NCBI GenBank assembly: GCA_002747745.1
Contig: PDQG01000004.1
Location: forward strand, 183,216 to 247,215
Origin: a bacterium DOLZORAL124_38_8
GTDB taxonomy: Bacteria; Patescibacteriota; Gracilibacteria; UBA4473
Length of the DNA stretch: 64,000 nt
Direction: 5' to 3'
The position numbers were made by a program, and so were the translations under genes. Under the pieces are notes generated by a model. The model made no database searches. It was not told the origin of the DNA and saw only the letters and a program-made list of their open reading frames with translations. This document shows, piece after piece, positions 1-64,000 of this stretch (within the stretch, counting starts at the first letter, position 1; each line of letters opens with the position of its first letter).

Positions 1-600
1 ATAAATTCTATGCGGAACATTGCGACAAAGCATGAAATTCCTGAAGAATATTTTACGCTATTCTTCAGTGCTATGAACGATGACATTAAGTATCAGCCAA
101 TTCAGACCTTCTCGGAATTAGAAAATTATATGTACCGAGGATCTTCTTCGCTTGCGATGATTGTTTCTCATATTCTCGGGTACCAAAAAAGGGAACAAAT
201 GGCCGTAGCGAAACAAATTGGCCTCGCCATGCATTTAACCAATTTGTTAAAAGATATTAAAGATGATTATCAACAAATGAATCGAGTGTATATTCCCAAT
301 GATTTACTACAAAAATTTGGAATCAAACCACATTCAATATCTGATGTTCAAAACTCAGATCAATGGAAATCTCTCATTCAAACGCTCATCAAACAAGCGC
401 GACAATACTACCAAAACATTGAAGAAAACCTAAACTGTCTTCCCTCTCGTGGAAGAAAAGTTGCAAAACTCACCCTCAGAATCTATCAAATATTTCTTAC
501 AAAAATCGAAGAAAACAATTACGATGTTTTCTCAAACAAAATTGATATTCCTTTTTCTATAAAAGTGAAGATTTTCATAAGCACTCTTTTAGAATCATAA
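1..600 (+). CDS. squalene/phytoene synthase family protein, C-terminal part (5' end upstream of window)
   Basis: Frame is open from base 1 to the stop at 598-600. 'YMYRGSSSLAMIVSHILG' and 'NLLKDIKDDYQQMNRVYIP' resemble the second Asp-rich region of CrtB/SQS-type head-to-head prenyl synthases. Confidence 0.6.
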   Translation: MNSMRNIATKHEIPEEYFTLFFSAMNDDIKYQPIQTFSELENYMYRGSSSLAMIVSHILGYQKREQMAVAKQIGLAMHLTNLLKDIKDDYQQMNRVYIPNDLLQKFGIKPHSISDVQNSDQWKSLIQTLIKQARQYYQNIEENLNCLPSRGRKVAKLTLRIYQIFLTKIEENNYDVFSNKIDIPFSIKVKIFISTLLES

Positions 601-645
601 TACGAAACTGAATAATTTATTGTATATTTATAAAAAAAAGTTATC

Positions 646-969
646 ATGAATTCCATGAAAAACACTGAAAAGAATCTCGACCTAGACAAAAGCTTTCGCA
701 CTATGGAAGCCGACTTAAAACAAGTACACAAATTATTTGAAGAACTTGGTTTTGTTGAATTTGCACGATATTTAAAATCACCAAAACGAATTTTTTTCTC
801 AAATTTCTTAGCAGGCATCGCCAAGGGGCTTGGGATTGTCGTCGGAATGACCATAGTAGTAGCCTTACTTGGATGGATTTTATCATATCTAGTCGATTTC
901 CCTCTCATCGGAGAATATTTTGAAGATTTAAAAAATATTCTGGAAACAGCCTCAAATAAAGTGTCATAA
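646..969 (+). CDS. small membrane protein (DUF5665-like)
   Basis: 107-aa ORF with one to two hydrophobic helices ('FFSNFLAGIAKGLGIVVGMTIVVALLGWILSYL'), tightly packed before the next gene. Confidence 0.4.
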   Translation: MNSMKNTEKNLDLDKSFRTMEADLKQVHKLFEELGFVEFARYLKSPKRIFFSNFLAGIAKGLGIVVGMTIVVALLGWILSYLVDFPLIGEYFEDLKNILETASNKVS

Positions 970-972
970 ATT

Positions 973-1239
973 ATGAAAATCTTACTTGTGTTTGGATTCA
1001 AAGTTCTACAGATACTAATTAACTTGTTAACATACGCATTATTTTTTCATATTATACTTTCTTGGCTTTCCCAAGGACGCACCACACTTGGTATGTACCT
1101 CGAAGCTATTGTTCAACCGCTCTTACGACCATTCCGGTGGGCTCGAATTGGCATGTTTGATTTTTCGGTACTAATTGTATACCTCATTCTTCAGTATGGA
1201 GGAAACTTCGTACTCAAAACCATTGCCCAATTTTTATAA
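973..1239 (+). CDS. YggT family membrane protein
   Basis: 88 aa with two TM helices. The 'ILSWL....L..I..P.L.P.R' pattern is typical of YggT/Ycf19. Confidence 0.6.
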   Translation: MKILLVFGFKVLQILINLLTYALFFHIILSWLSQGRTTLGMYLEAIVQPLLRPFRWARIGMFDFSVLIVYLILQYGGNFVLKTIAQFL

Positions 1240-1248
1240 TCTCGCCCC

Positions 1249-2745
1249 ATGAAACTCTATAACTCTGAATCGAAACAAAAAGAACTATTCCAACCATTAA
1301 ACCCAAATGAAGTAGAAATTTATTGCTGTGGACCAACCGTGTATGATTATGCCCATATTGGAAATTTCCGGAGTTTTTTAATGGCTGATTTATTGGTAAG
1401 AGTATTGAAATATGCTGGTTACAAAACCAAAAAAGTAATGAATATTACCGATGTTGGACATTTAACCAACGATGATTTAGCCGATGCAGACGGAGACGAT
1501 AAAATTGGGAAAAAAGCGAAGTCAAGTGGGAAAACCGCTTGGGAAATTGCCAAATTTTATACCGAAAAATTTATCGAAGATGAGCAAGCCTTACGAATAC
1601 AACCACCGAATCATCGTCCAAAGGCGACAGAATTTATTAAAGAGCAAATAAAAATTGTAAAAACATTGCAAAAACGTGGTTTTGCTTATGAAATAAACGG
1701 TTCTTACTATTTTCGAGTCGGAAAATTTTCCGACTATGGCCGCCTATCTGGCAACAAATTAGAAGACCTAGAACTTGGAAAACGAGTAGAAGTTTTAAAC
1801 GAAAAAGAATCACCACTCGATTTTGCGCTCTGGAAGACCGGAGACGAAAAACACCTCATGCAGTGGGATTTTACAACGGGCGAAAAAATAAATGCAAGCA
1901 ACTTGCATTTATCACCTGATAACCCAACTTGGGGTTTTCCAGGTTGGCACGTAGAGTGTTCCGCTATGAGCCGTGCCTATTTAGGGGATTGCTTCGATAT
2001 TCATACCGGCGGAGAAGATAATTTATTTCCGCATCACGAGTGTGAAATTGCCCAAAACGAATGTTCTTGCCAAATGCAAAACCAAGGCAAAAAGTCCGTT
2101 AATTATTGGCTACACGCAAAACACCTATTGGTAGACGGACAAAAAATGTCAAAATCGAAAGGAAATTTTTATACCATTCGAGACTTGTTTGCACAGGGGT
2201 GGCTGGAACAAGAAATTCGATATTTGTTGTTATCCGCCCATTACAGAACTGCTCTCAATTTTTCGATGAAGGGTCTTGAACAAGCCAGAAAAAACATTGA
2301 ACGCTTAACAGAAGCCAAGAACATTTTTGCAAAATATTTGCAAAAAAAGAAAGAAACATTGGAATATAAAAACATTCAGACCTTTGTATCTCGATATAAA
2401 GAGGCTTTAACCGATGACTTAAATGTATCGGAATCCTTGGCGGTCGTATTTGAACTCATAAAATACGGATTAAAACTCCGAGAAAACAAAGAGTTAAGCA
2501 TCGAAATCGCCACCGAAATACATCATTTTTTGACGAATGATTTTGATGATATATTTGATATTTTCCCAGAAGAAAAAGTTATTTCTGACGAATTAAAAGC
2601 CAAAGTGGAAGATTTAATTGCACAACGAACCGAGGCCCGAACCAACAAAGACTGGGATAAATCAGACCAAATTAGAGATGAATTATCCGCTATGGGCATT
2701 AAAATTAAGGATGGTGCCAATGGAACCGAGTGGGAAATAAGCTAA
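1249..2745 (+). CDS. cysS: cysteine--tRNA ligase
   Basis: Class I signatures 'CGPTVYDYAHIGNFR' (HIGH) and 'KMSKSKGN' (KMSKS); length 498 aa. Confidence 0.95.
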   Translation: MKLYNSESKQKELFQPLNPNEVEIYCCGPTVYDYAHIGNFRSFLMADLLVRVLKYAGYKTKKVMNITDVGHLTNDDLADADGDDKIGKKAKSSGKTAWEIAKFYTEKFIEDEQALRIQPPNHRPKATEFIKEQIKIVKTLQKRGFAYEINGSYYFRVGKFSDYGRLSGNKLEDLELGKRVEVLNEKESPLDFALWKTGDEKHLMQWDFTTGEKINASNLHLSPDNPTWGFPGWHVECSAMSRAYLGDCFDIHTGGEDNLFPHHECEIAQNECSCQMQNQGKKSVNYWLHAKHLLVDGQKMSKSKGNFYTIRDLFAQGWLEQEIRYLLLSAHYRTALNFSMKGLEQARKNIERLTEAKNIFAKYLQKKKETLEYKNIQTFVSRYKEALTDDLNVSESLAVVFELIKYGLKLRENKELSIEIATEIHHFLTNDFDDIFDIFPEEKVISDELKAKVEDLIAQRTEARTNKDWDKSDQIRDELSAMGIKIKDGANGTEWEIS

Positions 2746-2775
2746 ACTTCTTTTGTAGCCATACAAAACAAAAAA

Positions 2776-3528
2776 TTAATTTCTATAAATTTCTACAGGG
2801 CTGGCTTGATTGGTTGGATACACCACCATTTCTTCAATATTTACTCGCTTGGGAGCCTTGATAGCAAATAAAACCGCCTCTGCGATATCTTTTGCTATTA
2901 AATTATCAAATGAATCATACACTTTATCTGCAGCCGATTTATCTCCATGAAACCGAACCACCGAAAACTCCGTTTCGACCGCCCCAGGGGCAATATCGGT
3001 AACACGAACCTGTGTGCCAAGCAAATCTTTTCGCAAGGCTTTCGAAAACGATTTAACAAAGGACTTCGTGCCACAATACACATGCCCACCAACATACGGT
3101 TCTCTTCCGGCGATGGAACTAATATTTATTAAATGTCCTTTAGTTTTAATCAATTTCGGAATGGATTTTCGAGCGACGAGTGTAAAACCTAGCACATTCG
3201 TTTGAATCATTTCCGATAAATCGGTCCATTGACTGTCTTGAAATTTATCTCTCCCACGAGACAAACCGGCATTATTTATCACAGTCGATACCGATATATC
3301 TTTAATTGACTCAAAAAACTCTCGCACCTGCGTTTCATCCGAAACATCAACCGAAAATATTTTTATTTCCACGCCAAAAGCTGTTTCTAATTTATTCTTT
3401 AATGCTTCTAATCGTTCGTACCGACGAGCAACCAGTATCAGATTCGCTCCTTGTTCGGCGAGTAATTCGGCACAACTTTGTCCAATGCCACTACTCGCTC
3501 CCGTTACCAATACAAATGATTTCATCAC
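2776..3528 (-). CDS. SDR family NAD(P)-dependent oxidoreductase (YdfG-like)
   Basis: 'TGASSGIG' cofactor motif, 'NNAG', and catalytic 'YCGTKSFV' (YxxxK). Confidence 0.85.
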   Translation of the reverse strand: MMKSFVLVTGASSGIGQSCAELLAEQGANLILVARRYERLEALKNKLETAFGVEIKIFSVDVSDETQVREFFESIKDISVSTVINNAGLSRGRDKFQDSQWTDLSEMIQTNVLGFTLVARKSIPKLIKTKGHLINISSIAGREPYVGGHVYCGTKSFVKSFSKALRKDLLGTQVRVTDIAPGAVETEFSVVRFHGDKSAADKVYDSFDNLIAKDIAEAVLFAIKAPKRVNIEEMVVYPTNQASPVEIYRN

Positions 3529-3543
3529 ACAATTTTTAGCAAA

Positions 3544-5952
3544 TTATTCTGGCATTCCATAAATCTCACGAGCTTTCGCACCTCGGCTTGGTCCAATAAT
3601 TCCTTTTGCTTCCATTTGGTCTAACAATTTAGCCGCCCGGGCATACCCAATCTCCATTCGTCGTTGCAAAAATGACGCCGAAGCCTTTTGGTTTTGCAAA
3701 ACAATATCAACCGCTTCTTGAAATCGAGCGTCTAAATTCGCATCCGAAAAATCTGGATCTTGCGTTCCAGCGGTTAATACGCCCCCTTTCGCCATTCCTT
3801 CAATCGATTGATTGGTGATTTCATTATTGGTCATCATTTCTGGAAATTGCAATTTGAAATGATTTGTAATTCGTTCCACCTCTTCGTTGGTAATATACAA
3901 GCCTTGCACTCGAGTTAATTGCCCCGAATTCCCGTCTAAACTCAACATATCTCCTAACCCCAAAAGTTCTTCGGCTCCAATTCCATCAATAATCGTCCGC
4001 GAATCAATTCCGGAACTCACACGGAACGCAATTCGGGCGGGTAAATTGGCTTTAATCAACCCCGTTACCACATCAACCGATGGCCGTTGTGTAGCAATCA
4101 TCAAATGCATACCCACCGCTCGCGCCATTTGGGCAATCCGACAAATTGCCGCTTCTACATCTTTTCCGGCGACCATCATTAAATCCGCTAACTCATCGAC
4201 TACAATCACAATAAACGGTTCTTTTTCTTCTGGGAATTTTTCGTTGTATTCGCCCAAATTTACCACTCCATTTTCTGACAATTTTTTATACCGACGGTTC
4301 ATTTCGGCCACCGCCCACGCCAACGCTGACACCGATTTTTCGGGCTCGGTAATAACCGGCGTTAGCAAATGCGGAATTTTATCATATCGTTTCAATTCTA
4401 CTCGTTTCGGATCAATCAAAATTAATTTCAAATCCTCAGGCGAATTGTTCCATAACAACGAACACAAAAAGGCATTCATTCCGACCGATTTACCCGACCC
4501 GGTTTTCCCCGCAATAAGCAAATGTGGCATTTTGGCTAAATTGGTTACCACTGGTTTTCCGGCTACATCTCGTCCTACCGCCAGTTTGAGCGGTGCTTTT
4601 TCTTTTTTCCACACCTCTGACTCCAGAATTTCTCGGAATCCAACCGTCGCCCGTTCCTCGTTTGGAATTTCAATTCCTACTAGACTTTTCCCTCGAATAG
4701 GGGCCTCAATCCGGATTGACTGAGCCGCTAGTGCCAACGCTAAATCATTCTTAAGTCCTGTAATTTTTGACAATTTAACCCCTGAGGCTGGTTCAAGCGT
4801 AAACTGAGTAACCGTCGGTCCAACATGCACCGATTTCATCGTTACTTCAATACCAAATTGCAACAATTTTTCTCGAATTTTTTCGGCTTGCTGACGTAAA
4901 TTGGCCTCATCAACCGTAATCGTCGACGGTTTATCGTTCAAAATATCTAATTCTGGAGCCACCCAATCTTTTCCCGCGGTTTTCCCTTTGGCTTCTTTTA
5001 ACAAATCTTGTGATTCTAAATCAATTTCGTTAGAAATGTCTGAAGCTTTGGTAGAATTAACAATTTCCAGCTCGTTTCGAAACCGCTTGGTAGGAGCTGG
5101 AGTCATTTTTTTCTCCATATCCAATAATTCTTTCGTAGCTTTTTTCGTTGATTTTTTTTGCGACACATTATGCGACACATTAGCAGAAATGTCATTTTTT
5201 ATTTCTATATCTTCTTTTTTATTAAGTTTCTCTGATTCTGATGAAACCGCTTCACTCCAACCGGTCTGCCAAATTCGTCGGACAAATTGAAATAATTGCA
5301 CTCGAAACCCAATGGTAGCCGTTACCCACATAACCGCTAAGAAGATAAGTCCAGTAAACACATCGCCAAAAAACAAGCGTGGAAAATATCCAATCGCAAA
5401 CCCCAAACCACCACCAAAATTATGAGCTTTAATGGTGTTCGCATTCGCAAAATCGACAAAAAGATTCAAAAAACCTAAACACGAAGCAAACAATAATACC
5501 AATGCAATAACCCTACTCGGTGGAAAATGATATTGCACGACTTCTGATTCTTGCTCAACTTTTCGTAAAAAAAACACGCCCGCCCATAAACACGCAAAAG
5601 GCAAACTCCAAACCCCAATCCCAAACAAACTTTGTAAAAATGAATAAATTTGTTGAGGAATTGGTTGTGAAGTTAAGAACAAAACGACCAACCCTAAAGC
5701 CACGGAAAAACAAATTCCAGCCATAATTTCTCGCCGTAGCGGATCCGCAAAAAAATGTGCGTTCCATTCTATTTCTTGCTTTTGCTTTTCCAGTTTCTTT
5801 TTCGCTTTTTCTTTTACTTTTTCTCGCTTTAACTTTCGTTTTTCCTTTTCTTCCTGTTGTTTCAACATTTTTTTAGCCATTTTTTCGGCTTCTTTCTTCA
5901 ACACAGAAGAAGGAATTTTTACACTCGGGCTCTTTTTTTTCTTTGCAAACAT
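3544..5952 (-). CDS. ftsK: DNA translocase FtsK/SpoIIIE
   Basis: N-terminal TM helices, Walker A 'GKTGSGKS', 'VIVVDELADLM', and a C-terminal winged-helix gamma domain 'LQRRMEIGYARAAKLLDQME'. The track ORF starts at a TTG (5970); the ATG at 5952 (MFAKKKK) is more likely. Confidence 0.9.
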   Translation of the reverse strand: MFAKKKKSPSVKIPSSVLKKEAEKMAKKMLKQQEEKEKRKLKREKVKEKAKKKLEKQKQEIEWNAHFFADPLRREIMAGICFSVALGLVVLFLTSQPIPQQIYSFLQSLFGIGVWSLPFACLWAGVFFLRKVEQESEVVQYHFPPSRVIALVLLFASCLGFLNLFVDFANANTIKAHNFGGGLGFAIGYFPRLFFGDVFTGLIFLAVMWVTATIGFRVQLFQFVRRIWQTGWSEAVSSESEKLNKKEDIEIKNDISANVSHNVSQKKSTKKATKELLDMEKKMTPAPTKRFRNELEIVNSTKASDISNEIDLESQDLLKEAKGKTAGKDWVAPELDILNDKPSTITVDEANLRQQAEKIREKLLQFGIEVTMKSVHVGPTVTQFTLEPASGVKLSKITGLKNDLALALAAQSIRIEAPIRGKSLVGIEIPNEERATVGFREILESEVWKKEKAPLKLAVGRDVAGKPVVTNLAKMPHLLIAGKTGSGKSVGMNAFLCSLLWNNSPEDLKLILIDPKRVELKRYDKIPHLLTPVITEPEKSVSALAWAVAEMNRRYKKLSENGVVNLGEYNEKFPEEKEPFIVIVVDELADLMMVAGKDVEAAICRIAQMARAVGMHLMIATQRPSVDVVTGLIKANLPARIAFRVSSGIDSRTIIDGIGAEELLGLGDMLSLDGNSGQLTRVQGLYITNEEVERITNHFKLQFPEMMTNNEITNQSIEGMAKGGVLTAGTQDPDFSDANLDARFQEAVDIVLQNQKASASFLQRRMEIGYARAAKLLDQMEAKGIIGPSRGAKAREIYGMPE

Positions 5953-6151
5953 CGTACTAAATAGTAACAAAAAGTAAGAGAAACTTCAAGAAAATAGGAA
6001 AACGTCCTTTTGATAATTATTTGCTTTTGTTTATTAATAACTTTTATTAGAATTAACAAAAAACAACCTCCGAACCCTTTTGATTCTGTTGCAGAGAAAA
6101 CAACGTCGCAAAGGGAAATCTGAATGATTCTGAAAATTATTAAATTTAAAT

Positions 6152-6901
6152 ATGAAACAAAAAGGTTTATGGAAATTATTAGAAGAGTTACAATCACAAA
6201 ATTTTGTTGATTTAACCCATTCATTCTACCCTGGCATCCCTCATGCCTCTGACATGCCAGATCAAGAAATTATTACACTTTATGATTTTGAAAACAATGG
6301 CTTTCAAGCACACTATTATAAGCATGTAGGTCAATGGGGCACACACATTGATCCTCCTATACACTTTGTAGAAGGAGGAAGATCAATTGACCAAATAGAA
6401 GTTTCGGAGATGTTGCTTCCTTTAGTGTGTTTTGATTGTTTGGAAAAGACAAAGAATAATTCTGATTTTGTTTTTTCCTTAGATGATTTAATTCAGTGGG
6501 AATCTATAAATGGTCAAGTACCCCCAAATGCCTTTGCAGTAATGAAGACTGGATGGGCAAAATATTGGCCATCTAATTCTGCAATGTTAAATAAAGATTC
6601 TCAGGGAATCTGTCATTTTCCAGGTTGGGGAATGGATGCCGTTAAATTTTTAATTGAAGAAAGAAATATAAAAGCATTTGGTCACGAAACTACTGATACA
6701 GATGGAGGGAAAGCAATATCTAATGGGAATTACTCAGTAGAAACTTTTCTTCTGGAACAAGACTGTTTTCAAATAGAACTTCTTGCTGAAACAACAAAAC
6801 TACCCGAAACGGGAGCCATAGCAGTGGTTTCTTTTCCAAAACCCAAAGGTGGCTCTGGTTATCCAGCAAGAGTTTTTGCACTTTATCCTAATGAACAATA
6901 A
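6152..6901 (+). CDS. cyclase family protein (kynurenine formamidase-like)
   Basis: 'HVGQWGTHIDPPIHF' matches the HxGTHxDxPxH metal motif of the putative cyclase family. Confidence 0.7.
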   Translation: MKQKGLWKLLEELQSQNFVDLTHSFYPGIPHASDMPDQEIITLYDFENNGFQAHYYKHVGQWGTHIDPPIHFVEGGRSIDQIEVSEMLLPLVCFDCLEKTKNNSDFVFSLDDLIQWESINGQVPPNAFAVMKTGWAKYWPSNSAMLNKDSQGICHFPGWGMDAVKFLIEERNIKAFGHETTDTDGGKAISNGNYSVETFLLEQDCFQIELLAETTKLPETGAIAVVSFPKPKGGSGYPARVFALYPNEQ

Positions 6902-6902
6902 A

Positions 6903-6920
6903 AACCGCCGTTGGCGGTTA
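6903..6920. terminator. short GC hairpin between the cyclase gene and the tRNA (weak terminator candidate)
   Basis: accgcc-gtt-ggcggt stem-loop immediately after the stop codon; only a short interrupted T run follows. Confidence 0.3.
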
Positions 6921-6934
6921 TTAATCTTAAAAAT

Positions 6935-7011
6935 TGGTGACTAAGGGCGGACTTGAACCGCCGACCTCCGGGTTATGAATCCGACGCTCTAACCAGCTGA
7001 GCTACATAGTC
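6935..7011 (-). tRNA. tRNA with CAU anticodon (Met; a lysidine-modified Ile2 cannot be excluded), CCA encoded
   Basis: The reverse complement folds as a cloverleaf: acceptor gactatg/cttagtc, D arm gctc-agctggtta-gagc, anticodon loop ttCATaa, T arm ggcgg-ttcaagt-ccgcc, then a-cca. Confidence 0.85.
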
Positions 7012-7068
7012 ATAAAGCTTCACAAATGTATTACATTTTTCTCATAGGTCAAATTTTCAAGCCCCAAA

Positions 7069-7503
7069 TTATTTCCGAGCAATCCAATATTCTAATATTT
7101 TGGCGGCAGCCCAATGATCGATTCGGTTGGCAGTGCCCATAACCGCTTGAGAAGAAAACTGTTCGTTTTGAAAATGAATCGTTCGACCAGATTGTTTAAA
7201 CAAATCTGCAAACGCTCGCACCTGAGCACAAATATGATTTTCTTCATTTTTGCTTCCCAATGGTAACCCAAACACCAAGGTTTGAATCTGTTTTTCATTC
7301 AAAATTCGTTCAATTTCTGTTGCCGTTTCGGCTCTCGGAACCACTCGCAACGGAAACACTACCACACCATCAGGCGACCACGCTAATCCACAATACTTTT
7401 CTCCATAATCAATCCCCAAAAGAGCCCCTGATTGGTTATCTTGCCCTAATTGGTTTAAAGAATCTATTTGATGTAGTTCTCGAACTGATAATTTCTTCTT
7501 CAT
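7069..7503 (-). CDS. ruvX: Holliday junction resolvase RuvX (YqgF)
   Basis: 'LGIDYGEKYCGLA', 'LVFGLPL' and 'NEQFSS' motifs of the YqgF RNase H-like family. Confidence 0.85.
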   Translation of the reverse strand: MKKKLSVRELHQIDSLNQLGQDNQSGALLGIDYGEKYCGLAWSPDGVVVFPLRVVPRAETATEIERILNEKQIQTLVFGLPLGSKNEENHICAQVRAFADLFKQSGRTIHFQNEQFSSQAVMGTANRIDHWAAAKILEYWIARK

Positions 7504-9197
7504 GAATTGGTTCCGAACAAAAACTCAAAAAACATTCCTAATTTTGTTTTGTTGGCAGGAATATCCCAGTCTTTTTTTTCATTTAAATACCAACTTTCAA
7601 CCCCAAAGAAACGATCTGAGTGTTTCGGTAGTTTTTTAAAATTTCGAGATACCCCTTTTAACTCTTTGGCCACAAACCACGTATATTTAGGGGTAAACAA
7701 AGGTAATACTACCCCTAACTTTCGGAGTTTTTCATGCAACAATCCCAAGTCTGATTTAGAACCAAACAATTGATACTCTCGCACCAATGAATCTACTCCA
7801 TCATTCGTTAAATTAGCCAAATTAAGTTTTCCACTTTGTTGTGAATGCCACACCGCCGTTGGGTTAAAGATATCCGAAAAATCAACCCCCGTTAGCACAA
7901 CATCATACGACCGAGTCGCCACCGCATTCAAAAACAGTTCTGGCTCCAAAATTTGTAAATCAACTTCAACCCCCAAATGTTTTTGCCACTGACGTTGAAT
8001 TTGTTGCGCAAACCGAGAAAATACTGGTGGTTGGGTCGACACAAGCATTTTTATTACCACAGGTTTTCCTTTATAAAATCGAGTTTGTTTTTCTTTATCC
8101 CATTTAAAGCCACCGTCAATCAGACTTCGTCGGCCTAATTGACCACTAAACAACCATTCATCATAAATACCCCAAGACGCAAACGGCGAATTAGTTATAT
8201 TCCACCCTTCGTTTCCTTCCAAAAGAACCGTTCTATCAACGCCAAACTGAAGTGCATTTCGCACGGCTTGATATTGCCCCCATTCACCCTCCGTGTTGAA
8301 AAACAATCCTACGTATCGAGGCAATTCATAAGCTCGTTGTTCTACAACCGCCTCATCCGACTGAACTTTAGAACAGTTAATACAAGCCGTTGACTTATTT
8401 TCTGCTGGAAGTTTTGCCCTAGTTGAAACTTCAAACACAATATCTTTTAGATACGGCGTGGCTTTAAAGTAATAAGGATTTCGTTGCAAAAACACTCGAG
8501 AAGTCCCATCGGGTTTATGTACAATGTTTTTTAGGCGGAATGGTCCAGCTCCCACGGGCGAACGATTCGCTCGATATTGTGCATCGAGAATTTCTTTTAG
8601 AGACGCGCCCGCAAATTGTTTTTTCTGAAGAATCGGCGTGGTCAATGCCTGCAAGAAAGACACATTGGCAACCGGCAACACAAACTCTACCACTCGATCC
8701 GACAAAATATTAATCGTCACATATTCAAACCGTTCTTTTAATAAGGGCGATAAAAACCCCGGGCTTTGAATCACTTCTTTAAACGTAAACGCCACATCGT
8801 CCATTGTCACCGGATCGCCGTTTGAAAAACGAGCCGAATCTTTGAGAGTAAGCGTATATTTTTCTCCGTTATTGGTAATTCGGAACGTTGCTAGCGCGGG
8901 TTCAAACTGTTCGGTCACAGGACTGTACTCAACCAATCCCGCATAAATAAGCCGTTGTAACGATTTATCAAATTCACCCAAAGACTCCGATAAAGGATTG
9001 GTATTATTGAATTCTCCTACAATATCTTCGGTGTATACGCCTCCTTCTTGCGGAACCAAATGCGAATGCCCTGCAAAAAAAGCATTCCATTGCCAGACAA
9101 GCCACCCAAAACCAAGCAAAAAAAATCCCCAAAAGAACCATCGTATGTTTTTCTTTGTTAGAGATTTTTTAGTTGAAACGTTCGTTCGTCTCCTCAT
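7500..9197 (-). CDS. ABC transporter substrate-binding protein, family 5 (peptide/nickel type), membrane-anchored
   Basis: N-terminal TM anchor; 'YTLTLKDSARFSNGDPVTMDDVAFTF' is typical of SBP_bac_5. No permease or ATPase genes are adjacent. Confidence 0.75.
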   Translation of the reverse strand: MRRRTNVSTKKSLTKKNIRWFFWGFFLLGFGWLVWQWNAFFAGHSHLVPQEGGVYTEDIVGEFNNTNPLSESLGEFDKSLQRLIYAGLVEYSPVTEQFEPALATFRITNNGEKYTLTLKDSARFSNGDPVTMDDVAFTFKEVIQSPGFLSPLLKERFEYVTINILSDRVVEFVLPVANVSFLQALTTPILQKKQFAGASLKEILDAQYRANRSPVGAGPFRLKNIVHKPDGTSRVFLQRNPYYFKATPYLKDIVFEVSTRAKLPAENKSTACINCSKVQSDEAVVEQRAYELPRYVGLFFNTEGEWGQYQAVRNALQFGVDRTVLLEGNEGWNITNSPFASWGIYDEWLFSGQLGRRSLIDGGFKWDKEKQTRFYKGKPVVIKMLVSTQPPVFSRFAQQIQRQWQKHLGVEVDLQILEPELFLNAVATRSYDVVLTGVDFSDIFNPTAVWHSQQSGKLNLANLTNDGVDSLVREYQLFGSKSDLGLLHEKLRKLGVVLPLFTPKYTWFVAKELKGVSRNFKKLPKHSDRFFGVESWYLNEKKDWDIPANKTKLGMFFEFLFGTNS

Positions 9198-9207
9198 GAG
9201 GGGTATA

Positions 9208-9429
9208 TTAAAATTTCACAACTCCAGCCATCACCAACAAGCCAATTCCAATAAACAGAACCGCCAAAACGATAGACGCTCGGTGCAAAAACACTTCTGC
9301 TCCTCGTCGAGTTTGTGCTACTTCATCACCAGATTCTTGCCCCATTAAAGAGCCTAGTCCAGCATTTTTTTGTTGTAACAACACAGAAACAAGAAACAAA
9401 ACACAAATTGCTATATATACGTATTTCAT
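9208..9429 (-). CDS. secG: preprotein translocase subunit SecG
   Basis: 73 aa with two TM helices flanking 'LLQQKNAGLGSLMG', the characteristic SecG loop. Confidence 0.75.
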   Translation of the reverse strand: MKYVYIAICVLFLVSVLLQQKNAGLGSLMGQESGDEVAQTRRGAEVFLHRASIVLAVLFIGIGLLVMAGVVKF

Positions 9430-9500
9430 AACACAAGTAAGTTATAATTCAAGCCGAGTCTAATAAAATATTTTTTGTTGGCAAGGCAAAGTTGAACCAC

Positions 9501-12032
9501 TTAAAACCGCAGCGGAAAACAGAACCCAAACCGATACCCACAAATTAATTTATACGGCAAACAACATTTTCCTTCTGAATTTTCTCTCACAGTTTCACAG
9601 TCAACCTGTACTAACCCCTCTGGATTAGTTTCTGAACCATCATCTCCAGGACAAGAAAAAGTGCACGAGGTTGTTCCTTTCTGATACCATTTATTCTCTG
9701 CTCGATAATACGATCCATCTGAACAAACTTTCTTCGTCTCAACACAACGAGTATTATCTTTTACGATGTTATCTTTTGATTCATCAGAATCCTTATGTCC
9801 ACATGCATCAGCATCAAAACCAGTTTTAGCACTTGATACATCCGTTACGCTTGCAAGTGAAAACAAGAAATTCTCAAAAGTTTTAATTGCTGGAGCCATA
9901 CCAACTCCACCAAAAGTTTCAGTCTGAGCCTCACTACCTCCCTCATCAGCCAACTTGGCACTTGACCCGCTAAACGATGGAGCCGCGGTATCATAATTCT
10001 TAATCACTAATTCTTGCTCGGTACAATTTCGCACCTTATCACAAATTTTATACGTTCGAACCGCCGTTTTTTTACAAATATCATTATCATCACAGAAATT
10101 TCCTTTCACTAAAACTTCATACGAAGACTCCATACACCCAGCGGACGAATTACCATCATTACATTGCACCGTTACCGTAATCGGTTCTTTCGTAAAGTTT
10201 TTAGCAATAACATTTGTATTATAGTAATCTCCGCTTATCGGGTTTTCTGCAAGTGGAATATTAGTTGAAGACTTTCGTTCAAATGTTACCATTGGTTTTT
10301 TCCTGTCAACAATTATTTCGTAAGGGTTTTGGTACACTAACATATGAGTAGTTGCACCCGTTCTCTTCAATATCACCGCTTTAATTTTTAATATTTTACT
10401 GTTATTCGCTTCTACTCCTAACTTACTTGCATCTAATTCTGCTCTAAACCAATCAGCACTCGGTGCCGTAAATTCTGCCACATTTGGCTTTGCAATAACA
10501 TCCGAACAATCTGCATTATTACAAACGGCCACATCTATTTGATATTCTTTATTCGGAGTCAGTTTTCCTTGACCAGTTCCAGAGTCTATCGCCGTAGACA
10601 CAAACGGAATCTTAGCAAAATATCCCGCATCAGCATTTCCATTATATACCTCATCCGTAAACACTTTACAGTGCAGATTTTGCCCATTACTTATAGCTGT
10701 TTTAGGCGAACAATCAGTTATAATATTCCCCGCTGAAACTGAAGGCATCACACCACACACCCCCAACAATAGCAAGAACATTGAAAGCGTTTTATTTTTC
10801 TTTGGACGTTTTGCCCACCAATAAATAAATCCGATTAGAATTAATAGCATAAACATCCCTCCTAAAATGAATAATAGCGGTATTGGTTGTGGTGATTTTT
10901 TCTCTGTTAACGCCACCTTTTCATTCTTTTTCTCTTTAGCAACGACCCTTTTTTCGTACCGCTCCGATGCAAAATCTTCCGTTGAAATCGGTTTTCCTTG
11001 ATGATAAATTTTCATCGTGGCTTTAATTTGTTTGGCCTCAAATGGCAAAGAAAACTGTTTTTCAAAAGAAAATTCTTTCAATCGGTTCACTGGCACCTCA
11101 AAGTCTTCTGTGTACAAGGTTTTTTTCGCCTCATTAGTAACATTCATCACTATATTTAATGATGAAAAGCGTTTATTCACAAACCCCGTTCCCGTAATTT
11201 TTACAGTTTCTTCTTTTTCAAATATTTCAGATTCGGGTCGAGAAAACACCACCGTTCGCAACTTGGCAAAGTCTCCTTCGACCGTAAATATTCCGCCTAA
11301 GTGAGAGGAAGAAGCTTTCTGAGAAGCGTCTTGCAAAAACGTATCGATTTTGTAATTCCCCGCCTTCTTCGGCTTGGCAAATTCTACATAAAACACCGAT
11401 TGCGAATTGGCTTTTACCCGTTGCGGAGCTGACACGTATTGCGATAATTTCTGTCCATTTGAATCAAACACTTGCACCACTAACGCCCGTTTTCCCAAGT
11501 CTTGTTCTCCCGCAAAATCAACCACGGTTGAAACTTTCACCGCTTCGGCACTTAATACTGTTTTTATATCAGACAAAGTTGGCAAGACCACTTGTTGCAA
11601 AGATTTGTTTTCGTATTTAACCGATCCTTGTCCTACCAAAGACACATCTTGAAACAATTTAACTTTCAAGGTCAATTGTTTCCCTTCTGGCAAAGAATCT
11701 TTCACTACATATTGGAACGGAACTCGGTCTGCCGGAGAGTCTTTCGACACAAAAAAGGCATCATTTCTTTTCCAATAAACGTTTTCTTGAGCATCTTCCA
11801 GCGATAGTTCTATTTTATTTGATTGAATATTCTTCGGTAACAAAACTTCTCCCGCAATTTCTTTATTTCGATTTGGATACAAAACTACTTGTATCGGCTG
11901 TACTTGCGAAATACGCTCAACCGACACATTATCGTATTGCTGGTAAAGTTCATCAAGTGTCATAGCATGAGACACTTGAATCAACCCAAAGAAAAAAATT
12001 GCCGCCCAGCTTTTCCAATGCTTCATCTTCAT
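9501..12032 (-). CDS. large hypothetical envelope protein: signal peptide, Cys-free domain, TM hairpin, Cys-rich domain
   Basis: 843-aa ATG-initiated ORF. Signal peptide 'AAIFFFGLIQVSHA'. TM 'LLFILGGMFMLLILIGFIYWW', then KRPKKNK, then a second hydrophobic segment 'LSMFLLLLGVCGVMPSVSA'. I count 21 Cys, all after residue about 430. Confidence 0.6.
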   Translation of the reverse strand: MKMKHWKSWAAIFFFGLIQVSHAMTLDELYQQYDNVSVERISQVQPIQVVLYPNRNKEIAGEVLLPKNIQSNKIELSLEDAQENVYWKRNDAFFVSKDSPADRVPFQYVVKDSLPEGKQLTLKVKLFQDVSLVGQGSVKYENKSLQQVVLPTLSDIKTVLSAEAVKVSTVVDFAGEQDLGKRALVVQVFDSNGQKLSQYVSAPQRVKANSQSVFYVEFAKPKKAGNYKIDTFLQDASQKASSSHLGGIFTVEGDFAKLRTVVFSRPESEIFEKEETVKITGTGFVNKRFSSLNIVMNVTNEAKKTLYTEDFEVPVNRLKEFSFEKQFSLPFEAKQIKATMKIYHQGKPISTEDFASERYEKRVVAKEKKNEKVALTEKKSPQPIPLLFILGGMFMLLILIGFIYWWAKRPKKNKTLSMFLLLLGVCGVMPSVSAGNIITDCSPKTAISNGQNLHCKVFTDEVYNGNADAGYFAKIPFVSTAIDSGTGQGKLTPNKEYQIDVAVCNNADCSDVIAKPNVAEFTAPSADWFRAELDASKLGVEANNSKILKIKAVILKRTGATTHMLVYQNPYEIIVDRKKPMVTFERKSSTNIPLAENPISGDYYNTNVIAKNFTKEPITVTVQCNDGNSSAGCMESSYEVLVKGNFCDDNDICKKTAVRTYKICDKVRNCTEQELVIKNYDTAAPSFSGSSAKLADEGGSEAQTETFGGVGMAPAIKTFENFLFSLASVTDVSSAKTGFDADACGHKDSDESKDNIVKDNTRCVETKKVCSDGSYYRAENKWYQKGTTSCTFSCPGDDGSETNPEGLVQVDCETVRENSEGKCCLPYKLICGYRFGFCFPLRF

Positions 12033-12137
12033 AAATTAAGCTCCAGAATTATTGTATCAAAAAAAACCAAAAAAAGAATACTCGTTTTACAAAAAAAGTT
12101 TGCCAAAGGCATAAAATGCATTAAAAATAGGACTGAA

Positions 12138-13589
12138 ATGAAGCACTCAAGAGGCGTATATCGAAGACGATCTTTTCGTCGCAATCACTCGAGAAGACAT
12201 GGTTCTCGGTCTTTTTTCTCACACTACTCAAAAATACTCGGAATCATCTTAGCAGTACTTTTGTTAGGAGGAATTTATCATTGGGGATTTAACACTTCTC
12301 AAGCCGAAAATCTCTCGGCCACTACCAATGCTCAAAGTGGAAACACCGAATTTTCAATTGGAGAATCAAACCAATGGACATTTTTGCAAGATTCCATTGA
12401 TTTAATTGCTGGAGACAAAATCAAAACCCTCGGCAACGGAAAAGCTTCCTTGTCCGTACTTGGGGGGAACACACTCTTTTTGAAGGAAAACACCGAAATT
12501 AGCCTCGTTGAACTCAATAAGCAATCAGACCAAAAGAAGGCCGTAATACGATTAGAACGAGGAGACTTGTGGGTACACGTGGGAGAATTAGGCGCAAAAG
12601 ATTCATTAAAAATTATTACAACCGAACAGTCAACGGAAGTATCAAACGGGATTTCTGCCTTTAGTAAAAATGAAAACGACACCCAAGTTTTAGCCCTAAA
12701 AGGCGACCTTAAAACAACCGTTTTCCAAAACAATAAAAAAACGTCCACCCTTGATATTGCTGGTGGCAGCACCATTGAAATAAATGAGTTAAACAAAGAT
12801 TCTCTCACCGAAGAAGATACCGCGCAATTTGTAAAAGAAGTCCCACCGTCTTTTGTAAAATCAAAATGGAACTTAGAAAATTTAGCAAAATTCTTCCCGA
12901 GCGAAGCCCAAGCCTTAGAACAACAATTACAAAAAAAACCAAAACCAATCGAACCCGTTGAAAACAAAAACATTGCCAGCCCGACTATTTCAAGCCCGCA
13001 AAACAACGCTATAATTCCAGCGGAAACCACTTCTGTAGTTATCGAAGGAATTGCTCCCGAAAACGCATACCAAATATCAGTTAACGGCTACACCTTAACC
13101 AAATACCAACCAGGTGATCGAAAATGGTCATACCTCGCCAGCACCAAATTTGGTACCATGGTGCCAGGAAAAAACACCTATACCGTAAAAGCCACCACTC
13201 GAGACGGACAAGAATCAGCTCCAGCTCAAATAAGCATCAATTATACCGCGCCCAAAAAAGTAGAAAAAACAAAAGCACCACAAAAAAAAGAGTACCCAAA
13301 ACCAGTGATTACTTCTCCAACCGGTATTCAAACCAACACCCCTTGGGAAACATCAAGCTCTATTATTACTTTGCAAGGAACCGTGCCAAAAGATACTACC
13401 AAAGTGCTCGTCAATGAGTTTGCACTGCGGCAATACAAACCCGGTAGTGGAAAGTTCTTCTACATAGCCAATGCGCAATATGGAAACTTTGTAAAAGGCG
13501 AAAATTTGTATGTAGTTAAAGCCATTGGTCCCAAGAATCAAAGCAGTGAAATTGCGGTAACGATTATCTACAAACCCGTAAAATTATAA
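12138..13589 (+). CDS. FecR-domain membrane protein with two C-terminal Ig-like repeats
   Basis: Start moved to the ATG at 12138 (MKHSRGVYRRR...), because the track start at 11889 overlaps the divergent gene. Arg-rich tail plus TM; 'GDKIKTLGNGKASLSVLGGNTLFLKENTEISL...RLERGDLWVHV' is FecR-like. Two homologous ~95-aa repeats follow ('...VNGYTLTKYQPGDRKWSY...' and '...VNEFALRQYKPGSGKFFY...'). Confidence 0.6.
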   Translation: MKHSRGVYRRRSFRRNHSRRHGSRSFFSHYSKILGIILAVLLLGGIYHWGFNTSQAENLSATTNAQSGNTEFSIGESNQWTFLQDSIDLIAGDKIKTLGNGKASLSVLGGNTLFLKENTEISLVELNKQSDQKKAVIRLERGDLWVHVGELGAKDSLKIITTEQSTEVSNGISAFSKNENDTQVLALKGDLKTTVFQNNKKTSTLDIAGGSTIEINELNKDSLTEEDTAQFVKEVPPSFVKSKWNLENLAKFFPSEAQALEQQLQKKPKPIEPVENKNIASPTISSPQNNAIIPAETTSVVIEGIAPENAYQISVNGYTLTKYQPGDRKWSYLASTKFGTMVPGKNTYTVKATTRDGQESAPAQISINYTAPKKVEKTKAPQKKEYPKPVITSPTGIQTNTPWETSSSIITLQGTVPKDTTKVLVNEFALRQYKPGSGKFFYIANAQYGNFVKGENLYVVKAIGPKNQSSEIAVTIIYKPVKL

Positions 13590-13642
13590 CCCAAAAAGTT
13601 TTGGTTATTCTTTTATGAATATGCTAGAATAAGGAGGAAGAG

Positions 13643-13990
13643 ATGACGAAACAAAGAAAGAAAACACTTACGGATATTGCTCAGTCAACTCATAAAACCC
13701 TTCTTTCTCTCTTGACTATGACCGCCCTATTCTTGGGTGGAATTTCTTTGTTTGTGCTCAACAACATGGCCTTACGCGGATATGCGTTTCAAAAAGAAGC
13801 CGAAAAACGAGAAAAATTGCTCGATGATATTTCTATTATTGAAACGAAAATTGCCGGGGTTGAATCACGCTTTACCCTGAAAAAATCAAACCGTATTAAA
13901 AACATGGTTTTCCGACAAGGAAACCGTTTTATGGTTATCGAACCAACAATTAAAACCGCACAGATTCCTTCCGAACACACTAACTTTTAA
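13643..13990 (+). CDS. hypothetical bitopic membrane protein (FtsL-like topology)
   Basis: 115 aa: basic N-terminus, one TM helix, then a coiled-coil-like segment. Confidence 0.45.
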
Positions 13991-14001
13991 CTCACCAATA
14001 T

Positions 14002-14619
14002 ATGTTTTCACTCCCCACACTTTCTTTTGAGTACCATGAATTAGAACCATACATCGACACAAAAACGATGGATATTCACTATAATAAACATCATGCTGGA
14101 TACACCAGCAAACTGAATGCTGCAATTGAAGGAACTGATTTAGAAACCAAAACCATTGAAGAAATCTTACAAAATTTAGATTTAGAAAACAACGCCGTCC
14201 GAAACAATGGCGGCGGATATTATAATCATTGCCTATTTTGGGATATCTTATCTCCAAACGGTGGTGGAGAACCAACCGGACTTTTATCCGAAAAAATAAA
14301 CGAGCAATTTGGTTCGTTTGAAAACTTTAAAACAGAATTTTCAAACGCCGCTGCCACACGATTTGGTTCTGGTTGGGCGTGGTTATGCGTAAAACCCGAC
14401 GGAAGTTTATGTGTTTCAAACACCGCCAACCAAGACAACCCACTTATGCCAAGCATTGGATGCGACCATGTTACCCCTATTTTAGGGCTTGATGTGTGGG
14501 AACACGCCTATTACTTAAACTACCAAAACCGACGTCCAGATTATATTGAAGCCTTTTTTAAAGTAGTAGATTGGACCAAGGTAGCCAGAAAAATGGAGCA
14601 AGTTTTACGCAAAAGATAA
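14002..14619 (+). CDS. Fe/Mn superoxide dismutase
   Basis: '[28 protein letters not shown]' and '[21 protein letters not shown]' are canonical SOD_Fe N- and C-terminal motifs. Confidence 0.9.
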
Positions 14620-15348
14620 GGCGCAATCTCTCATTGGATTAATATAGTAACTAGGGGGAGACATTGTTTTTTTCGTAAGAAAATCAAGACACGCTTCTCG
14701 ATACGCTAATTCAGCGCAATCTCCATCAAGTTGACTATTTATTGACTGATAAAGATTCATCAGATAAAAAAATTCTTTTTTTGAAAGTTGTTGCACAAAA
14801 GGATGCATTTGTCCGCGCTCAATTTTATCATTCCAACTTTTTACATCCTCACCAAAGAAAATAGCCGCTCCAAGTGAATTATAAATATTAAAACGTTGCT
14901 CAAACAAACGCTCGTCTTCATGTATGTGTGGATAAAGAGCTCTCAAAACTCGCATTTTTGAAGAACTTATATTCTGTGTTATCTCACTAGCCCGTATATA
15001 TTTCAGTTTATCTCTAAACGGAAGAAGCCCTATTTTTTGAGCTAAGGCAAAATCATATTCCTTGTCCACGGCACTCCGATAACCTCGAATTATATTCTCT
15101 GCTTGTTTGGCATAACAAAGAATATCCTCCAAAGTCTCTGCAAATGCAATTTGAGAGATAACCCTCTCATTATAAACTTGTTCTAACAAAAAATATTTTT
15201 GTCGTAACTCAAAATCTGACTGATTTATCTTTAATGGATTTTTAACCATTACCACCAACGTATCATCTATCCCACTTGGTATTTGATGTAGACGTTCTAC
15301 GTGACCAGCATGAGCTAAATCAAAACTTCCAAACAAAACATTTTTCAT
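14605..15348 (-). CDS. coaD: phosphopantetheine adenylyltransferase-like nucleotidyltransferase with a ~95-aa C-terminal extension
   Basis: '[11 protein letters not shown]' (GSFDPxxxGH-type), '[18 protein letters not shown]' and 'ISSSKMR' match CoaD. The ATG at 15348 is preferred over the TTG at 15369. Confidence 0.6.
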
Positions 15349-15434
15349 TACACATAAAAAATAAAACAACTACCCAAAAAAGCAAATTCTTACATAAATA
15401 CAGAGTATTACAACTTCTAAAAATAATTAATCAC

Positions 15435-15950
15435 CTAAAAAGAGTCTCCTTTCTCCAACTCCAACAATCTTTTTTTAACGGGCAGACCGCCACCAAAACC
15501 TCCAAGTTCGCCGTTACTTTCAATAATTCTGTGGCACGGAACAATTAAAGCAATAGCATTTGCTCCATTTGCCGATGCTGCTGCTCTAATTGCTTTGGGG
15601 TTATTTATTCGTTTGGCAATGTCTAAATAGGTGGCAGTTTCTCCGTAATTTACTTTCAAAAGTTCGTTCCAAACTTGTTTTTGAAAATCCGTTCCTAAAA
15701 GCAAAAGCGGAATGTTAAATTCTTGTCGCGTTCCCGCTAGATATTCATCAACTTGTTTTTTAGTTTCCGTAATAACTTCATCTTCTTGCTCTATAAAATC
15801 AGTTTTTAGGTATTTTTTTATACGATTATCTACCGTCGTTCGCATTCTTCGATAACGAAAATCCAAAATACAGAGTTTTTTATCGTACGAGCCAATAATT
15901 AACTCACCGATTTTTGTTTTGTAATATTGTATGTTTATTTTATTGGTCAT
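15435..15950 (-). CDS. ogt: methylated-DNA--protein-cysteine methyltransferase
   Basis: Active site 'IVPCHRII' and the helix-turn-helix 'GETATYLDIAKRI'. Confidence 0.85.
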   Translation of the reverse strand: MTNKINIQYYKTKIGELIIGSYDKKLCILDFRYRRMRTTVDNRIKKYLKTDFIEQEDEVITETKKQVDEYLAGTRQEFNIPLLLLGTDFQKQVWNELLKVNYGETATYLDIAKRINNPKAIRAAASANGANAIALIVPCHRIIESNGELGGFGGGLPVKKRLLELEKGDSF

Positions 15951-15975
15951 ACAGGTTTTTATTATGTGATAAAAT

Positions 15976-17412
15976 TTATTTTTCTACGCGCGGAAACAAG
16001 ATAACTGATTTATTTAAAGTGTCGCCTTCCCCAAGTACCAACTTCATTTTTTCCGCTGTTTCTGGCAAGATTGAAACTGATAATTCTTGAATTAATTCAA
16101 GTTTTTGCAAAAGAATAGCAAAAACTTTTTTAGCGGCTTCTAAATCAGTTTTAGCCAATTTCCATACTTCGGTTTCGTTTAGCAATTCGTTTGCCGAATC
16201 AACCAGTTGAAAGAAAACATCAATGGCTTCTTTTACCTTTTTCTCTTCCATGGCAGTTGCAAATTTTTCTTTCCAAACCAGTTCATTGTTTGCTGGTAGT
16301 CGAACTTTTTTTCCGTCCAAAAACTTATGAATCAAAACCACTACTCGGTTAAAGAGATTTCCAACGCCGCCAGCCAGTTTAGAATTATACAACGACTCAA
16401 ACTGATCCATCGAAAAATCTCCGTCGTTTCCAAACTCAAACGCCGACAACAATCCAATTCGCAACGCATCATTTCCATATTGTTTCGATAAATCTAATGG
16501 ATGAATCACATTCCCCAAAGATTTACTCATTTTATGTCCATTGACGGTAAAAAATCCGTGCGCAAACACCTCTTGCGGCATCGGCAGATTCGCCGACATC
16601 AACATCGCCGGCCAAACTATACAATGAAACCGGGTAATATCTTTTCCGATAATATGCTGTGCGTACGGCCAAAATTTTTGCAAATCTTTTGTATTAACTG
16701 CCGTATAATAGTTTATAAGTGCATCAAACCAAATATAAATTTTGTGATTCACATTATTCGGCATTGGAATACCCAACTCAGCCGACTCACGCGAAATTGA
16801 AATATCGTCTAAACCAGATTTGATGAAACTCAAAACTTCATTCCGCCGCTTGGCTGGACGCAGCCAATTCGGATTTTCTTCGTAAAATTTCAATAACCTA
16901 TCTTGGTACTTACTGAGTCGGAAAAAGTAATTTTCTTCTTTCAACTCGTTCGGCGCCTTCAAATGATCGGGACAAAATCCTTCTTCAGTTAATTCTGAAT
17001 CTTTCAAAAAGGTTTCGCACCCTACACAATATTTTCCAACATATTCACCTTTATAAATATCGCCGTTTTCAAGAATTTTTCCAATTACTTCGTGTACGGT
17101 TTTATGGTGTCGCGCCTCGGTGGTTCGAATAAAATCATCAAATTGTACCCCCATTTGCTCAAAAGTAGATTTCCACACCGCCGACATATCATTTAGATAT
17201 TCCGGAACGGGTTTTTCTGCCTGACTGGCTGCCTCAACGGTTTTTTGAGAGTTTTCATCGGTTCCCGTTAAAAAATGAACCGAATCTCTCCCATTTTTTT
17301 GTTGCCAATACCTTGCAAAAGTATCCGCAGACAAAGTTGTATAAGCACTTCCAATATGAGGTTCACCATTTACGTAATAAATCGGAGTCGTAAAATATTT
17401 TAAATTTGTCAT
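15976..17412 (-). CDS. metG: methionine--tRNA ligase (short form, no C-terminal tRNA-binding domain)
   Basis: 'YYVNGEPHIGSAYT' (HIGH), 'KMSKSLGN', and zinc knuckle 'CVGCETF...CPDH'. Confidence 0.95.
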   Translation of the reverse strand: MTNLKYFTTPIYYVNGEPHIGSAYTTLSADTFARYWQQKNGRDSVHFLTGTDENSQKTVEAASQAEKPVPEYLNDMSAVWKSTFEQMGVQFDDFIRTTEARHHKTVHEVIGKILENGDIYKGEYVGKYCVGCETFLKDSELTEEGFCPDHLKAPNELKEENYFFRLSKYQDRLLKFYEENPNWLRPAKRRNEVLSFIKSGLDDISISRESAELGIPMPNNVNHKIYIWFDALINYYTAVNTKDLQKFWPYAQHIIGKDITRFHCIVWPAMLMSANLPMPQEVFAHGFFTVNGHKMSKSLGNVIHPLDLSKQYGNDALRIGLLSAFEFGNDGDFSMDQFESLYNSKLAGGVGNLFNRVVVLIHKFLDGKKVRLPANNELVWKEKFATAMEEKKVKEAIDVFFQLVDSANELLNETEVWKLAKTDLEAAKKVFAILLQKLELIQELSVSILPETAEKMKLVLGEGDTLNKSVILFPRVEK

Positions 17413-17418
17413 CTGAGG

Positions 17419-18501
17419 CTAGTTTTTAAATTCTTTTAAAGCTTTAATCGCGGCTGAATTGGTAGGCAAAAAATCAATTGATTCGAAGTCCTTAGAGGCC
17501 ACCCATTGCATGGTTTGATTTTCCAGGCATTTTGGTTCGCCTGATTGAATTTGGCAACGATGAAATCGCAGTCGAAGATTCACTTTATCAAAGGTGTGAA
17601 CCGTCTCATGAAAGAACGGACGCACAGACACATCAATCCCTAACTCTTCCTGCACTTCTCGCTTTACACAAGTTCTAAAATCTTCGCCTTTCTCTCGTTT
17701 CCCCCCAGGAAACTCCCATTTACCAGCAAAACTTTTTCCTTTTGGTCGCGTTTGCACCAAATATTTTCCATCTTTGTGGATACAAGCCACGCCCACTTCA
17801 ATCGTATGAGCTCCCTTTGGCAGAACCTTTTTTTTCGGCATTTTTTTGGCTACCAATCGTTTTTTTGGCAAAAACAACGCTCGTTTTTCTTCTGGAAAAA
17901 AATTGGCGATATCTCCGTGCAATTCTTTTCTAAACCGTAAACATGAGGACAAATCCATTAAAGCATTGTTCCAATCTCGCCCTGATTGAGCCGATTTAAT
18001 CAATTCAAGCCCCGTTTCTGTCGGACTTTGTTTGGGACATAAACTCTGAAACACTTTTTTTAAATTTGTATCAATGGCCGGCACTTTTTCGTCAAACGCA
18101 AATGCCAAAATAGCCGTAGCCGTATATTTCCCAATTCCTGGTAGCGCTTCTAACAACTCTATTTTTTGTGGAAAATTTCCTTCGTTTTGCTCAACCAAAA
18201 TTTTGGCCGTTTTCAGCATATTCTTCCCTCGGGCGTAATACCCAAGCCCGTCCCAAACAGGAAACAAATCTTTCCATTCGGCTTTTGCCAAATCAAAAAT
18301 TGTCGGAAATTTTTCCAAAAATCGTGGAAAAAACTTGTGTTGCACACGAGAAACCTGTGTTTGCTGCAACATTATTTCCGAAACCCAGACTCGATAAGGG
18401 GTAATGTTTTTTCTCCAGGGTAAGTCGTGTCGACCATATTCTTTAAACCACTCTTCGAGTGCTGGCGTAAATTGCGCCAATTCTATCTTCATCTGTTTCA
18501 A
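17419..18501 (-). CDS. mutY: A/G-specific adenine glycosylase MutY fused to a Nudix (MutT-type) domain
   Basis: 'SEIMLQQTQVSRV', HhH 'LPGIGKYTATAILAFAF', catalytic 'AIDTNLKKV'. The C-terminal domain carries a full Nudix box, 'GGKREKGEDFRTCVKREVQEELGI'. Confidence 0.8.
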   Translation of the reverse strand: MKQMKIELAQFTPALEEWFKEYGRHDLPWRKNITPYRVWVSEIMLQQTQVSRVQHKFFPRFLEKFPTIFDLAKAEWKDLFPVWDGLGYYARGKNMLKTAKILVEQNEGNFPQKIELLEALPGIGKYTATAILAFAFDEKVPAIDTNLKKVFQSLCPKQSPTETGLELIKSAQSGRDWNNALMDLSSCLRFRKELHGDIANFFPEEKRALFLPKKRLVAKKMPKKKVLPKGAHTIEVGVACIHKDGKYLVQTRPKGKSFAGKWEFPGGKREKGEDFRTCVKREVQEELGIDVSVRPFFHETVHTFDKVNLRLRFHRCQIQSGEPKCLENQTMQWVASKDFESIDFLPTNSAAIKALKEFKN

Positions 18502-18601
18502 TGTATTTTTTTTACCCCAAAAAGCAATTTTTATACCGATAAAAACTATTCAAAAAAAGAAACAAACAGTAAAATATTTTTGAACATAACCAAGCAAAAT
18601 T

Positions 18602-19045
18602 ATGAACGAATTTAAATTTACCCTCCTTGGATCAGACGGAAAAACGTATACACAAAACGATTTTAAAACCGGAAAAGTGGTTATTTATGCGTACCCCAAA
18701 GATGCCACCCCAGGTTGCACCATTCAAGCCAATCAGTTTGAAGAACTAAAACCCGAATTTGAAAAACTTGGCGTACGAGTGTTTGGAATTTCAGCCGATT
18801 CAGACGAATCACACCAAAAATTTTGTAACAAACAAGGACTGTCATTCGTGTTATTATCTGATCCCGAAAAACAATTACTGGAACCAATTGGAGCGTGGCG
18901 AGAAAAAGTAAATTTTGGCAAACGATATATGGGAATCGCTCGTTCAACCTATCTTTTTAAAGATGGAGAATTAGTAAAACAATGGAAAGCCGCTCGGGCC
19001 AAAGATAATGCTGAACGAGTGCTTACATGGTGGCAAGAGAATTAA
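18602..19045 (+). CDS. bcp: thioredoxin-dependent peroxiredoxin Bcp
   Basis: 'VVIYAYPKDATPGCTIQA' peroxidatic Cys motif; 147 aa. Confidence 0.85.
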   Translation: MNEFKFTLLGSDGKTYTQNDFKTGKVVIYAYPKDATPGCTIQANQFEELKPEFEKLGVRVFGISADSDESHQKFCNKQGLSFVLLSDPEKQLLEPIGAWREKVNFGKRYMGIARSTYLFKDGELVKQWKAARAKDNAERVLTWWQEN

Positions 19046-19046
19046 G

Positions 19047-19070
19047 AAAACCGCCCAATGGGGTGGTTTT
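19047..19070. terminator. bidirectional intrinsic terminator between bcp and trpB
   Basis: aaaaccgccc-aatg-gggtggtttt hairpin with an A run on one side and a T run on the other, between convergent genes. Confidence 0.7.
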
Positions 19071-19092
19071 GCGACTATAAAATAACTTGATT

Positions 19093-20304
19093 TTATCCCA
19101 AATCATCAAACACATTTGTATGTGCTTGCACATATTCCAAATCTTTATCGCCACGACCAGACAAATTTACAATAATTATTGTATCTTTTGGTAGCGTTGG
19201 AGCCAATTTAATGGCTTCCGCCAAGGCATGCGAACTCTCTAACGCCGGAATAATTCCTTCTGTTTTTGACAATTCTTTAAAGGCCGACAAGGCTTCGTTA
19301 TCAGAAATTGTCGTGTAAGACACTCGGTTGATGTCTTTTAAATGGGCGTGAATTGGCCCCACCCCTGGATAACCTAACCCCGAAGCAACCGAATGTACTG
19401 GAGCGGGATTTCCTGATTCGTCCGACAAGAGATACGTAAACATTCCATGAATTTCCCCCGGTTTTCCAAGCGTTAGCGTGGCCGAATGCTCACCAGATTT
19501 AAAACTTTTCCCGCTCGGTTCAACACCAATTATATTTACCTTCGGATCGTTTAAAAACTCGTGAAACAATCCAATCGCATTTGATCCACCCCCAACACAA
19601 GCCACTAAATAATCTGGCAATATTTTCTCCTGTTCTAAAATTTGTTGCTTGGCTTCTCTTCCAATAACCGACTGAAAATCTCGCACCATCATTGGATATG
19701 GATGTGGCCCAACCACCGAACCAATCCCAAAAAATACTTCATTTGGGCTCGCTAAAAATGATTGAAAAGCACTATCTACGGCATCTTTTAAACACCTTCC
19801 ACCCGTAGTAACGGTTACAACTTTTGCCCCCAATAACCGCATTCGCAACACATTGGGCGCTTGTTTTTTAACATCAATTTCGCCCATATGAATCTCACAA
19901 TCAATTCCAACCAGAGCCGCCGCCGTTGCCAATGCTACTCCATGCTGACCAGCACCAGTTTCGGCCAACAATTTCTTTTTTCCCATTTTTTTGGCGAGCA
20001 GAGCCTCTCCCAAACAATGATTTATTTTGTGTGCCCCCGTATGGTTTAAATCTTCTCGTTTTAAATAAATTTTAGCCCCACCAAGTTTTTGGGTTAAATT
20101 GGCCGCCAAATACAACGGAGACGGACGACCTACATAGTTTTTAAGTAGTGTGTGATACTCATTTTTAAACGCTTCTGTGTTTTTAGTGTCGTTATAAAAT
20201 TCAGTAATTTCTGCAAAAAATGATTGCAATTCTGGCGGCAAAATCATTCCCCCATATTCACCAAAATAGCCCGTATCCGTTGGAGTTTGTTGCAAATTCA
20301 TCAT
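19093..20304 (-). CDS. trpB: tryptophan synthase beta chain (TrpB1-like), no trpA adjacent
   Basis: '[15 protein letters not shown]', PLP lysine motif '[11 protein letters not shown]', 'GGGSNAIG'. Start set at the ATG-ATG pair (MMNLQQ) rather than the track start at 20352. Confidence 0.9.
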
Positions 20305-20323
20305 ATGTTTATAAAAACAATTG

Positions 20324-20343
20324 CATGCTATTGTGATAGCATG
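20324..20343. promoter_or_regulatory. perfect 8-4-8 palindrome in the trpB/yerC-like divergent promoter region (operator candidate)
   Basis: catgctat-tgtg-atagcatg lies within the 84-bp space between the two start codons. Confidence 0.3.
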
Positions 20344-20388
20344 ATATGTCAATTGTATTTTGCAAAAAATTATGTTATAAACAGAACG

Positions 20389-20655
20389 ATGAATAAAAAC
20401 AATGTCTTTGTGGCCTTAACGGGTCTTAAAACTGCTGACGAATTTGAACAATTTTTCCAAGAAATTCTCACCCCTCGTGAGTTTGAAGAAATGAAAAAAC
20501 GCTACCGAATTTGCCTTGAATTAAGCAAGGGGAAAACTGTGCAAGAGGTTTGCAAAACCTGTGAAGTAGCATCTGCTACGGTAGTCCGAGGGAACCGAAT
20601 TTTAAAATACGGCAACGGCTTGCTAAAAAAAATAACCCAACCAAAAACAGAATAA
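20389..20655 (+). CDS. TrpR-related YerC/YecD family DNA-binding protein
   Basis: From the ATG at 20389: '[23 protein letters not shown]...[30 protein letters not shown]' follows the YerC/YecD (Trp repressor fold) pattern. The track start at 20224 overlaps trpB. Confidence 0.65.
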
Positions 20656-20672
20656 TTAGAGTAATAATTTAC

Positions 20673-20703
20673 AAAAAAACCACCTCAATGAGGTGGTTTT
20701 TAT
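20673..20703. terminator. bidirectional intrinsic terminator between the yerC-like gene and rplL
   Basis: aaaaaccacct-caatg-aggtggttttt hairpin flanked by A and T runs. Confidence 0.75.
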
Positions 20704-20729
20704 ATTTCTAAAATCTAGAACCTTAAGAA

Positions 20730-21128
20730 TTAAGCCAATTCTACTGTTGCTCCAGCTTCTTCGAATTTCTTTTTCATTTCTTCTGCTTCTTCTTTTTTCA
20801 CTCCTTCTTTAATAGTTCCTCCGTTGTCAGCCAACGCTTTTGCTTCTCCTAATCCCAATCCTGTAATTTCTCGTACTACTTTAATAGTTGCGATTTTTTT
20901 CGCTCCAGCGTCTTTCAATACAACGTCGAATGAAGATTTTTCTTCTGCTTCTTCTGCCGCTGCTCCTCCTGCTACAGCTGCAACGGCTACTGGTGCTGCT
21001 GCTGAGATTCCGTATTTTTCTTCAAAGTATTTCGCTACGTTCGCTGCTTCAACTACGGTCAATTTTTCAATAGCATCTACTACTTTTTGTTCAGATGCTG
21101 ACAATGTTACTGTTACTTCTTCTGTCAT
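20730..21128 (-). CDS. rplL: 50S ribosomal protein L7/L12
   Basis: Ala-rich hinge '[18 protein letters not shown]' and C-terminal '[19 protein letters not shown]...[18 protein letters not shown]'. Confidence 0.95.
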
Positions 21129-21175
21129 TTTTCAAATAATGTTAATAAAAATATGAATAAAAGGTAAATTCTGTT

Positions 21176-21721
21176 TTACGCTGCGAATTTATCAGCATTT
21201 TTCATAACGTTGTGGAATCCTTTCAACCCTGAAAGACAAACGGTATGTAATTTTTGTGGTCCAACCATAAGCATTCCCACAATTTTCCCCAAAGATTCTT
21301 CTTTGGTTGGTGTGTTGGCAAAAACTTCTGCTTCTGCCGCTTTCAAAAAGTTTCCTTCGAAAATCGCCCCCGCAAAATCGAATTTGCTGGTTTTGGTTTC
21401 TTTACAAAAGAAATCTTTTTTGAATTTTTTAATTGATTGAGCTGGAAGAACGATGTCGTCTGGAGAGGTAATAACCGCTACCATCCCTTCCATGTCATCA
21501 GAATCAAAAGTTGCGAGCCCTGCTTCTTTGGCTGCTAACGCCATCAAAGTTCGTTTTACCACCGTATAAGACATTCCTTGCGCTCGCAATTCTCGTCGTA
21601 CGATTTGAACTTCGTCTACCGTTGCTCCGTCAAATTTAACAAAAGCCACTCCTTGAGCTTCTTTAAACTTCTCAACCAAGGCTCCGAGCTGTTGTTCTTT
21701 TTTTGCTTTTGTAATAGCCAT
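21176..21721 (-). CDS. rplJ: 50S ribosomal protein L10
   Basis: Located immediately upstream of rplL; 'FVKFDGATVDEVQIVRRELRAQGMSYTVVKRTL' is the L10 N-terminal pattern. Confidence 0.9.
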   Translation of the reverse strand: MAITKAKKEQQLGALVEKFKEAQGVAFVKFDGATVDEVQIVRRELRAQGMSYTVVKRTLMALAAKEAGLATFDSDDMEGMVAVITSPDDIVLPAQSIKKFKKDFFCKETKTSKFDFAGAIFEGNFLKAAEAEVFANTPTKEESLGKIVGMLMVGPQKLHTVCLSGLKGFHNVMKNADKFAA

Positions 21722-21915
21722 GAGAGAAATAATTAAAAAAATTCTTCTGATGATCAGAAGACATTAGATTCGCTGTTTCCAACTCTTACTTTTTTCTGAT
21801 TCCTAAGAAATCCATAAGAATTGATTTGAACTGCGTCTCGACCAGACTTATGTTTAGGTCGTGCCTAAAAGCTGGTTGTCTTTGACCACAAGCAAAATAG
21901 TCAAGACAACCAGTT
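21722..21915 (-). promoter_or_regulatory. structured rplJ leader with an attenuator-like terminator hairpin (L10-leader candidate)
   Basis: About 190 nt of untranslated sequence upstream of rplJ. Hairpin tcttctga-tca-tcagaaga (21743-21761) is followed on the coding strand by a T7 run just before the start. A second 14-15 bp hairpin lies at 21872-21913, and a TTGACA-17-TATTTT promoter-like element at 21894-21922. Confidence 0.4.
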
Positions 21916-21923
21916 TTGTCAAA

Positions 21924-22649
21924 TTATTCCTCCTTTTTTACGAAAGAAGCAAAAGCCGCTCGTACATTTCTCATATCATTTTTAAACGTACCATTGTTAA
22001 AGTTCGCCTCGAATTGACTAATTTTCTCTGGAACATTTTCATACATATCCGCAAAAGAAACTGGGAGCTCCTCTTCGCTAGAAACACCAAATTCACGCAA
22101 AACATCCGTTCTTAAATTCACTTCATTCGTAAAATACTCAACAAGATTTTGAAAACGTTCTTTCCCCATTCTTCTATTAATCTCAAGAATTCCTTCTATT
22201 AACCCAAGAAGCAAATATGTTGCTATTTTCACACCTTCATCTTCTAACTGAGAAAAAAATTGAGGAATGAGACCCGCTATCCCTATCAATAAAGCAATAT
22301 ACATAAGCCGTCTCATGCCATTAAAATAAGACAAAAGTTCTTGAGCACGAATATGAAAATCATCTTCCAAAAAAGTACTTGCTTCCGCTGTTACTTTTTC
22401 CTGGTATTCCTCCGGCAAATGATTAAACCTTTCTATTAAAGCGTCAAACTTTTCTTCCGCTGAAACCTCATCCGGTGACTTCACAATAAGTGCTTCATAG
22501 ATAGGGTCTCCCTTTTTAATTCCCCTTCTCGAAAACTCTGCTCTAATAAATTCCTGATTTTTTGACAACAACTCCTCTTTTGTCCCTTTCACAAAGTTCT
22601 CTTCCCCTTGTTTAAATAAATCTGGTGCAGATTTCTTGAAAAATGGCAT
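21924..22649 (-). CDS. hypothetical protein with a central TM hairpin
   Basis: 241-aa ORF; hydrophobic segments 'MYIALLIGIAGLIPQFF' and 'IATYLLLGLIEGILEI'. No recognisable catalytic motif. Confidence 0.5.
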   Translation of the reverse strand: MPFFKKSAPDLFKQGEENFVKGTKEELLSKNQEFIRAEFSRRGIKKGDPIYEALIVKSPDEVSAEEKFDALIERFNHLPEEYQEKVTAEASTFLEDDFHIRAQELLSYFNGMRRLMYIALLIGIAGLIPQFFSQLEDEGVKIATYLLLGLIEGILEINRRMGKERFQNLVEYFTNEVNLRTDVLREFGVSSEEELPVSFADMYENVPEKISQFEANFNNGTFKNDMRNVRAAFASFVKKEE

Positions 22650-22675
22650 TTTTATAATATTTTAATAAATAATTT

Positions 22676-23926
22676 TTAACGGTTCTTTTTTGGTAGCAAC
22701 AAATGCATGGCAATTCCTATCACCGAAGCCAATCCGATTCCAGCGAGCGAAAATTCTCCCCAATGCCAAACAGCATCACCTACGCCAAAGATAAGAATTA
22801 TTGACACAATAACTTGTGTTCGCGTGTCGGTTAAATCGACTTTGGCGTCAATCAAACTTTTTAATCCTACTGAAGCAATCATTCCAAATAACAACAACAT
22901 GATTCCCCCTAACACGGCCTCTGGAATAGTTTGCAAGAAACCACTTACTTTTCCAATAAACGAGAAACAAACCGCCGTAATAGCTGAGATTCTCAAAATA
23001 ACAGGGTTTGTTACTTTTGTAAGAGAAATCGCCCCAGTAACTTCTGAATAAGTTGTGTTTGGTGGTCCACCAAAAAATCCAGCAAAGGCCGTAGCCACTC
23101 CATCACCTAACATGGTTCGGTGCAAACCAGGTTCTTTGACAAAGTTTTTATCCGCCACATTTCCAATTGCATACATATCTCCCACATGTTCGATAATCGG
23201 TGCTATCGCCACAGGCAACATGTACAAAATGGCCGAAAGGTTAAATTCTGGGAACACAAACTTTGGCATGGTAAACCACCCTGACTTCATCATCGGAGAA
23301 AAATCGATGGTAGTAAGCGCCCACCACGCATCAGGCGAGTGAGAAATAATTCCCTTATTTACAGCTAGTGTGTATAACAACGCCACTAAATACCCCACAA
23401 AAATACCCATAAATATGGGGATGAGTTTTAACATTTTTTTCCCAAATATCACACTTACCACGGCTGTCAGCAAGGAAACCATAGCCAACCACCAATTATG
23501 CGCCGCCTTCTCAACAGCCACCGAAGCCAAAGACGCTCCTACGGCAATAATAACGGGTCCCACCACTTCAGGCGGAAAAAGTTTTTCAATAAACGATTTT
23601 CCGTTCATTTTTATGATAGCAGACACAACAGCATAAACCAGTCCAACCGCAATTAATCCGCCAAGCGTTCCCGGAAGCCCATAGGCTTTTGTTGAGGCAA
23701 TTATTGGGGCAATAAACACAAAACTACTTCCCAAAAACACGGGAACTTTTCCCTTGGTAATGAGATGAAAAATAAGCGTTCCGATTCCGGCCGTAAAGAG
23801 AGCCACTGCTGGATCAATTCCGACCAAAATAGGAACCAAAACCGTTGCTCCAAAAGCCACAAATAAAAATTGGACTCCAAGAACCACATCCGATGCCGAT
23901 AATGCGCGCGTCTGTTTGTTCCACAT
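22676..23926 (-). CDS. NCS2 family nucleobase permease (uracil/xanthine type)
   Basis: Polytopic; 'VQFLFVAFGATVLVPILVG' is UraA/PyrP-like, and 'GGPPNTTYSEVTGAI' is the NCS2 signature region. Confidence 0.85.
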   Translation of the reverse strand: MWNKQTRALSASDVVLGVQFLFVAFGATVLVPILVGIDPAVALFTAGIGTLIFHLITKGKVPVFLGSSFVFIAPIIASTKAYGLPGTLGGLIAVGLVYAVVSAIIKMNGKSFIEKLFPPEVVGPVIIAVGASLASVAVEKAAHNWWLAMVSLLTAVVSVIFGKKMLKLIPIFMGIFVGYLVALLYTLAVNKGIISHSPDAWWALTTIDFSPMMKSGWFTMPKFVFPEFNLSAILYMLPVAIAPIIEHVGDMYAIGNVADKNFVKEPGLHRTMLGDGVATAFAGFFGGPPNTTYSEVTGAISLTKVTNPVILRISAITAVCFSFIGKVSGFLQTIPEAVLGGIMLLLFGMIASVGLKSLIDAKVDLTDTRTQVIVSIILIFGVGDAVWHWGEFSLAGIGLASVIGIAMHLLLPKKNR

Positions 23927-23993
23927 GATTCAATAAATTATATTAAACGATTTAATTCTAAAATTAAACGTCTAAGCTGTCAAAAGAGAAGCC

Positions 23994-24803
23994 CTATAAA
24001 AGTGATAAATCCAATAACACGGGACAATGATCACTTCCCATTTGTTGATCCAAATAGGTAATATCTTGTACTAAATTCCAATGCGATTGATGTACAAAAA
24101 AATAATCAATCCGCCAGCCAACATTTCGTGCTCGTGCCCGCGTGAGTAAATGCCACCACGAATACTGCACTTTTTGTGGATATTTTTGTCGAAATACATC
24201 CACCCAACTATTTTCAAGACAGTTTGAAATCCACGCCCGCTCTTCTGGTAAAAACCCGATTGAATTTCGGTTTGTTTCTGGGCGAGCTAGATCAACTTCC
24301 TCATGAGCACAATTTACATCTCCGCACCAAACAACAATAAAACCCTGTTTTTGCAAACTATTTACATATTCCAAAAACCGATCGTAAAATACCAACTTTT
24401 CTTGCCAAGCGGTTGGAGATTTTCCGCCATTTGGAAAATAAACTCCCAAAAGTGCATATTTTTGCCCATTTTTTGTTTGAAATTGAAGCTGTGAAATTCG
24501 CCCCTCGGTGTCAATAAAACTATCCATTCCGGTTAGATATTGCAAAGAACTGGCAATAACATTTTCTCGTAAAAATGATTTTTTTATCCACACGCCAGTC
24601 CCCGCGTATCCTTTTTTTTCGGCAGAAAAATAAAACTGCTGAAAATCTTCATGGGCGGTTAAAAATTTTGAGAATTGTTCTTGATTTCCTTTGATTTCCT
24701 GAAGAAAACAAATATCAAACGGCGTATTGGCTATAAATTCTTGTAGATTTTTTTTCCGCTCTACGGCTCGGATTCCGTTGACATTCCAACTAACTATTTT
24801 CAT
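23994..24803 (-). CDS. xth: exodeoxyribonuclease III
   Basis: 'MKIVSWNVNGIRA', 'ICFLQEIK', 'GDVNCAH' and 'SDHCPVLLDL' motifs of the EEP AP-endonuclease family. Confidence 0.9.
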   Translation of the reverse strand: MKIVSWNVNGIRAVERKKNLQEFIANTPFDICFLQEIKGNQEQFSKFLTAHEDFQQFYFSAEKKGYAGTGVWIKKSFLRENVIASSLQYLTGMDSFIDTEGRISQLQFQTKNGQKYALLGVYFPNGGKSPTAWQEKLVFYDRFLEYVNSLQKQGFIVVWCGDVNCAHEEVDLARPETNRNSIGFLPEERAWISNCLENSWVDVFRQKYPQKVQYSWWHLLTRARARNVGWRIDYFFVHQSHWNLVQDITYLDQQMGSDHCPVLLDLSLL

Positions 24804-24853
24804 ATTTTTTCAAAAATTTTGATAAATCAAAGAAATTTTATATAATTTACGGC

Positions 24854-25390
24854 ATGAAGGGAAGAACAAAAAACCTTTGGCAAAAACTGTTTAACGTTCC
24901 GTTTTTACGAAAAAATTTTCGGAATATGCGGTTTGAAGAACAAATAATATTTTTGGCTCAACTAGTAACGCTTTTAGGGTGTTTTTTACCATGGGTATCT
25001 GTCAAACCGACAGTGTTTGGGCAACCATATTATTACACAGCCTTCTCTGGAACAACCAGCGTTCTTGGATTTTTCGTATTTTTCATGTCAAGTATCGTGA
25101 CGGTCTTCTTCCTAGAAAAAATATGGCAAAAAAAATGGATTAAAATCCCCATCAAAACACAGACTATTTTGCATTCAGCCAATATCCAATCACTTATTTT
25201 ATTGGTTTCGGCTTGGTCTGTATTCATGCAAATTGAAAAGGCTACCTCGGTTGTTTCGACTTCGTTTGGTTGGTTTCTTTGCTTTTTTGCACAAATAGCT
25301 ACCATTGTGGCACATTTTTTAGCCACCCAAAATTACAAAAAACAAACCGTAGAAGATTTTTTTATAAACAAACAATCAAATGAACAATAA
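24854..25390 (+). CDS. hypothetical polytopic membrane protein
   Basis: 178 aa with about 4 TM helices; first gene of a tightly packed four-gene plus-strand block. Confidence 0.5.
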   Translation: MKGRTKNLWQKLFNVPFLRKNFRNMRFEEQIIFLAQLVTLLGCFLPWVSVKPTVFGQPYYYTAFSGTTSVLGFFVFFMSSIVTVFFLEKIWQKKWIKIPIKTQTILHSANIQSLILLVSAWSVFMQIEKATSVVSTSFGWFLCFFAQIATIVAHFLATQNYKKQTVEDFFINKQSNEQ

Positions 25391-25727
25391 AGATGAAAAA
25401 ACGTTCTTGAGTGAATCCCAAAAGATGGGAAAAGCCTCAGGAAAAATAAAATTAGAAGATTTTGAGCAAGCCTTGGATTCTATTAGCACTATCCTCGTTC
25501 CAGAAGCTGCTGAAGCCTACAAAAACATGGAGGAAGCCGAGTTTCCGAAAACAAAAATTGCCTTATATTGTCACAATTGTGAGGAAATTGTTCCGGCTGG
25601 CGAAGGGCACGACCGCCGATCAACACCTCGACTGGTCTGTGGAAATTGTAAGTCACGAAAAGTCTCAAGAGGAAAAATTGAGTCACTCAAAAAGTTTTAC
25701 CACCTAGAAGAATCTTCAAACACATAA
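25380..25727 (+). CDS. hypothetical zinc-ribbon protein
   Basis: 115 aa; 'CHNCEEIV...(17)...CGNCKSRK' forms a CxxC...CxxC pair. It overlaps the previous ORF by 11 nt. Confidence 0.5.
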   Translation: MNNKDEKTFLSESQKMGKASGKIKLEDFEQALDSISTILVPEAAEAYKNMEEAEFPKTKIALYCHNCEEIVPAGEGHDRRSTPRLVCGNCKSRKVSRGKIESLKKFYHLEESSNT

Positions 25728-25731
25728 ACAA

Positions 25732-27828
25732 ATGAAAAATTTGGGGAGAAAAGTATTATTACTAGGGCTCGCAACAATGATTTTTGTTTCGGTGCTTTTC
25801 TCTTTGAAAACAAATAGTTATTTGTTAGAAGAATCACTCAAAGGTCTGTACGTACCGGTTTCAGAATCAACATTAACACAAAATATAGACCTCCCTACAA
25901 AAGATGTCATTCTCAAGGATTCTAGCTTTGTGCGATTGTATAAAAACACAGAAATTCGAATCGGAGCAAAACAATATCCTCATTTGCAAAAAGGAAACTT
26001 ATTTCTTGTTGGAACGCCCCAATCACAGCAACAGGTATATCTCAATCAAAACACCAAAATACTGTTACAAGATTTCGCTGTATTCTTAGAATCAAATATC
26101 GAATCAGTAAAAATTTATACTTTTGAGAAACCCGTTCCAATACTCATAGAAAACGAAATATTACTGCTTCCAAAACAAAGCAATGTAACCATTTCTAAAC
26201 AAAGTAGTTTGTCTCCCCAAGACATAACACACCAAGAACTTGAAACAATATTTTCTCTCACGCCCAATAACCCGTTGCCAAAGGTGGCCAAAGAAGCGTT
26301 AAAAGGATATGAAACGTTTCAAACTACCGCCAGAAAAATTGTATTTTCGACTCCCAAAATTTGGGAAAAATACACCAAGTCAAATTTCTCTCGACACATA
26401 AAAAACCGGCTTTCTCTCTCAGTTCCAAGAGAATTAAGGGCTCAATGGTTTTTTGCGAAAAAAACAAGATTATTGTCTCATGGAATCGAACTACTACAAA
26501 AAAACAAAATCAAGGAGGCTCAACACTTACTTAGCTTCTTTCAAAAACAGTTAAAATCACAGGAATCGCTCCATTTTTTCCAAACATTTCCTGCTTTTAG
26601 AGAAAAATGGGAAACCTATCAAAATGCGGTAGCCGTTTTTTCTAATTTCCAAAACGATTCTAAAACAACGGCCTTAAAAACCTTGTTGGAAAAAGGAACG
26701 CATGTGTTTTCGGTGTTAGAAGATTCTTTGTCGAAAAAGGACTTTGGACAATCTGTTTCAATCATAAAAAACATGAAACACCTTGAAAAAAACAAGGCCA
26801 AAAGAGTTCGATTATTTTGGGACATTTTACAAAATCCATTTATCCAAAACGAAACATCTATTCAATTATATACCACCTTTGACTTTCGCTCTTTGCAAAA
26901 AGACCACGAAAAAGAAGCGGCCATACGAGAAATATTATCGTTCTTAAAACTTAAAAACTTTGAACCAAATTCCGAAGAAAACATCATTAAAATGTTGTTT
27001 CCAATCTTAGAAAATCTACACGCCAATAATTTTTTAAATGAAGAAGAAAAGGAGTTTCTCAAATTCACAAAAAAGACCCAAAAAATAGGATTGTCTCGCG
27101 AAGAAATTAAACAAATAAAGGAAGAAGAAGCGGTGAGTCAAAAATTCAAACAACAACAAGAAGCCGCAGAACAAGAAAAACAAATCATAGAAAAAGCGAA
27201 ACAAATTAATAATACAAAACAGTTAATCGAATTTTTAAAAAAATTGAATATTGAAATAAAATTAGACACCCTAAAATCAAACCGAGCCCAAAAAACCACC
27301 CAATTTACCGCCAATTATAAGAAAAATATTGTAACCGGAATCTTCCACTACAATAGTCAATATTTCTCAAAGATAACTTTTAACAACGACCAAAACAAGA
27401 CTTATAAAAACATTCCTCGTAATGAAATCAAAAACATAGTCAATATTGTAGAACAAGAATCAGCCCAACAAGACCATAAAAATCCAGAAAAGAACTTGTA
27501 CGATTTTTATAAACAAAAATCAGACATCCCACAAACGAATACCAATTCAATTCGGGCCAAACAAAAGATGATAGAGTACTTAAGAACGCTTGGGTTTTAT
27601 CATATAAACATTCTAAACACAACGGTTCTGAATCAAGCGTTAACAAAGGTTCAATTTACGAACGTTTCATTCAATTCTATAAAAAATCTACAATTTGTAT
27701 TTAATAACGGAGACCAAACCTTTGAAAACATTGTTTTTACAAAAAAACAAAAAATAGGGGTCAAAAAAGGAGTTCACACACAAGCAGAAATAATAAGATT
27801 TCTTAAAGATTTTTCCCGTGAAGACTAG
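25732..27828 (+). CDS. large hypothetical membrane-anchored protein (weak FecR-like N-terminal region, K/E/Q-rich helical remainder)
   Basis: 698-aa ORF starting 4 nt after the previous stop. One N-terminal TM helix; 'VILKDSSFVRLYKNTEIRIG...LQKGNLFLVG' weakly resembles FecR. Confidence 0.6.
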   Translation: MKNLGRKVLLLGLATMIFVSVLFSLKTNSYLLEESLKGLYVPVSESTLTQNIDLPTKDVILKDSSFVRLYKNTEIRIGAKQYPHLQKGNLFLVGTPQSQQQVYLNQNTKILLQDFAVFLESNIESVKIYTFEKPVPILIENEILLLPKQSNVTISKQSSLSPQDITHQELETIFSLTPNNPLPKVAKEALKGYETFQTTARKIVFSTPKIWEKYTKSNFSRHIKNRLSLSVPRELRAQWFFAKKTRLLSHGIELLQKNKIKEAQHLLSFFQKQLKSQESLHFFQTFPAFREKWETYQNAVAVFSNFQNDSKTTALKTLLEKGTHVFSVLEDSLSKKDFGQSVSIIKNMKHLEKNKAKRVRLFWDILQNPFIQNETSIQLYTTFDFRSLQKDHEKEAAIREILSFLKLKNFEPNSEENIIKMLFPILENLHANNFLNEEEKEFLKFTKKTQKIGLSREEIKQIKEEEAVSQKFKQQQEAAEQEKQIIEKAKQINNTKQLIEFLKKLNIEIKLDTLKSNRAQKTTQFTANYKKNIVTGIFHYNSQYFSKITFNNDQNKTYKNIPRNEIKNIVNIVEQESAQQDHKNPEKNLYDFYKQKSDIPQTNTNSIRAKQKMIEYLRTLGFYHINILNTTVLNQALTKVQFTNVSFNSIKNLQFVFNNGDQTFENIVFTKKQKIGVKKGVHTQAEIIRFLKDFSRED

Positions 27829-27875
27829 TCATTCTTGACTCTTATAATGGGTTTACTAAAATGCACTGGTAGATT

Positions 27876-28928
27876 ATGACAACCGTTAAAATAAAGCCTT
27901 CAAACCTATTTTACCGAATAATGAATTCTCCGTTCTTATTCCAAGCTATAAGTTTGAGTTTTGTTGTTATTTTTGTTTTTGGGTTTCGGCCGGAAAATTT
28001 TTCAATTCAGAAACAAAATCTTTTCCAATCTGAATGGGGAAAAGATGTAAATAAGCCATACACATTTTCGGATGATGGGTTTATTTACAACGACCAAGAA
28101 AGTATTAACTCTCAAGACACACAACAGAGAAAAAAAACCATTGAATACGTGGTCAAAAGTGGCGATAACACTACTAAAATAGCCCATAAGTTCGGTTTGA
28201 AAGTTTCGACGATTCTTTGGATGAATGACCTTACTTCTAAAAGTTTGTTGCGTATTGGACAGAAAATTAAGGTTCCACCTATTGACGGCGTGTATTACAC
28301 GGTAAAAAAACATGACACTTTATCGGAAATTGCCAAAGCGCATCAAGCAGATATCAAAAAAATATATGCTTATAACCGAAGAATAAATCCTGGAACGAAG
28401 TTAAAAACTGGTGATAAAGTCTTTATTCCAGAAGCCAGCAAGACGTTTATTCCACGAAAAATCATTGTACAAAAACCGAGATATAAAGGATCGGCTCCGT
28501 CTCGAGCCTCTATTCCGGCTTCTCGAACCACGAAAGCGCAAGCAAAAATTTCTAGCAAAAATTTAAAATTAATTCGTCCCACTCACGGAATTCTCACCCA
28601 AGGATTCCACCGTCGACACTATGCTTTAGATATTGCGAATAAAATGAATACGCCTATCTATGCTGCCAAAGGCGGAAAGGTAATTACTTCAAAAGATGGG
28701 TGGAATTACGGATATGGAAATTATATCATCCTTGATCATGGAGATGGGGTAACCACGCTTTATGGACATATGAACCAACGAAAAGTAGCCGTTGGTGAAA
28801 CCGTTAAAGCGGGTCAACTTATTGGGTTAATGGGAAACACGGGACGCGTATTTGGAGTCACCGGAATTCACCTTCATTTTGAAGTACGTATAAACGGAAG
28901 AAAGCGAAACCCGAACCATTATTTCTAG
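27876..28928 (+). CDS. LysM domain-containing M23 family metallopeptidase
   Basis: Two LysM repeats ('YVVKSGDNTTKIAHKFG...', 'YTVKKHDTLSEIAKAH...') and M23 motifs 'HYALDIA', 'LYGHMN', 'GNTGRVFGVTGIHLHFEVR'. Confidence 0.85.
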   Translation: MTTVKIKPSNLFYRIMNSPFLFQAISLSFVVIFVFGFRPENFSIQKQNLFQSEWGKDVNKPYTFSDDGFIYNDQESINSQDTQQRKKTIEYVVKSGDNTTKIAHKFGLKVSTILWMNDLTSKSLLRIGQKIKVPPIDGVYYTVKKHDTLSEIAKAHQADIKKIYAYNRRINPGTKLKTGDKVFIPEASKTFIPRKIIVQKPRYKGSAPSRASIPASRTTKAQAKISSKNLKLIRPTHGILTQGFHRRHYALDIANKMNTPIYAAKGGKVITSKDGWNYGYGNYIILDHGDGVTTLYGHMNQRKVAVGETVKAGQLIGLMGNTGRVFGVTGIHLHFEVRINGRKRNPNHYF

Positions 28929-30190
28929 TTTTTTGCAAACTTTTGCAAAAAATTATGAGCCACTTGAGAGATATTCCCCGCTCCACAAAAAAGAACTACA
29001 TCATCCGTTTTGAATTGAGCAAGAAATTGTTGAATTTCTGCTTCTGATTGCAGCAGTTCAATACCAGTATTCTTCAAATGTTCCGTTAAAGAAAATTGTT
29101 TGTCTTGTTCAGAATCTCTGGCCGCATAGATGGGATAAAACGCCGATTTATCAGCCAAAGAAAGCACTTCTAAGAATTCAGAAAAAAACTGTTTTGTTCG
29201 TGAGAATTGATGCGGCTCAAAGATTATCCCTACTTTGTTTTGAGAAAAATGTGATTTAAAAGCTTTTAATAACGCTTTTATTTCCGAAGGATGGTGCGCG
29301 TAATCATCATAAATTTTAATGCCTTTATAGAATCCTAAAAACTCTTGTCTTCTTGAAGCTCCAACATATTTTTGCAATCCTTTTGCAAAAATATTTTTAT
29401 CTAATCCTAGATATGTCCCAACCGCCAAAGCTTGTCGAGCGTTTCGTTTACTAAATTCACCCAAAATTGATAAATCTATTACTTGTGTATTATCAATCCA
29501 ATGAATTTTTCCTTTAAAATTTTGTAAGACTTTTTTTGCTCCCGCATCATCACTATGAGCAATAACTAATTGCGCCCCTGAAACAAATTTTTCAAAGGCT
29601 TTGAAATATAATTCTTCCGTTGGAAACGCATCAACATGATCCCATTCAACACTCGTTAAAACCACTATTTCTGGCGACAAAAAACGAAAGTTTTCTCGAT
29701 ATTCACACGCTTCTACAACTAATACCTTTTCTTTTCCCGCTGAAAAATTTGTATTCCCTAAAAATTCTAACGCCGTTCCAACAATTATATTGGCATCAAA
29801 TTTACATTCTTGCAACGCTCTTGCGATTAATCCAGTGGTACTGGTTTTTCCGTGTGTGCCGGCTATGGCTATGGTTCGATATGTTTGTGAAATTTCCCCT
29901 AAAAATTCAAAATAACTTTTTTGAGGAATATTTAAAGATTCAGCTTTTACGCGTTCTGGATTCGTCGCTAGAACAGCTTCTGAATATACCAATAAATCTA
30001 AGGAATCATCTATATTTTCACTTGTTTGACGAGTAAATAGAGTTACGCCTTTTTGTTTTAAAATTGGCCAAATAACACTGGTATCAGAGGTATCCGACCC
30101 TTGTATTTGATGACCTTTAGCGAAACACATTTGTGCCAAAGCCGATAATCCAATACCACCAATTCCCGAAAAATGTATTTTCATAAACAT
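28925..30190 (-). CDS. murC: UDP-N-acetylmuramate--L-alanine ligase
   Basis: 'IHFSGIGGIGLSALAQ', 'IAIAGTHGKTSTTG' and 'DDYAHHPSEI'. Start set at MFMKIHF (30190), or at 30184. Confidence 0.9.
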   Translation of the reverse strand: MFMKIHFSGIGGIGLSALAQMCFAKGHQIQGSDTSDTSVIWPILKQKGVTLFTRQTSENIDDSLDLLVYSEAVLATNPERVKAESLNIPQKSYFEFLGEISQTYRTIAIAGTHGKTSTTGLIARALQECKFDANIIVGTALEFLGNTNFSAGKEKVLVVEACEYRENFRFLSPEIVVLTSVEWDHVDAFPTEELYFKAFEKFVSGAQLVIAHSDDAGAKKVLQNFKGKIHWIDNTQVIDLSILGEFSKRNARQALAVGTYLGLDKNIFAKGLQKYVGASRRQEFLGFYKGIKIYDDYAHHPSEIKALLKAFKSHFSQNKVGIIFEPHQFSRTKQFFSEFLEVLSLADKSAFYPIYAARDSEQDKQFSLTEHLKNTGIELLQSEAEIQQFLAQFKTDDVVLFCGAGNISQVAHNFLQKFAKN

Positions 30191-30230
30191 TTTGATATTA
30201 GTTTTTTTAAAAAATACTACAATCTGTTTG

Positions 30231-30773
30231 ATGCCTTTTTCTTTGTTTACTAAAAACGACTTAATTGCCGATATTCTTCTTAAAGTGCCAAAAGCCAATG
30301 AAATTTTGCTTTCATACGGATTACTCTGTGTGGGGTGTCATTTAAATACACACGAAACACTTCAAGACGGAATTTTGGGTCATGGGTATTCAATGGAAGA
30401 TTTAGAGAACATTCTTGAAGAAATAAACGAAGTGGCTCAAAACACAGAAATGTATCAAAAAGATTTTAAAGAGGTTGAATTAACCGATTTTGCGGCCCAA
30501 AAAGTACAAGAATTTCAAGAAGAATCTAATCAAGTTGGATTTGGATTTAAAATAGAAGTAAAACCTGATCAACAAGGAAATCCTTATTATATATTAGATT
30601 TTCTTAAAACTCCAGCACTCAACGACCGAATTGTTTCTACAAAAAATATTAAAATCTTTCTTGATAAAGAAAGTTATATATTTTTGAAAAACTGTTCTAT
30701 TGATTATATAATAAACCCTGAAACCAATGAAGAAGGGTTTAAAGTTATAAAAAATAATCTGCCCACCGCATGA
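30231..30773 (+). CDS. DUF1858 (redox-disulfide CxxC) domain fused to a Cys-less HesB/IscA-like domain
   Basis: 'LSYGLLCVGCHLNTHETLQDGILGHG' matches the hybrid-cluster-protein-associated redox disulfide domain. The C-terminal 'VELTDFAAQKVQEF...GFKIEV...IDYI...EGFKVIKN' follows the IscA fold pattern. Start at the ATG at 30231. Confidence 0.55.
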   Translation: MPFSLFTKNDLIADILLKVPKANEILLSYGLLCVGCHLNTHETLQDGILGHGYSMEDLENILEEINEVAQNTEMYQKDFKEVELTDFAAQKVQEFQEESNQVGFGFKIEVKPDQQGNPYYILDFLKTPALNDRIVSTKNIKIFLDKESYIFLKNCSIDYIINPETNEEGFKVIKNNLPTA

Positions 30774-31978
30774 AAACCATTTTTTTAGCCGCCGGAAAAA
30801 GTTCTCGTATTCAACCGATTAGTAATAAAAATCTTCTCAAATTTATGGGAAAACCTCTTATTATTCATCTACTAGAAAACGCTCAAAAAGGCGGACTTAA
30901 AAACTTTATTATTGTTTGTAATAAAGATAATAAAGAAGTTTTTGAAAAAATATTGCAACAAGGGAATATTACCGCCGAATTTGTTTTACAACCGAATCTT
31001 GAAGATGGAGTAGCAGGCGGAGTGTTAGCTGGATTAACAAGAGTAAAGAATAATGAACCCGTTTTTATTTTAGGGGGAAATGATTATATTGATCCGAAAA
31101 TTTATCAACAAATTATTACCGAATCGAAAGGTATTCAAGGCGGAATTTTAGCCAAAACCGTTAAAACATATTTTCCTGGTGGGTATTTAAAAGTAGATGA
31201 AAATAATATTATTAAAGAAATACAAGAAAAACCCGGAGAAGGAAATGAGCCTTCAAATTTAGTAAATATTATGGCTCATTATTTTGTTTCGTCTGATGAT
31301 TTAAAAACCGCTTTATCAAAAGCACAATCAAGTAAAGATGATGTTTATGAAACGGCTTTACAAAACTTATTTAAAACCCAGACCTTTAAAGCGGTTTCGT
31401 ATCAAAATTACTGGCAAGCGGTAAAATATCCGTGGCATGTTTTGGATATGAAAGACCAAATTATGAAACAAAATATCCAAAATATATCAATTCATCCAAC
31501 CGCTGAAGTTTCAGAGAAAGCCACTTTAATAGGCGAAAATATTTTTATTGAAGCGGGAGTAAAAATAATGAATAACGCCACTATTTGTGGCCCGTGTTAT
31601 ATTGGAAAAAATACAATTATTGGACAAAATACTCTCATACGACAATCAAATATTGGAGATAATTGTGTTATTGGGTTTAATAGTGAGATTTGTCGTAGTT
31701 TTTTAGCTGATAAAGTATCAACCCATGCGGCGTATATTGGTGATTCAGTTGTCGATTCTGAAGTTAACTTTGGAGCTTACTCGGTTACAACGAATTTAAG
31801 ACTGGATACAAAGAATGTAAAAGTAAAAATTAAAGATCAATTAATTGATAGCAAAAAAGAAAAACTTGGAAGTATTGTTGGAAAAGGAGCACAAATTGGC
31901 AGCGGGGCTAAAATTATGCCTGGAAGAAAAATTAATCCTAATCAATTAATCGCTCCTAATACCGTATTAATAAAATAA
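30770..31978 (+). CDS. sugar-phosphate nucleotidyltransferase with left-handed beta-helix acyltransferase-like domain (GlmU-like architecture)
   Basis: 'IFLAAGKSSRIQP' nucleotidyltransferase P-loop; hexapeptide-repeat-like C-terminus ('IGKNTIIGQNTLIRQSNIGDNCVIG'). ATGA overlap with the previous gene. Confidence 0.7.
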   Translation: MKTIFLAAGKSSRIQPISNKNLLKFMGKPLIIHLLENAQKGGLKNFIIVCNKDNKEVFEKILQQGNITAEFVLQPNLEDGVAGGVLAGLTRVKNNEPVFILGGNDYIDPKIYQQIITESKGIQGGILAKTVKTYFPGGYLKVDENNIIKEIQEKPGEGNEPSNLVNIMAHYFVSSDDLKTALSKAQSSKDDVYETALQNLFKTQTFKAVSYQNYWQAVKYPWHVLDMKDQIMKQNIQNISIHPTAEVSEKATLIGENIFIEAGVKIMNNATICGPCYIGKNTIIGQNTLIRQSNIGDNCVIGFNSEICRSFLADKVSTHAAYIGDSVVDSEVNFGAYSVTTNLRLDTKNVKVKIKDQLIDSKKEKLGSIVGKGAQIGSGAKIMPGRKINPNQLIAPNTVLIK

Positions 31979-32368
31979 CAATTTTTCTTATGAAATATTA
32001 TTTTTTGCAAAGGTTTTAAATTTGTTATTGCAAAACTTTTAAAATAAGATTTTATAAAAATAAAAAATACTATTTATTCGCAACAAAAAATTTTACACCA
32101 GGAAAGAAAAAAATTTTACACCAAAAAAAAGAAAGTTTTCCACGAAGAAAAAAAGTTTTGAAGAATAGAAAAAATATTAAAAAAAACGTTTATAGAACTA
32201 TTTAAAAATTGAATAAAAAATGTATCAAAAAGAGAAAATATTGGAAAAAATAAAAATGCAAAATATTAGAAAAAAAGAATAAAAAAAGAATAAATTAAAT
32301 GTGAATAAAAAATTACTAATACAACTAATTTTATAAATTTATAAAAATAATTTAATATAAAACCGATA
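31979..32368. repeat. 390-bp extremely A-rich intergenic region with phased short motif repeats
   Basis: An-(G)TTTT-ACACCA/ACACCA/CCACGA/GAAGA units start at 32091, 32114, 32136 and 32156. AAAATATT[AG][AG]AAAAAA occurs at 32171, 32235 and 32260. There are several GAATAAAAAA copies. Confidence 0.6.
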
Positions 32369-33943
32369 ATGAAACGTTTAAAAAAATTGTTAAAAAAAAT
32401 CGTAAAAAATTATTTTTTTTGGATTGGGATAGTATTTATTTTTTTCGGAAGTGTTTTGTTTCCCGTTAAAAATATTTTATTTTCAAAGTTATGGTTTTCA
32501 AACACGATTATAATTTTTAGTAACGAAGCGGAACAAAGGCCGTGTGGTGGATTTTTTAGTGTTATTGGTGAAGCCCAAAATTTTCCTTTTGATTTAACCT
32601 TTAAAAATATTTATCAATTACCAAAATTAAAAAAACTTCCCGTACCATATAAATTAAAATCAATAACTGATACGTATAATTTTTGGGATACAGGTTTAAA
32701 TGCTGATAGTGAAGTTTGTGTTTCGGTAGTAAAAAATTTTTACAATCAATTACCAAATAAAAAAACAGATAATGTTATTTTGATTAATTATTCGGTATTA
32801 GAATCTTTGTTATCGGTGGTGGGTGATATAACATTAAATGATTATAAAGTGAATGATAAAAATGTGTTTCGGTTTTTATCGGAATCAGTGGCAAATGTTG
32901 ATCGGCATAATTTAAACGCTTTAAAAGAACGAAAAAGTGTGTTAAAACCAATTATTACGGGAGTAGTAAAAAAAACAATTTTACAACCTTGGAAGTGGCG
33001 ATTGTTAGCGAAAAAAGTAAAATCGTTAGTTTTAAATGGCGATATTTATATCTCAAATATTTCTCATCATATTACGCCTCATAATAGTTTTGGGGTTGTT
33101 GAATGGAATGTTGGCGGGGGAAAATCATCTCGTTTTTTACAGAAAAAAATGGATATTTTTCTGCGAGAAATAAAACCAAATATTTGGGAAACACAAGTTA
33201 AAGTATTGGTACAAAACACTTTAGGGGTATCGGAACCATTTGGGCAAACTTGGAAAGGTCATTTAGAAATACTGGTTCCAGATTTTATTAATGAACCGAA
33301 AACTTTGTATGATGTAGTTTTGAAACCAGGTCAATCTATTAGTAGAAATTTTGCTTTTGTTTCTCATGCAAAAGATTTGAAAAAACTAAATTTATTTAGT
33401 CCTAGAGGTCAAAAAACTAATTTTTTTGTTACGGTTTCAGTTTTTCCTCAACAAGAAATTATAGATTCTAATGGAACTATTTTGGATTTTACGACCTCGT
33501 TTTCTAAAATTGTTAGAAATGGAATAACTGAGTTTTATTGGAACAGAAAGGCTGATGTTCAAGATCCTTTTGTGACCTATCATGAACGACTTTTTTATGA
33601 ACAATTACCAGAAGATTTTAAAGTAGGACCAAAACAATTTGAAAATTTAAAAGAAATTTTTGATAAAAATGATTTTATTGTTGAAGTTCATACCAATGAA
33701 CCAATTTTAATAAAAGATTTAGAAGTATTTTTGCGAGATATTGGTAAAGTTGAAACTTTTGAAAAGAGAACTTTAAAACAGGTTAAAATATTATCGGATA
33801 ATGCTTTTTTATTAGCGTTTACTAAGGAAACGGAGCAGATTGGAGAATTTTTTGAAATGACACTTTCGGGGATAACTGATTTTTGGGGAAATAAATTAAA
33901 ACCAAAGGTTTACACTATTCCAGAAAAAAATATGAAAAACTAA
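32369..33943 (+). CDS. DUF4012-like membrane-anchored protein
   Basis: N-terminal TM helix, then 'FSNEAEQRPCGGFFSVIGEA', resembling the N..E.RP.GGF.G motif I associate with DUF4012. Confidence 0.5.
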   Translation: MKRLKKLLKKIVKNYFFWIGIVFIFFGSVLFPVKNILFSKLWFSNTIIIFSNEAEQRPCGGFFSVIGEAQNFPFDLTFKNIYQLPKLKKLPVPYKLKSITDTYNFWDTGLNADSEVCVSVVKNFYNQLPNKKTDNVILINYSVLESLLSVVGDITLNDYKVNDKNVFRFLSESVANVDRHNLNALKERKSVLKPIITGVVKKTILQPWKWRLLAKKVKSLVLNGDIYISNISHHITPHNSFGVVEWNVGGGKSSRFLQKKMDIFLREIKPNIWETQVKVLVQNTLGVSEPFGQTWKGHLEILVPDFINEPKTLYDVVLKPGQSISRNFAFVSHAKDLKKLNLFSPRGQKTNFFVTVSVFPQQEIIDSNGTILDFTTSFSKIVRNGITEFYWNRKADVQDPFVTYHERLFYEQLPEDFKVGPKQFENLKEIFDKNDFIVEVHTNEPILIKDLEVFLRDIGKVETFEKRTLKQVKILSDNAFLLAFTKETEQIGEFFEMTLSGITDFWGNKLKPKVYTIPEKNMKN

Positions 33944-34003
33944 TTCGTAAAAATTTTGTAATTTTTTTATACTGCGACTGATTTTTTAAGATATTAGTTG
34001 CCT

Positions 34004-36922
34004 ATGAACGCCTTTCGATTAGAAGTACGAAATATTATTAAAGAAACTCGTGATGAAGGATTTTTACAAAAAATTCAATCAAATGGGTTTGATACGATTA
34101 CAGCGGTACAAGTAAACGATGTTTACACGATTGATAAAAATTTTTCGGACGATGAAAAAGGCGTATTGAAAAATATTTTTACAAATCCAGTTTTTGAAGC
34201 GGCTGAAATTAATAATAATTTTGCTCCAAGTACGTTTGATTTTGCGTTAGAAATCGGATTCTTACCAGGGGTAACTGATAATCTTGGGGCAACGGTAAAA
34301 GAAATTATTGAAGAAAAATTTGGGATAAAATTTGATATCGAAGAAGGGGTTTATACTTCAACTATCTTGTATGTTAGTGGGGTAAATCAAGAAGAAATAA
34401 AACAAATCGCTCGTTTATTTGCGAATGATTTAATTCAAAAAATTACGATTAAATCGTTTACTGATTTTGTGAAAGACGGTGGTATGGGCGTGTATGTACC
34501 AAAAGTAACCATTAAACATACGAGTAAAACATTAGAAGTTCCGTTATTGGATATGACGGACGAAGAAATGATTGAGTTAGGAAAAAAAGGAATTAAAGAT
34601 GAAAATGGAAACTTCCGTGGACCATTGAGTTTGAAATTATTGTATATGCAAAAAATTAAAGAGTATTTTGCAAAAGAAGGACGAAATCCAACGGATATTG
34701 AATTAGAATCTATTGCCCAAACTTGGAGTGAACATTGTCGGCATACTATTTTTGCGAATCCTTTAGATGAATTTAAAGGGGGAGTGTTTAAAGATTGTAT
34801 TCGAAAAGCCACAAATGATATTCGAGCAAAAAAAGGAAAAGATGATTTTTGTGTGTCGGTGTTTACTGATAATGCGGGAGGAATTGTATTTGATGAAAAT
34901 TGGGTAGTGTCTGATAAACTTGAAACTCATAATTCTCCTTCGGCGTTAGATCCATTAGGAGGGGCTATGACGGGAATTGTAGGAGTAAATCGTGATGCTT
35001 TGGGATACGGAAAGGGATCTAAACCAGTTATTAACCGATACGCATTCTGTACAGGAGATCCAGAAAAAACGATTGATTTATACAGAGGGGAAAATAAACA
35101 TAATCCAGCCTTACAACCAAAAACTATTTTAGAAGGGGTGGTTGAAGGCGTAGAACACGGAGGAAATCAATCTGGAATTCCAACCCCACAAGGAGCGATT
35201 TATATTGATGACCGATACGCAGGAAAACCATTAGTTTTTGCTGGAACAGTGGGGTTGATTCCACGAGAAATTAATGGGAAAAATTCCTCAGAAAAACAAG
35301 CGAATCCAGGAGAACATATTGTAATGGCTGGAGGATTGATTGGAGTTGATGGAATTCATGGAGCGACTTTTAGTTCGGAAGTATTAGATGGAGATAGTCC
35401 AGCTACCGCCGTGCAAATTGGAGATCCAATTACACAAAAAAAATTATCAGATGTGATTGTAAGAGAGTTACAAGATAAAGATATGATTACTTCGGTGCAC
35501 GATTGTGGAGCCGGAGGAATCTCTGGTACGGTAGGAGAATTAGGAATGGAAGCAGGTGGATTTAGAGTGTATTTAGAACGAGCTCCATTGAAATACTTAA
35601 ATATGAGTCCGTGGGAAATTTGGATTTCTGAATCGCAAGAACGAATGTGTTTTTCGGTTCCAGCTAATAAATCAAAAGAGTTTTGCGAATATTTGGCAAA
35701 ACGTGGAGTTGTGGCTACAGTGTTAGGAGAATTTACTGATACTGGTCGAGGAGAAATCTTTTATAATGATGAAAAAATCTTTGATTTAGATTTAAACTTT
35801 TTAGAAAAAGGGTGGCCAAAAGAACAACAAAAAACAATTCCATCAGAATCAGTAAAAAACGAAAATCAAGTAGTTTTGGGTGAGTGTGATTTTGCAAAAA
35901 GTTTGCAGAAATTATTAAAAAATAAGAATATTGCTTCATTTAGTTGGATTTCAAATCAATATGATTCGATTGTGCAAGGTGGAGCGGTTGTTGGTCCGTT
36001 ACAAGGAGTAGGAAATGTAAATGGAACGGCGGCGGTTACTCGGCCGGTGTTAGAATCGGAAAAAGCGGTGGTTACTTCGCAGGCATTAAATCCTCGCTGG
36101 TCGGAAGTTGATTCGTATAAAATGGCGTTAGCATCGATTGATGATGCGGTAGCGGCCGCGGTAGCCGTAGGAGGAAATATAGATTATATGGCTATTATGG
36201 ATAATTTCTGTTGGTGTTCTTCTGATGAACCAGAACGATTACATCAATTAAAAGAAGCCGCGAAAGGATGTTATGATGCAGCGGTAACATACGGAACGCC
36301 ATTTATTTCTGGAAAAGATTCGATGTTTAACGACTTTAAAGGATATAGTGCGGATAATAAAGAAGTAAAAATTTCTATTCCACCAACCTTGTTAGTGTCG
36401 GTTATGAGTGTGATTGATGATTACACGAAGACGCAAACGATGGACTTTAAATACGAAGAAGATTTAGTGTATGTAATTGGAGAAACAAGTGATAGTTTGA
36501 TTGGTTCGCAGTTATTGTTTGAATACGATAATTTTGGTGGAAATCCAGAAAATTTACCATTAGTACAAACAGAAATAGCGGTGGATAGATACCGACGAAT
36601 GCATGCTGGACACCAACAAAATTTATTTAGTTCGGTACAACATATTGGATTTGGTGGGGTCGCGGTCGCAGTCGCAAAATCTATGATAGCGGGAAAATTA
36701 GGATTAGAAATTACGACTCCATTAACGTTAGCGGAGTGGTTTGCAGAAGATAAATCTCGATTTTTAGTATCAATAAATCCAAACAATAAAGAAGTCTTTG
36801 AAAGTTTATTCCCAGAAGCAGAAATATTAGGAGTTGTTACAAAAAATTACGAATTAAAAACAGAGTCTGAAATGGTAAAAGGAGAAGATTTAGAAAAAGG
36901 ATATTTCAGAAATTATATGTAG
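34004..36922 (+). CDS. purL: phosphoribosylformylglycinamidine synthase, synthetase subunit with PurS-like N-terminal domain, no glutaminase domain
   Basis: 'TWSEHCRHTIF', 'ETHNSPSALDPLGGAMTGIVGVNRD', 'DCGAGGISG' and 'WISESQERM'. The track start is a TTG at 33998; the ATG at 34004 is preferred. Confidence 0.9.
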   Translation: MNAFRLEVRNIIKETRDEGFLQKIQSNGFDTITAVQVNDVYTIDKNFSDDEKGVLKNIFTNPVFEAAEINNNFAPSTFDFALEIGFLPGVTDNLGATVKEIIEEKFGIKFDIEEGVYTSTILYVSGVNQEEIKQIARLFANDLIQKITIKSFTDFVKDGGMGVYVPKVTIKHTSKTLEVPLLDMTDEEMIELGKKGIKDENGNFRGPLSLKLLYMQKIKEYFAKEGRNPTDIELESIAQTWSEHCRHTIFANPLDEFKGGVFKDCIRKATNDIRAKKGKDDFCVSVFTDNAGGIVFDENWVVSDKLETHNSPSALDPLGGAMTGIVGVNRDALGYGKGSKPVINRYAFCTGDPEKTIDLYRGENKHNPALQPKTILEGVVEGVEHGGNQSGIPTPQGAIYIDDRYAGKPLVFAGTVGLIPREINGKNSSEKQANPGEHIVMAGGLIGVDGIHGATFSSEVLDGDSPATAVQIGDPITQKKLSDVIVRELQDKDMITSVHDCGAGGISGTVGELGMEAGGFRVYLERAPLKYLNMSPWEIWISESQERMCFSVPANKSKEFCEYLAKRGVVATVLGEFTDTGRGEIFYNDEKIFDLDLNFLEKGWPKEQQKTIPSESVKNENQVVLGECDFAKSLQKLLKNKNIASFSWISNQYDSIVQGGAVVGPLQGVGNVNGTAAVTRPVLESEKAVVTSQALNPRWSEVDSYKMALASIDDAVAAAVAVGGNIDYMAIMDNFCWCSSDEPERLHQLKEAAKGCYDAAVTYGTPFISGKDSMFNDFKGYSADNKEVKISIPPTLLVSVMSVIDDYTKTQTMDFKYEEDLVYVIGETSDSLIGSQLLFEYDNFGGNPENLPLVQTEIAVDRYRRMHAGHQQNLFSSVQHIGFGGVAVAVAKSMIAGKLGLEITTPLTLAEWFAEDKSRFLVSINPNNKEVFESLFPEAEILGVVTKNYELKTESEMVKGEDLEKGYFRNYM

Positions 36923-36943
36923 ACTAAAAAAGATATTAAATAA

Positions 36944-36975
36944 ACATCTTCAGTGTTTCTGAAGGTGTTTTTTTT
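36944..36975 (+). terminator. intrinsic terminator after purL
   Basis: acatcttcag-tgttt-ctgaaggtgt hairpin followed by a T8 run. Confidence 0.8.
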
Positions 36976-37138
36976 GTTGGTGTAAATTGGGATATTTTTC
37001 TGTAAATTTTTATTTTTACTATATTTTAAAATAATTAATTACTTTTGTATACATGAATTTTAAAAATATTTGTTATTTTTTGTAACAAAAAATTGTTCTT
37101 ACCGTTGTATAAGTTGCTGATATTAAAAGCACAAAAAA

Positions 37139-37167
37139 TTGACTTTTACTTGTGTTTTCGTAATAAT
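37139..37167 (+). promoter_or_regulatory. sigma70-like promoter candidate for the S-layer gene
   Basis: TTGACT-17 nt-AATAAT. It would give a leader of about 210 nt containing several hairpins before the ATG at 37383. Confidence 0.35.
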
Positions 37168-37382
37168 CAGCGCAGTTTAGGAAGACTTACCAATAGAATT
37201 TAATTGGTTCTCTTCTGCGAAGAGTTTGCAAAAATATCTTCAAAAACAAACTAAACTTGATCTTTGAAAAAACGACCGGAGACATTTTTATAAAAAAATG
37301 TATCTAGAAAAAATTATAAATATAGGAGTTAATTCAAATTCTTTATATATAGAGTACATTATTTTTTAGAAGAAAATTAAAC

Positions 37383-40300
37383 ATGAATAAGTTTAAAACA
37401 TTACTTTCTTCTGTAGCCTTAGCCGCTTTGGCTTTGACATTTACTTCAGTGAATGCGGCATACGTGGATGAATCAAAAATCCCTAGTTATGCAAAATCAT
37501 CAATTGAAGAATTGACAAAACAAGGTGTATTGCGAGGTTTCGGAAACACAGGAGAATTTAGACCACAAAACGAATTAAATCGGGCTGAAGTGTCTAAAAT
37601 TATCGTATTGGCGACAGGAGTTGAATTGTCTGCAGACGCAGCCTCTACTTCTTTCCCAGATGTAAAAGAAGGAGCATGGTTTTACGACTACGTAAATACT
37701 ATGGCCGATAAAGGGTGGATTAATGGATACCCAGACGGAGAATTTAAACCAGGAAATACCATCAACCGAGTTGAATTGGCAAAAATGGTTGTGAACGCTT
37801 TCGGTATTGAAAAAAATACTGCTGGAGCTCCACATTTCTCTGACGTAACAGAAGACGCTTGGTTCTTCGATTACGTAGAAACATTGTACAACAACAACAT
37901 TATGAAAGGATTCGCTGATGGATCTTTCCGAGGAGGAGAAAATGTTCTTCGAGCGGAAACAGCATACGTTGTGTACGAATCACAAAAAGCGGTTGCTGAC
38001 TCAGCAGCAAACGCAAAAGGAACTTTGGAAGTTGAATTGTCTAGCAAAACTGCTAAAGGAATGAAAATTCCTTACAACTCTACCGCTGTTCCATTTACAA
38101 CTGTAGAATTCACAGCTTCTGATGACGCTGATGTAAAAATCTCAGGAATTACTGTAAACCGATTAGGTTTGGGTGATCATGATGATTTCTCAAAAGTATG
38201 GTTGGAAATTGACGGATTTAAAATCGGAAACGATAAATCTGTAAACTCAAACGATCAAGCTGAATTAACTTTCAGCCCAGCAATCGTGGTTCCAGCAGGA
38301 AAAACATTGGTAGCTGATATCGTAGCTTCAATGGATGGTAAAGCAGATACAAATGATAAACCATTTGATTTGGGACACGTAAATCGATTGGCTATTGTTT
38401 CTGCTGAATCAATTACATCTTCGGCATCAAATGTTGTAGGACAATTTACTATTGAAGGAGAAGAAATGGAAGTAGCTAATTACAAAGTTACAAACCTTGA
38501 ATTCACTCCATTTACTTCAAATGCTGATGTAGAAGTTGGAGATCAATTTGCTGAAATTGGTAAATTTAAACTTCAAAATGATTCTAAAAACAACAAAGCA
38601 GTAGAAGTACGAGCGATTACTTTGAAAAACATGGGTTCAGCTGAAATTGGTGAAACTTTGGAAAATGCTGTGTTGTACGTTGCTGGAAAACAAGTTTCAG
38701 TTGGAAAAGCAATCATTGATGGTGATTACATTACTTTCCGATTGGATAACGGAACTACTGGTGGATACGTTATTAATGATGGATTGACAAAAATCTTCTC
38801 AGTTCGAGCAGACATTGTGATGGCTGAAAAGAAAGATACAGTTCAATTTAAAATTGATAACTATGAAGACGTAGTTGCAATTGAAGCTTCAACTGCCTTT
38901 GGAGTACGAACAGTTGTTGGTACAAAAGATGCAGAAGATGCTCCTACAGAAATGGGAGTGTTTACAATTAAATCAGGAGATTTGAATGTTTCTCGAGATC
39001 CATCTTCTTTGGCTTCTCAAGATGTTGCTCAAACAACTAATGATGTTCAATTGTTGAAAGCGCGAGTAGTAGCTGAACAAGGAGTAGCAGTTGATGGGGT
39101 AAAAGTAAAAGCAAAAGTTGAAAATAAAGGTGGAGTAGCTCCATTTAAAAATTTCAAATTGTATGTAAACGGAAAATTAGTTGATTCTGTTGAAAAAGTT
39201 GAAGGAGGGTACTTGGACTTTAGTTCAGCCTTTGAATTGACTGGAACTTCTGTATTGGAAGTAAAAGCAAATGTTGATACAAAAGCTAAAAATGACGCCT
39301 TCATTAAACTTGATTTGATGGCAAATGATTTTGATGCTCCAGAATATATTTCTAATGGAGATGTTATTGATTCTAAATACGGATCGGCTTCTGGGTCTGT
39401 GGTAACAGTTATGTCTTCTAAAATTAAATTGACAAGAGTTGATTCAATGAAGAATGAGAAAGCTGTTGCTGGAGTTAAGAGTCTTGAAATATTGAAATTC
39501 AATATCGATAATAATAAAGGAGGAGACGTATTGGTTTCTAATGTTGAATTAGAAGTTGCTCTAGGAGGAAAAGCGGCTGCTGATGCTGGAAACTTCCAAA
39601 TGGGATTGTTTGCAGATGGAGTTCAAATTGCAGGAACTCGAAACTTAACTGAAACTACATCTGGAAATGCAAAAGTATCTTTTGGAGATGTTTCAATTAT
39701 TGTTCCTTCAAATGGATACAAAAAAGTAACCGTAGCAATGGATACAAATAACTCTGTAACAGACGGAACAGGGGCAGATGATACATTGAAAATTACTAAA
39801 GTTGTTGTAGAAGCAACTAACCAATTGAATGGAAAAGAAGTTACTGTAGATGGAGGAAATACTCTTGAATCAGCACTCTTTACTTTCTCAAATTCTGGAA
39901 AGTTGACTGTTACTGAATCAGGATTAACTAACGAACTTAAGTCTGCCGCAGTTAAAGCGGGAGCTTCTAAGGTTGATGTATTCAAATTCTCTGTTAAATC
40001 AGATTACGATAAAGTTGAAGTGTCTGATTTTTACATGAAAAATGTAACAAATTCTGATAACTTTAAAAACTTAGGACAAGTATATGAATTAGTAGATCCT
40101 TCAGGGAATGTTGTTGCAAGTGATACTATGACTGACAACAAGTTACATTTCTCATTGTCTAACAAAGCAATTGTTTCTTCTTCTGAACAAGTATATACTG
40201 TGCGAATGAACGTTGGTTCAATTGCAAACGCAACGGCCACAGCCGCTCACTTGAAATTGGTGATTGATCAATCTGTAGAAGAAAAAGGAATAGAAGCAAC

Positions 40301-41648
40301 GACAGCTGCTACAGGAGAAAACATTGCGAAGGCAGATGTTGATGTAAACGTAGCAGAAAGTCCAGACTTTGTAGCTTACAAATCATTGTTGAGCTTGAAG
40401 AATAACGGAAAATTTGCCTTGAATGACACTGGTGTAAAACACAAAGTTGCGTCTTTCAAAGCAGTAGCTGACGGAGAAATAGAACTAGGAAAATTTGCTG
40501 TTAGAGCAACATTCCATAATGTAAAAGTTAAAGAAGGGGTATTACCTAAAAAAGCTGTAACACAAGCTGTTGATGCTGCAACAGAAGTGGCTAAATTAGA
40601 TGCTTCAGCAGTAGTTGATGCGGTAGCAGAAATTCCTGCTGGACCAGAAGTAACAAAACTATCATTTAGTGGTAATGCCACAAAAGATGGTGTAATTACG
40701 GTTAACTTAGCTGGAACTACTATTACTACAGATGTAGCATTTGGTTCATCTAATACTGATATTGCGACAGCGGTTGCAACAAAAATTAATGATAACGCTA
40801 ATTTTGCAGCAGAAGTTGTTACACCTGCTAACGTAGTTAAAGTAACTTCTGTTGCTACAACAGAACAAACTGATGCTACGGTTGATACAAATGGTACCGG
40901 TACAACAGCTGGTGTAATGGTTGCTCAACAAGGTGGAGTAGTAACTCCAGCAGTAGCATCTAATGTTAAAGCTGGAACTTTGAAAATTTCTCTAAATGGA
41001 GCTGCTTCAGTAGATGTAGCAATTACAGATGGAATGACAAAATCTGCGTTGTTGACAGCTGTTCAAGGAAAGGCATACACAAACTACTCAGCAGCAATTG
41101 CAGGAGATACAGTAGAATTCACTGCTACTGGAGCCAATGCAGATAGCGATCAAACTGATATTGTGATGAGCTTTGAACCAACAAATGCTGGTGATACATT
41201 GCCTGTTACAGCTTCTGTTAAAACACAAGGGGCTACGGCTGTTGCACCTGGAGCAGCTACACCAGGAACTGGTACATACTTCTTGTTGACAGAAGGTGGG
41301 GATGCTGATGTTGTTTATGCTCGGTATGCTGTATCAGCAGATGATGTTGAAAATGAAGTTGTTAAGTTTGAATTACCAGCAAATCATAACATTGCAGGAG
41401 GTTCTTCTCGAGTATATGACTTGTACTTGGTAGGATTGAAAGATGACGCTAATGATAAAACTGATTCATCAGTTTCATTCGAATTATTAGATGATTCTTC
41501 TTACTCAGCTGCAAAAAACAAAGCTGGACAATCTTCAGCAAATGTTGTTTGGTCTGATAAATCAGCGGTTGGTCACTCAGTTGACACATTTGACTGGTTG
41601 AACGGATACAAATTAGATATTGACACAGATTCTGTTACTGTAGATTAA
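37383..41648 (+). CDS. S-layer-type surface protein with three N-terminal SLH domains
   Basis: Signal peptide 'LSSVALAALALTFTSVNA'. Three SLH repeats ('FPDVKEGAWFYDYVNTMADKGWINGYPDGEFKPGNTINRVELAKMV' and others). 1421 aa with no Cys; Ala/Val/Thr/Asp/Lys-rich repeated beta-sandwich-like modules. Strong terminator and long leader. Confidence 0.8.
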   Translation: MNKFKTLLSSVALAALALTFTSVNAAYVDESKIPSYAKSSIEELTKQGVLRGFGNTGEFRPQNELNRAEVSKIIVLATGVELSADAASTSFPDVKEGAWFYDYVNTMADKGWINGYPDGEFKPGNTINRVELAKMVVNAFGIEKNTAGAPHFSDVTEDAWFFDYVETLYNNNIMKGFADGSFRGGENVLRAETAYVVYESQKAVADSAANAKGTLEVELSSKTAKGMKIPYNSTAVPFTTVEFTASDDADVKISGITVNRLGLGDHDDFSKVWLEIDGFKIGNDKSVNSNDQAELTFSPAIVVPAGKTLVADIVASMDGKADTNDKPFDLGHVNRLAIVSAESITSSASNVVGQFTIEGEEMEVANYKVTNLEFTPFTSNADVEVGDQFAEIGKFKLQNDSKNNKAVEVRAITLKNMGSAEIGETLENAVLYVAGKQVSVGKAIIDGDYITFRLDNGTTGGYVINDGLTKIFSVRADIVMAEKKDTVQFKIDNYEDVVAIEASTAFGVRTVVGTKDAEDAPTEMGVFTIKSGDLNVSRDPSSLASQDVAQTTNDVQLLKARVVAEQGVAVDGVKVKAKVENKGGVAPFKNFKLYVNGKLVDSVEKVEGGYLDFSSAFELTGTSVLEVKANVDTKAKNDAFIKLDLMANDFDAPEYISNGDVIDSKYGSASGSVVTVMSSKIKLTRVDSMKNEKAVAGVKSLEILKFNIDNNKGGDVLVSNVELEVALGGKAAADAGNFQMGLFADGVQIAGTRNLTETTSGNAKVSFGDVSIIVPSNGYKKVTVAMDTNNSVTDGTGADDTLKITKVVVEATNQLNGKEVTVDGGNTLESALFTFSNSGKLTVTESGLTNELKSAAVKAGASKVDVFKFSVKSDYDKVEVSDFYMKNVTNSDNFKNLGQVYELVDPSGNVVASDTMTDNKLHFSLSNKAIVSSSEQVYTVRMNVGSIANATATAAHLKLVIDQSVEEKGIEATTAATGENIAKADVDVNVAESPDFVAYKSLLSLKNNGKFALNDTGVKHKVASFKAVADGEIELGKFAVRATFHNVKVKEGVLPKKAVTQAVDAATEVAKLDASAVVDAVAEIPAGPEVTKLSFSGNATKDGVITVNLAGTTITTDVAFGSSNTDIATAVATKINDNANFAAEVVTPANVVKVTSVATTEQTDATVDTNGTGTTAGVMVAQQGGVVTPAVASNVKAGTLKISLNGAASVDVAITDGMTKSALLTAVQGKAYTNYSAAIAGDTVEFTATGANADSDQTDIVMSFEPTNAGDTLPVTASVKTQGATAVAPGAATPGTGTYFLLTEGGDADVVYARYAVSADDVENEVVKFELPANHNIAGGSSRVYDLYLVGLKDDANDKTDSSVSFELLDDSSYSAAKNKAGQSSANVVWSDKSAVGHSVDTFDWLNGYKLDIDTDSVTVD

Positions 41649-41702
41649 TTTATTTTACCTACATAGAATCGTAGAAATACTCTAAGGCGTTTCTGACGAA
41701 AA

Positions 41703-41735
41703 ACACTCACACGCTTGCGTGTGGGTGTTTTTTTT
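41703..41735 (+). terminator. intrinsic terminator after the S-layer gene
   Basis: acactcacacg-cttg-cgtgtgggtgt hairpin followed by a T8 run. Confidence 0.85.
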
Positions 41736-41779
41736 GTACTTAAAATCCCCCTTCTTATTTTAAGAGGAGAATTAGAAAA

Positions 41780-41817
41780 CTCCTCGTCCAAAGTGTGTAT
41801 AAGAAATGACGAGGTCT
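41780..41817 (+). repeat. 38-bp hairpin-containing direct repeat, copy A (upstream of the GIY-YIG gene)
   Basis: ctcctcgtccaaagtgtgtataagaaatgacgaggtct; internal inverted repeat cctcgtc/gacgagg. 36 of 38 positions are identical to copy B. Confidence 0.85.
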
Positions 41818-41862
41818 TTGCTTAGATTTGATTTTAATATATTTTTCAAATATTATTTATCT

Positions 41863-42144
41863 ATGCATTGTGTTTATATTATGACAAATATATATAATAC
41901 AACTTTTTATGTTGGCAGAACTTCGTGTTTGGAACGAAGAGTTTTTGAACATAAATTGGGGTTTGTAGAGGGGTTTACCAAAAAATATAAATGCACGAAG
42001 CTGGTTTATTTTGAATGTTGTGATGATTTTTATGCAACGTTAGAGCGTGAGCGAAAAATAAAAAAATATCCAAGACATTGGAAATTAAGACTTATTGAAA
42101 CAAAGAATCCTCAGTGGGATGATTTATCTGAATTCATTTCGTAA
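41863..42144 (+). CDS. GIY-YIG nuclease family protein (small UPF0213/COG2827-like)
   Basis: From MHCVYIM: 'VYIMTN..NTTFYVGRTSCLERRVFEHK......FTKKY....LVYFE......A..RERKIKKY.R.WK..LI...NP.W.DL' matches the GIY-YIG/URI domain pattern. The track start at 41806 lies inside repeat A. Confidence 0.8.
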   Translation: MHCVYIMTNIYNTTFYVGRTSCLERRVFEHKLGFVEGFTKKYKCTKLVYFECCDDFYATLERERKIKKYPRHWKLRLIETKNPQWDDLSEFIS

Positions 42145-42198
42145 AGATTTCGTCATAAACAAACATACGGTGGACGAAAAGAGTGTATGAAAAGCCTT

Positions 42199-42236
42199 CT
42201 CCTCGTCCAAAGTGTATATAAAAAATGACGAGGTCT
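42199..42236 (+). repeat. 38-bp hairpin-containing direct repeat, copy B (downstream of the GIY-YIG gene)
   Basis: ctcctcgtccaaagtgtatataaaaaatgacgaggtct; two substitutions relative to copy A. Confidence 0.85.
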
Positions 42237-42313
42237 CAAACCTTTTGGTAAGGAGGTTTCGTCTAAACAAAGACTATATAGTTGATGAGAAGCGTTAAAA
42301 AGGTTTAAGGGAA

Positions 42314-44299
42314 TTACTTCATCTTACGTAGTTTCTCTTCGAGTAATTCGATTTCATCTCGTAAAATAGCGGCTTGTTCGAAGTCCAAATTTTGGGTCGC
42401 CAAGTCCATTTGCATTTCTAATTCCACCAATTTCGCCCCGACCTGTTCTTTTCGTGTGTATTTATCGAAGTTTTTGGTTTCTTTTTTCCCTAAACTATCG
42501 GCAATATCGGTAATCTTCTTAAAGATTGTTTGGGGGGTAATGCCATGAGCCGTGTTGTAGGCGATTTGTTTATCTCGTCGGCGGTTGGTTTCATCAATGG
42601 CTTCTTTCATGGCGGCGGTTATTTTCCGTTCATGAGAATACATATGGACTCGTCCGTTGGCGTTTCGAGCGGCTCGTCCAATAATTTGTAATAAGGCGTC
42701 TCGAGACCGCAAAAATCCTTGTTTGTCGGCGTCTAGAATGCTAATGAGTTCTACTTCGGGTAAATCAAGTCCTTCTCGGAGGAGATTAATTCCAACTACC
42801 ACATCAATGGTTCCTTTTCGGAGTTCGGTAAGAATCTCGATTCGTTCGAGGGTTTCAATGTCAGAATGGAGGTATTTGGTTTTAATTCCTTGTTCAATTA
42901 AGTAATCGGATAAATCTTCGGCGTTTTTCTTGGTAACGGTGGTAATTAAACACCGTGCCCCATTTTTGATAGTAGCTTTTACTTCTTGTAAAACGTCATC
43001 AATGGCGTGAGCCGAATCACGGACTTCGATACGAGGATCAACCAAGCCTGTTGGCCGAATAATCTGTTCGGCAAAATCTGAGCGGTCACAGTGTTCGTAT
43101 TCGTATTTTCCAGGGGTGGCCGATACGTACACGGCTTGTTTTATTTTTTGTTCAAATTCTTCAAATTTTAACGGACGATTATCCATCGCACTTGGAAGTC
43201 GGAATCCATGTGTGATAAGTGATTCTTTTCGACTTAAATTCCCATTAAACATGCCGCCAATTTGCGGAATCGTAATGTGGCTTTCATCGATGAAACACAA
43301 AAAATCATCGGGAAAATAATCCAGCAAAGTCGTTGGTGGTTCGCCAATAGGGCTGCCGTTAATGTAACGTGTATAGTTTTCAATTCCGCTGACGTAACCC
43401 ACTTCTCGGAGCATTTCAATGTCGTATTTAGTCCGTTGTTCTAGGCGGTGAGCCCCAACAACATTTCCGTCTTTTCGCATTATTTCGAGCCGTTCAGACA
43501 GCTCTTGCTCGATTTCCTTACAAATGCTTTCAATTTTGTCTCGTTGGGTGATATTGTGTTTGGCCGGGAAGATGACAATTTCGTCGTGGTGCGCAATGAG
43601 TTCGTTGGTAAATCCGTCTACTTCTGATATTTTGTCTAAAGAGTCGCCCCAAAATTCTAACTGGTAAGCACTATCACTATTGGGTGGGAAAATCGTGACC
43701 GTGTCGCCTAACACTTCAAAGGTTCCCCGTTTGAATTCTGATTTTACTCGTTCGTATTGCAAGTCTACGAGTTTTTTTAAGAAATCCTTGCGGGCGTAAT
43801 CGCGTCCATTTTCAATGCGGAAGGCGAGTTCGGAATAATCTTTTTTGTTTCCGATTCCGTAAATACAACTTACGGAACTCACAATAATGGTGTCGCGTCG
43901 TGTTAGCAGGTTTACCGTGGCTGCGTGTCGATATTTATTAATTTCTTCGTTAATAGTCGCTTCTTTTTCAATAAACGTATCGGTTTTGGCTACGTATGCT
44001 TCTGGTTGGTAATAGTCATAATAACTGACAAAATAACTTACGGCATTGTTGGGGAAAAACTGTTGAAACTCGTTGCATAACTGGGCAGCGAGGGTTTTGT
44101 TATGCGCTAAAATAAGCGTTGGCCGTTGGGTGGCTTGAATTACTTGTGCCATCGTGAATGTTTTTCCGGTTCCCGTAGCTCCAAGCAGGGTTTGGTGGCG
44201 GAGTCCGTTTTTGAGTCCCGTCAGCAGTTTTTCAATGGCTTGGGGTTGGTCTCCCATAGGAGCAAAGTCTGAGACGAGTTCAAAAGATTTATTTTGCAT
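42314..44299 (-). CDS. uvrB: excinuclease ABC subunit B
   Basis: 'LLGATGTGKTFTMA', 'FIDESHITIPQ', helicase motifs, and the C-terminal UVR domain 'LDFEQAAILRDEI'. Confidence 0.97.
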   Translation of the reverse strand: MQNKSFELVSDFAPMGDQPQAIEKLLTGLKNGLRHQTLLGATGTGKTFTMAQVIQATQRPTLILAHNKTLAAQLCNEFQQFFPNNAVSYFVSYYDYYQPEAYVAKTDTFIEKEATINEEINKYRHAATVNLLTRRDTIIVSSVSCIYGIGNKKDYSELAFRIENGRDYARKDFLKKLVDLQYERVKSEFKRGTFEVLGDTVTIFPPNSDSAYQLEFWGDSLDKISEVDGFTNELIAHHDEIVIFPAKHNITQRDKIESICKEIEQELSERLEIMRKDGNVVGAHRLEQRTKYDIEMLREVGYVSGIENYTRYINGSPIGEPPTTLLDYFPDDFLCFIDESHITIPQIGGMFNGNLSRKESLITHGFRLPSAMDNRPLKFEEFEQKIKQAVYVSATPGKYEYEHCDRSDFAEQIIRPTGLVDPRIEVRDSAHAIDDVLQEVKATIKNGARCLITTVTKKNAEDLSDYLIEQGIKTKYLHSDIETLERIEILTELRKGTIDVVVGINLLREGLDLPEVELISILDADKQGFLRSRDALLQIIGRAARNANGRVHMYSHERKITAAMKEAIDETNRRRDKQIAYNTAHGITPQTIFKKITDIADSLGKKETKNFDKYTRKEQVGAKLVELEMQMDLATQNLDFEQAAILRDEIELLEEKLRKMK

Positions 44300-44411
44300 T
44301 TTTACGGCTTTATAACTGATGCATCATCCATATTTTTTGAGAAAACTCAAGTCTATTTTCCTCTTTCCTTTTTTCTTGTATACTGGTGGTAGATTTTTAA
44401 CTATTTTAATT

Positions 44412-45296
44412 ATGATTTTCGGAGTAATTGTTTTCTTACTGGTGGTGTGCGCTACGGGGTTTAAGATTATTCGTCCCATTGAAAAAGGGTTAGTTGAACG
44501 ATTTGGGAAATACCATCGCATGCTCGAACCAGGGCTTAACTGGGTTATTCCTTTGGTAGACAAAGTTATTCGGGTAAACATTGCTGAAACTCAAGTTGAT
44601 TTGATGAAACAATCTGTAATTACCAAAGATAATTTGAATTTGAACATTGATGGCGTGGTTTATTTTAAAGTCAATGATCCGAAAAAAGCGATTTATAACA
44701 TTAATAACTACAGTTGGGCTATTGCTTCATTGGCACAAACAACTTTGCGGTCTATTGTAGGAGAAATGGAGTTTGTCGTAGTAAATGCGCAACGTTCAAC
44801 TATTAATGCTCGTATTGAGCAAGAACTTGATGTTCAAACGGATTCTTGGGGGATAGATGTATTGCGAGTTGAATTACAAGATATTCAACCGTCGACGGAT
44901 GTGCAAATTGCGATGGATAAAGTGGTAACCGCCGAACGAGAAAAAGAGGCGCAAATCACACGGGCGATTGCTGAAAAAGAATCAAGTAAAGAAGTGGCCG
45001 AAGCTGTAGTGATTAAGGCCGAAGCGGATAAACGAGCGGCGATTGAAGCGGCGGAAGGGTTTGCCGAAGCTCGAAAAATTAAAGCTGAAGCCGAAGCGGA
45101 AGCAATTCGAAAAGTGAATAAAGCGGTAGAAGAAACCTTTAAAGAAAATTCACAGAAGTACAAATCGTTGCAGGTGACAGAAAGTTCATTGGCGCAGAAT
45201 GCAAAAATCGTTTTGACCGAAAAAGGTATTTCGCCCAGTATTATCTTTTCCGATAACGCAACGGATAAAACCGTAATTCCAGTTACAAAAAAATAA
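44412..45296 (+). CDS. SPFH/band 7 (stomatin-prohibitin) family protein
   Basis: TM anchor, then 'GFKIIRPIEKGLVERFGKYHRMLEPGLNWVIP' and 'VELQDIQP', followed by an Ala/Glu-rich coiled coil. Start at the ATG at 44412. Confidence 0.85.
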   Translation: MIFGVIVFLLVVCATGFKIIRPIEKGLVERFGKYHRMLEPGLNWVIPLVDKVIRVNIAETQVDLMKQSVITKDNLNLNIDGVVYFKVNDPKKAIYNINNYSWAIASLAQTTLRSIVGEMEFVVVNAQRSTINARIEQELDVQTDSWGIDVLRVELQDIQPSTDVQIAMDKVVTAEREKEAQITRAIAEKESSKEVAEAVVIKAEADKRAAIEAAEGFAEARKIKAEAEAEAIRKVNKAVEETFKENSQKYKSLQVTESSLAQNAKIVLTEKGISPSIIFSDNATDKTVIPVTKK

Positions 45297-45317
45297 TTTA
45301 TTAAAAAATTTATATCT

Positions 45318-45917
45318 ATGAATGATTTATTTACCGAATTAACCAAAAATATTAATGGTGATTTTGTGTCGCAAATTGCCACAAAAATTGGGGCTGATGA
45401 GTCTCAAACAAAGAAAATGATTGATATGGCTTTACCAATAATTACACAGTCTTTGGCGAAAAATTCAAAGACAAAATCAGGGGCGAAAAAATTAGAAAAA
45501 GCGCTTGAAAAGAAACACGACGGCTCTGTTTTAGAGTCTGTTTCAGATTTGATTCAACACCCAGAAGCCGGAGAAGGAGCTGGAATACTAAAACATGTTT
45601 TGGGTAAAAAGTTGTCAAAAGTAGAAGACACGGTCGCGTCTCAAGCCGGGGTTGATAAGCAACAGTCTGGAAGTGTGTTGAAAGTCTTGGCTCCTATGGT
45701 GATGGGAGCGCTTGGGAAACAAAAACAGTTGGCGGGAGTTGATGCCAAAAAAATTGTTTCTCTTTTGGAGAATGCAAACGAAAAAATGAAGGATCCAAAT
45801 AATTCTTTTGTAATGGATTTAGCCACGGCTATTTTGGATAAAGATAAAGATGGAGATATCAAAGATGATTTATTAAACATGGCAAAGAAAACTTTGCAGT
45901 CATTCTTTAAAAAGTAG
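45318..45917 (+). CDS. DUF937 domain-containing protein
   Basis: 'VSQIATKIGADESQTKKMIDMALPIITQSL' and the repeated 'VLKVLAPMVMGALGK' pattern are typical of DUF937. Confidence 0.6.
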   Translation: MNDLFTELTKNINGDFVSQIATKIGADESQTKKMIDMALPIITQSLAKNSKTKSGAKKLEKALEKKHDGSVLESVSDLIQHPEAGEGAGILKHVLGKKLSKVEDTVASQAGVDKQQSGSVLKVLAPMVMGALGKQKQLAGVDAKKIVSLLENANEKMKDPNNSFVMDLATAILDKDKDGDIKDDLLNMAKKTLQSFFKK

Positions 45918-45940
45918 TTTTTGCAAAATATTTGCTATAA

Positions 45941-45968
45941 AAATTCCGCCGACAGGCGGTTTTTTTTA
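45941..45968. terminator. bidirectional intrinsic terminator between the DUF937 gene and the deaminase gene
   Basis: aaaattccgcc-gaca-ggcggtttttttt. Confidence 0.75.
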
Positions 45969-45977
45969 ATCTGTTTT

Positions 45978-46439
45978 TTATCGTTTAAACTGTGTTTGGG
46001 CGTGTTCGTACAAATACACATGGCGGATTTTATTCTCTATCATTTTTTCCCAACAACTATGACAGCACCACCAGTGTCCCCAAAGGTATAGGTCGGCTCC
46101 ATTGGTTGAGTGTCCTTGTTTTTGAGCGTTTTTAATGGCTTTTTGTTCGGCGTGATTTTTTGGATGACAGCCTTCACAGAGTTCGTAGTCTTCGCCCGTT
46201 TTTGAGCTCAGTCGTTTTCGTTCGCAACCGTGTTGTTGATGCCAATGAGAACCGTTGGCGCCTTGTCCAATAATGGTTTCGTTTTGTACGAGCACGGCTC
46301 CCGTTGGAAAATTTGGGTCAAGAGACTCCGTTTCGGCTGCTTTTTTGGCCGCTTGTAAAAAAGGGTTTTCGAGTGAACAAAACAAAATACTTCTCCCTTC
46401 TGGTAAATACGGAAAGCGGTTTTTGCAACTATTTCGCAT
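45978..46439 (-). CDS. dCMP (deoxycytidylate) deaminase family protein
   Basis: 'HAEQKAI' and 'CCHSCWEKMI' zinc motifs (HAE...PCxxC type), plus extra Cys/His residues ('CERK...CEGCH') as in ComEB/T4 Cd-type enzymes. Confidence 0.75.
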   Translation of the reverse strand: MRNSCKNRFPYLPEGRSILFCSLENPFLQAAKKAAETESLDPNFPTGAVLVQNETIIGQGANGSHWHQQHGCERKRLSSKTGEDYELCEGCHPKNHAEQKAIKNAQKQGHSTNGADLYLWGHWWCCHSCWEKMIENKIRHVYLYEHAQTQFKR

Positions 46440-46440
46440 T

Positions 46441-47091
46441 TTAGTATTGATTGGCTTTCAGTCCTTGTATGTCGCCTTTTTTTAGGTATTCAATTTCTTC
46501 ACCGGCGTCTTTTTTGCTGACGAGTTTTCCAGCATCGGCGCCTTCATATTTGGCGGCTACTTTTCCGTGTCGGAGGGCTTCATCGCGGGTTAATTCTTGG
46601 GTAAGTTTTTGAAAAACTAGTTGGCAGATTCGTTCTCCAGGGAAAATGCGAATTATTTGCGAATTAGTTTTATTGTGAATAGGAATCATTAAGTGGCCGC
46701 TATAATGAGCATCTATAATTCCGGTCATATCAACCGACAATCCGCGCCGATTAATGGAACTTCGTGGGTATAAAACGCCCATAATGTTTGGTTCTTTCAA
46801 AGAAATTTTTTCCAGCGTGCTGGCCAGTACGTATTCACCTGGGGCCAGATCAAAAAATTGCCCTGGGGTGAGTTCGATTTTTTCATAATTATCTCCGGCC
46901 GATTCGGTTACATCAACGGTTACGATTTCGCGACCTTTGGGGGTCATTTCCCAAATTTTGGGTAAGTAGAACGTTGTTCCGAGTCGTAAATCGACGGCGT
47001 GTGGTTGGTTTTCAAATACATCAAGCGTTGGTTCGAAGATTAGTTTCTCTTCTTTGATAAGTTGTGCGATTTCGTGTCTAGTAAGAATCAT
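46441..47091 (-). CDS. dcd: dCTP deaminase family protein with C-terminal extension
   Basis: From MILTRHEI: 'IFEP......QPHAVDLRLG' and 'GIIDAHYSGHLMIPIHN' follow the dCTP deaminase/dUTPase fold pattern. Confidence 0.8.
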   Translation of the reverse strand: MILTRHEIAQLIKEEKLIFEPTLDVFENQPHAVDLRLGTTFYLPKIWEMTPKGREIVTVDVTESAGDNYEKIELTPGQFFDLAPGEYVLASTLEKISLKEPNIMGVLYPRSSINRRGLSVDMTGIIDAHYSGHLMIPIHNKTNSQIIRIFPGERICQLVFQKLTQELTRDEALRHGKVAAKYEGADAGKLVSKKDAGEEIEYLKKGDIQGLKANQY

Positions 47092-47129
47092 CGTTGCTAT
47101 AATGCGATATGTGTTGTTAAAATGCAAGT

Positions 47130-47492
47130 TTAGTATGGAGAGATATTTTGTAGGTGTTCACAAAATACTTTTTTCTGTTCCATTCTGAGGCAGATGGCTT
47201 CGAGGTGAAATTCTGGGATTTCGGAAAGGCTTTGTTGTTGGAAAAAAGCCTCAATAGCTCGAAGCATTCGTTGAATTTTTTGATTGGTAATGGCGTCTTT
47301 GGGGCTACCAAAATGGTTTGAACGTCTGGTTTTTACTTCGATGAAAGTCCATTCGTCTTGGGGGGATTTCATGATTAAATCAATTTCTCCGCCTTGAGCG
47401 TGAAAATTTGCTTGAATGAAGGTGTATCCTCGATTTTCTAAGTAGGTTTGCGCAATTTTTTCGCCGTATTGACCGAGTGTTTGGCGATCCAT
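47130..47492 (-). CDS. YraN family (UPF0102) endonuclease-like protein
   Basis: 'GEKIAQTYLENRGYTFIQANFHAQGGEIDLIM......FIEVKTR' is the canonical YraN PD-(D/E)xK pattern. Confidence 0.8.
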   Translation of the reverse strand: MDRQTLGQYGEKIAQTYLENRGYTFIQANFHAQGGEIDLIMKSPQDEWTFIEVKTRRSNHFGSPKDAITNQKIQRMLRAIEAFFQQQSLSEIPEFHLEAICLRMEQKKVFCEHLQNISPY

Positions 47493-47497
47493 GTTTT

Positions 47498-48079
47498 TTA
47501 TATTGAGGTACGAATAATTTTTTCAGTTTCTTCAATCATTGCTTTGATTTTGCCAGTTTTTGAATACACAACATGATCGTAGAGGTCAATGTGGGCGACT
47601 TCTTGGTCGTACGAAACCATGCGGGCGGCGAGTTCTTCATCTGAAATGGGCGCTCGTCCAGTAATTCGTTTGATGAGTTCTTTTTTTCCGCCTTCAATAT
47701 TTACAAAAATACTGATGTAATCGTCGCGATTAAGTTTTTCTCGAGCTTGTTTAAAGCCTTGTACGTCAAATTCTCGGATAACGATTTTGCCTTCATTTTT
47801 AGGTTGTAGTAGTTTTTCTCGTAACGTTCCATACAGGGTTTTGCCGTGTACTTCGGCAAATTCTAAAAATTCGCCAGTGGCTATTTTGTTTCGAAAAGTT
47901 GTTTCATCAATGAAAAAATACGTTTCGCCGTCTTTTTCTCCTGGTCGTGGCGTACGAGTGGTACAACTAGGTGGAAATACCCAATCAGTGTGTTTTTCTC
48001 TTAATGCATTGATAATAGTGCCCTTTCCGACCCCAGAAGGACCGGAAAAAAATATAATTTTCCCCGCTTTATTGTTCAT
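47498..48079 (-). CDS. gmk: guanylate kinase
   Basis: 'IIFFSGPSGVGKGT' P-loop, 'TTRTPRPGEKDGETYFF' and 'EFAEVHG'. Start at the ATG at 48079 (MNNKAGK), overlapping the upstream protease gene by 11 nt. Confidence 0.9.
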   Translation of the reverse strand: MNNKAGKIIFFSGPSGVGKGTIINALREKHTDWVFPPSCTTRTPRPGEKDGETYFFIDETTFRNKIATGEFLEFAEVHGKTLYGTLREKLLQPKNEGKIVIREFDVQGFKQAREKLNRDDYISIFVNIEGGKKELIKRITGRAPISDEELAARMVSYDQEVAHIDLYDHVVYSKTGKIKAMIEETEKIIRTSI

Positions 48080-49463
48080 CTTTTTTTGGTGGTTGAGGCG
48101 CTTCTTTTTCTGGATTTTCAGCGTTTTCTGTGAGCGGTTCCACCACTGTTTTAGCCTTTGGATCATTATATTTTTTTAGTAAAGAATCATATTCATTGTC
48201 CGTTTCGAAAATTTTGAGTGCCCTGTCTAGAACAGGGTCAACATCTTGTTCCATTTGTTCGATTGTTTGCTCAATGGTTTCGTGTGGAATAATTCCATTG
48301 TCTTGAATTGAATGTTCATTTGGGGTGAGCCATTCAGCAATGGTTACTTTGAGTGATGAGCCGTCTCGTAATTCAATTAAACTTTGTACGGTTCCTTTTC
48401 CAAAAGTGTTTTCGCCTAGTATCAGCCCGCGTTTGTTATCGGCGATGGCACCAGCAAAAATTTCTGAAGCAGAGGCGCTTCCTTTGTTGACTAATACGAT
48501 TACTGGAATATCAAGCAAGGCTCCACCGCTGGTCGCAAAGTGTTTTTCGTTCATCCCAATGGTTCCACCTTTGGTAGAAACAATCAAGGCTTTATCCAAA
48601 AATTCAGAGGTTACTTCTAGGCAGGTGTTTAGCAACCCGCCGCCGTTATTTCGGAGATCGATAATAACGCCTTTGGGCGATTTTAATAAGGCTTCATCAA
48701 GCATTTTTCTGAATTCTTTTGTTAAATCTGTGCCGAATTTTGATATTTCAACGTAGACGATGTGATCGTTTTTCATTTCCCACGTAACAGTAGGAGACGT
48801 AACGGTGTCGCGAACGATGGTAATATCAATTGGTTTTTTTTCTCCTTTTCTTCGGATTCCAAGCACGACTTTTGTTCCCTTTTCTCCTCGGATTTTTAGA
48901 ACCGCGTCGAGCAAAGACCAATCGAATACCAGTTCCTCATTGATTGTGATTATTTCATCGCCAGCTTTTATTCCAGCTTGTTCGGCGGGAGAGTTTTTTA
49001 GTGGGGCAATGATAACTAATTTTCCGTCTTTTTTTGATATTTCCGCTCCAATGCCTTGAAATTCCCCGTCAATAGAACTGTTGAATTCTTCGGTTTCTTC
49101 GGGCGTCAAAAAGTTTGTATGAGGGTCTCCGAGAGAATCAACGAGTCCGTGAATGGCTCCGTATATTTGTTTTTTTGTATCGAGCTCGTTTTGTCGCAAA
49201 TAAGTAGAATCAATGGTGTTCCAGGTTTCCCAAAGGGTGCTGAGGTCAACATCTTTCGGGTCAGTTTTTGATTTTAAAGAAAATGGCAACGTTGTTTCAG
49301 GCAGGAGTTTGTTAATAGTAACACTTTCTTTTCCTAAGTTTTCGTGTAGGTTTTTTTGTTCTTGATGGCTCTTTTGGCTAAAGGTCCAACCAAGCAAAAA
49401 AGAAATGATTGGCAAAACTAAAAACCATATAAATCGAATATTTCGTTGATAGTGTGGCATCAA
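48069..49463 (-). CDS. S41 family carboxyl-terminal processing peptidase with PDZ domain
   Basis: 'FQGIGAEI' PDZ region, 'GVIIDLRNNGGGLL', catalytic 'NKGSASASEIFAGA' and 'GENTFGKGTVQ'. Confidence 0.9.
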   Translation of the reverse strand: MMPHYQRNIRFIWFLVLPIISFLLGWTFSQKSHQEQKNLHENLGKESVTINKLLPETTLPFSLKSKTDPKDVDLSTLWETWNTIDSTYLRQNELDTKKQIYGAIHGLVDSLGDPHTNFLTPEETEEFNSSIDGEFQGIGAEISKKDGKLVIIAPLKNSPAEQAGIKAGDEIITINEELVFDWSLLDAVLKIRGEKGTKVVLGIRRKGEKKPIDITIVRDTVTSPTVTWEMKNDHIVYVEISKFGTDLTKEFRKMLDEALLKSPKGVIIDLRNNGGGLLNTCLEVTSEFLDKALIVSTKGGTIGMNEKHFATSGGALLDIPVIVLVNKGSASASEIFAGAIADNKRGLILGENTFGKGTVQSLIELRDGSSLKVTIAEWLTPNEHSIQDNGIIPHETIEQTIEQMEQDVDPVLDRALKIFETDNEYDSLLKKYNDPKAKTVVEPLTENAENPEKEAPQPPKKDEQ

Positions 49464-49533
49464 ATTTTTGTATTAAATTCACGGGAATTTTAAGAAAGTG
49501 TGTTTTTTAGGCAAATTAAAAACGGTTCCTACT

Positions 49534-49564
49534 CAAAAATTCTCAAACGAACTCGTTTGAGAAT
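49534..49564 (-). terminator. intrinsic terminator after the 49591-49950 gene
   Basis: attctcaaacg-(4 nt loop)-cgtttgagaat hairpin, followed by T5 on the minus strand. Confidence 0.7.
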
Positions 49565-49590
49565 GAAATAAAAAACCAGTTAGAAATTTT

Positions 49591-49950
49591 TTACTGAAAT
49601 TTTAATTGTTGGTTGATTTGGGTGAGTTCGCGTGAAATGTCTTCTTTTGATTTTTGAATGGTTTCAAAGCTTTGTTGGACGTCATTTAATGAATTCCCAA
49701 TCTTTTTTCGTGATTCATTCAAACTTTGAATAGTTTCTTGTAAGGCTTGAAATTTTTCTGATACATTCTGGGCAATGGTAGACGTTTGATGCACCGTTTT
49801 TTGTATTTTTTGCGGTGCTTCTACGAGGGTTGCCACCAAATTTTGGGTGGTAGAAGTGTTCGTATTAGCCGTTTCTGTTTCGACGGGTTGAGATTGATTC
49901 CAATATACAAACACTATTCCGAAAACGAATCCAAGTAATATTTTTTTCAT
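49591..49950 (-). CDS. hypothetical secreted or anchored coiled-coil protein
   Basis: 119 aa; N-terminal hydrophobic segment 'ILLGFVFGIVFVYW', and a Q/E/K/S-rich heptad-like remainder. Confidence 0.45.
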   Translation of the reverse strand: MKKILLGFVFGIVFVYWNQSQPVETETANTNTSTTQNLVATLVEAPQKIQKTVHQTSTIAQNVSEKFQALQETIQSLNESRKKIGNSLNDVQQSFETIQKSKEDISRELTQINQQLKFQ

Positions 49951-50043
49951 ACATTTTTATTTTAACATGTTTTTTTAAAAAAATCAAGTATTTTGAAACA
50001 CGTTAAAAAATACGTATTTTCTGTGCAAAGATACTACGGATGT

Positions 50044-50355
50044 TTATAAAATGTCTTTGAGGTCGCCCTTTAATGTTTCGAGGTTTTGTGACAATCCACG
50101 CAGACTTTGATCATCAAAGGCTGGAGTTTGAGATGATTTTCTGATGGTTGTTTTTTGCACGGCTCGAGACTGTACATTGGCTTGTACAATGGTTTGTTTT
50201 TGACATTTGGGGCATTGCACTTGCAGGGCGCAATTATTTTGCGCTAAATGTAAAATGTTTACTTGTGATTCTTGCACTTTTTGTTGGCAAAAAGGACAGT
50301 TCATTTGATCGACCAATGATTGAACCACTAATTTTAATTCATCAAGTTTCATCAA
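50044..50355 (-). CDS. hypothetical zinc-ribbon protein, divergent from recA
   Basis: 103 aa; 'CPFCQQK...(22)...CPKCQKQ'. Confidence 0.45.
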   Translation of the reverse strand: MMKLDELKLVVQSLVDQMNCPFCQQKVQESQVNILHLAQNNCALQVQCPKCQKQTIVQANVQSRAVQKTTIRKSSQTPAFDDQSLRGLSQNLETLKGDLKDIL

Positions 50356-50462
50356 TCGTTATTGTTAGTTACTGGCAAGAAAAGGTCAACTGTTTTTGGT
50401 TGAGCCTTTTGAGAAATTTTCCTATTATGTGATTGTTATTATATTTTTTACTTGAAAGACAG

Positions 50463-51461
50463 ATGGCAACAGATGCAAAACAAGCGGCTTTGGCCGCCGC
50501 AATGGCAAAAATAGAAAAAGATTTTGGAAAAGGATCAATTATGAAGTTAGGGGAAATGGAAACTTCGGGGATTGAACTCGTAAGTTCGGGGTCAATTTCG
50601 ATTGACAGAGCCCTTGGTGGTGGTTGGCCGAAAGGACGAATTGTTGAAATTTATGGTCCAGAAAGTTCTGGGAAAACTACTTTGACCTTGCATGCGGCTG
50701 CGGAATTTCAAAAAGCCGGTGGAACAGTGGCTTTTGTTGATGCCGAACACGCACTGGATCCGACGTACGCAGAAAAAGTAGGGGTAAATGTGAACGAATT
50801 GCTGTTGTCTCAACCAGATAGTGGAGAACAAGCGTTGGAAATTACCGAAGCGTTGGTTCGGTCTGGAGCGGTTGATTTGGTTATTATCGATTCGGTGGCT
50901 GCTTTGACTCCGCGAGCAGAAATTGAAGGAAATATGGGAGATGCTCAAATGGGATTGCACGCACGGTTGATGAGTCAAGCCTTACGGAAATTAACGGCCG
51001 TTGCCAATAAAACTAACACGACGATTATTTTCATTAATCAAATTCGAATGAAAATTGGCGTAATGTTTGGGAACCCTGAGACTACAACTGGGGGAAATGC
51101 GTTGAAATTTTATGCTTCGCTGCGGGTAGAAGTTCGAAAAGGGAAAAAAGTGGAAACCGGAACGGGCGATGATAAATCGGTCGATGGAAACGGAATGAAA
51201 ATCAAGGTGGTGAAAAATAAGGTAGCGCCTCCATTCCGAACGGCCGAAGTGGATATTGTCTTTAATGAAGGAATTTCAAAAACGGCTGACTTATTAAATG
51301 TCGCCCTTGATTTAGGGGTAATAACTAAAGCGGGGGCTTCGTACAGTTTCTTAGACAATCGGTTAGCGGTTGGAAAACAAAAAACGGTTGATTTATTGAA
51401 AGAAAATGAAGGGGTATTTGAGGAAGTAAAAAAAGCGGTACAAGAAAAAATGGGTGAATAG
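50463..51461 (+). CDS. recA: recombinase RecA
   Basis: '[11 protein letters not shown]', Walker A 'GPESSGKTT', 'IIDSVAAL' and '[30 protein letters not shown]'. ATG at 50463. Confidence 0.97.
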
Positions 51462-51487
51462 TTGTGAAAATTATAAATATGTAAAAA

Positions 51488-51519
51488 AGATAAAAGTTGT
51501 TTGACTTTTATCTTTTTTT
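51488..51519 (+). terminator. intrinsic terminator after recA
   Basis: agataaaagt-tgtttg-acttttatct hairpin followed by a T7 run. Confidence 0.8.
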
Positions 51520-51535
51520 ATTAAAAGTGTAATTG

Positions 51536-52252
51536 ATGAAAAAAGTCTTGTTACCGATAGCTATGACATTTGGAGTGTCTGGGGTTTTGGCACAAAAACC
51601 TTTGTCTTCAACTCTTAGTCAAGATAACAAAGAAGTTCCTACAGAAAAGGTCGTTACGCCACCAAAAAATTCTTTTTCGGTGATACTGGAAAGTCATGAG
51701 ACAACCCTACACAATGTTATTTCAGGTTCAAAGAAGCCTGAGGCCATTTTTGTGTATGAACGGGCCTTCTCAGATCGTATTAGTGGTCAATTAACATTTG
51801 TACATTCAGAACACGGGGAGGATTTGTTGTTTCATCGTCTGATTGCAAAGCTTTCTCGTCGTGTGTCGGCTCAAGTGGCGTTTATAACTTTTTTAAACCC
51901 GAGTGGAACCAATCCGATTGTTACGGCCAAAGTTTCTTCGAATTTTCCGCTCTCAGAAAGCGATAATTTAAACGCTTCTGCTTTATGTTATAAACAAATT
52001 GGCAGTCCTGACACGTCACAAAGCATGAATATTTCATACCAAAAAAATTTATCTGACCGGTATTCGGTTGGCGCAAAGGTAACGGAAATTCTCCAAAACG
52101 GAAAACATCAAACCACCGTTTTTGAACTTTCTGCTACCGAAAATCTTCCTCAAGGATGGGCCATAATTGGGAAAGTTCAGGCCAATACGAATAAAGAAAT
52201 TTTACCAAAGGTTTTGGGAAACATAACTATTACGAAAGATATTTCTTGGTAA
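51536..52252 (+). CDS. hypothetical secreted protein, beta-rich, C-terminal aromatic residue
   Basis: Signal peptide 'LLPIAMTFGVSGVLAQ'. Alternating hydrophobic/polar stretches; ends '...GNITITKDISW'. Confidence 0.5.
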   Translation: MKKVLLPIAMTFGVSGVLAQKPLSSTLSQDNKEVPTEKVVTPPKNSFSVILESHETTLHNVISGSKKPEAIFVYERAFSDRISGQLTFVHSEHGEDLLFHRLIAKLSRRVSAQVAFITFLNPSGTNPIVTAKVSSNFPLSESDNLNASALCYKQIGSPDTSQSMNISYQKNLSDRYSVGAKVTEILQNGKHQTTVFELSATENLPQGWAIIGKVQANTNKEILPKVLGNITITKDISW

Positions 52253-52292
52253 GAAACTTCCTCTTTTTGTAAATTACGGTACCGTTAGGGAA

Positions 52293-53219
52293 ATGAAATA
52301 TGAATTTACCGTTACTGAAACACAGTCTGGGCAACGGCTCGATAAACTGTTGGGAGAATTATTGGCGGACCAAACTTCTCGTTCGCAACTACAAAAAAAT
52401 GGAACTTTTTGGTTAGAAGTTGATTCAGAATGGCAAAAGCAATTGTTTAAAACCAAAGTACAAGCAGGACAAAATTGGCGCATTGAATGGGAAGAAACAG
52501 CTCTCAATTTAGACAACCTTCAACCATGGGAAACAAATATGGAAATTCTGCAAGAAACCGATGATTTTGTGTGTATTAATAAGCCAATTGGCGTGTCGGT
52601 GCATCCGTCGGAAAGTGAACAATCCGATCAAACCGTGGTAAATTTTTTGGTGGCAAAATATGGGAACTCTTTTTCAAAAAATTTTGAGGAGGCGTCGTTC
52701 CGTCCTGGTATTGTGCATCGACTTGATAAAACAACTTCTGGGGTGCTGTTGGTAGCCAAAAATGTGTCGGCGTTGCGGTTTTTTCAATCTCACTGGGGAA
52801 AGGACACGAAAAAAACATATTATGCTTTGGTAAAGGGTATTCCGCCGCAAAATGGAAACATTAAGAGTGGGATATTGCGTGACCCAAAAGATCGACAGAA
52901 AATGATGGTGACGGATTCTCCCAAGGCTCGACCAGCTCACACTACGTTTGAGCGGTTGGCGGAGTCGGTAGATGGAAAATATTCGTTATTAAAGGTACAG
53001 ATTTTTACGGGAAGAACGCATCAAATACGCGTGCATTTAGCGGCGATTGGGTTTGCGATTGTCGGTGATGAAAAATATGGTGGAGAACCCGCGGAGCGAG
53101 TGTTTTTACACGCGGGAGAATTGCAGTTTTTAGATCCAAAAAACAAACAAAAAATAATGGTTCAGACAGAGTTTCCAGAGGTGTTTTTGAAAAAGTTTAA
53201 ACTTAATCCATTAAAATAA
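52293..53219 (+). CDS. RluA family pseudouridine synthase (RluD-like, with S4 domain)
   Basis: 'GQRLDKLL' S4-like N-terminus, catalytic 'HRLDKTTSGVLLVAK' and 'GRTHQIRVHL'. Confidence 0.9.
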   Translation: MKYEFTVTETQSGQRLDKLLGELLADQTSRSQLQKNGTFWLEVDSEWQKQLFKTKVQAGQNWRIEWEETALNLDNLQPWETNMEILQETDDFVCINKPIGVSVHPSESEQSDQTVVNFLVAKYGNSFSKNFEEASFRPGIVHRLDKTTSGVLLVAKNVSALRFFQSHWGKDTKKTYYALVKGIPPQNGNIKSGILRDPKDRQKMMVTDSPKARPAHTTFERLAESVDGKYSLLKVQIFTGRTHQIRVHLAAIGFAIVGDEKYGGEPAERVFLHAGELQFLDPKNKQKIMVQTEFPEVFLKKFKLNPLK

Positions 53220-53882
53220 TTGGAACTACGCAAAAGGTATTTCCAGAGTTTTCAAAATTTCCCTCGGTATGTTTAATATTGTAAGATGTTTTGTATGGAT
53301 AGGTTGGATTACAATTGGGGATACTATCAATCATTGATTCATCTTGACACATGTATAAATATTGGGGGGATGTTTTACAATCTTGATTTTCTCCTTCAAG
53401 CATAAATGCAATCCATGCATTTCCATTAAATACATTCTTTGGTGGTCGCATAATCCCCATGCCAATATAACTCATTTTGCTATTAGAATCAGCAGGAATC
53501 TCTTTTTCTATTTTTTTAAAATCAACGTGTTTCCTAAATAGTGCTTCAACATCATTTTGTTTTGTATAATTCTTCCGCCATGGACTATTTTTCCATAAAC
53601 AGGTCTCACTTCCCAAGCAAGAAAATTGCCATGTTCCATCCAATGGGAGCACTCTATCAAAAGCTTCTTTTCCTTCTACGGTTAAGATTCTGTGTGCGGC
53701 ATCTATATACATTTTTGCGGCGGTTATGGTTCGAATATTTCGGGCTTTGGCAAAGTATGATTTGAATTGAGAGATTCCAATGCCTGAGAGAATTCCAATT
53801 ATTACAATCACAATCAGTAATTCTATAAGAGTAAAAGCCTTTAACCTAGTGTTTCTTGTGTGTGTGTGTGTGTGTGGATCAT
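53203..53882 (-). CDS. type IV (ComGC-like) prepilin; as sequenced, its only ATG is out of frame because of a (CA)10 tract (frameshifted or phase-variable)
   Basis: The frame of the track ORF (GTG at 53811) extends upstream as ...HTHTRNTRLKA/FTLIELLIVIVIIGILSGIGISQF, a class III signal peptide with an N-methylation motif. No start codon lies in that frame before the TAG at 53911-53913. The ATG at 53880-53882 is offset by 2 nt. Confidence 0.7.
53857..53876. repeat. perfect dinucleotide microsatellite, (TG)10 on plus and (CA)10 on the coding strand
   Basis: Counted directly: ten TG units at 53857-53876, inside the 5' end of the prepilin gene. Confidence 0.95.
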
Positions 53883-53914
53883 TTTTGCTGTTTTTATTTT
53901 TAGTAAAATTCTAT

Positions 53915-56386
53915 TTATACATCCAACCGTGTAAAGATTTCTTTTTCTACAAATTTTTTACTTCGGGCATGAGTAAGTCGAGAGATTTGTTTTACGGCCG
54001 TAGCAATTTCTTTGTCGCCTTTTTCGAGCCACGGTTTTACCACATTCAAACTAAAGGGAATACTTGGTTGTCCGTCGATACAAATTTTGATGGCGGCTTT
54101 AAACGCATCCTGATTGGTTAAGTCTTGGTCGGTAAACACGGGTTGCATTTGTTTGGCCATAATTTCTCCGTCATCTGGACCAATTTTATAACACATCATC
54201 GACCCCACATTCCCAAATACGGCGTCTTTCAAATTAACGCCTTTTCCGCCTTGTTTAGCGGTATCAATTTGGCTGGTGTATTGGTGGGCAATGTTGAGGC
54301 TTAACCGGTATTTTCGGGCTTCTGATAGGATTGATTCAAGCGAGTCGGTTACGTAATTTTGGAACTCATCGATGTATAGGAAGAAATCACGTGGTTTTTT
54401 TCCAGCGGTTAAATCTTTTTGTCGTCGGAGCGCGGCCATTTGGATTTTGTTTACGATAATCAACCCTAAGAGTTTCGAGTTCATGTCTCCGGTCATCCCT
54501 TTCGACAGGTTCATCATTAGAATTTTCCCCTCGTCCATTACTTGTGAGAAATCAAAGGCGGACTTGGTTTGCCCCAAGATGTTTCGCATCATTCCATTGG
54601 TGGTAAATTGCCCAAATTTCGCAGCAAAATACGGGATCATTTCTTGTTGTTCTCGTTTTCCGGTGGCGGCCATTTGCTTGGTCCAAAACGATTTAACTAC
54701 GGGATTTTTTACGTGTTGCACTCGTGATTTTTGAAACACGTCATCGGTAAATAATCGTAACACATCAGTCAAGCATCCTCCATCTGGGTGTGCCATGAGG
54801 GTTAAACATCCATTTCGGAAGTAATCTTGAATCCGTGGTCCAAAAGTTTCCTCATTAAAGATTTTAATCATGATGTTCATGGCATCGAGGGCCACCATAT
54901 CCATTTCTTCTTCGGTTTTGGCTTCGAGCAAATTCAATCCCATGGGCCGTTCAATATCAGCGGGATTAAAAATAATAACGTCGTCAATTCGATCTCGTGG
55001 AATATACGGTAAAACATCTTCCACCAAGCTTCCATGTGGATCAACCACGCAAAGTCCGTCTCCGTTTCGGAAATCTTGTCGGATGATGTTTTGGAAAATA
55101 CAAGATTTCCCAGTCCCCGTTTGTCCAATTACATAAAAGTGTCGGAAACGGTCTTCTCGTTTCATGTAAATGGGCGTCGATTTTCCGCGGTATACATTGT
55201 GTCCCAACAAAATCCCTTCTTTGGGAATATTTTGTGGCGATTTAGCAACTTTAAAGTTTTGCCATTTTACGCCTGGAATTTTATTCAGTCGAATATGTGG
55301 AAAATGAAATAAGGAAGCAATTTCTTCAACGTTCAAAATAAGTTTGTCGCTCTTGGCGTGCCAAGGACAAGAAAAAATTCGGAGAATGTAATCGCGAATA
55401 ATCTTGCGTGGATTTTCCCACTTGGTGCTTGAAAACCCATTAAAGTTTGGTCCTGAAAATTGGGTAAAGGCATTTGTGAGTGTCGACAAATTGACTTCTG
55501 CTTCGCGTTCGTATGGAGCGGAAGCAATAACCCGAATAACGGTTTCAAATGCTACATGATCGGCTTTTTCGGTAATTACTTGAGTGGCTTCATTGGCTTC
55601 TTCAGACTCCTTTTTTTCATCGTCTTCTTTGTCTGATTCATCGGCTCCAGCAAGTAATAATGAGAATAAATTAGCGATGATTCGTAACGGATTCACTTTT
55701 CGCCAAATGCTGGGACTTTCACCTTCAGATAATTCTTTCGAATATTTTCGGGCGTCTTTTTGCCAACCGTCAGCGACGGGACGAATCATGATTTGAACTC
55801 CGGCTGAGTTGCCGTGTTCATCGTTGGCCGCCGATAAAGTATTGAGCAAATTGTTCATCGGATCAACCGCTTCAAACTTTTTATACGTTTTAATTGGATG
55901 ATAAAAAGTTTTATTTCCTACTAATTGGGTGGCGGCCTGTTTGGCATTTTCGGCAAAAATATTCGGTGGTTCACAGGGTTCAATAATGGCTTCTGGGTAG
56001 AAAGACGTGATTTGTTTTTCAATTAACGCTTGTAGGTCACGTGGACAACCAACAAAAAATTTTATTTCGTTGTCAGAGGCAATGTATTCGAATGATAGGA
56101 AATCTTCGTTTATAAAATGGTTTTTGAATTTTCCTGAATAAATTCCGTAGAGCGTTTTAAAGAAATCTTCGGCGATAGAAATTTGTTTTTTAGGGTCAAT
56201 TTGTGCGCCTTCGAGTTCTCGATCTTCTTTCGATTCCTTTTTTGGAATCATAATTTGTAAAAAAATAAAGTTTGCTGATCGGTTAAAATCGGCTTTTTTC
56301 TTCATTTGGTCGAGTATGAACCAGCCGAGTAAAAAAAGGACTCCGACTCCTGCACAAACCGCTCCCCAAAGTATATATTGATTCAT
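53915..56386 (-). CDS. VirD4/TraD/TrwB-like P-loop ATPase (type IV secretion coupling-protein family) with N-terminal TM helix and a ~400-aa uncharacterised domain
   Basis: TM 'ILWGAVCAGVGVLFLLGWFIL'; Walker A 'VIGQTGTGKS'; 'LCVVDPHG'; Walker B 'FFLYIDEFQ'; 'RKYRLSLNIAHQY'. The overall pattern is that of TraD/VirD4-type ATPases. Confidence 0.75.
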   Translation of the reverse strand: MNQYILWGAVCAGVGVLFLLGWFILDQMKKKADFNRSANFIFLQIMIPKKESKEDRELEGAQIDPKKQISIAEDFFKTLYGIYSGKFKNHFINEDFLSFEYIASDNEIKFFVGCPRDLQALIEKQITSFYPEAIIEPCEPPNIFAENAKQAATQLVGNKTFYHPIKTYKKFEAVDPMNNLLNTLSAANDEHGNSAGVQIMIRPVADGWQKDARKYSKELSEGESPSIWRKVNPLRIIANLFSLLLAGADESDKEDDEKKESEEANEATQVITEKADHVAFETVIRVIASAPYEREAEVNLSTLTNAFTQFSGPNFNGFSSTKWENPRKIIRDYILRIFSCPWHAKSDKLILNVEEIASLFHFPHIRLNKIPGVKWQNFKVAKSPQNIPKEGILLGHNVYRGKSTPIYMKREDRFRHFYVIGQTGTGKSCIFQNIIRQDFRNGDGLCVVDPHGSLVEDVLPYIPRDRIDDVIIFNPADIERPMGLNLLEAKTEEEMDMVALDAMNIMIKIFNEETFGPRIQDYFRNGCLTLMAHPDGGCLTDVLRLFTDDVFQKSRVQHVKNPVVKSFWTKQMAATGKREQQEMIPYFAAKFGQFTTNGMMRNILGQTKSAFDFSQVMDEGKILMMNLSKGMTGDMNSKLLGLIIVNKIQMAALRRQKDLTAGKKPRDFFLYIDEFQNYVTDSLESILSEARKYRLSLNIAHQYTSQIDTAKQGGKGVNLKDAVFGNVGSMMCYKIGPDDGEIMAKQMQPVFTDQDLTNQDAFKAAIKICIDGQPSIPFSLNVVKPWLEKGDKEIATAVKQISRLTHARSKKFVEKEIFTRLDV

Positions 56387-56479
56387 CTTCTTTATAATAC
56401 GATAAATTATTTTTTAAAATACTTGATTTTTTATAAAAAATATTGTATATTAGTTTTTCTGTAAATAAAAAGTAACTCA

Positions 56480-57304
56480 ATGACGTCTGTGAAAATTCCT
56501 CAAAATGTCTTAGTGTTAGCGACCCATGGCAGTGCGTGTGTGCCGGCTGAGGCTCAGAAACATTTGCATGATTCTTTTTCCCCACGATTGCAACGGAACT
56601 TTTCCGATTTTGCGACCAAGGCTTTGTTGAAGAATTTTCCGAAACGACAAATCGCCTGCCCGAAATATGGTCGAATTGTGGGCGATCCGAACCGATCGAT
56701 ACATGATTCTGATTTGTTTCGAGCGGTTGATTTTAATAATATTCAAATTTGGAAAAAACCGTTATCTCGTAAACAAAAAAAGAAATATTTGATTGCTTCT
56801 CGACAGTCTTATTTAGATTCTATTTTTGCAAAAATTGAATATTTATGTCAGATCACGTCTCCGAAAGAGCCACTTATCTTACTCGACTTGCATGACACGG
56901 GCAATCGAATGTTGGGAGAAACGCATGCGGTTGATGTGTCTCGGGCTGAATTTACGATGCCGAAAGTGATTTTTTCGAACCAAAATCATAAAACAACCGA
57001 ATCAGCGTTTTTGCGAAAAGCCATGAAGGTTTTTCAAACGGTGTTTGAAGTAGATGATACGGAGGCTAAATTAAACGAAGTGTTTTATGGTGGGTTTATT
57101 ACGAAATTTTTTGGTGGCGTTGAGTCTAACCAAATGTTGGATACTTTGCTCCAAAAATATAACCGAAAGCGAGATTCTTTATTGGTGTTTCAATGTGAGT
57201 TAAACCGAGATTTATATTTGGATGAAGCCCAACAAAAAATTCGCCCAGAAATGGGGCGAATTAGACGTAAATTTGAGCAATTTGTTTCGCAATTAGCTCG
57301 GTAA
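56480..57304 (+). CDS. N-formylglutamate amidohydrolase (FGase) family-like protein
   Basis: 'VLATHGSACVP', 'GRIVGDPNRS' (similar to sRlvvDlNR), 'LLDLHDTG' and 'ELNRDLY' follow the FGase family motif order. Confidence 0.5.
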   Translation: MTSVKIPQNVLVLATHGSACVPAEAQKHLHDSFSPRLQRNFSDFATKALLKNFPKRQIACPKYGRIVGDPNRSIHDSDLFRAVDFNNIQIWKKPLSRKQKKKYLIASRQSYLDSIFAKIEYLCQITSPKEPLILLDLHDTGNRMLGETHAVDVSRAEFTMPKVIFSNQNHKTTESAFLRKAMKVFQTVFEVDDTEAKLNEVFYGGFITKFFGGVESNQMLDTLLQKYNRKRDSLLVFQCELNRDLYLDEAQQKIRPEMGRIRRKFEQFVSQLAR

Positions 57305-57309
57305 AAACC

Positions 57310-57603
57310 TTAGAACGGAAGGTCTTCGGCGGTTAATTCTTCTTCGTTTGAGTTGGCCGCTGGAGCAGCCGTGTTGCCGCTATTTTCTGGTTTCCATGTG
57401 TCAACTTCTAGATAATGTGTCATTCCCCCAGCGCTTGGTTCTCGTCGTTGTTTTACGGTTACGTTTACCCAACCGCTGTCAGATCCGTTTGATTGTTCGC
57501 TTAATTTTTCGATATCTTCTTTTGAAAAAGAAAGTCGCATAAGTTCCCCGTATTGAGTTTTGATTACTTTTCCGTTTCCGCAGTAAATTTTGTCTTGAGA
57601 CAT
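57310..57603 (-). CDS. small hypothetical protein with an SSB-like acidic C-terminal tip (...EEELTAEDLPF)
   Basis: 97-aa ATG-initiated ORF: a folded-looking ~65-aa N-terminal part, a Gly/Asn/Ala-rich linker 'PENSGNTAAPAANSN', and an acidic tail ending DLPF. Confidence 0.5.
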   Translation of the reverse strand: MSQDKIYCGNGKVIKTQYGELMRLSFSKEDIEKLSEQSNGSDSGWVNVTVKQRREPSAGGMTHYLEVDTWKPENSGNTAAPAANSNEEELTAEDLPF

Positions 57604-57691
57604 AGTCGTTTTTGGTATTAAAAAATTTCTTTTCTATCATAAAAAATATTTGTTGGCTGACAAATATTTGTGGTAATTCATCAGACAAAAA

Positions 57692-58053
57692 GCTCTTTTT
57701 TGAGTAAGCCGAGTTTGGTTTGGTATCATCATTTCTCTTATTCCCAGACTTTTCAGTCAGGTTTTATCGGCTGGACACTTGAACGGTCAAAGATGAAAAA
57801 ACACATCTCTCGCTCAAGAGACCACCAGCTTCTCTGCCAAAAGGGTTTTGCCTCACAACCAGTTGCCTCGGTTGTGCAGATTTCATATCTCTGAAATCTC
57901 TTTTCACTCGAGTCCGTCAAGGACGGAAGATTTTGTTTCTGTGCCACTTTCCCTCAATCAAAAAATGATTGGATCGGCGGTTAGCCGTTTTTGTGTTTTT
58001 TGTGCAGCTCGGACTTTCCTCTCACGGTGGAGCGATGATATTCAAAAAAGAGC
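57692..58053 (-). ncRNA. rnpB: RNase P RNA (bacterial, type A-like)
   Basis: The reverse complement contains the P4 halves 'GAGGAAAGTCCGAGC' and 'ACCAAACTCGGCTTA'. It also has 'GGGAAAGTGGCACAGAAACAAAA'. P1 pairs GCTCTTTTTTGA with TCAAAAAAGAGC, and P2 pairs ATCATC with GATGAT. Confidence 0.9.
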
Positions 58054-58059
58054 GTTTTC

Positions 58060-58088
58060 TTTATAAAGGGCGGGGAGCGGTTTGTCAA
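58060..58088 (-). promoter_or_regulatory. sigma70-type promoter of rnpB
   Basis: Minus strand TTGACA (58088-58083), a 17-nt spacer, then TATAAA (58065-58060). This places +1 at the first G of the P1 stem (about 58053). Confidence 0.65.
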
Positions 58089-58095
58089 AAACTTC

Positions 58096-58908
58096 TTATT
58101 TCCAAACACTTGGTAAAATGTCGGTCCAGCTAACGGGTCGGAGTAAGGCTGAAACTTTGTTGTTTCGGTGTTTTCGTAAGAAAGAAAATAAAATATTTTC
58201 TTGGCGTGGGTATCTGAATTGTTCCTCTAAGGGGAAATCGTAAAAGAAAAAGGATTGCTTGGGGGCTATTGGAGTGTGTAGGAAGATTCTTTTCTCTGCT
58301 AAATTTTTTGCTTTGTTTAATTGTTGATTCACAAAGTGGGTTTCTACCGGGTGAATGGTTCCAACTTTTTCTTCCAAAAGTTCTTGGACGGTTTTGGTTG
58401 TTTCGGAAGCGTTTTTTATTGCGAATAGTTTTTGGGGCGAGATGAATGCAATATGTGTTTGTGGTAAATTAGTTGCTGGTATGTAGGGATAAGCAAAAGA
58501 ATAACGGTAGGAAAACCCCGCCAGTCCAAAGCCAGAAGGAGATTTTTGAGCGTGTTTGTATAATTCTTTAAACATTTCAATTCGGTCTTGAGTCGAATGA
58601 ACCCAATGTTGTTGATTGATTTGGTCTTGGTTTACGACCCATTGGAGTTTTAAGTATTTCTGGTTTTCTTTTTGAAGTGGAATATTCCAAGCATCGCCCC
58701 AAATGGGTTTGTTGAAGCGGTTTAGAAATAATCGGTTTACAAATTTGGCACATTCATTTTTAGAATTGTCAATTTGTTGACTGGTTTTGAGGAATGTTTG
58801 ATGGGCAAAGGATTCGTTCCAGTCAGAAAACTGTATCGCTTGAGTGGGGGGGACCCAACTGAAAACGATGATAGAAATTAAGAGCTGGATGAATCTTTTT
58901 TGTGCCAA
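58096..58908 (-). CDS. hypothetical secreted protein (possible papain-like/CHAP-type Cys-His pair, speculative)
   Basis: TTG-initiated 270-aa ORF; signal peptide 'LLISIIVFSWVPPTQA'. 'NECAKFVNRLF' and 'QTHIAFISP' could be a Cys/His pair. Confidence 0.45.
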   Translation of the reverse strand: MAQKRFIQLLISIIVFSWVPPTQAIQFSDWNESFAHQTFLKTSQQIDNSKNECAKFVNRLFLNRFNKPIWGDAWNIPLQKENQKYLKLQWVVNQDQINQQHWVHSTQDRIEMFKELYKHAQKSPSGFGLAGFSYRYSFAYPYIPATNLPQTHIAFISPQKLFAIKNASETTKTVQELLEEKVGTIHPVETHFVNQQLNKAKNLAEKRIFLHTPIAPKQSFFFYDFPLEEQFRYPRQENILFSFLRKHRNNKVSALLRPVSWTDILPSVWK

Positions 58909-58970
58909 AATAAATTGAGTTTTACTAGATATTTTTTAGTATCGGTGAGAGTTTAATGAGAATTTAAAAA

Positions 58971-60800
58971 ATGAAAAAACCAAAACCAAGAAATTTCAAA
59001 AAAACAAATCCTTTTTTGATTTTGTTTTTAGTCGCGGTTATTGGCGCCGGGATTTCTTTACTATCTGGAGGATTAACGATGTTAGGCGTGATTCCTGAAT
59101 CTCCGAAAAAGGTGGACTTGGCAACCTTTTTAACAGAATACAAACAAGATCATTTGAAAGAAGTTATTGTGAGCGACGAAAAAGTTACTGGGGTGTTGAA
59201 AGATACAAAAAAATCGAGAATTTTTGCGGTAAAGGAAGCGGGAGTAAACGCTGTTGATTTAGAATTTATGAAAGAGCCTGTACAGGCGAAGATTACGATT
59301 GATGATTCGGTAAGTGGGCATGAAGTTTTTGAAATGTTTTTGAGTTTTTTGCCTTTACTCTTAATTTTGGGAATCTTCTTTTTTCTAACAAGAAAAATGA
59401 GTGGGGCTGGTGGAGAAGGCGGACCATTTGGGTTTGGAAAAACCAAAGCCCGAATCTTTGACGTGAAGAGTGCGAAAACGAAGTTTTCGGATGTGGCGGG
59501 GGCCGAAGAAGCCAAAGAAGAAGTAATGGAGTTGGTGGATTTTTTGAAAAACCCTAAAAAGTACCAAAAAATGGGGGCAAAAATTCCGAAAGGAATTTTG
59601 ATGGTTGGTCCACCTGGAACGGGAAAAACACTTTTAGCTCGAGCCATTGCCGGAGAAGCCAAAGTACCATTCTTTAGCGTATCCGGGTCAGAGTTTGTTG
59701 AAATGTTTGTTGGAGTCGGAGCGTCTCGCGTACGAGATTTGTTTAAAACAGCCAAACAAAATGCGCCAGCGATTATTTTTATGGATGAAATTGATGCGAT
59801 TGGGAAAAAACGAGGCAAAGGTTCTGGTGGTGGACATGATGAACGAGAGCAAACGTTGAATCAAATTTTGACGGAAATGGACGGGTTTGAAGAAGGCCAC
59901 ACGGTTATTGTGATTGCGGCGACAAATCGTCCAGAAACGTTGGATAAAGCGTTGTTGCGACCGGGACGATTTGATCGACGAGTTCATATTGATTTGCCAG
60001 ACATGAATGCTCGAAAACAAATTTTAGAAGTACATGCGCGAAATAAAAAAATGGAAGATGGGGTTGATTTAGCAACAATTGCGAGCAAAACAGTTGGGTT
60101 TTCAGGAGCCGATATTGAAAACGTGTTAAATGAGGCGGCTATTTTGGCGGTTAAGAATCGAAAAGAAAAAATTGAACAAGCTGATTTACATGCGGCAGTA
60201 GAAAAAGTGGCGATTGGGCCAGAACGAAAAAGTAGGAAGTTTACGGAAAAAGAACGAAAAATGACCTCGTATCATGAAGTGGGGCACGCGTTAGCGGGGC
60301 ATTTTTGTGAGTACCATGATCCAGTTCACAAAATTTCTATTGTGTCTCGAGGACGAACTTTGGGTGTGACGTGGTTCTTGCCAGAAGAAGATGTGTATTC
60401 AAAAACAAAACAACAATTGTTTGACGAAATGGTCAGTTTGCAAGGAGGGCGAATGGCGGAAAAACTTATTTTTGGAGAAGAACAATTAACGACCGGCGCT
60501 TCGAATGATTTAGAGCGAATTTCGGCCATTGCGCGGAGTATGGTAATGCGATACGGAATGGGATCAGACACAGTTGGACCAGTGGTGTTTGTGTCGGAAA
60601 ACGAGTTTCAAAAACCGTATTCAGAAGAAACAGCACGACTGATTGATTTGGAAGTAAAGAAACTTATTGATGAATCAGAAAAAATAGCTTTTGAGACGTT
60701 AAAAAAACATAAAAAATTGTTGATTAAAATTTCAGAAGATTTGTTAGAAAAAGAAAATATTACGAAAGAAGAATTTTTATCATATTTTGAAGAAAAATAA
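58971..60800 (+). CDS. ftsH: ATP-dependent zinc metalloprotease FtsH
   Basis: Two TM helices, '[18 protein letters not shown]', '[11 protein letters not shown]', SRH '[19 protein letters not shown]' and zinc motif 'HEVGHAL'. Confidence 0.97.
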
Positions 60801-60830
60801 TTTTATTTTGTGATTTGCGAAAGAATTATG

Positions 60831-60860
60831 AAAAAAACTGCTGATTCAGCAGTTTTTTTG
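60831..60860 (+). terminator. intrinsic terminator after ftsH
   Basis: aaactgctga-t-tcagcagttt palindrome followed by a T7 run. Confidence 0.75.
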
Positions 60861-60910
60861 TGGTAAATGTTTGTGGTTTTTTTCTGGATTTTCTATAGTG
60901 CGAGTGTTTT

Positions 60911-62188
60911 ATGCGTATTTTTTTTCTTGGGTTTTTGATTCTTTGTTCGTGCTGGAGCACGAATGTTTTGGCAAAATCTCCGCAAAAAATACGGTTATTG
61001 TTTGAAGATCGTGCTTTTGACTTGAATTTTCGATTGTATCCAAACTTATTGACCACAAAACCAGTTCAACATTTAGTGCTCGGAAGTCGAACGCTGTCTC
61101 TGCCTTCACTGGTTCTTGAGAAAGATACGGTTTTATTTCCACTTAAAACTACTTTTCAGCCAGTGGTTTCAGAGATTGAACTGAAAACATTGTTGGAGGA
61201 TGCTGGGTTTTTGAAAGACTTGGATGCGAATCCGGTAGAAATTAATTTTGATACGAAAACGGATAATATTACGTTTTTAGGTCATCCAGCGGTTGAATAT
61301 AAATTTGATTTTTCGGTATTGGTTCATTTGGTGAACAATGCGTTGCAAAATGGGATAAAAAATGTACGAGTGCCCGCTCAGAAACAATACTCTCAGGTGG
61401 TCGTACATCCAGATTTACAAGAAAAGGGTATTAAAGAAGTGGTTTCGATTGGAGAATCAAACTTTCGTGGCTCTTCTTGGGCTCGGCGGAAGAATATTGT
61501 GGCTGCAGCTAAAATTATGAACGGAACGCTGATAAAACCGGGTGAAATATTCTCGTTTAATAAAACGCTGGGGTCCGTTGATGAAACAAATGGGTTTGTG
61601 CCTGAGTTGGTTATTAAAGGAAACGAAACCGTGCCGGAATTAGGTGGTGGGGTGTGTCAGGTCTCGACTACATTGTTTCGGTCTGTATTTTATGGAGGAT
61701 TTCCGGTTATTAGAAGGCGTTCGCATAGTTATTCGGTGCCCTACTATCGTCCCGTGGGGCTAGATGCTGCTATTTACTTAGGACAACTTGATTTTCGATT
61801 TAGAAACGACACAAAAAATCATTTATTGATTCAGGCTTTTGTAGAGGGGAATAATTTAAATTTTGTGTTATATGGGACGGCTCAAAATCGCCAAGTTTTA
61901 GCCGAAGGGCCGTTTATTTCGGAATGGAAACCGGAACCAAAATCAAAATATTTTGAAACCATGGATTTGCCAGTGGGAGAGAAAATTATAGATGCACCGG
62001 GTCATCCTGGGTTTACGGCTAAATGGCGGCGGATTATTCAACGCAATGGGAAAAAGGTGAAAGAATTGTTTGAATCGAAATACCGTCCTTGGCCTGCGAA
62101 GGTTCGAATTGGCGTGTCTCAGTTGTCAGAACCAACGAAAGCAAAAAATCTCTTGCCAGAACAACCTTTGTATGAAGTTCCTCAATAA
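60911..62188 (+). CDS. VanW family protein
   Basis: Signal peptide; 'GGGVCQVSTTLFRSVFYGGFPVIRRRSHSYSVPYY' is the VanW core motif. Confidence 0.85.
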   Translation: MRIFFLGFLILCSCWSTNVLAKSPQKIRLLFEDRAFDLNFRLYPNLLTTKPVQHLVLGSRTLSLPSLVLEKDTVLFPLKTTFQPVVSEIELKTLLEDAGFLKDLDANPVEINFDTKTDNITFLGHPAVEYKFDFSVLVHLVNNALQNGIKNVRVPAQKQYSQVVVHPDLQEKGIKEVVSIGESNFRGSSWARRKNIVAAAKIMNGTLIKPGEIFSFNKTLGSVDETNGFVPELVIKGNETVPELGGGVCQVSTTLFRSVFYGGFPVIRRRSHSYSVPYYRPVGLDAAIYLGQLDFRFRNDTKNHLLIQAFVEGNNLNFVLYGTAQNRQVLAEGPFISEWKPEPKSKYFETMDLPVGEKIIDAPGHPGFTAKWRRIIQRNGKKVKELFESKYRPWPAKVRIGVSQLSEPTKAKNLLPEQPLYEVPQ

Positions 62189-62195
62189 TTTATTC

Positions 62196-63014
62196 TTACG
62201 GTTGAAGTGTGAATTTTTCACGAAGTTTAGCTAAGTTTTTGTAAAATTGTTTGTGTTTTGGGGTGTGAAATTGTGATTGGAAATGTTTTAACCAATGGTT
62301 TTTTCGGCGTGTGAGTTTCGGAATTGATTTTTGTTGGTTCGTTCGACCGTGGATGGTGTAATAGAAAAATAAAGGTTGTTTTCCTTGGTTTTGGATACGA
62401 GACCCAATGCGACCAACATATTGATGATCAGGATGTTCATCTTTTTGAGAAGGCAAAAAGATTTCCCGTGCGGGGAATTTTTTGCTTATATTGTTTAGTA
62501 TTTTTGCCAACGCGTTGGTTGTATAAGGGATGTTGGGATAATCGGCAGAGCGTCCGCTATGTGTTTTATTAGTATATGGAGAACGGTATGGCGTGAGGGG
62601 TTTTAGTTTGGTTAGACCGGCATCGGGAAACCCTAGAAAAAGGACATCTTTCTTTTGGATTCCAATCTCTTGTAAACTTTTGAGGGATTCTTGCTTGCGG
62701 GTTTCTCCATATTGAATGGCGTTTTGTGGATGTGCGTCCCCATTGGTGAAAATAATTACTTTAATATTCCCTTTGTTTTTCAAGATTTTTTGCATGGTGT
62801 GTCCACAACACAACACTTCATCATCGGGGTGGGCGGCTAAAACATAACTCCATGTTTTTGGTGCTTTTTTAGTGGTGGTTTTTTCTGTCGTTGGAGTCAC
62901 TGGTGCATAACGTAAATATCGATTGGAAACCGTTCTGCGGCGTGAAAATTGATGTGCTTGCGTGTGTGAAAACACGAACGTTGTGGCAACTAAAAATGCA
63001 TAGAAATATTTCAT
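62196..63014 (-). CDS. PIG-L/LmbE family deacetylase, secreted
   Basis: From MKYFYAFLVATTFVFSHTQA (ATG at 63014): 'VLAAHPDDEVLCCGHTM', 'FTNGD' and 'DEHPDH' motifs. Confidence 0.8.
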   Translation of the reverse strand: MKYFYAFLVATTFVFSHTQAHQFSRRRTVSNRYLRYAPVTPTTEKTTTKKAPKTWSYVLAAHPDDEVLCCGHTMQKILKNKGNIKVIIFTNGDAHPQNAIQYGETRKQESLKSLQEIGIQKKDVLFLGFPDAGLTKLKPLTPYRSPYTNKTHSGRSADYPNIPYTTNALAKILNNISKKFPAREIFLPSQKDEHPDHQYVGRIGSRIQNQGKQPLFFYYTIHGRTNQQKSIPKLTRRKNHWLKHFQSQFHTPKHKQFYKNLAKLREKFTLQP

Positions 63015-63088
63015 CGGACAAAATGATAGCGAAATCCCCTTTTTTTGGCGAGTTGTTTTTTTGATTGTTTGAAGTATGATTAGTGAAA

Positions 63089-64000
63089 ATGAAACAAAAA
63101 CAATATTTAGTCGCCATTCATAAAGCCTTGGGGTTGACCTTTTTACGATACAAAAAACTTTCTCCAGTTTTTGCAAATAATTGGCAAAATCTTTGGAAAG
63201 CTTCTTTGAATGAATTATTAGAAGTCGGTCTTTCGAAAAAAGAAATCGAACGATTTGTGTCGGAGCGAACCAAAATTAACCCAGTTGAAGAATACGAATA
63301 TTTACAACAGCGTGGTATTTCCGTTTTATTTTACGAGGACGAACTCTTTCCCCCACAATTAAAAAATATTTATAATCCGCCAGTGCTACTTTTTATGAGA
63401 GGTTCTCTCTTACCAACGGATTTTCCTTCGGTGTCAGTGGTGGGCGCTCGGAAGATATCAGATTATGGGAAACGAGCGTTGGAACATATTGTAAAAGAAG
63501 TCGCCCAAGCGGGTGTGACCATTGTGTCGGGACTCGCTTTGGGAACCGATGTCTTAGCCCATCAAGTGGCGGTGCAAAATGGGGCGAGAACCATTGCGGT
63601 GTTGGGAAATGCCATTGATTCTATTTATCCTAAAGCTAATGAACGGTTTGCCAACCAATTGATTGAAGAAAATCAAGGCGTGATTTTGTCAGAATATCTT
63701 CCTGGTACGAAGATATCGCCGGGAAATTTCCCGCAACGAAATCGGATTGTTTCGGGGTTGTCTCGGGCGACCATTATTGTAGAAGCGGCGGAAAAGTCGG
63801 GGAGTCTGATTACTGGAAAACTGGCAATTGATCAAAATAAGGAATTGTTTGTAGTTCCTGGGAGTATTTTTTCTCAAAATTCAGCGGGAACGAACCAGTT
63901 ATTACTTTCGGGTGAGGCGTTCCCCGTATTGTCGGGAAAACAAGTGTTGGAACATTTACAATTAGGGAATAATACGATTGAAACTAAAAAGGTGCAACAA
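63089..64000 (+). CDS. dprA: DNA processing protein DprA (Smf), 3' end beyond window
   Basis: Not in the ORF track because no stop is reached. The frame from the ATG at 63089 is open to 64000. It encodes 'VSVVGARKISDYG', 'GVTIVSGLALGTDVLAHQ', 'TIAVLGNAIDSIYP', 'FPQRNRIVSGLSRATIIVEAAEKSGSLIT'. Confidence 0.9.
   Translation, partial: MKQKQYLVAIHKALGLTFLRYKKLSPVFANNWQNLWKASLNELLEVGLSKKEIERFVSERTKINPVEEYEYLQQRGISVLFYEDELFPPQLKNIYNPPVLLFMRGSLLPTDFPSVSVVGARKISDYGKRALEHIVKEVAQAGVTIVSGLALGTDVLAHQVAVQNGARTIAVLGNAIDSIYPKANERFANQLIEENQGVILSEYLPGTKISPGNFPQRNRIVSGLSRATIIVEAAEKSGSLITGKLAIDQNKELFVVPGSIFSQNSAGTNQLLLSGEAFPVLSGKQVLEHLQLGNNTIETKKVQQ

Follow-up and report, generated by a model that had tools for sequence, protein, structure and literature searches.

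A (CA)10 tract in the leader-coding region of a patescibacterial type IV prepilin gene as a candidate slipped-strand switch

Translation of a type IV prepilin gene, read on the minus strand of a 64-kb stretch of DNA (the whole stretch that was analysed, hereafter the window), is probably controlled by the unit number of a hypermutable (CA)n tract that separates the start codon from the site of cleavage by prepilin peptidase, as judged from sequence comparison. With (CA)10 the frame is off by one unit, and in related pilin genes the tract has other lengths, which makes a slippage-driven on/off switch the most likely reading of the locus. Slipped-strand mispairing during replication would add or remove CA units at high frequency, so that in a population most cells would be OFF and only a minority ON (n=9 or 12) and making the pilin. 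Since prepilin peptidase cuts off the leader together with its (His-Thr)n stretch, such changes would toggle expression and leave the mature pilin unaltered. In E. coli/M13, poly-CA/TG tracts from about 10 units upwards reportedly frameshift in 2-bp steps and at high frequency, as described by Levinson and Gutman in 1987. The likely benefit would be bet-hedging of a surface filament subunit with a role in, for instance, attachment to host cells, uptake of DNA or exposure of a phage receptor.

The ultrasmall Patescibacteria are predicted to attach to host cells and to take up DNA mainly by type IV pili, and the control of pilus expression in these bacteria is largely obscure since few of them are cultured. 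If the proposed switch operates, surface display would be both stochastic and heritable, which bears on how host range, phage susceptibility and the success of co-cultures are read.

Reading frames and layout around the CA tract

The features of the locus are collected in Table 1. Re-reading of the minus strand confirmed the positions that a preliminary description had given for the tract, the ATG, the upstream TAG and the GTG that opens the annotated reading frame. Between that TAG and the hydrophobic helix the pilin frame reads NFTKNKNSKNDPHTHTHTRNTRLKA and contains no ATG, GTG or TTG codon. Upstream of the pilin there is a single ATG, which follows an A-rich AAAATAAAA motif and, at n=10, lies 2 nt off the pilin register; its frame encodes only MIHTHTHTQETLG, and the pilin frame is left with no start. 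The offset had been attributed to the CA tract, and in silico changes of unit number bear this out: n=9 yields an ORF of 225 aa and n=12 one of 227 aa, whereas n=8, 10, 11 and 13 give peptides of just 10-15 aa. When in frame, the tract is translated as (His-Thr)n within the leader peptide, the gene being ON at n=6, 9 or 12 and OFF at n=10. Downstream of (CA)10 the sequence AGA AAC ACT AGG TTA AAG GCT / TTT ACT CTT ATA GAA encodes RNTRLKA/FTLIE.

Table 1. Features of the prepilin locus, in window coordinates
Feature	Position	Strand	Basis or remark
Promoter-like TTTACA-16 nt-TAGAAT	53908..53935	-	10/12 consensus matches
TAA stop of upstream gene	53917-53915	-	Minus-strand reading
TAG closing pilin frame upstream	53911..53913	-	Minus-strand reading and script
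ATG, inferred true start codon, then ATC	53880..53882	-	Reading, in silico frames, homologue alignment
Perfect (CA)10 microsatellite, proposed slipped-strand switch	53857..53876	-	Reading, script, second assembly
TAA ending the 13-aa OFF-state peptide	53841..53843	-	6 nt before Phe+1 codon
Rest of leader RNTRLKA, Ala at -1 of prepilin peptidase site	53836..53856	-	Homologue alignment
N-methylation motif and hydrophobic alpha-1 helix, Phe+1, Glu+5	53773..53835	-	PF07963, TIGR02532, AF2
Phe+1 codon	53835-53833	-	
Glu+5 codon	53823-53821	-	
Intact mature pilin ORF, 210 aa and TAA stop	53203..53835	-	ORF reading, homologue alignment

This arrangement has the hallmarks of a contingency locus: the repeat is perfect, its unit is not divisible by 3, it lies in the 5' coding region between the ATG and the cleavage site, and gain or loss of units toggles between a full-length ORF and an early stop, the mature ORF being otherwise intact. 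A script scan of the window found the (CA)10 to be the sole dinucleotide repeat of at least 5 units, as had been noticed before, and the number of (CA)10/(TG)10 tracts expected per 64 kb ranges from 2e-8 under a first-order Markov model to 6e-8 from base composition. Related Gracilibacteria loci totalling about 200 kb contained no dinucleotide simple sequence repeat (SSR).

The VirD4-like gene upstream ends within the promoter-like site, which would be expected to leave a short 5' UTR before the ATG; the site is not significant by itself, since shuffled sequences yield 4.3 such sites in the region. At its 3' end the pilin ORF overlaps the end of a convergent rluA-type gene by 17 nt.

Nature of the pilin and of its host

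On sequence grounds the gene is a generic large type IV pilin gene. The protein repaired in silico to n=9 matched PF07963 with 28.3 bits (cut-off 21.2) and TIGR02532 with 27.6 bits (cut-off 16.3), so that the class III leader and N-methylation motif proposed at the outset passed both profiles once the N-terminus was extended; the annotated 202-aa ORF with the GTG start gave zero profile matches. A short and positively charged leader with Ala at -1 is followed by Phe+1, Glu+5 and the hydrophobic helix (...RNTRLKA/FTLIELLIVIVIIGILSGIGI), and Ala or Ser likewise occupies position -1 in the homologues P0003, P0007, P0009 and P0017 and in a family of pilins from Paceibacteria. The AF2 model places a helix at residues 3-53 with strands after it; its mean pLDDT of 66 is moderate and the predicted fold is taken here as evidence for the N-terminal helix only. 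A Foldseek search of the PDB with this model returned no significant match, the best being the Clostridioides difficile minor pilin PilW (E=0.5). The globular domain of the mature pilin is Cys-rich.

The contingency-locus reading of the preliminary description had been coupled to a ComGC-like, competence pilin, and the two parts fared differently: the anatomy of the locus, the prepilin motif and the variation of unit number and frame among homologues speak for the former, whereas the latter is rejected. With the ComGC equivalog model NF040999, whose cut-off is 75 bits, the protein reaches 21 bits in an alignment confined to its generic N-terminal 18 residues, and its mature form has 210 aa instead of the about 90 aa expected of ComGC. 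There is no comGA-comGG operon, nor are other comG or type IV pilus machinery genes found nearby, the neighbours being genes for a VirD4/TraD-like ATPase and an RluA-type pseudouridine synthase. The supposed likeness of the KA/FTL junction to ComGC holds for the Ala at -1 and for nothing beyond it. Within the 64-kb window we found no other prepilin motif, no pilus assembly gene and no prepilin peptidase gene.

The locus belongs to a Patescibacteria bacterium of Gracilibacteria/Peribacteria-like affiliation that uses the standard genetic code. The nearest relatives of a neighbouring gene are encoded in Gracilibacteria/Peribacteria metagenome-assembled genomes, in keeping with the reduced-genome lineage suggested earlier. 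Genetic code 25, considered because the relatives are 'Gracilibacteria', was discarded since two genes terminate with TGA at genuine overlapping junctions and the long ORFs are intact under table 11. Code 25 would leave the frames at the pilin locus unchanged.

CA tracts in related prepilin leaders and the alternatives they bear on

Two homologues, L002 and L083, share with the window gene the layout ATG-(CA)n-AGAAACAYTAG, together with the A-rich motif before the ATG and the DNA flank AGAAACACTAG after the tract. In L002 (product P0002) the sequence ATG AAA AGG TTC (CA)6 AGAAACACTAGC... is translated in frame as MKRFHTHTRNTSLNA/FTLIE (n=6, ON), the called product starting with MKRF-HTHT-RNTSLNA/FTLIE. 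The translation of the repeat as (His-Thr)n inside the leader, postulated beforehand, is thus found in a homologue that was called in frame through the tract. In L083 (PDWI01000128.1), by contrast, AAAATGTTC(CA)8AGAAACATTAG is out of frame, with a 249-aa mature ORF that is intact; in the alignment of the start regions AAAATGATC(CA)10 of the window stands against AAAATGTTC(CA)8. Unit number and frame state hence differ between homologous genes, from n=6 ON to n=8 and n=10 OFF, and this is what the comparison of related loci proposed earlier was meant to reveal. The window gene and L083 are each one unit away from a common ON length of n=9. These three genes (family C) look like paralogues, having the 5' cassette in common and differing in their C-terminal domains, and the n=6/8/10 series is therefore one between genes and not between strains at one locus.

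The survey was widened to JGI metagenomes, in which the specific pattern of tract and flank had 0 matches and a looser DNA pattern for CA tracts in leaders was used. It retrieved further prepilin genes of at least three families: Gracilibacteria-type pilins, large LamG-domain pilins of Paceibacteria/Minisyncoccales and a third family of higher GC content. The leader tracts were the only dinucleotide SSRs of at least 5 units in those loci. A usable in-frame ATG was present in 43 of 44 genes at n=5-6 as against 4 of 15 at n>=7 (Fisher p=5e-8), and the latter fraction is compatible with the 1/3 expected of random phase (binomial P(<=4 of 15)=0.40); the long-tract counts, which span n=7-20, lack independence, as a single family supplies 8 of the 15 genes and only 1 of these 8 is in frame. 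It is tempting to speculate, although we hold the generalization as tentative, that phase variation by means of (CA)n/(His-Thr)n tracts in the leaders of prepilins recurs across the Patescibacteria, with 'proto-repeats' of n=5-6 kept stably in frame and tracts of n=7-20 scrambled in phase. Should this be the case, these episymbionts would bet-hedge pilin display from an opa-like repertoire for host attachment, DNA uptake or phage exposure, and the tracts would make up an SSR 'phasome', the first to be described in bacteria other than the classical host-adapted pathogens and commensals.

The most serious competitor of the switch, which we nonetheless consider unlikely, is a dead or dying pseudogene whose mutable tract slipped out of frame as the gene was lost in the lineage, without any adaptive and reversible switching. 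Every assessable assembly of the organism is indeed OFF, namely the window, a separate Logan assembly (contig L001) and the NCBI products P0001 (169 aa) and P0018 (207 aa, from an ATA start, for which no gene record was found). Exact-sequence look-up in a collection of 15 billion proteins did not retrieve the in-frame products of the window gene at n=6, 9, 12 or 15. A pilin adjoins the VirD4-like gene in 0 of 20 related Gracilibacteria/Peribacteria/Abawacabacteria loci, so there is no synteny to exploit, and the long-tract relatives are mostly out of frame too. Against decay, the phase of the tract is the only lesion of a frame that stays open over 218 codons, for which the chance probability at the given composition is about 2e-7, and its product shares conserved Cys, Gly and Asn columns with the distant homologues P0002, P0003, P0004, P0012 and P0014. 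The other 11 out-of-frame genes with long tracts also retain intact mature ORFs, all long-tract genes encoding complete ones of 170-304 aa behind tracts that are perfect and uninterrupted rather than degenerating, and the in-frame fraction of 4/15 fits the equilibrium of 1/3 for a tract that is actively slipping.

Recoding of the n=10 allele is an improbable alternative, in which a ribosome hop of +2 or -1, or slippage of RNA polymerase, would turn the tract into a device for constitutive or leaky expression. A dinucleotide repeat should permit perfect codon-anticodon re-pairing after a 2-nt shift, polymerase slippage at long homopolymers rescues frameshifted genes in endosymbionts, and the prevalent out-of-frame alleles would be harmless if expression were rescued. 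But the distance from ATG to Phe+1 is 44 nt in the window, 40 nt in L083 and 42 nt in L002, which demands different corrections, so that no single programmed shift is conserved. Moreover, the predicted folding of the RNA downstream of the tract does not surpass that of shuffled sequences (z=+0.86) and offers no stimulatory structure, an Rfam search returned no match to a recoding element, and in bacteria slippage of polymerase or ribosome on dinucleotide tracts has not been established as a mechanism.

Still less probable is an artefact of assembly or sequencing, with a true tract of 9 or 12 units and a gene that is simply ON. Microsatellites are prone to PCR stutter, and both assemblies with (CA)10 may come from one run (SRR6011893 for the Logan assembly); contig L001 was probably built from the same reads and thus controls for assembler error and not for biology. 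Two different assemblers nevertheless agree on ten units, the 20-nt tract is far below read size, and the out-of-frame state recurs at n=7-18 in eleven unrelated contigs of other projects, a consistency not expected of artefacts. A start downstream of the tract, which would reduce the latter to an irrelevant part of the 5' UTR, is hardly credible: database gene calls do use ATA 53826 (as in P0018) or GTG 53811 (as in the ORF track), but both products begin inside the hydrophobic helix with no leader, cleavage site or Phe+1 (nor, for the GTG product, Glu+5), it is the upstream extension of the family-less 202-aa product that completes the motif, and homologues translate through the tract.

Relation to known phase-variable loci

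The mechanism that we propose is of a known kind, represented by the CT repeats of Helicobacter pylori oipA and by Neisseria opa, and what would be new, within the literature searched, is its patescibacterial host. In oipA (hopH), CT repeats lie in the 5' leader-coding region and one-unit slipped-strand changes shift the frame ON or OFF (PMC10564699). The window gene resembles it in having a perfect dinucleotide repeat just after the start codon, where it falls in the part of a surface or adhesion protein that is cleaved off as leader, so that changes of unit number would leave the mature form as it is. It differs in that oipA encodes an outer-membrane protein with a Sec signal peptide in a well-studied pathogen and its switching has been shown experimentally, whereas the locus described here combines a class III prepilin leader, a CA (His-Thr) unit and an uncultivated Patescibacteria host, with switching that we infer. 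The sabA, sabB and hopZ genes of H. pylori likewise carry CT dinucleotide repeats in the 5' region coding for the signal peptide.

The opa genes of Neisseria, with CTCTT pentamer repeats in the leader-peptide-coding region, encode multi-copy surface adhesins most copies of which are OFF at any time. Their nearest counterpart in our survey is the LamG-pilin family of Paceibacteria, in which one contig (Ga0265294_10004254) bears two tract-bearing copies, of n=13 and n=14 and both OFF, and all eight tract-bearing genes combine conserved ends with a variable centre; the opa repeat unit is, however, a pentamer and its products are outer-membrane beta-barrels, not pilins. Pilus expression is itself subject to SSR-controlled phase variation through the poly-G tract in the signal-peptide-coding region of Neisseria pilC and the (TA)n in the promoter of hifA/hifB of Haemophilus influenzae. 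The former is a homopolymer in a gene for a pilus-associated protein rather than a pilin, the latter acts on the promoter spacing of a chaperone-usher pilus, and in neither is the repeat placed in a prepilin leader.

In the literature that we searched, no paper joins Patescibacteria or the Candidate Phyla Radiation (CPR) with phase variation of pilins, and among the CPR papers the sole one naming slipped-strand mispairing discusses it for a hypervariable PTD-repeat surface protein of Gracilibacteria BD1-5 (Sieber et al. 2019, PMC6851277). That protein is also a repeat-bearing surface protein of the same broad lineage, but its repeat, an in-frame 9-mer, leaves the reading frame intact and is neither an ON/OFF switch nor part of a pilin.

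The frame offset has a practical side, as gene callers truncate or mis-start the window pilin, reporting products of 169, 202 or 207 aa in place of the full-length 225 aa, and pilin repertoires would thus be under-annotated in metagenome-assembled genomes wherever such tracts occur.

Reading frames and product of the prepilin gene

Our reading of the minus strand (window 53100-54100), with the frames re-derived by script, recovered every detail of the anatomy put forward in the preliminary description: a perfect (CA)10 tract separates the pilin frame from its ATG. The sequence 3' of the tract, AGA AAC ACT AGG TTA AAG GCT / TTT ACT CTT ATA GAA, encodes RNTRLKA/FTLIE, and from the closing TAG to the helix (NFTKNKNSKNDPHTHTHTRNTRLKA) this frame holds no ATG, GTG or TTG; the frame of the ATG itself reads MIHTHTHTQETLG before terminating. 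Editing of the tract in silico restored, as predicted, a prepilin when the number of CA units, n, was 9 (225 aa) or 12 (227 aa), and n=8, 10, 11 or 13 gave peptides of 10-15 aa. The claim that the tract is the sole dinucleotide microsatellite also held, no other such repeat of at least 5 units being found within the 64-kb window, where the chance expectation of a (CA)10 is 2e-8 to 6e-8. A promoter-like TTTACA-16-TAGAAT and an A-rich AAAATAAAA motif 5' of the ATG, the latter common to the window gene and its two closest relatives described below (L002 and L083), are consistent with this ATG being the true start, neither element being statistically compelling.

Features of the window at and around the prepilin locus, with other repeat-bearing sequence
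Feature	Position	Strand	Remark
Promoter-like TTTACA-16-TAGAAT	53935-53908	-	
Upstream gene stop TAA	53917-53915	-	End of 823-aa gene
TAG closing pilin frame upstream	53913-53911	-	Sequence reading
ATG, sole one upstream of pilin	53882-53880	-	Followed by ATC
Perfect (CA)10	53876-53857	-	Between ATG-ATC and rest of leader
TAA ending frame of the ATG	53843-53841	-	
ATA start	53826	-	As in P0018, a database product of the window gene
GTG start	53811	-	
823-aa gene	53915-56386	-	DUF8128 and VirD4/TraD/TrwB-like coupling-ATPase domain; ends 32 nt from pilin ATG
RluA-type pseudouridine synthase gene	52293-53219	+	Overlaps pilin 3' end by 17 nt (53203-53219)
1421-aa protein gene	37383-41648	+	Three S-layer-homology (SLH) domains
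(ACA)4	37888-37899		In SLH-protein gene; window's only other microsatellite-like run

The protein repaired to n=9 carries the claimed prepilin leader, scoring 28.3 bits against PF07963 (cut-off 21.2) and 27.6 bits against TIGR02532 (cut-off 16.3), and in the same profile searches the annotated 202-aa GTG ORF matched no family. More specific pilin equivalogs all fell far under their cut-offs, with alignment confined to the generic N-terminus; the proposed ComGC identity was rejected on these grounds (21 bits, cut-off 75), and the competence role is likewise not supported, no pilus machinery genes being present among the ORFs examined elsewhere in the window, which are mostly housekeeping genes. 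The mature pilin, Cys-rich and of 210 aa, is about 30% identical over its full length to four pilins with ordinary leaders (P0003, P0004, P0012 and P0014), and Cys, Gly and Asn columns are conserved in the alignment with distant homologues. Its AlphaFold model (pLDDT 66) predicts a long N-terminal helix followed by strands and had no significant Foldseek match in the PDB, which leaves the modelled fold of the head domain unconfirmed. The gene has been called as 169 aa (internal ATG), 202 aa (GTG) and 207 aa (ATA, the NCBI nr product). All three calls, including those behind products P0001 and P0018, miss the leader, and mis-annotation of pilins with such tracts is systematic.

Tract length and frame in other prepilin genes

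A protein search retrieved a homologue, P0002, whose called product starts MKRFHTHTRNTSLNA/FTLIE. Its DNA (L002) reads ATG AAA AGG TTC (CA)6 AGAAACACTAGC CTA AAC GCT TTT, with tract position and 3' flank like those of the window and six units in frame; the repeat thus translates to (His-Thr)n inside the leader, as had been proposed. The second relative, L083, is one of the prepilins from the metagenome scan described next; on its 105-kb contig (PDWI01000128.1) gltX, prs and RNase J are close by. It reads AAAATGTTC(CA)8AGAAACATTAGC TTA AAA GCC TTT, and its ATG and flank align with the window's. The L083 gene is out of frame (OFF), the distance from ATG to Phe+1 being 40 nt, with a 249-aa mature ORF intact. 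Given the common layout ATG-NTC-(CA)n-21 nt, both genes are in frame (ON) at n=9, the window gene deviating by +1 unit and L083 by -1, a pattern such as would be expected of single-unit slippage. The three genes have the 5' cassette in common and differ in their C-terminal domains; thus the series of n spans related genes, not strains at one locus.

Scanning metagenomes for (CA)>=5 within 31 nt 5' of TTY ACN YTN ATH GAR (FTLIE) yielded 106 loci, about half of them genuine prepilins as defined by a hydrophobic helix after the motif. Tracts of at least 7 units revealed two prepilin families beyond that of the window, plus a singleton (L028, n=8). The first, with leaders ending (HT)nQS/FTLIELLVVIVIIGILSGLVVIATSSFIEK, comprises 8 contigs (n=7, 7, 10, 11, 13, 13, 14 and 20); the second has leaders of the type ...DS(HT)nPNRVA/FTLIE (n=12, 18 and 7), and on contig L031 an FTLVE gene with n=10 adjoins one of its members. 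No dinucleotide SSR other than the leader tract occurs in any of the long-tract loci. A usable in-frame ATG, scored upstream within 45 codons, was present in 43/44 genes with n=5-6 and in 4/15 with n>=7 (Fisher p=5e-8, on counts that are not independent, since 8 of the 15 come from one family, with 1/8 in frame), the latter fraction being compatible with a random-phase 1/3 (binomial P(<=4 of 15)=0.40). All long-tract genes retain a complete mature ORF of 170-304 aa and an uninterrupted CA tract, which fits an actively slipping switch and not decaying pseudogenes.

The first further family is part of a very large LamG-domain pilin group, which NCBI records name as Candidatus Pacebacteria/Minisyncoccales. 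Plain leaders (e.g. MKNKS/FTLIE) without His-Thr repeat were found in 118 of its best 120 homologues; of the two exceptions, P0033 has one His-Thr (MIIKNKHTS) and P0020 is a truncated product. Hence only a subset has the tract, as a derived feature. Several unrelated prepilins (L033, L093, L065, L088 and further loci with n=5-6) have short HTHT leaders with R/P-N next, such as RHTHTRNRG/FTLIE and MTRTHTLPRG/FTLIE, which resemble the (HT)nRNT leader of the window; these leaders are possible proto-repeats from which long tracts expanded.

In the tract-bearing LamG pilin genes the 5' and 3' ends are conserved and the centre varies. Eight such genes (L123, L120, L108, L087, L052, L044, L042 and L034) share, at 80-95% identity, ~100 nt upstream, ~180 nt of 5' coding and ~100-150 nt of 3' coding sequence, their central regions being unrelated; this cassette-like mosaic could allow recombinational shuffling. 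Contig Ga0265294_10004254 (L034, L044) bears two tract-bearing pilins, n=14 and n=13, both out of frame, and L031 carries tandem genes, n=10 and n=7(+TA3), both in frame. Two tract-bearing genes per contig suggest multi-gene, opa-like repertoires.

Proposed slipped-strand switching and its alternatives

On the best reading, slipped-strand mispairing of the CA tract would toggle prepilin translation, and in-frame length changes would leave the mature pilin unaltered because the repeat sits in the leader removed by prepilin peptidase. What the data establish is the anatomy, an in-frame homologue, unit numbers and frame states that differ between genes, and frame disruption that depends on tract length; from these we infer reversibility, switching rate and adaptive value. 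Of the interpretation offered in the preliminary description, the prepilin and switch anatomy thus stand, backed by the comparative data, and the ComGC/competence part does not.

That the gene has been lost in this organism instead of switching would agree with the OFF state of all its assessed assemblies and with the lack of any in-frame product of the window gene in a 15-billion-protein collection, but intact ORFs and uninterrupted, perfect tracts weaken this explanation. Slippage of the ribosome or of the polymerase on the repeat is disfavoured, since the correction required differs between homologues (44, 40 and 42 nt) and neither a stimulatory RNA structure nor an Rfam element was found. 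An erroneous tract length is unlikely, given that two assemblers agree and that many unrelated contigs are in the same state. Run SRR6011893, assembled separately in Logan (L001), has an identical (CA)10, which rules out an assembler quirk, though its reads are probably shared with the window assembly. Initiation at the downstream ATA or GTG would give only leaderless fragments beginning inside the helix.

The switch proposed for the window locus has the design of classical contingency loci. Neisseria opa, with CTCTT repeats in its leader, and pilC, with a poly-G in its signal sequence, are both close to it. Closest of all is H. pylori oipA, where CT repeats occupy the region coding for the signal peptide (PMC10564699). 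The window locus departs from these three in having a class III prepilin leader, CA as the repeat unit, the structural gene of the pilin itself as the target of the switch, and uncultivated Patescibacteria as hosts. Our full-text literature searches turned up no paper that connects pilin phase variation with Patescibacteria or CPR; slipped-strand mispairing is discussed in one CPR paper, for a 9-mer PTD repeat that stays in frame (PMC6851277). The window locus is one more system of a known kind, and its recurrence across pilin families lends it more interest than a lone case.

Gene neighbourhood and further observations

The studied pilin, which bears the window's sole prepilin motif, lies between the DUF8128 and VirD4/TraD-like ATPase gene and the convergent RluA-type gene, and no terminator-like hairpin was found between pilin and the latter. 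Among GTDB species representatives the closest relatives of the ATPase are from Candidatus Gracilibacteria/Peribacteria MAGs (61-66% identity) and Abawacabacteria (45%), which places the organism within Patescibacteria. None of 20 related loci has a pilin beside the ATPase gene, so synteny yields no orthologues.

L040 (F at 3406) and L092 (F at 747) belong to a family in which a GTG precedes Phe+1 by two codons (GTG GCG TTC), making an ORF 'MA/FTLIE' with a 2-residue leader callable even with the CA tract out of frame. The L040 contig, whose pilin has (CA)12, also carries a perfect heptanucleotide repeat (AGTCGTT)x16 at 6844-6955, in the intergenic stretch that separates trmD from a convergent gene's terminator.

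Stop codons in 40 large window ORFs are strongly skewed (TAA 29, TAG 9, TGA 2); both TGA stops are genuine, lying at overlapping gene junctions, and the standard code is therefore used despite the Gracilibacteria-class relatives.
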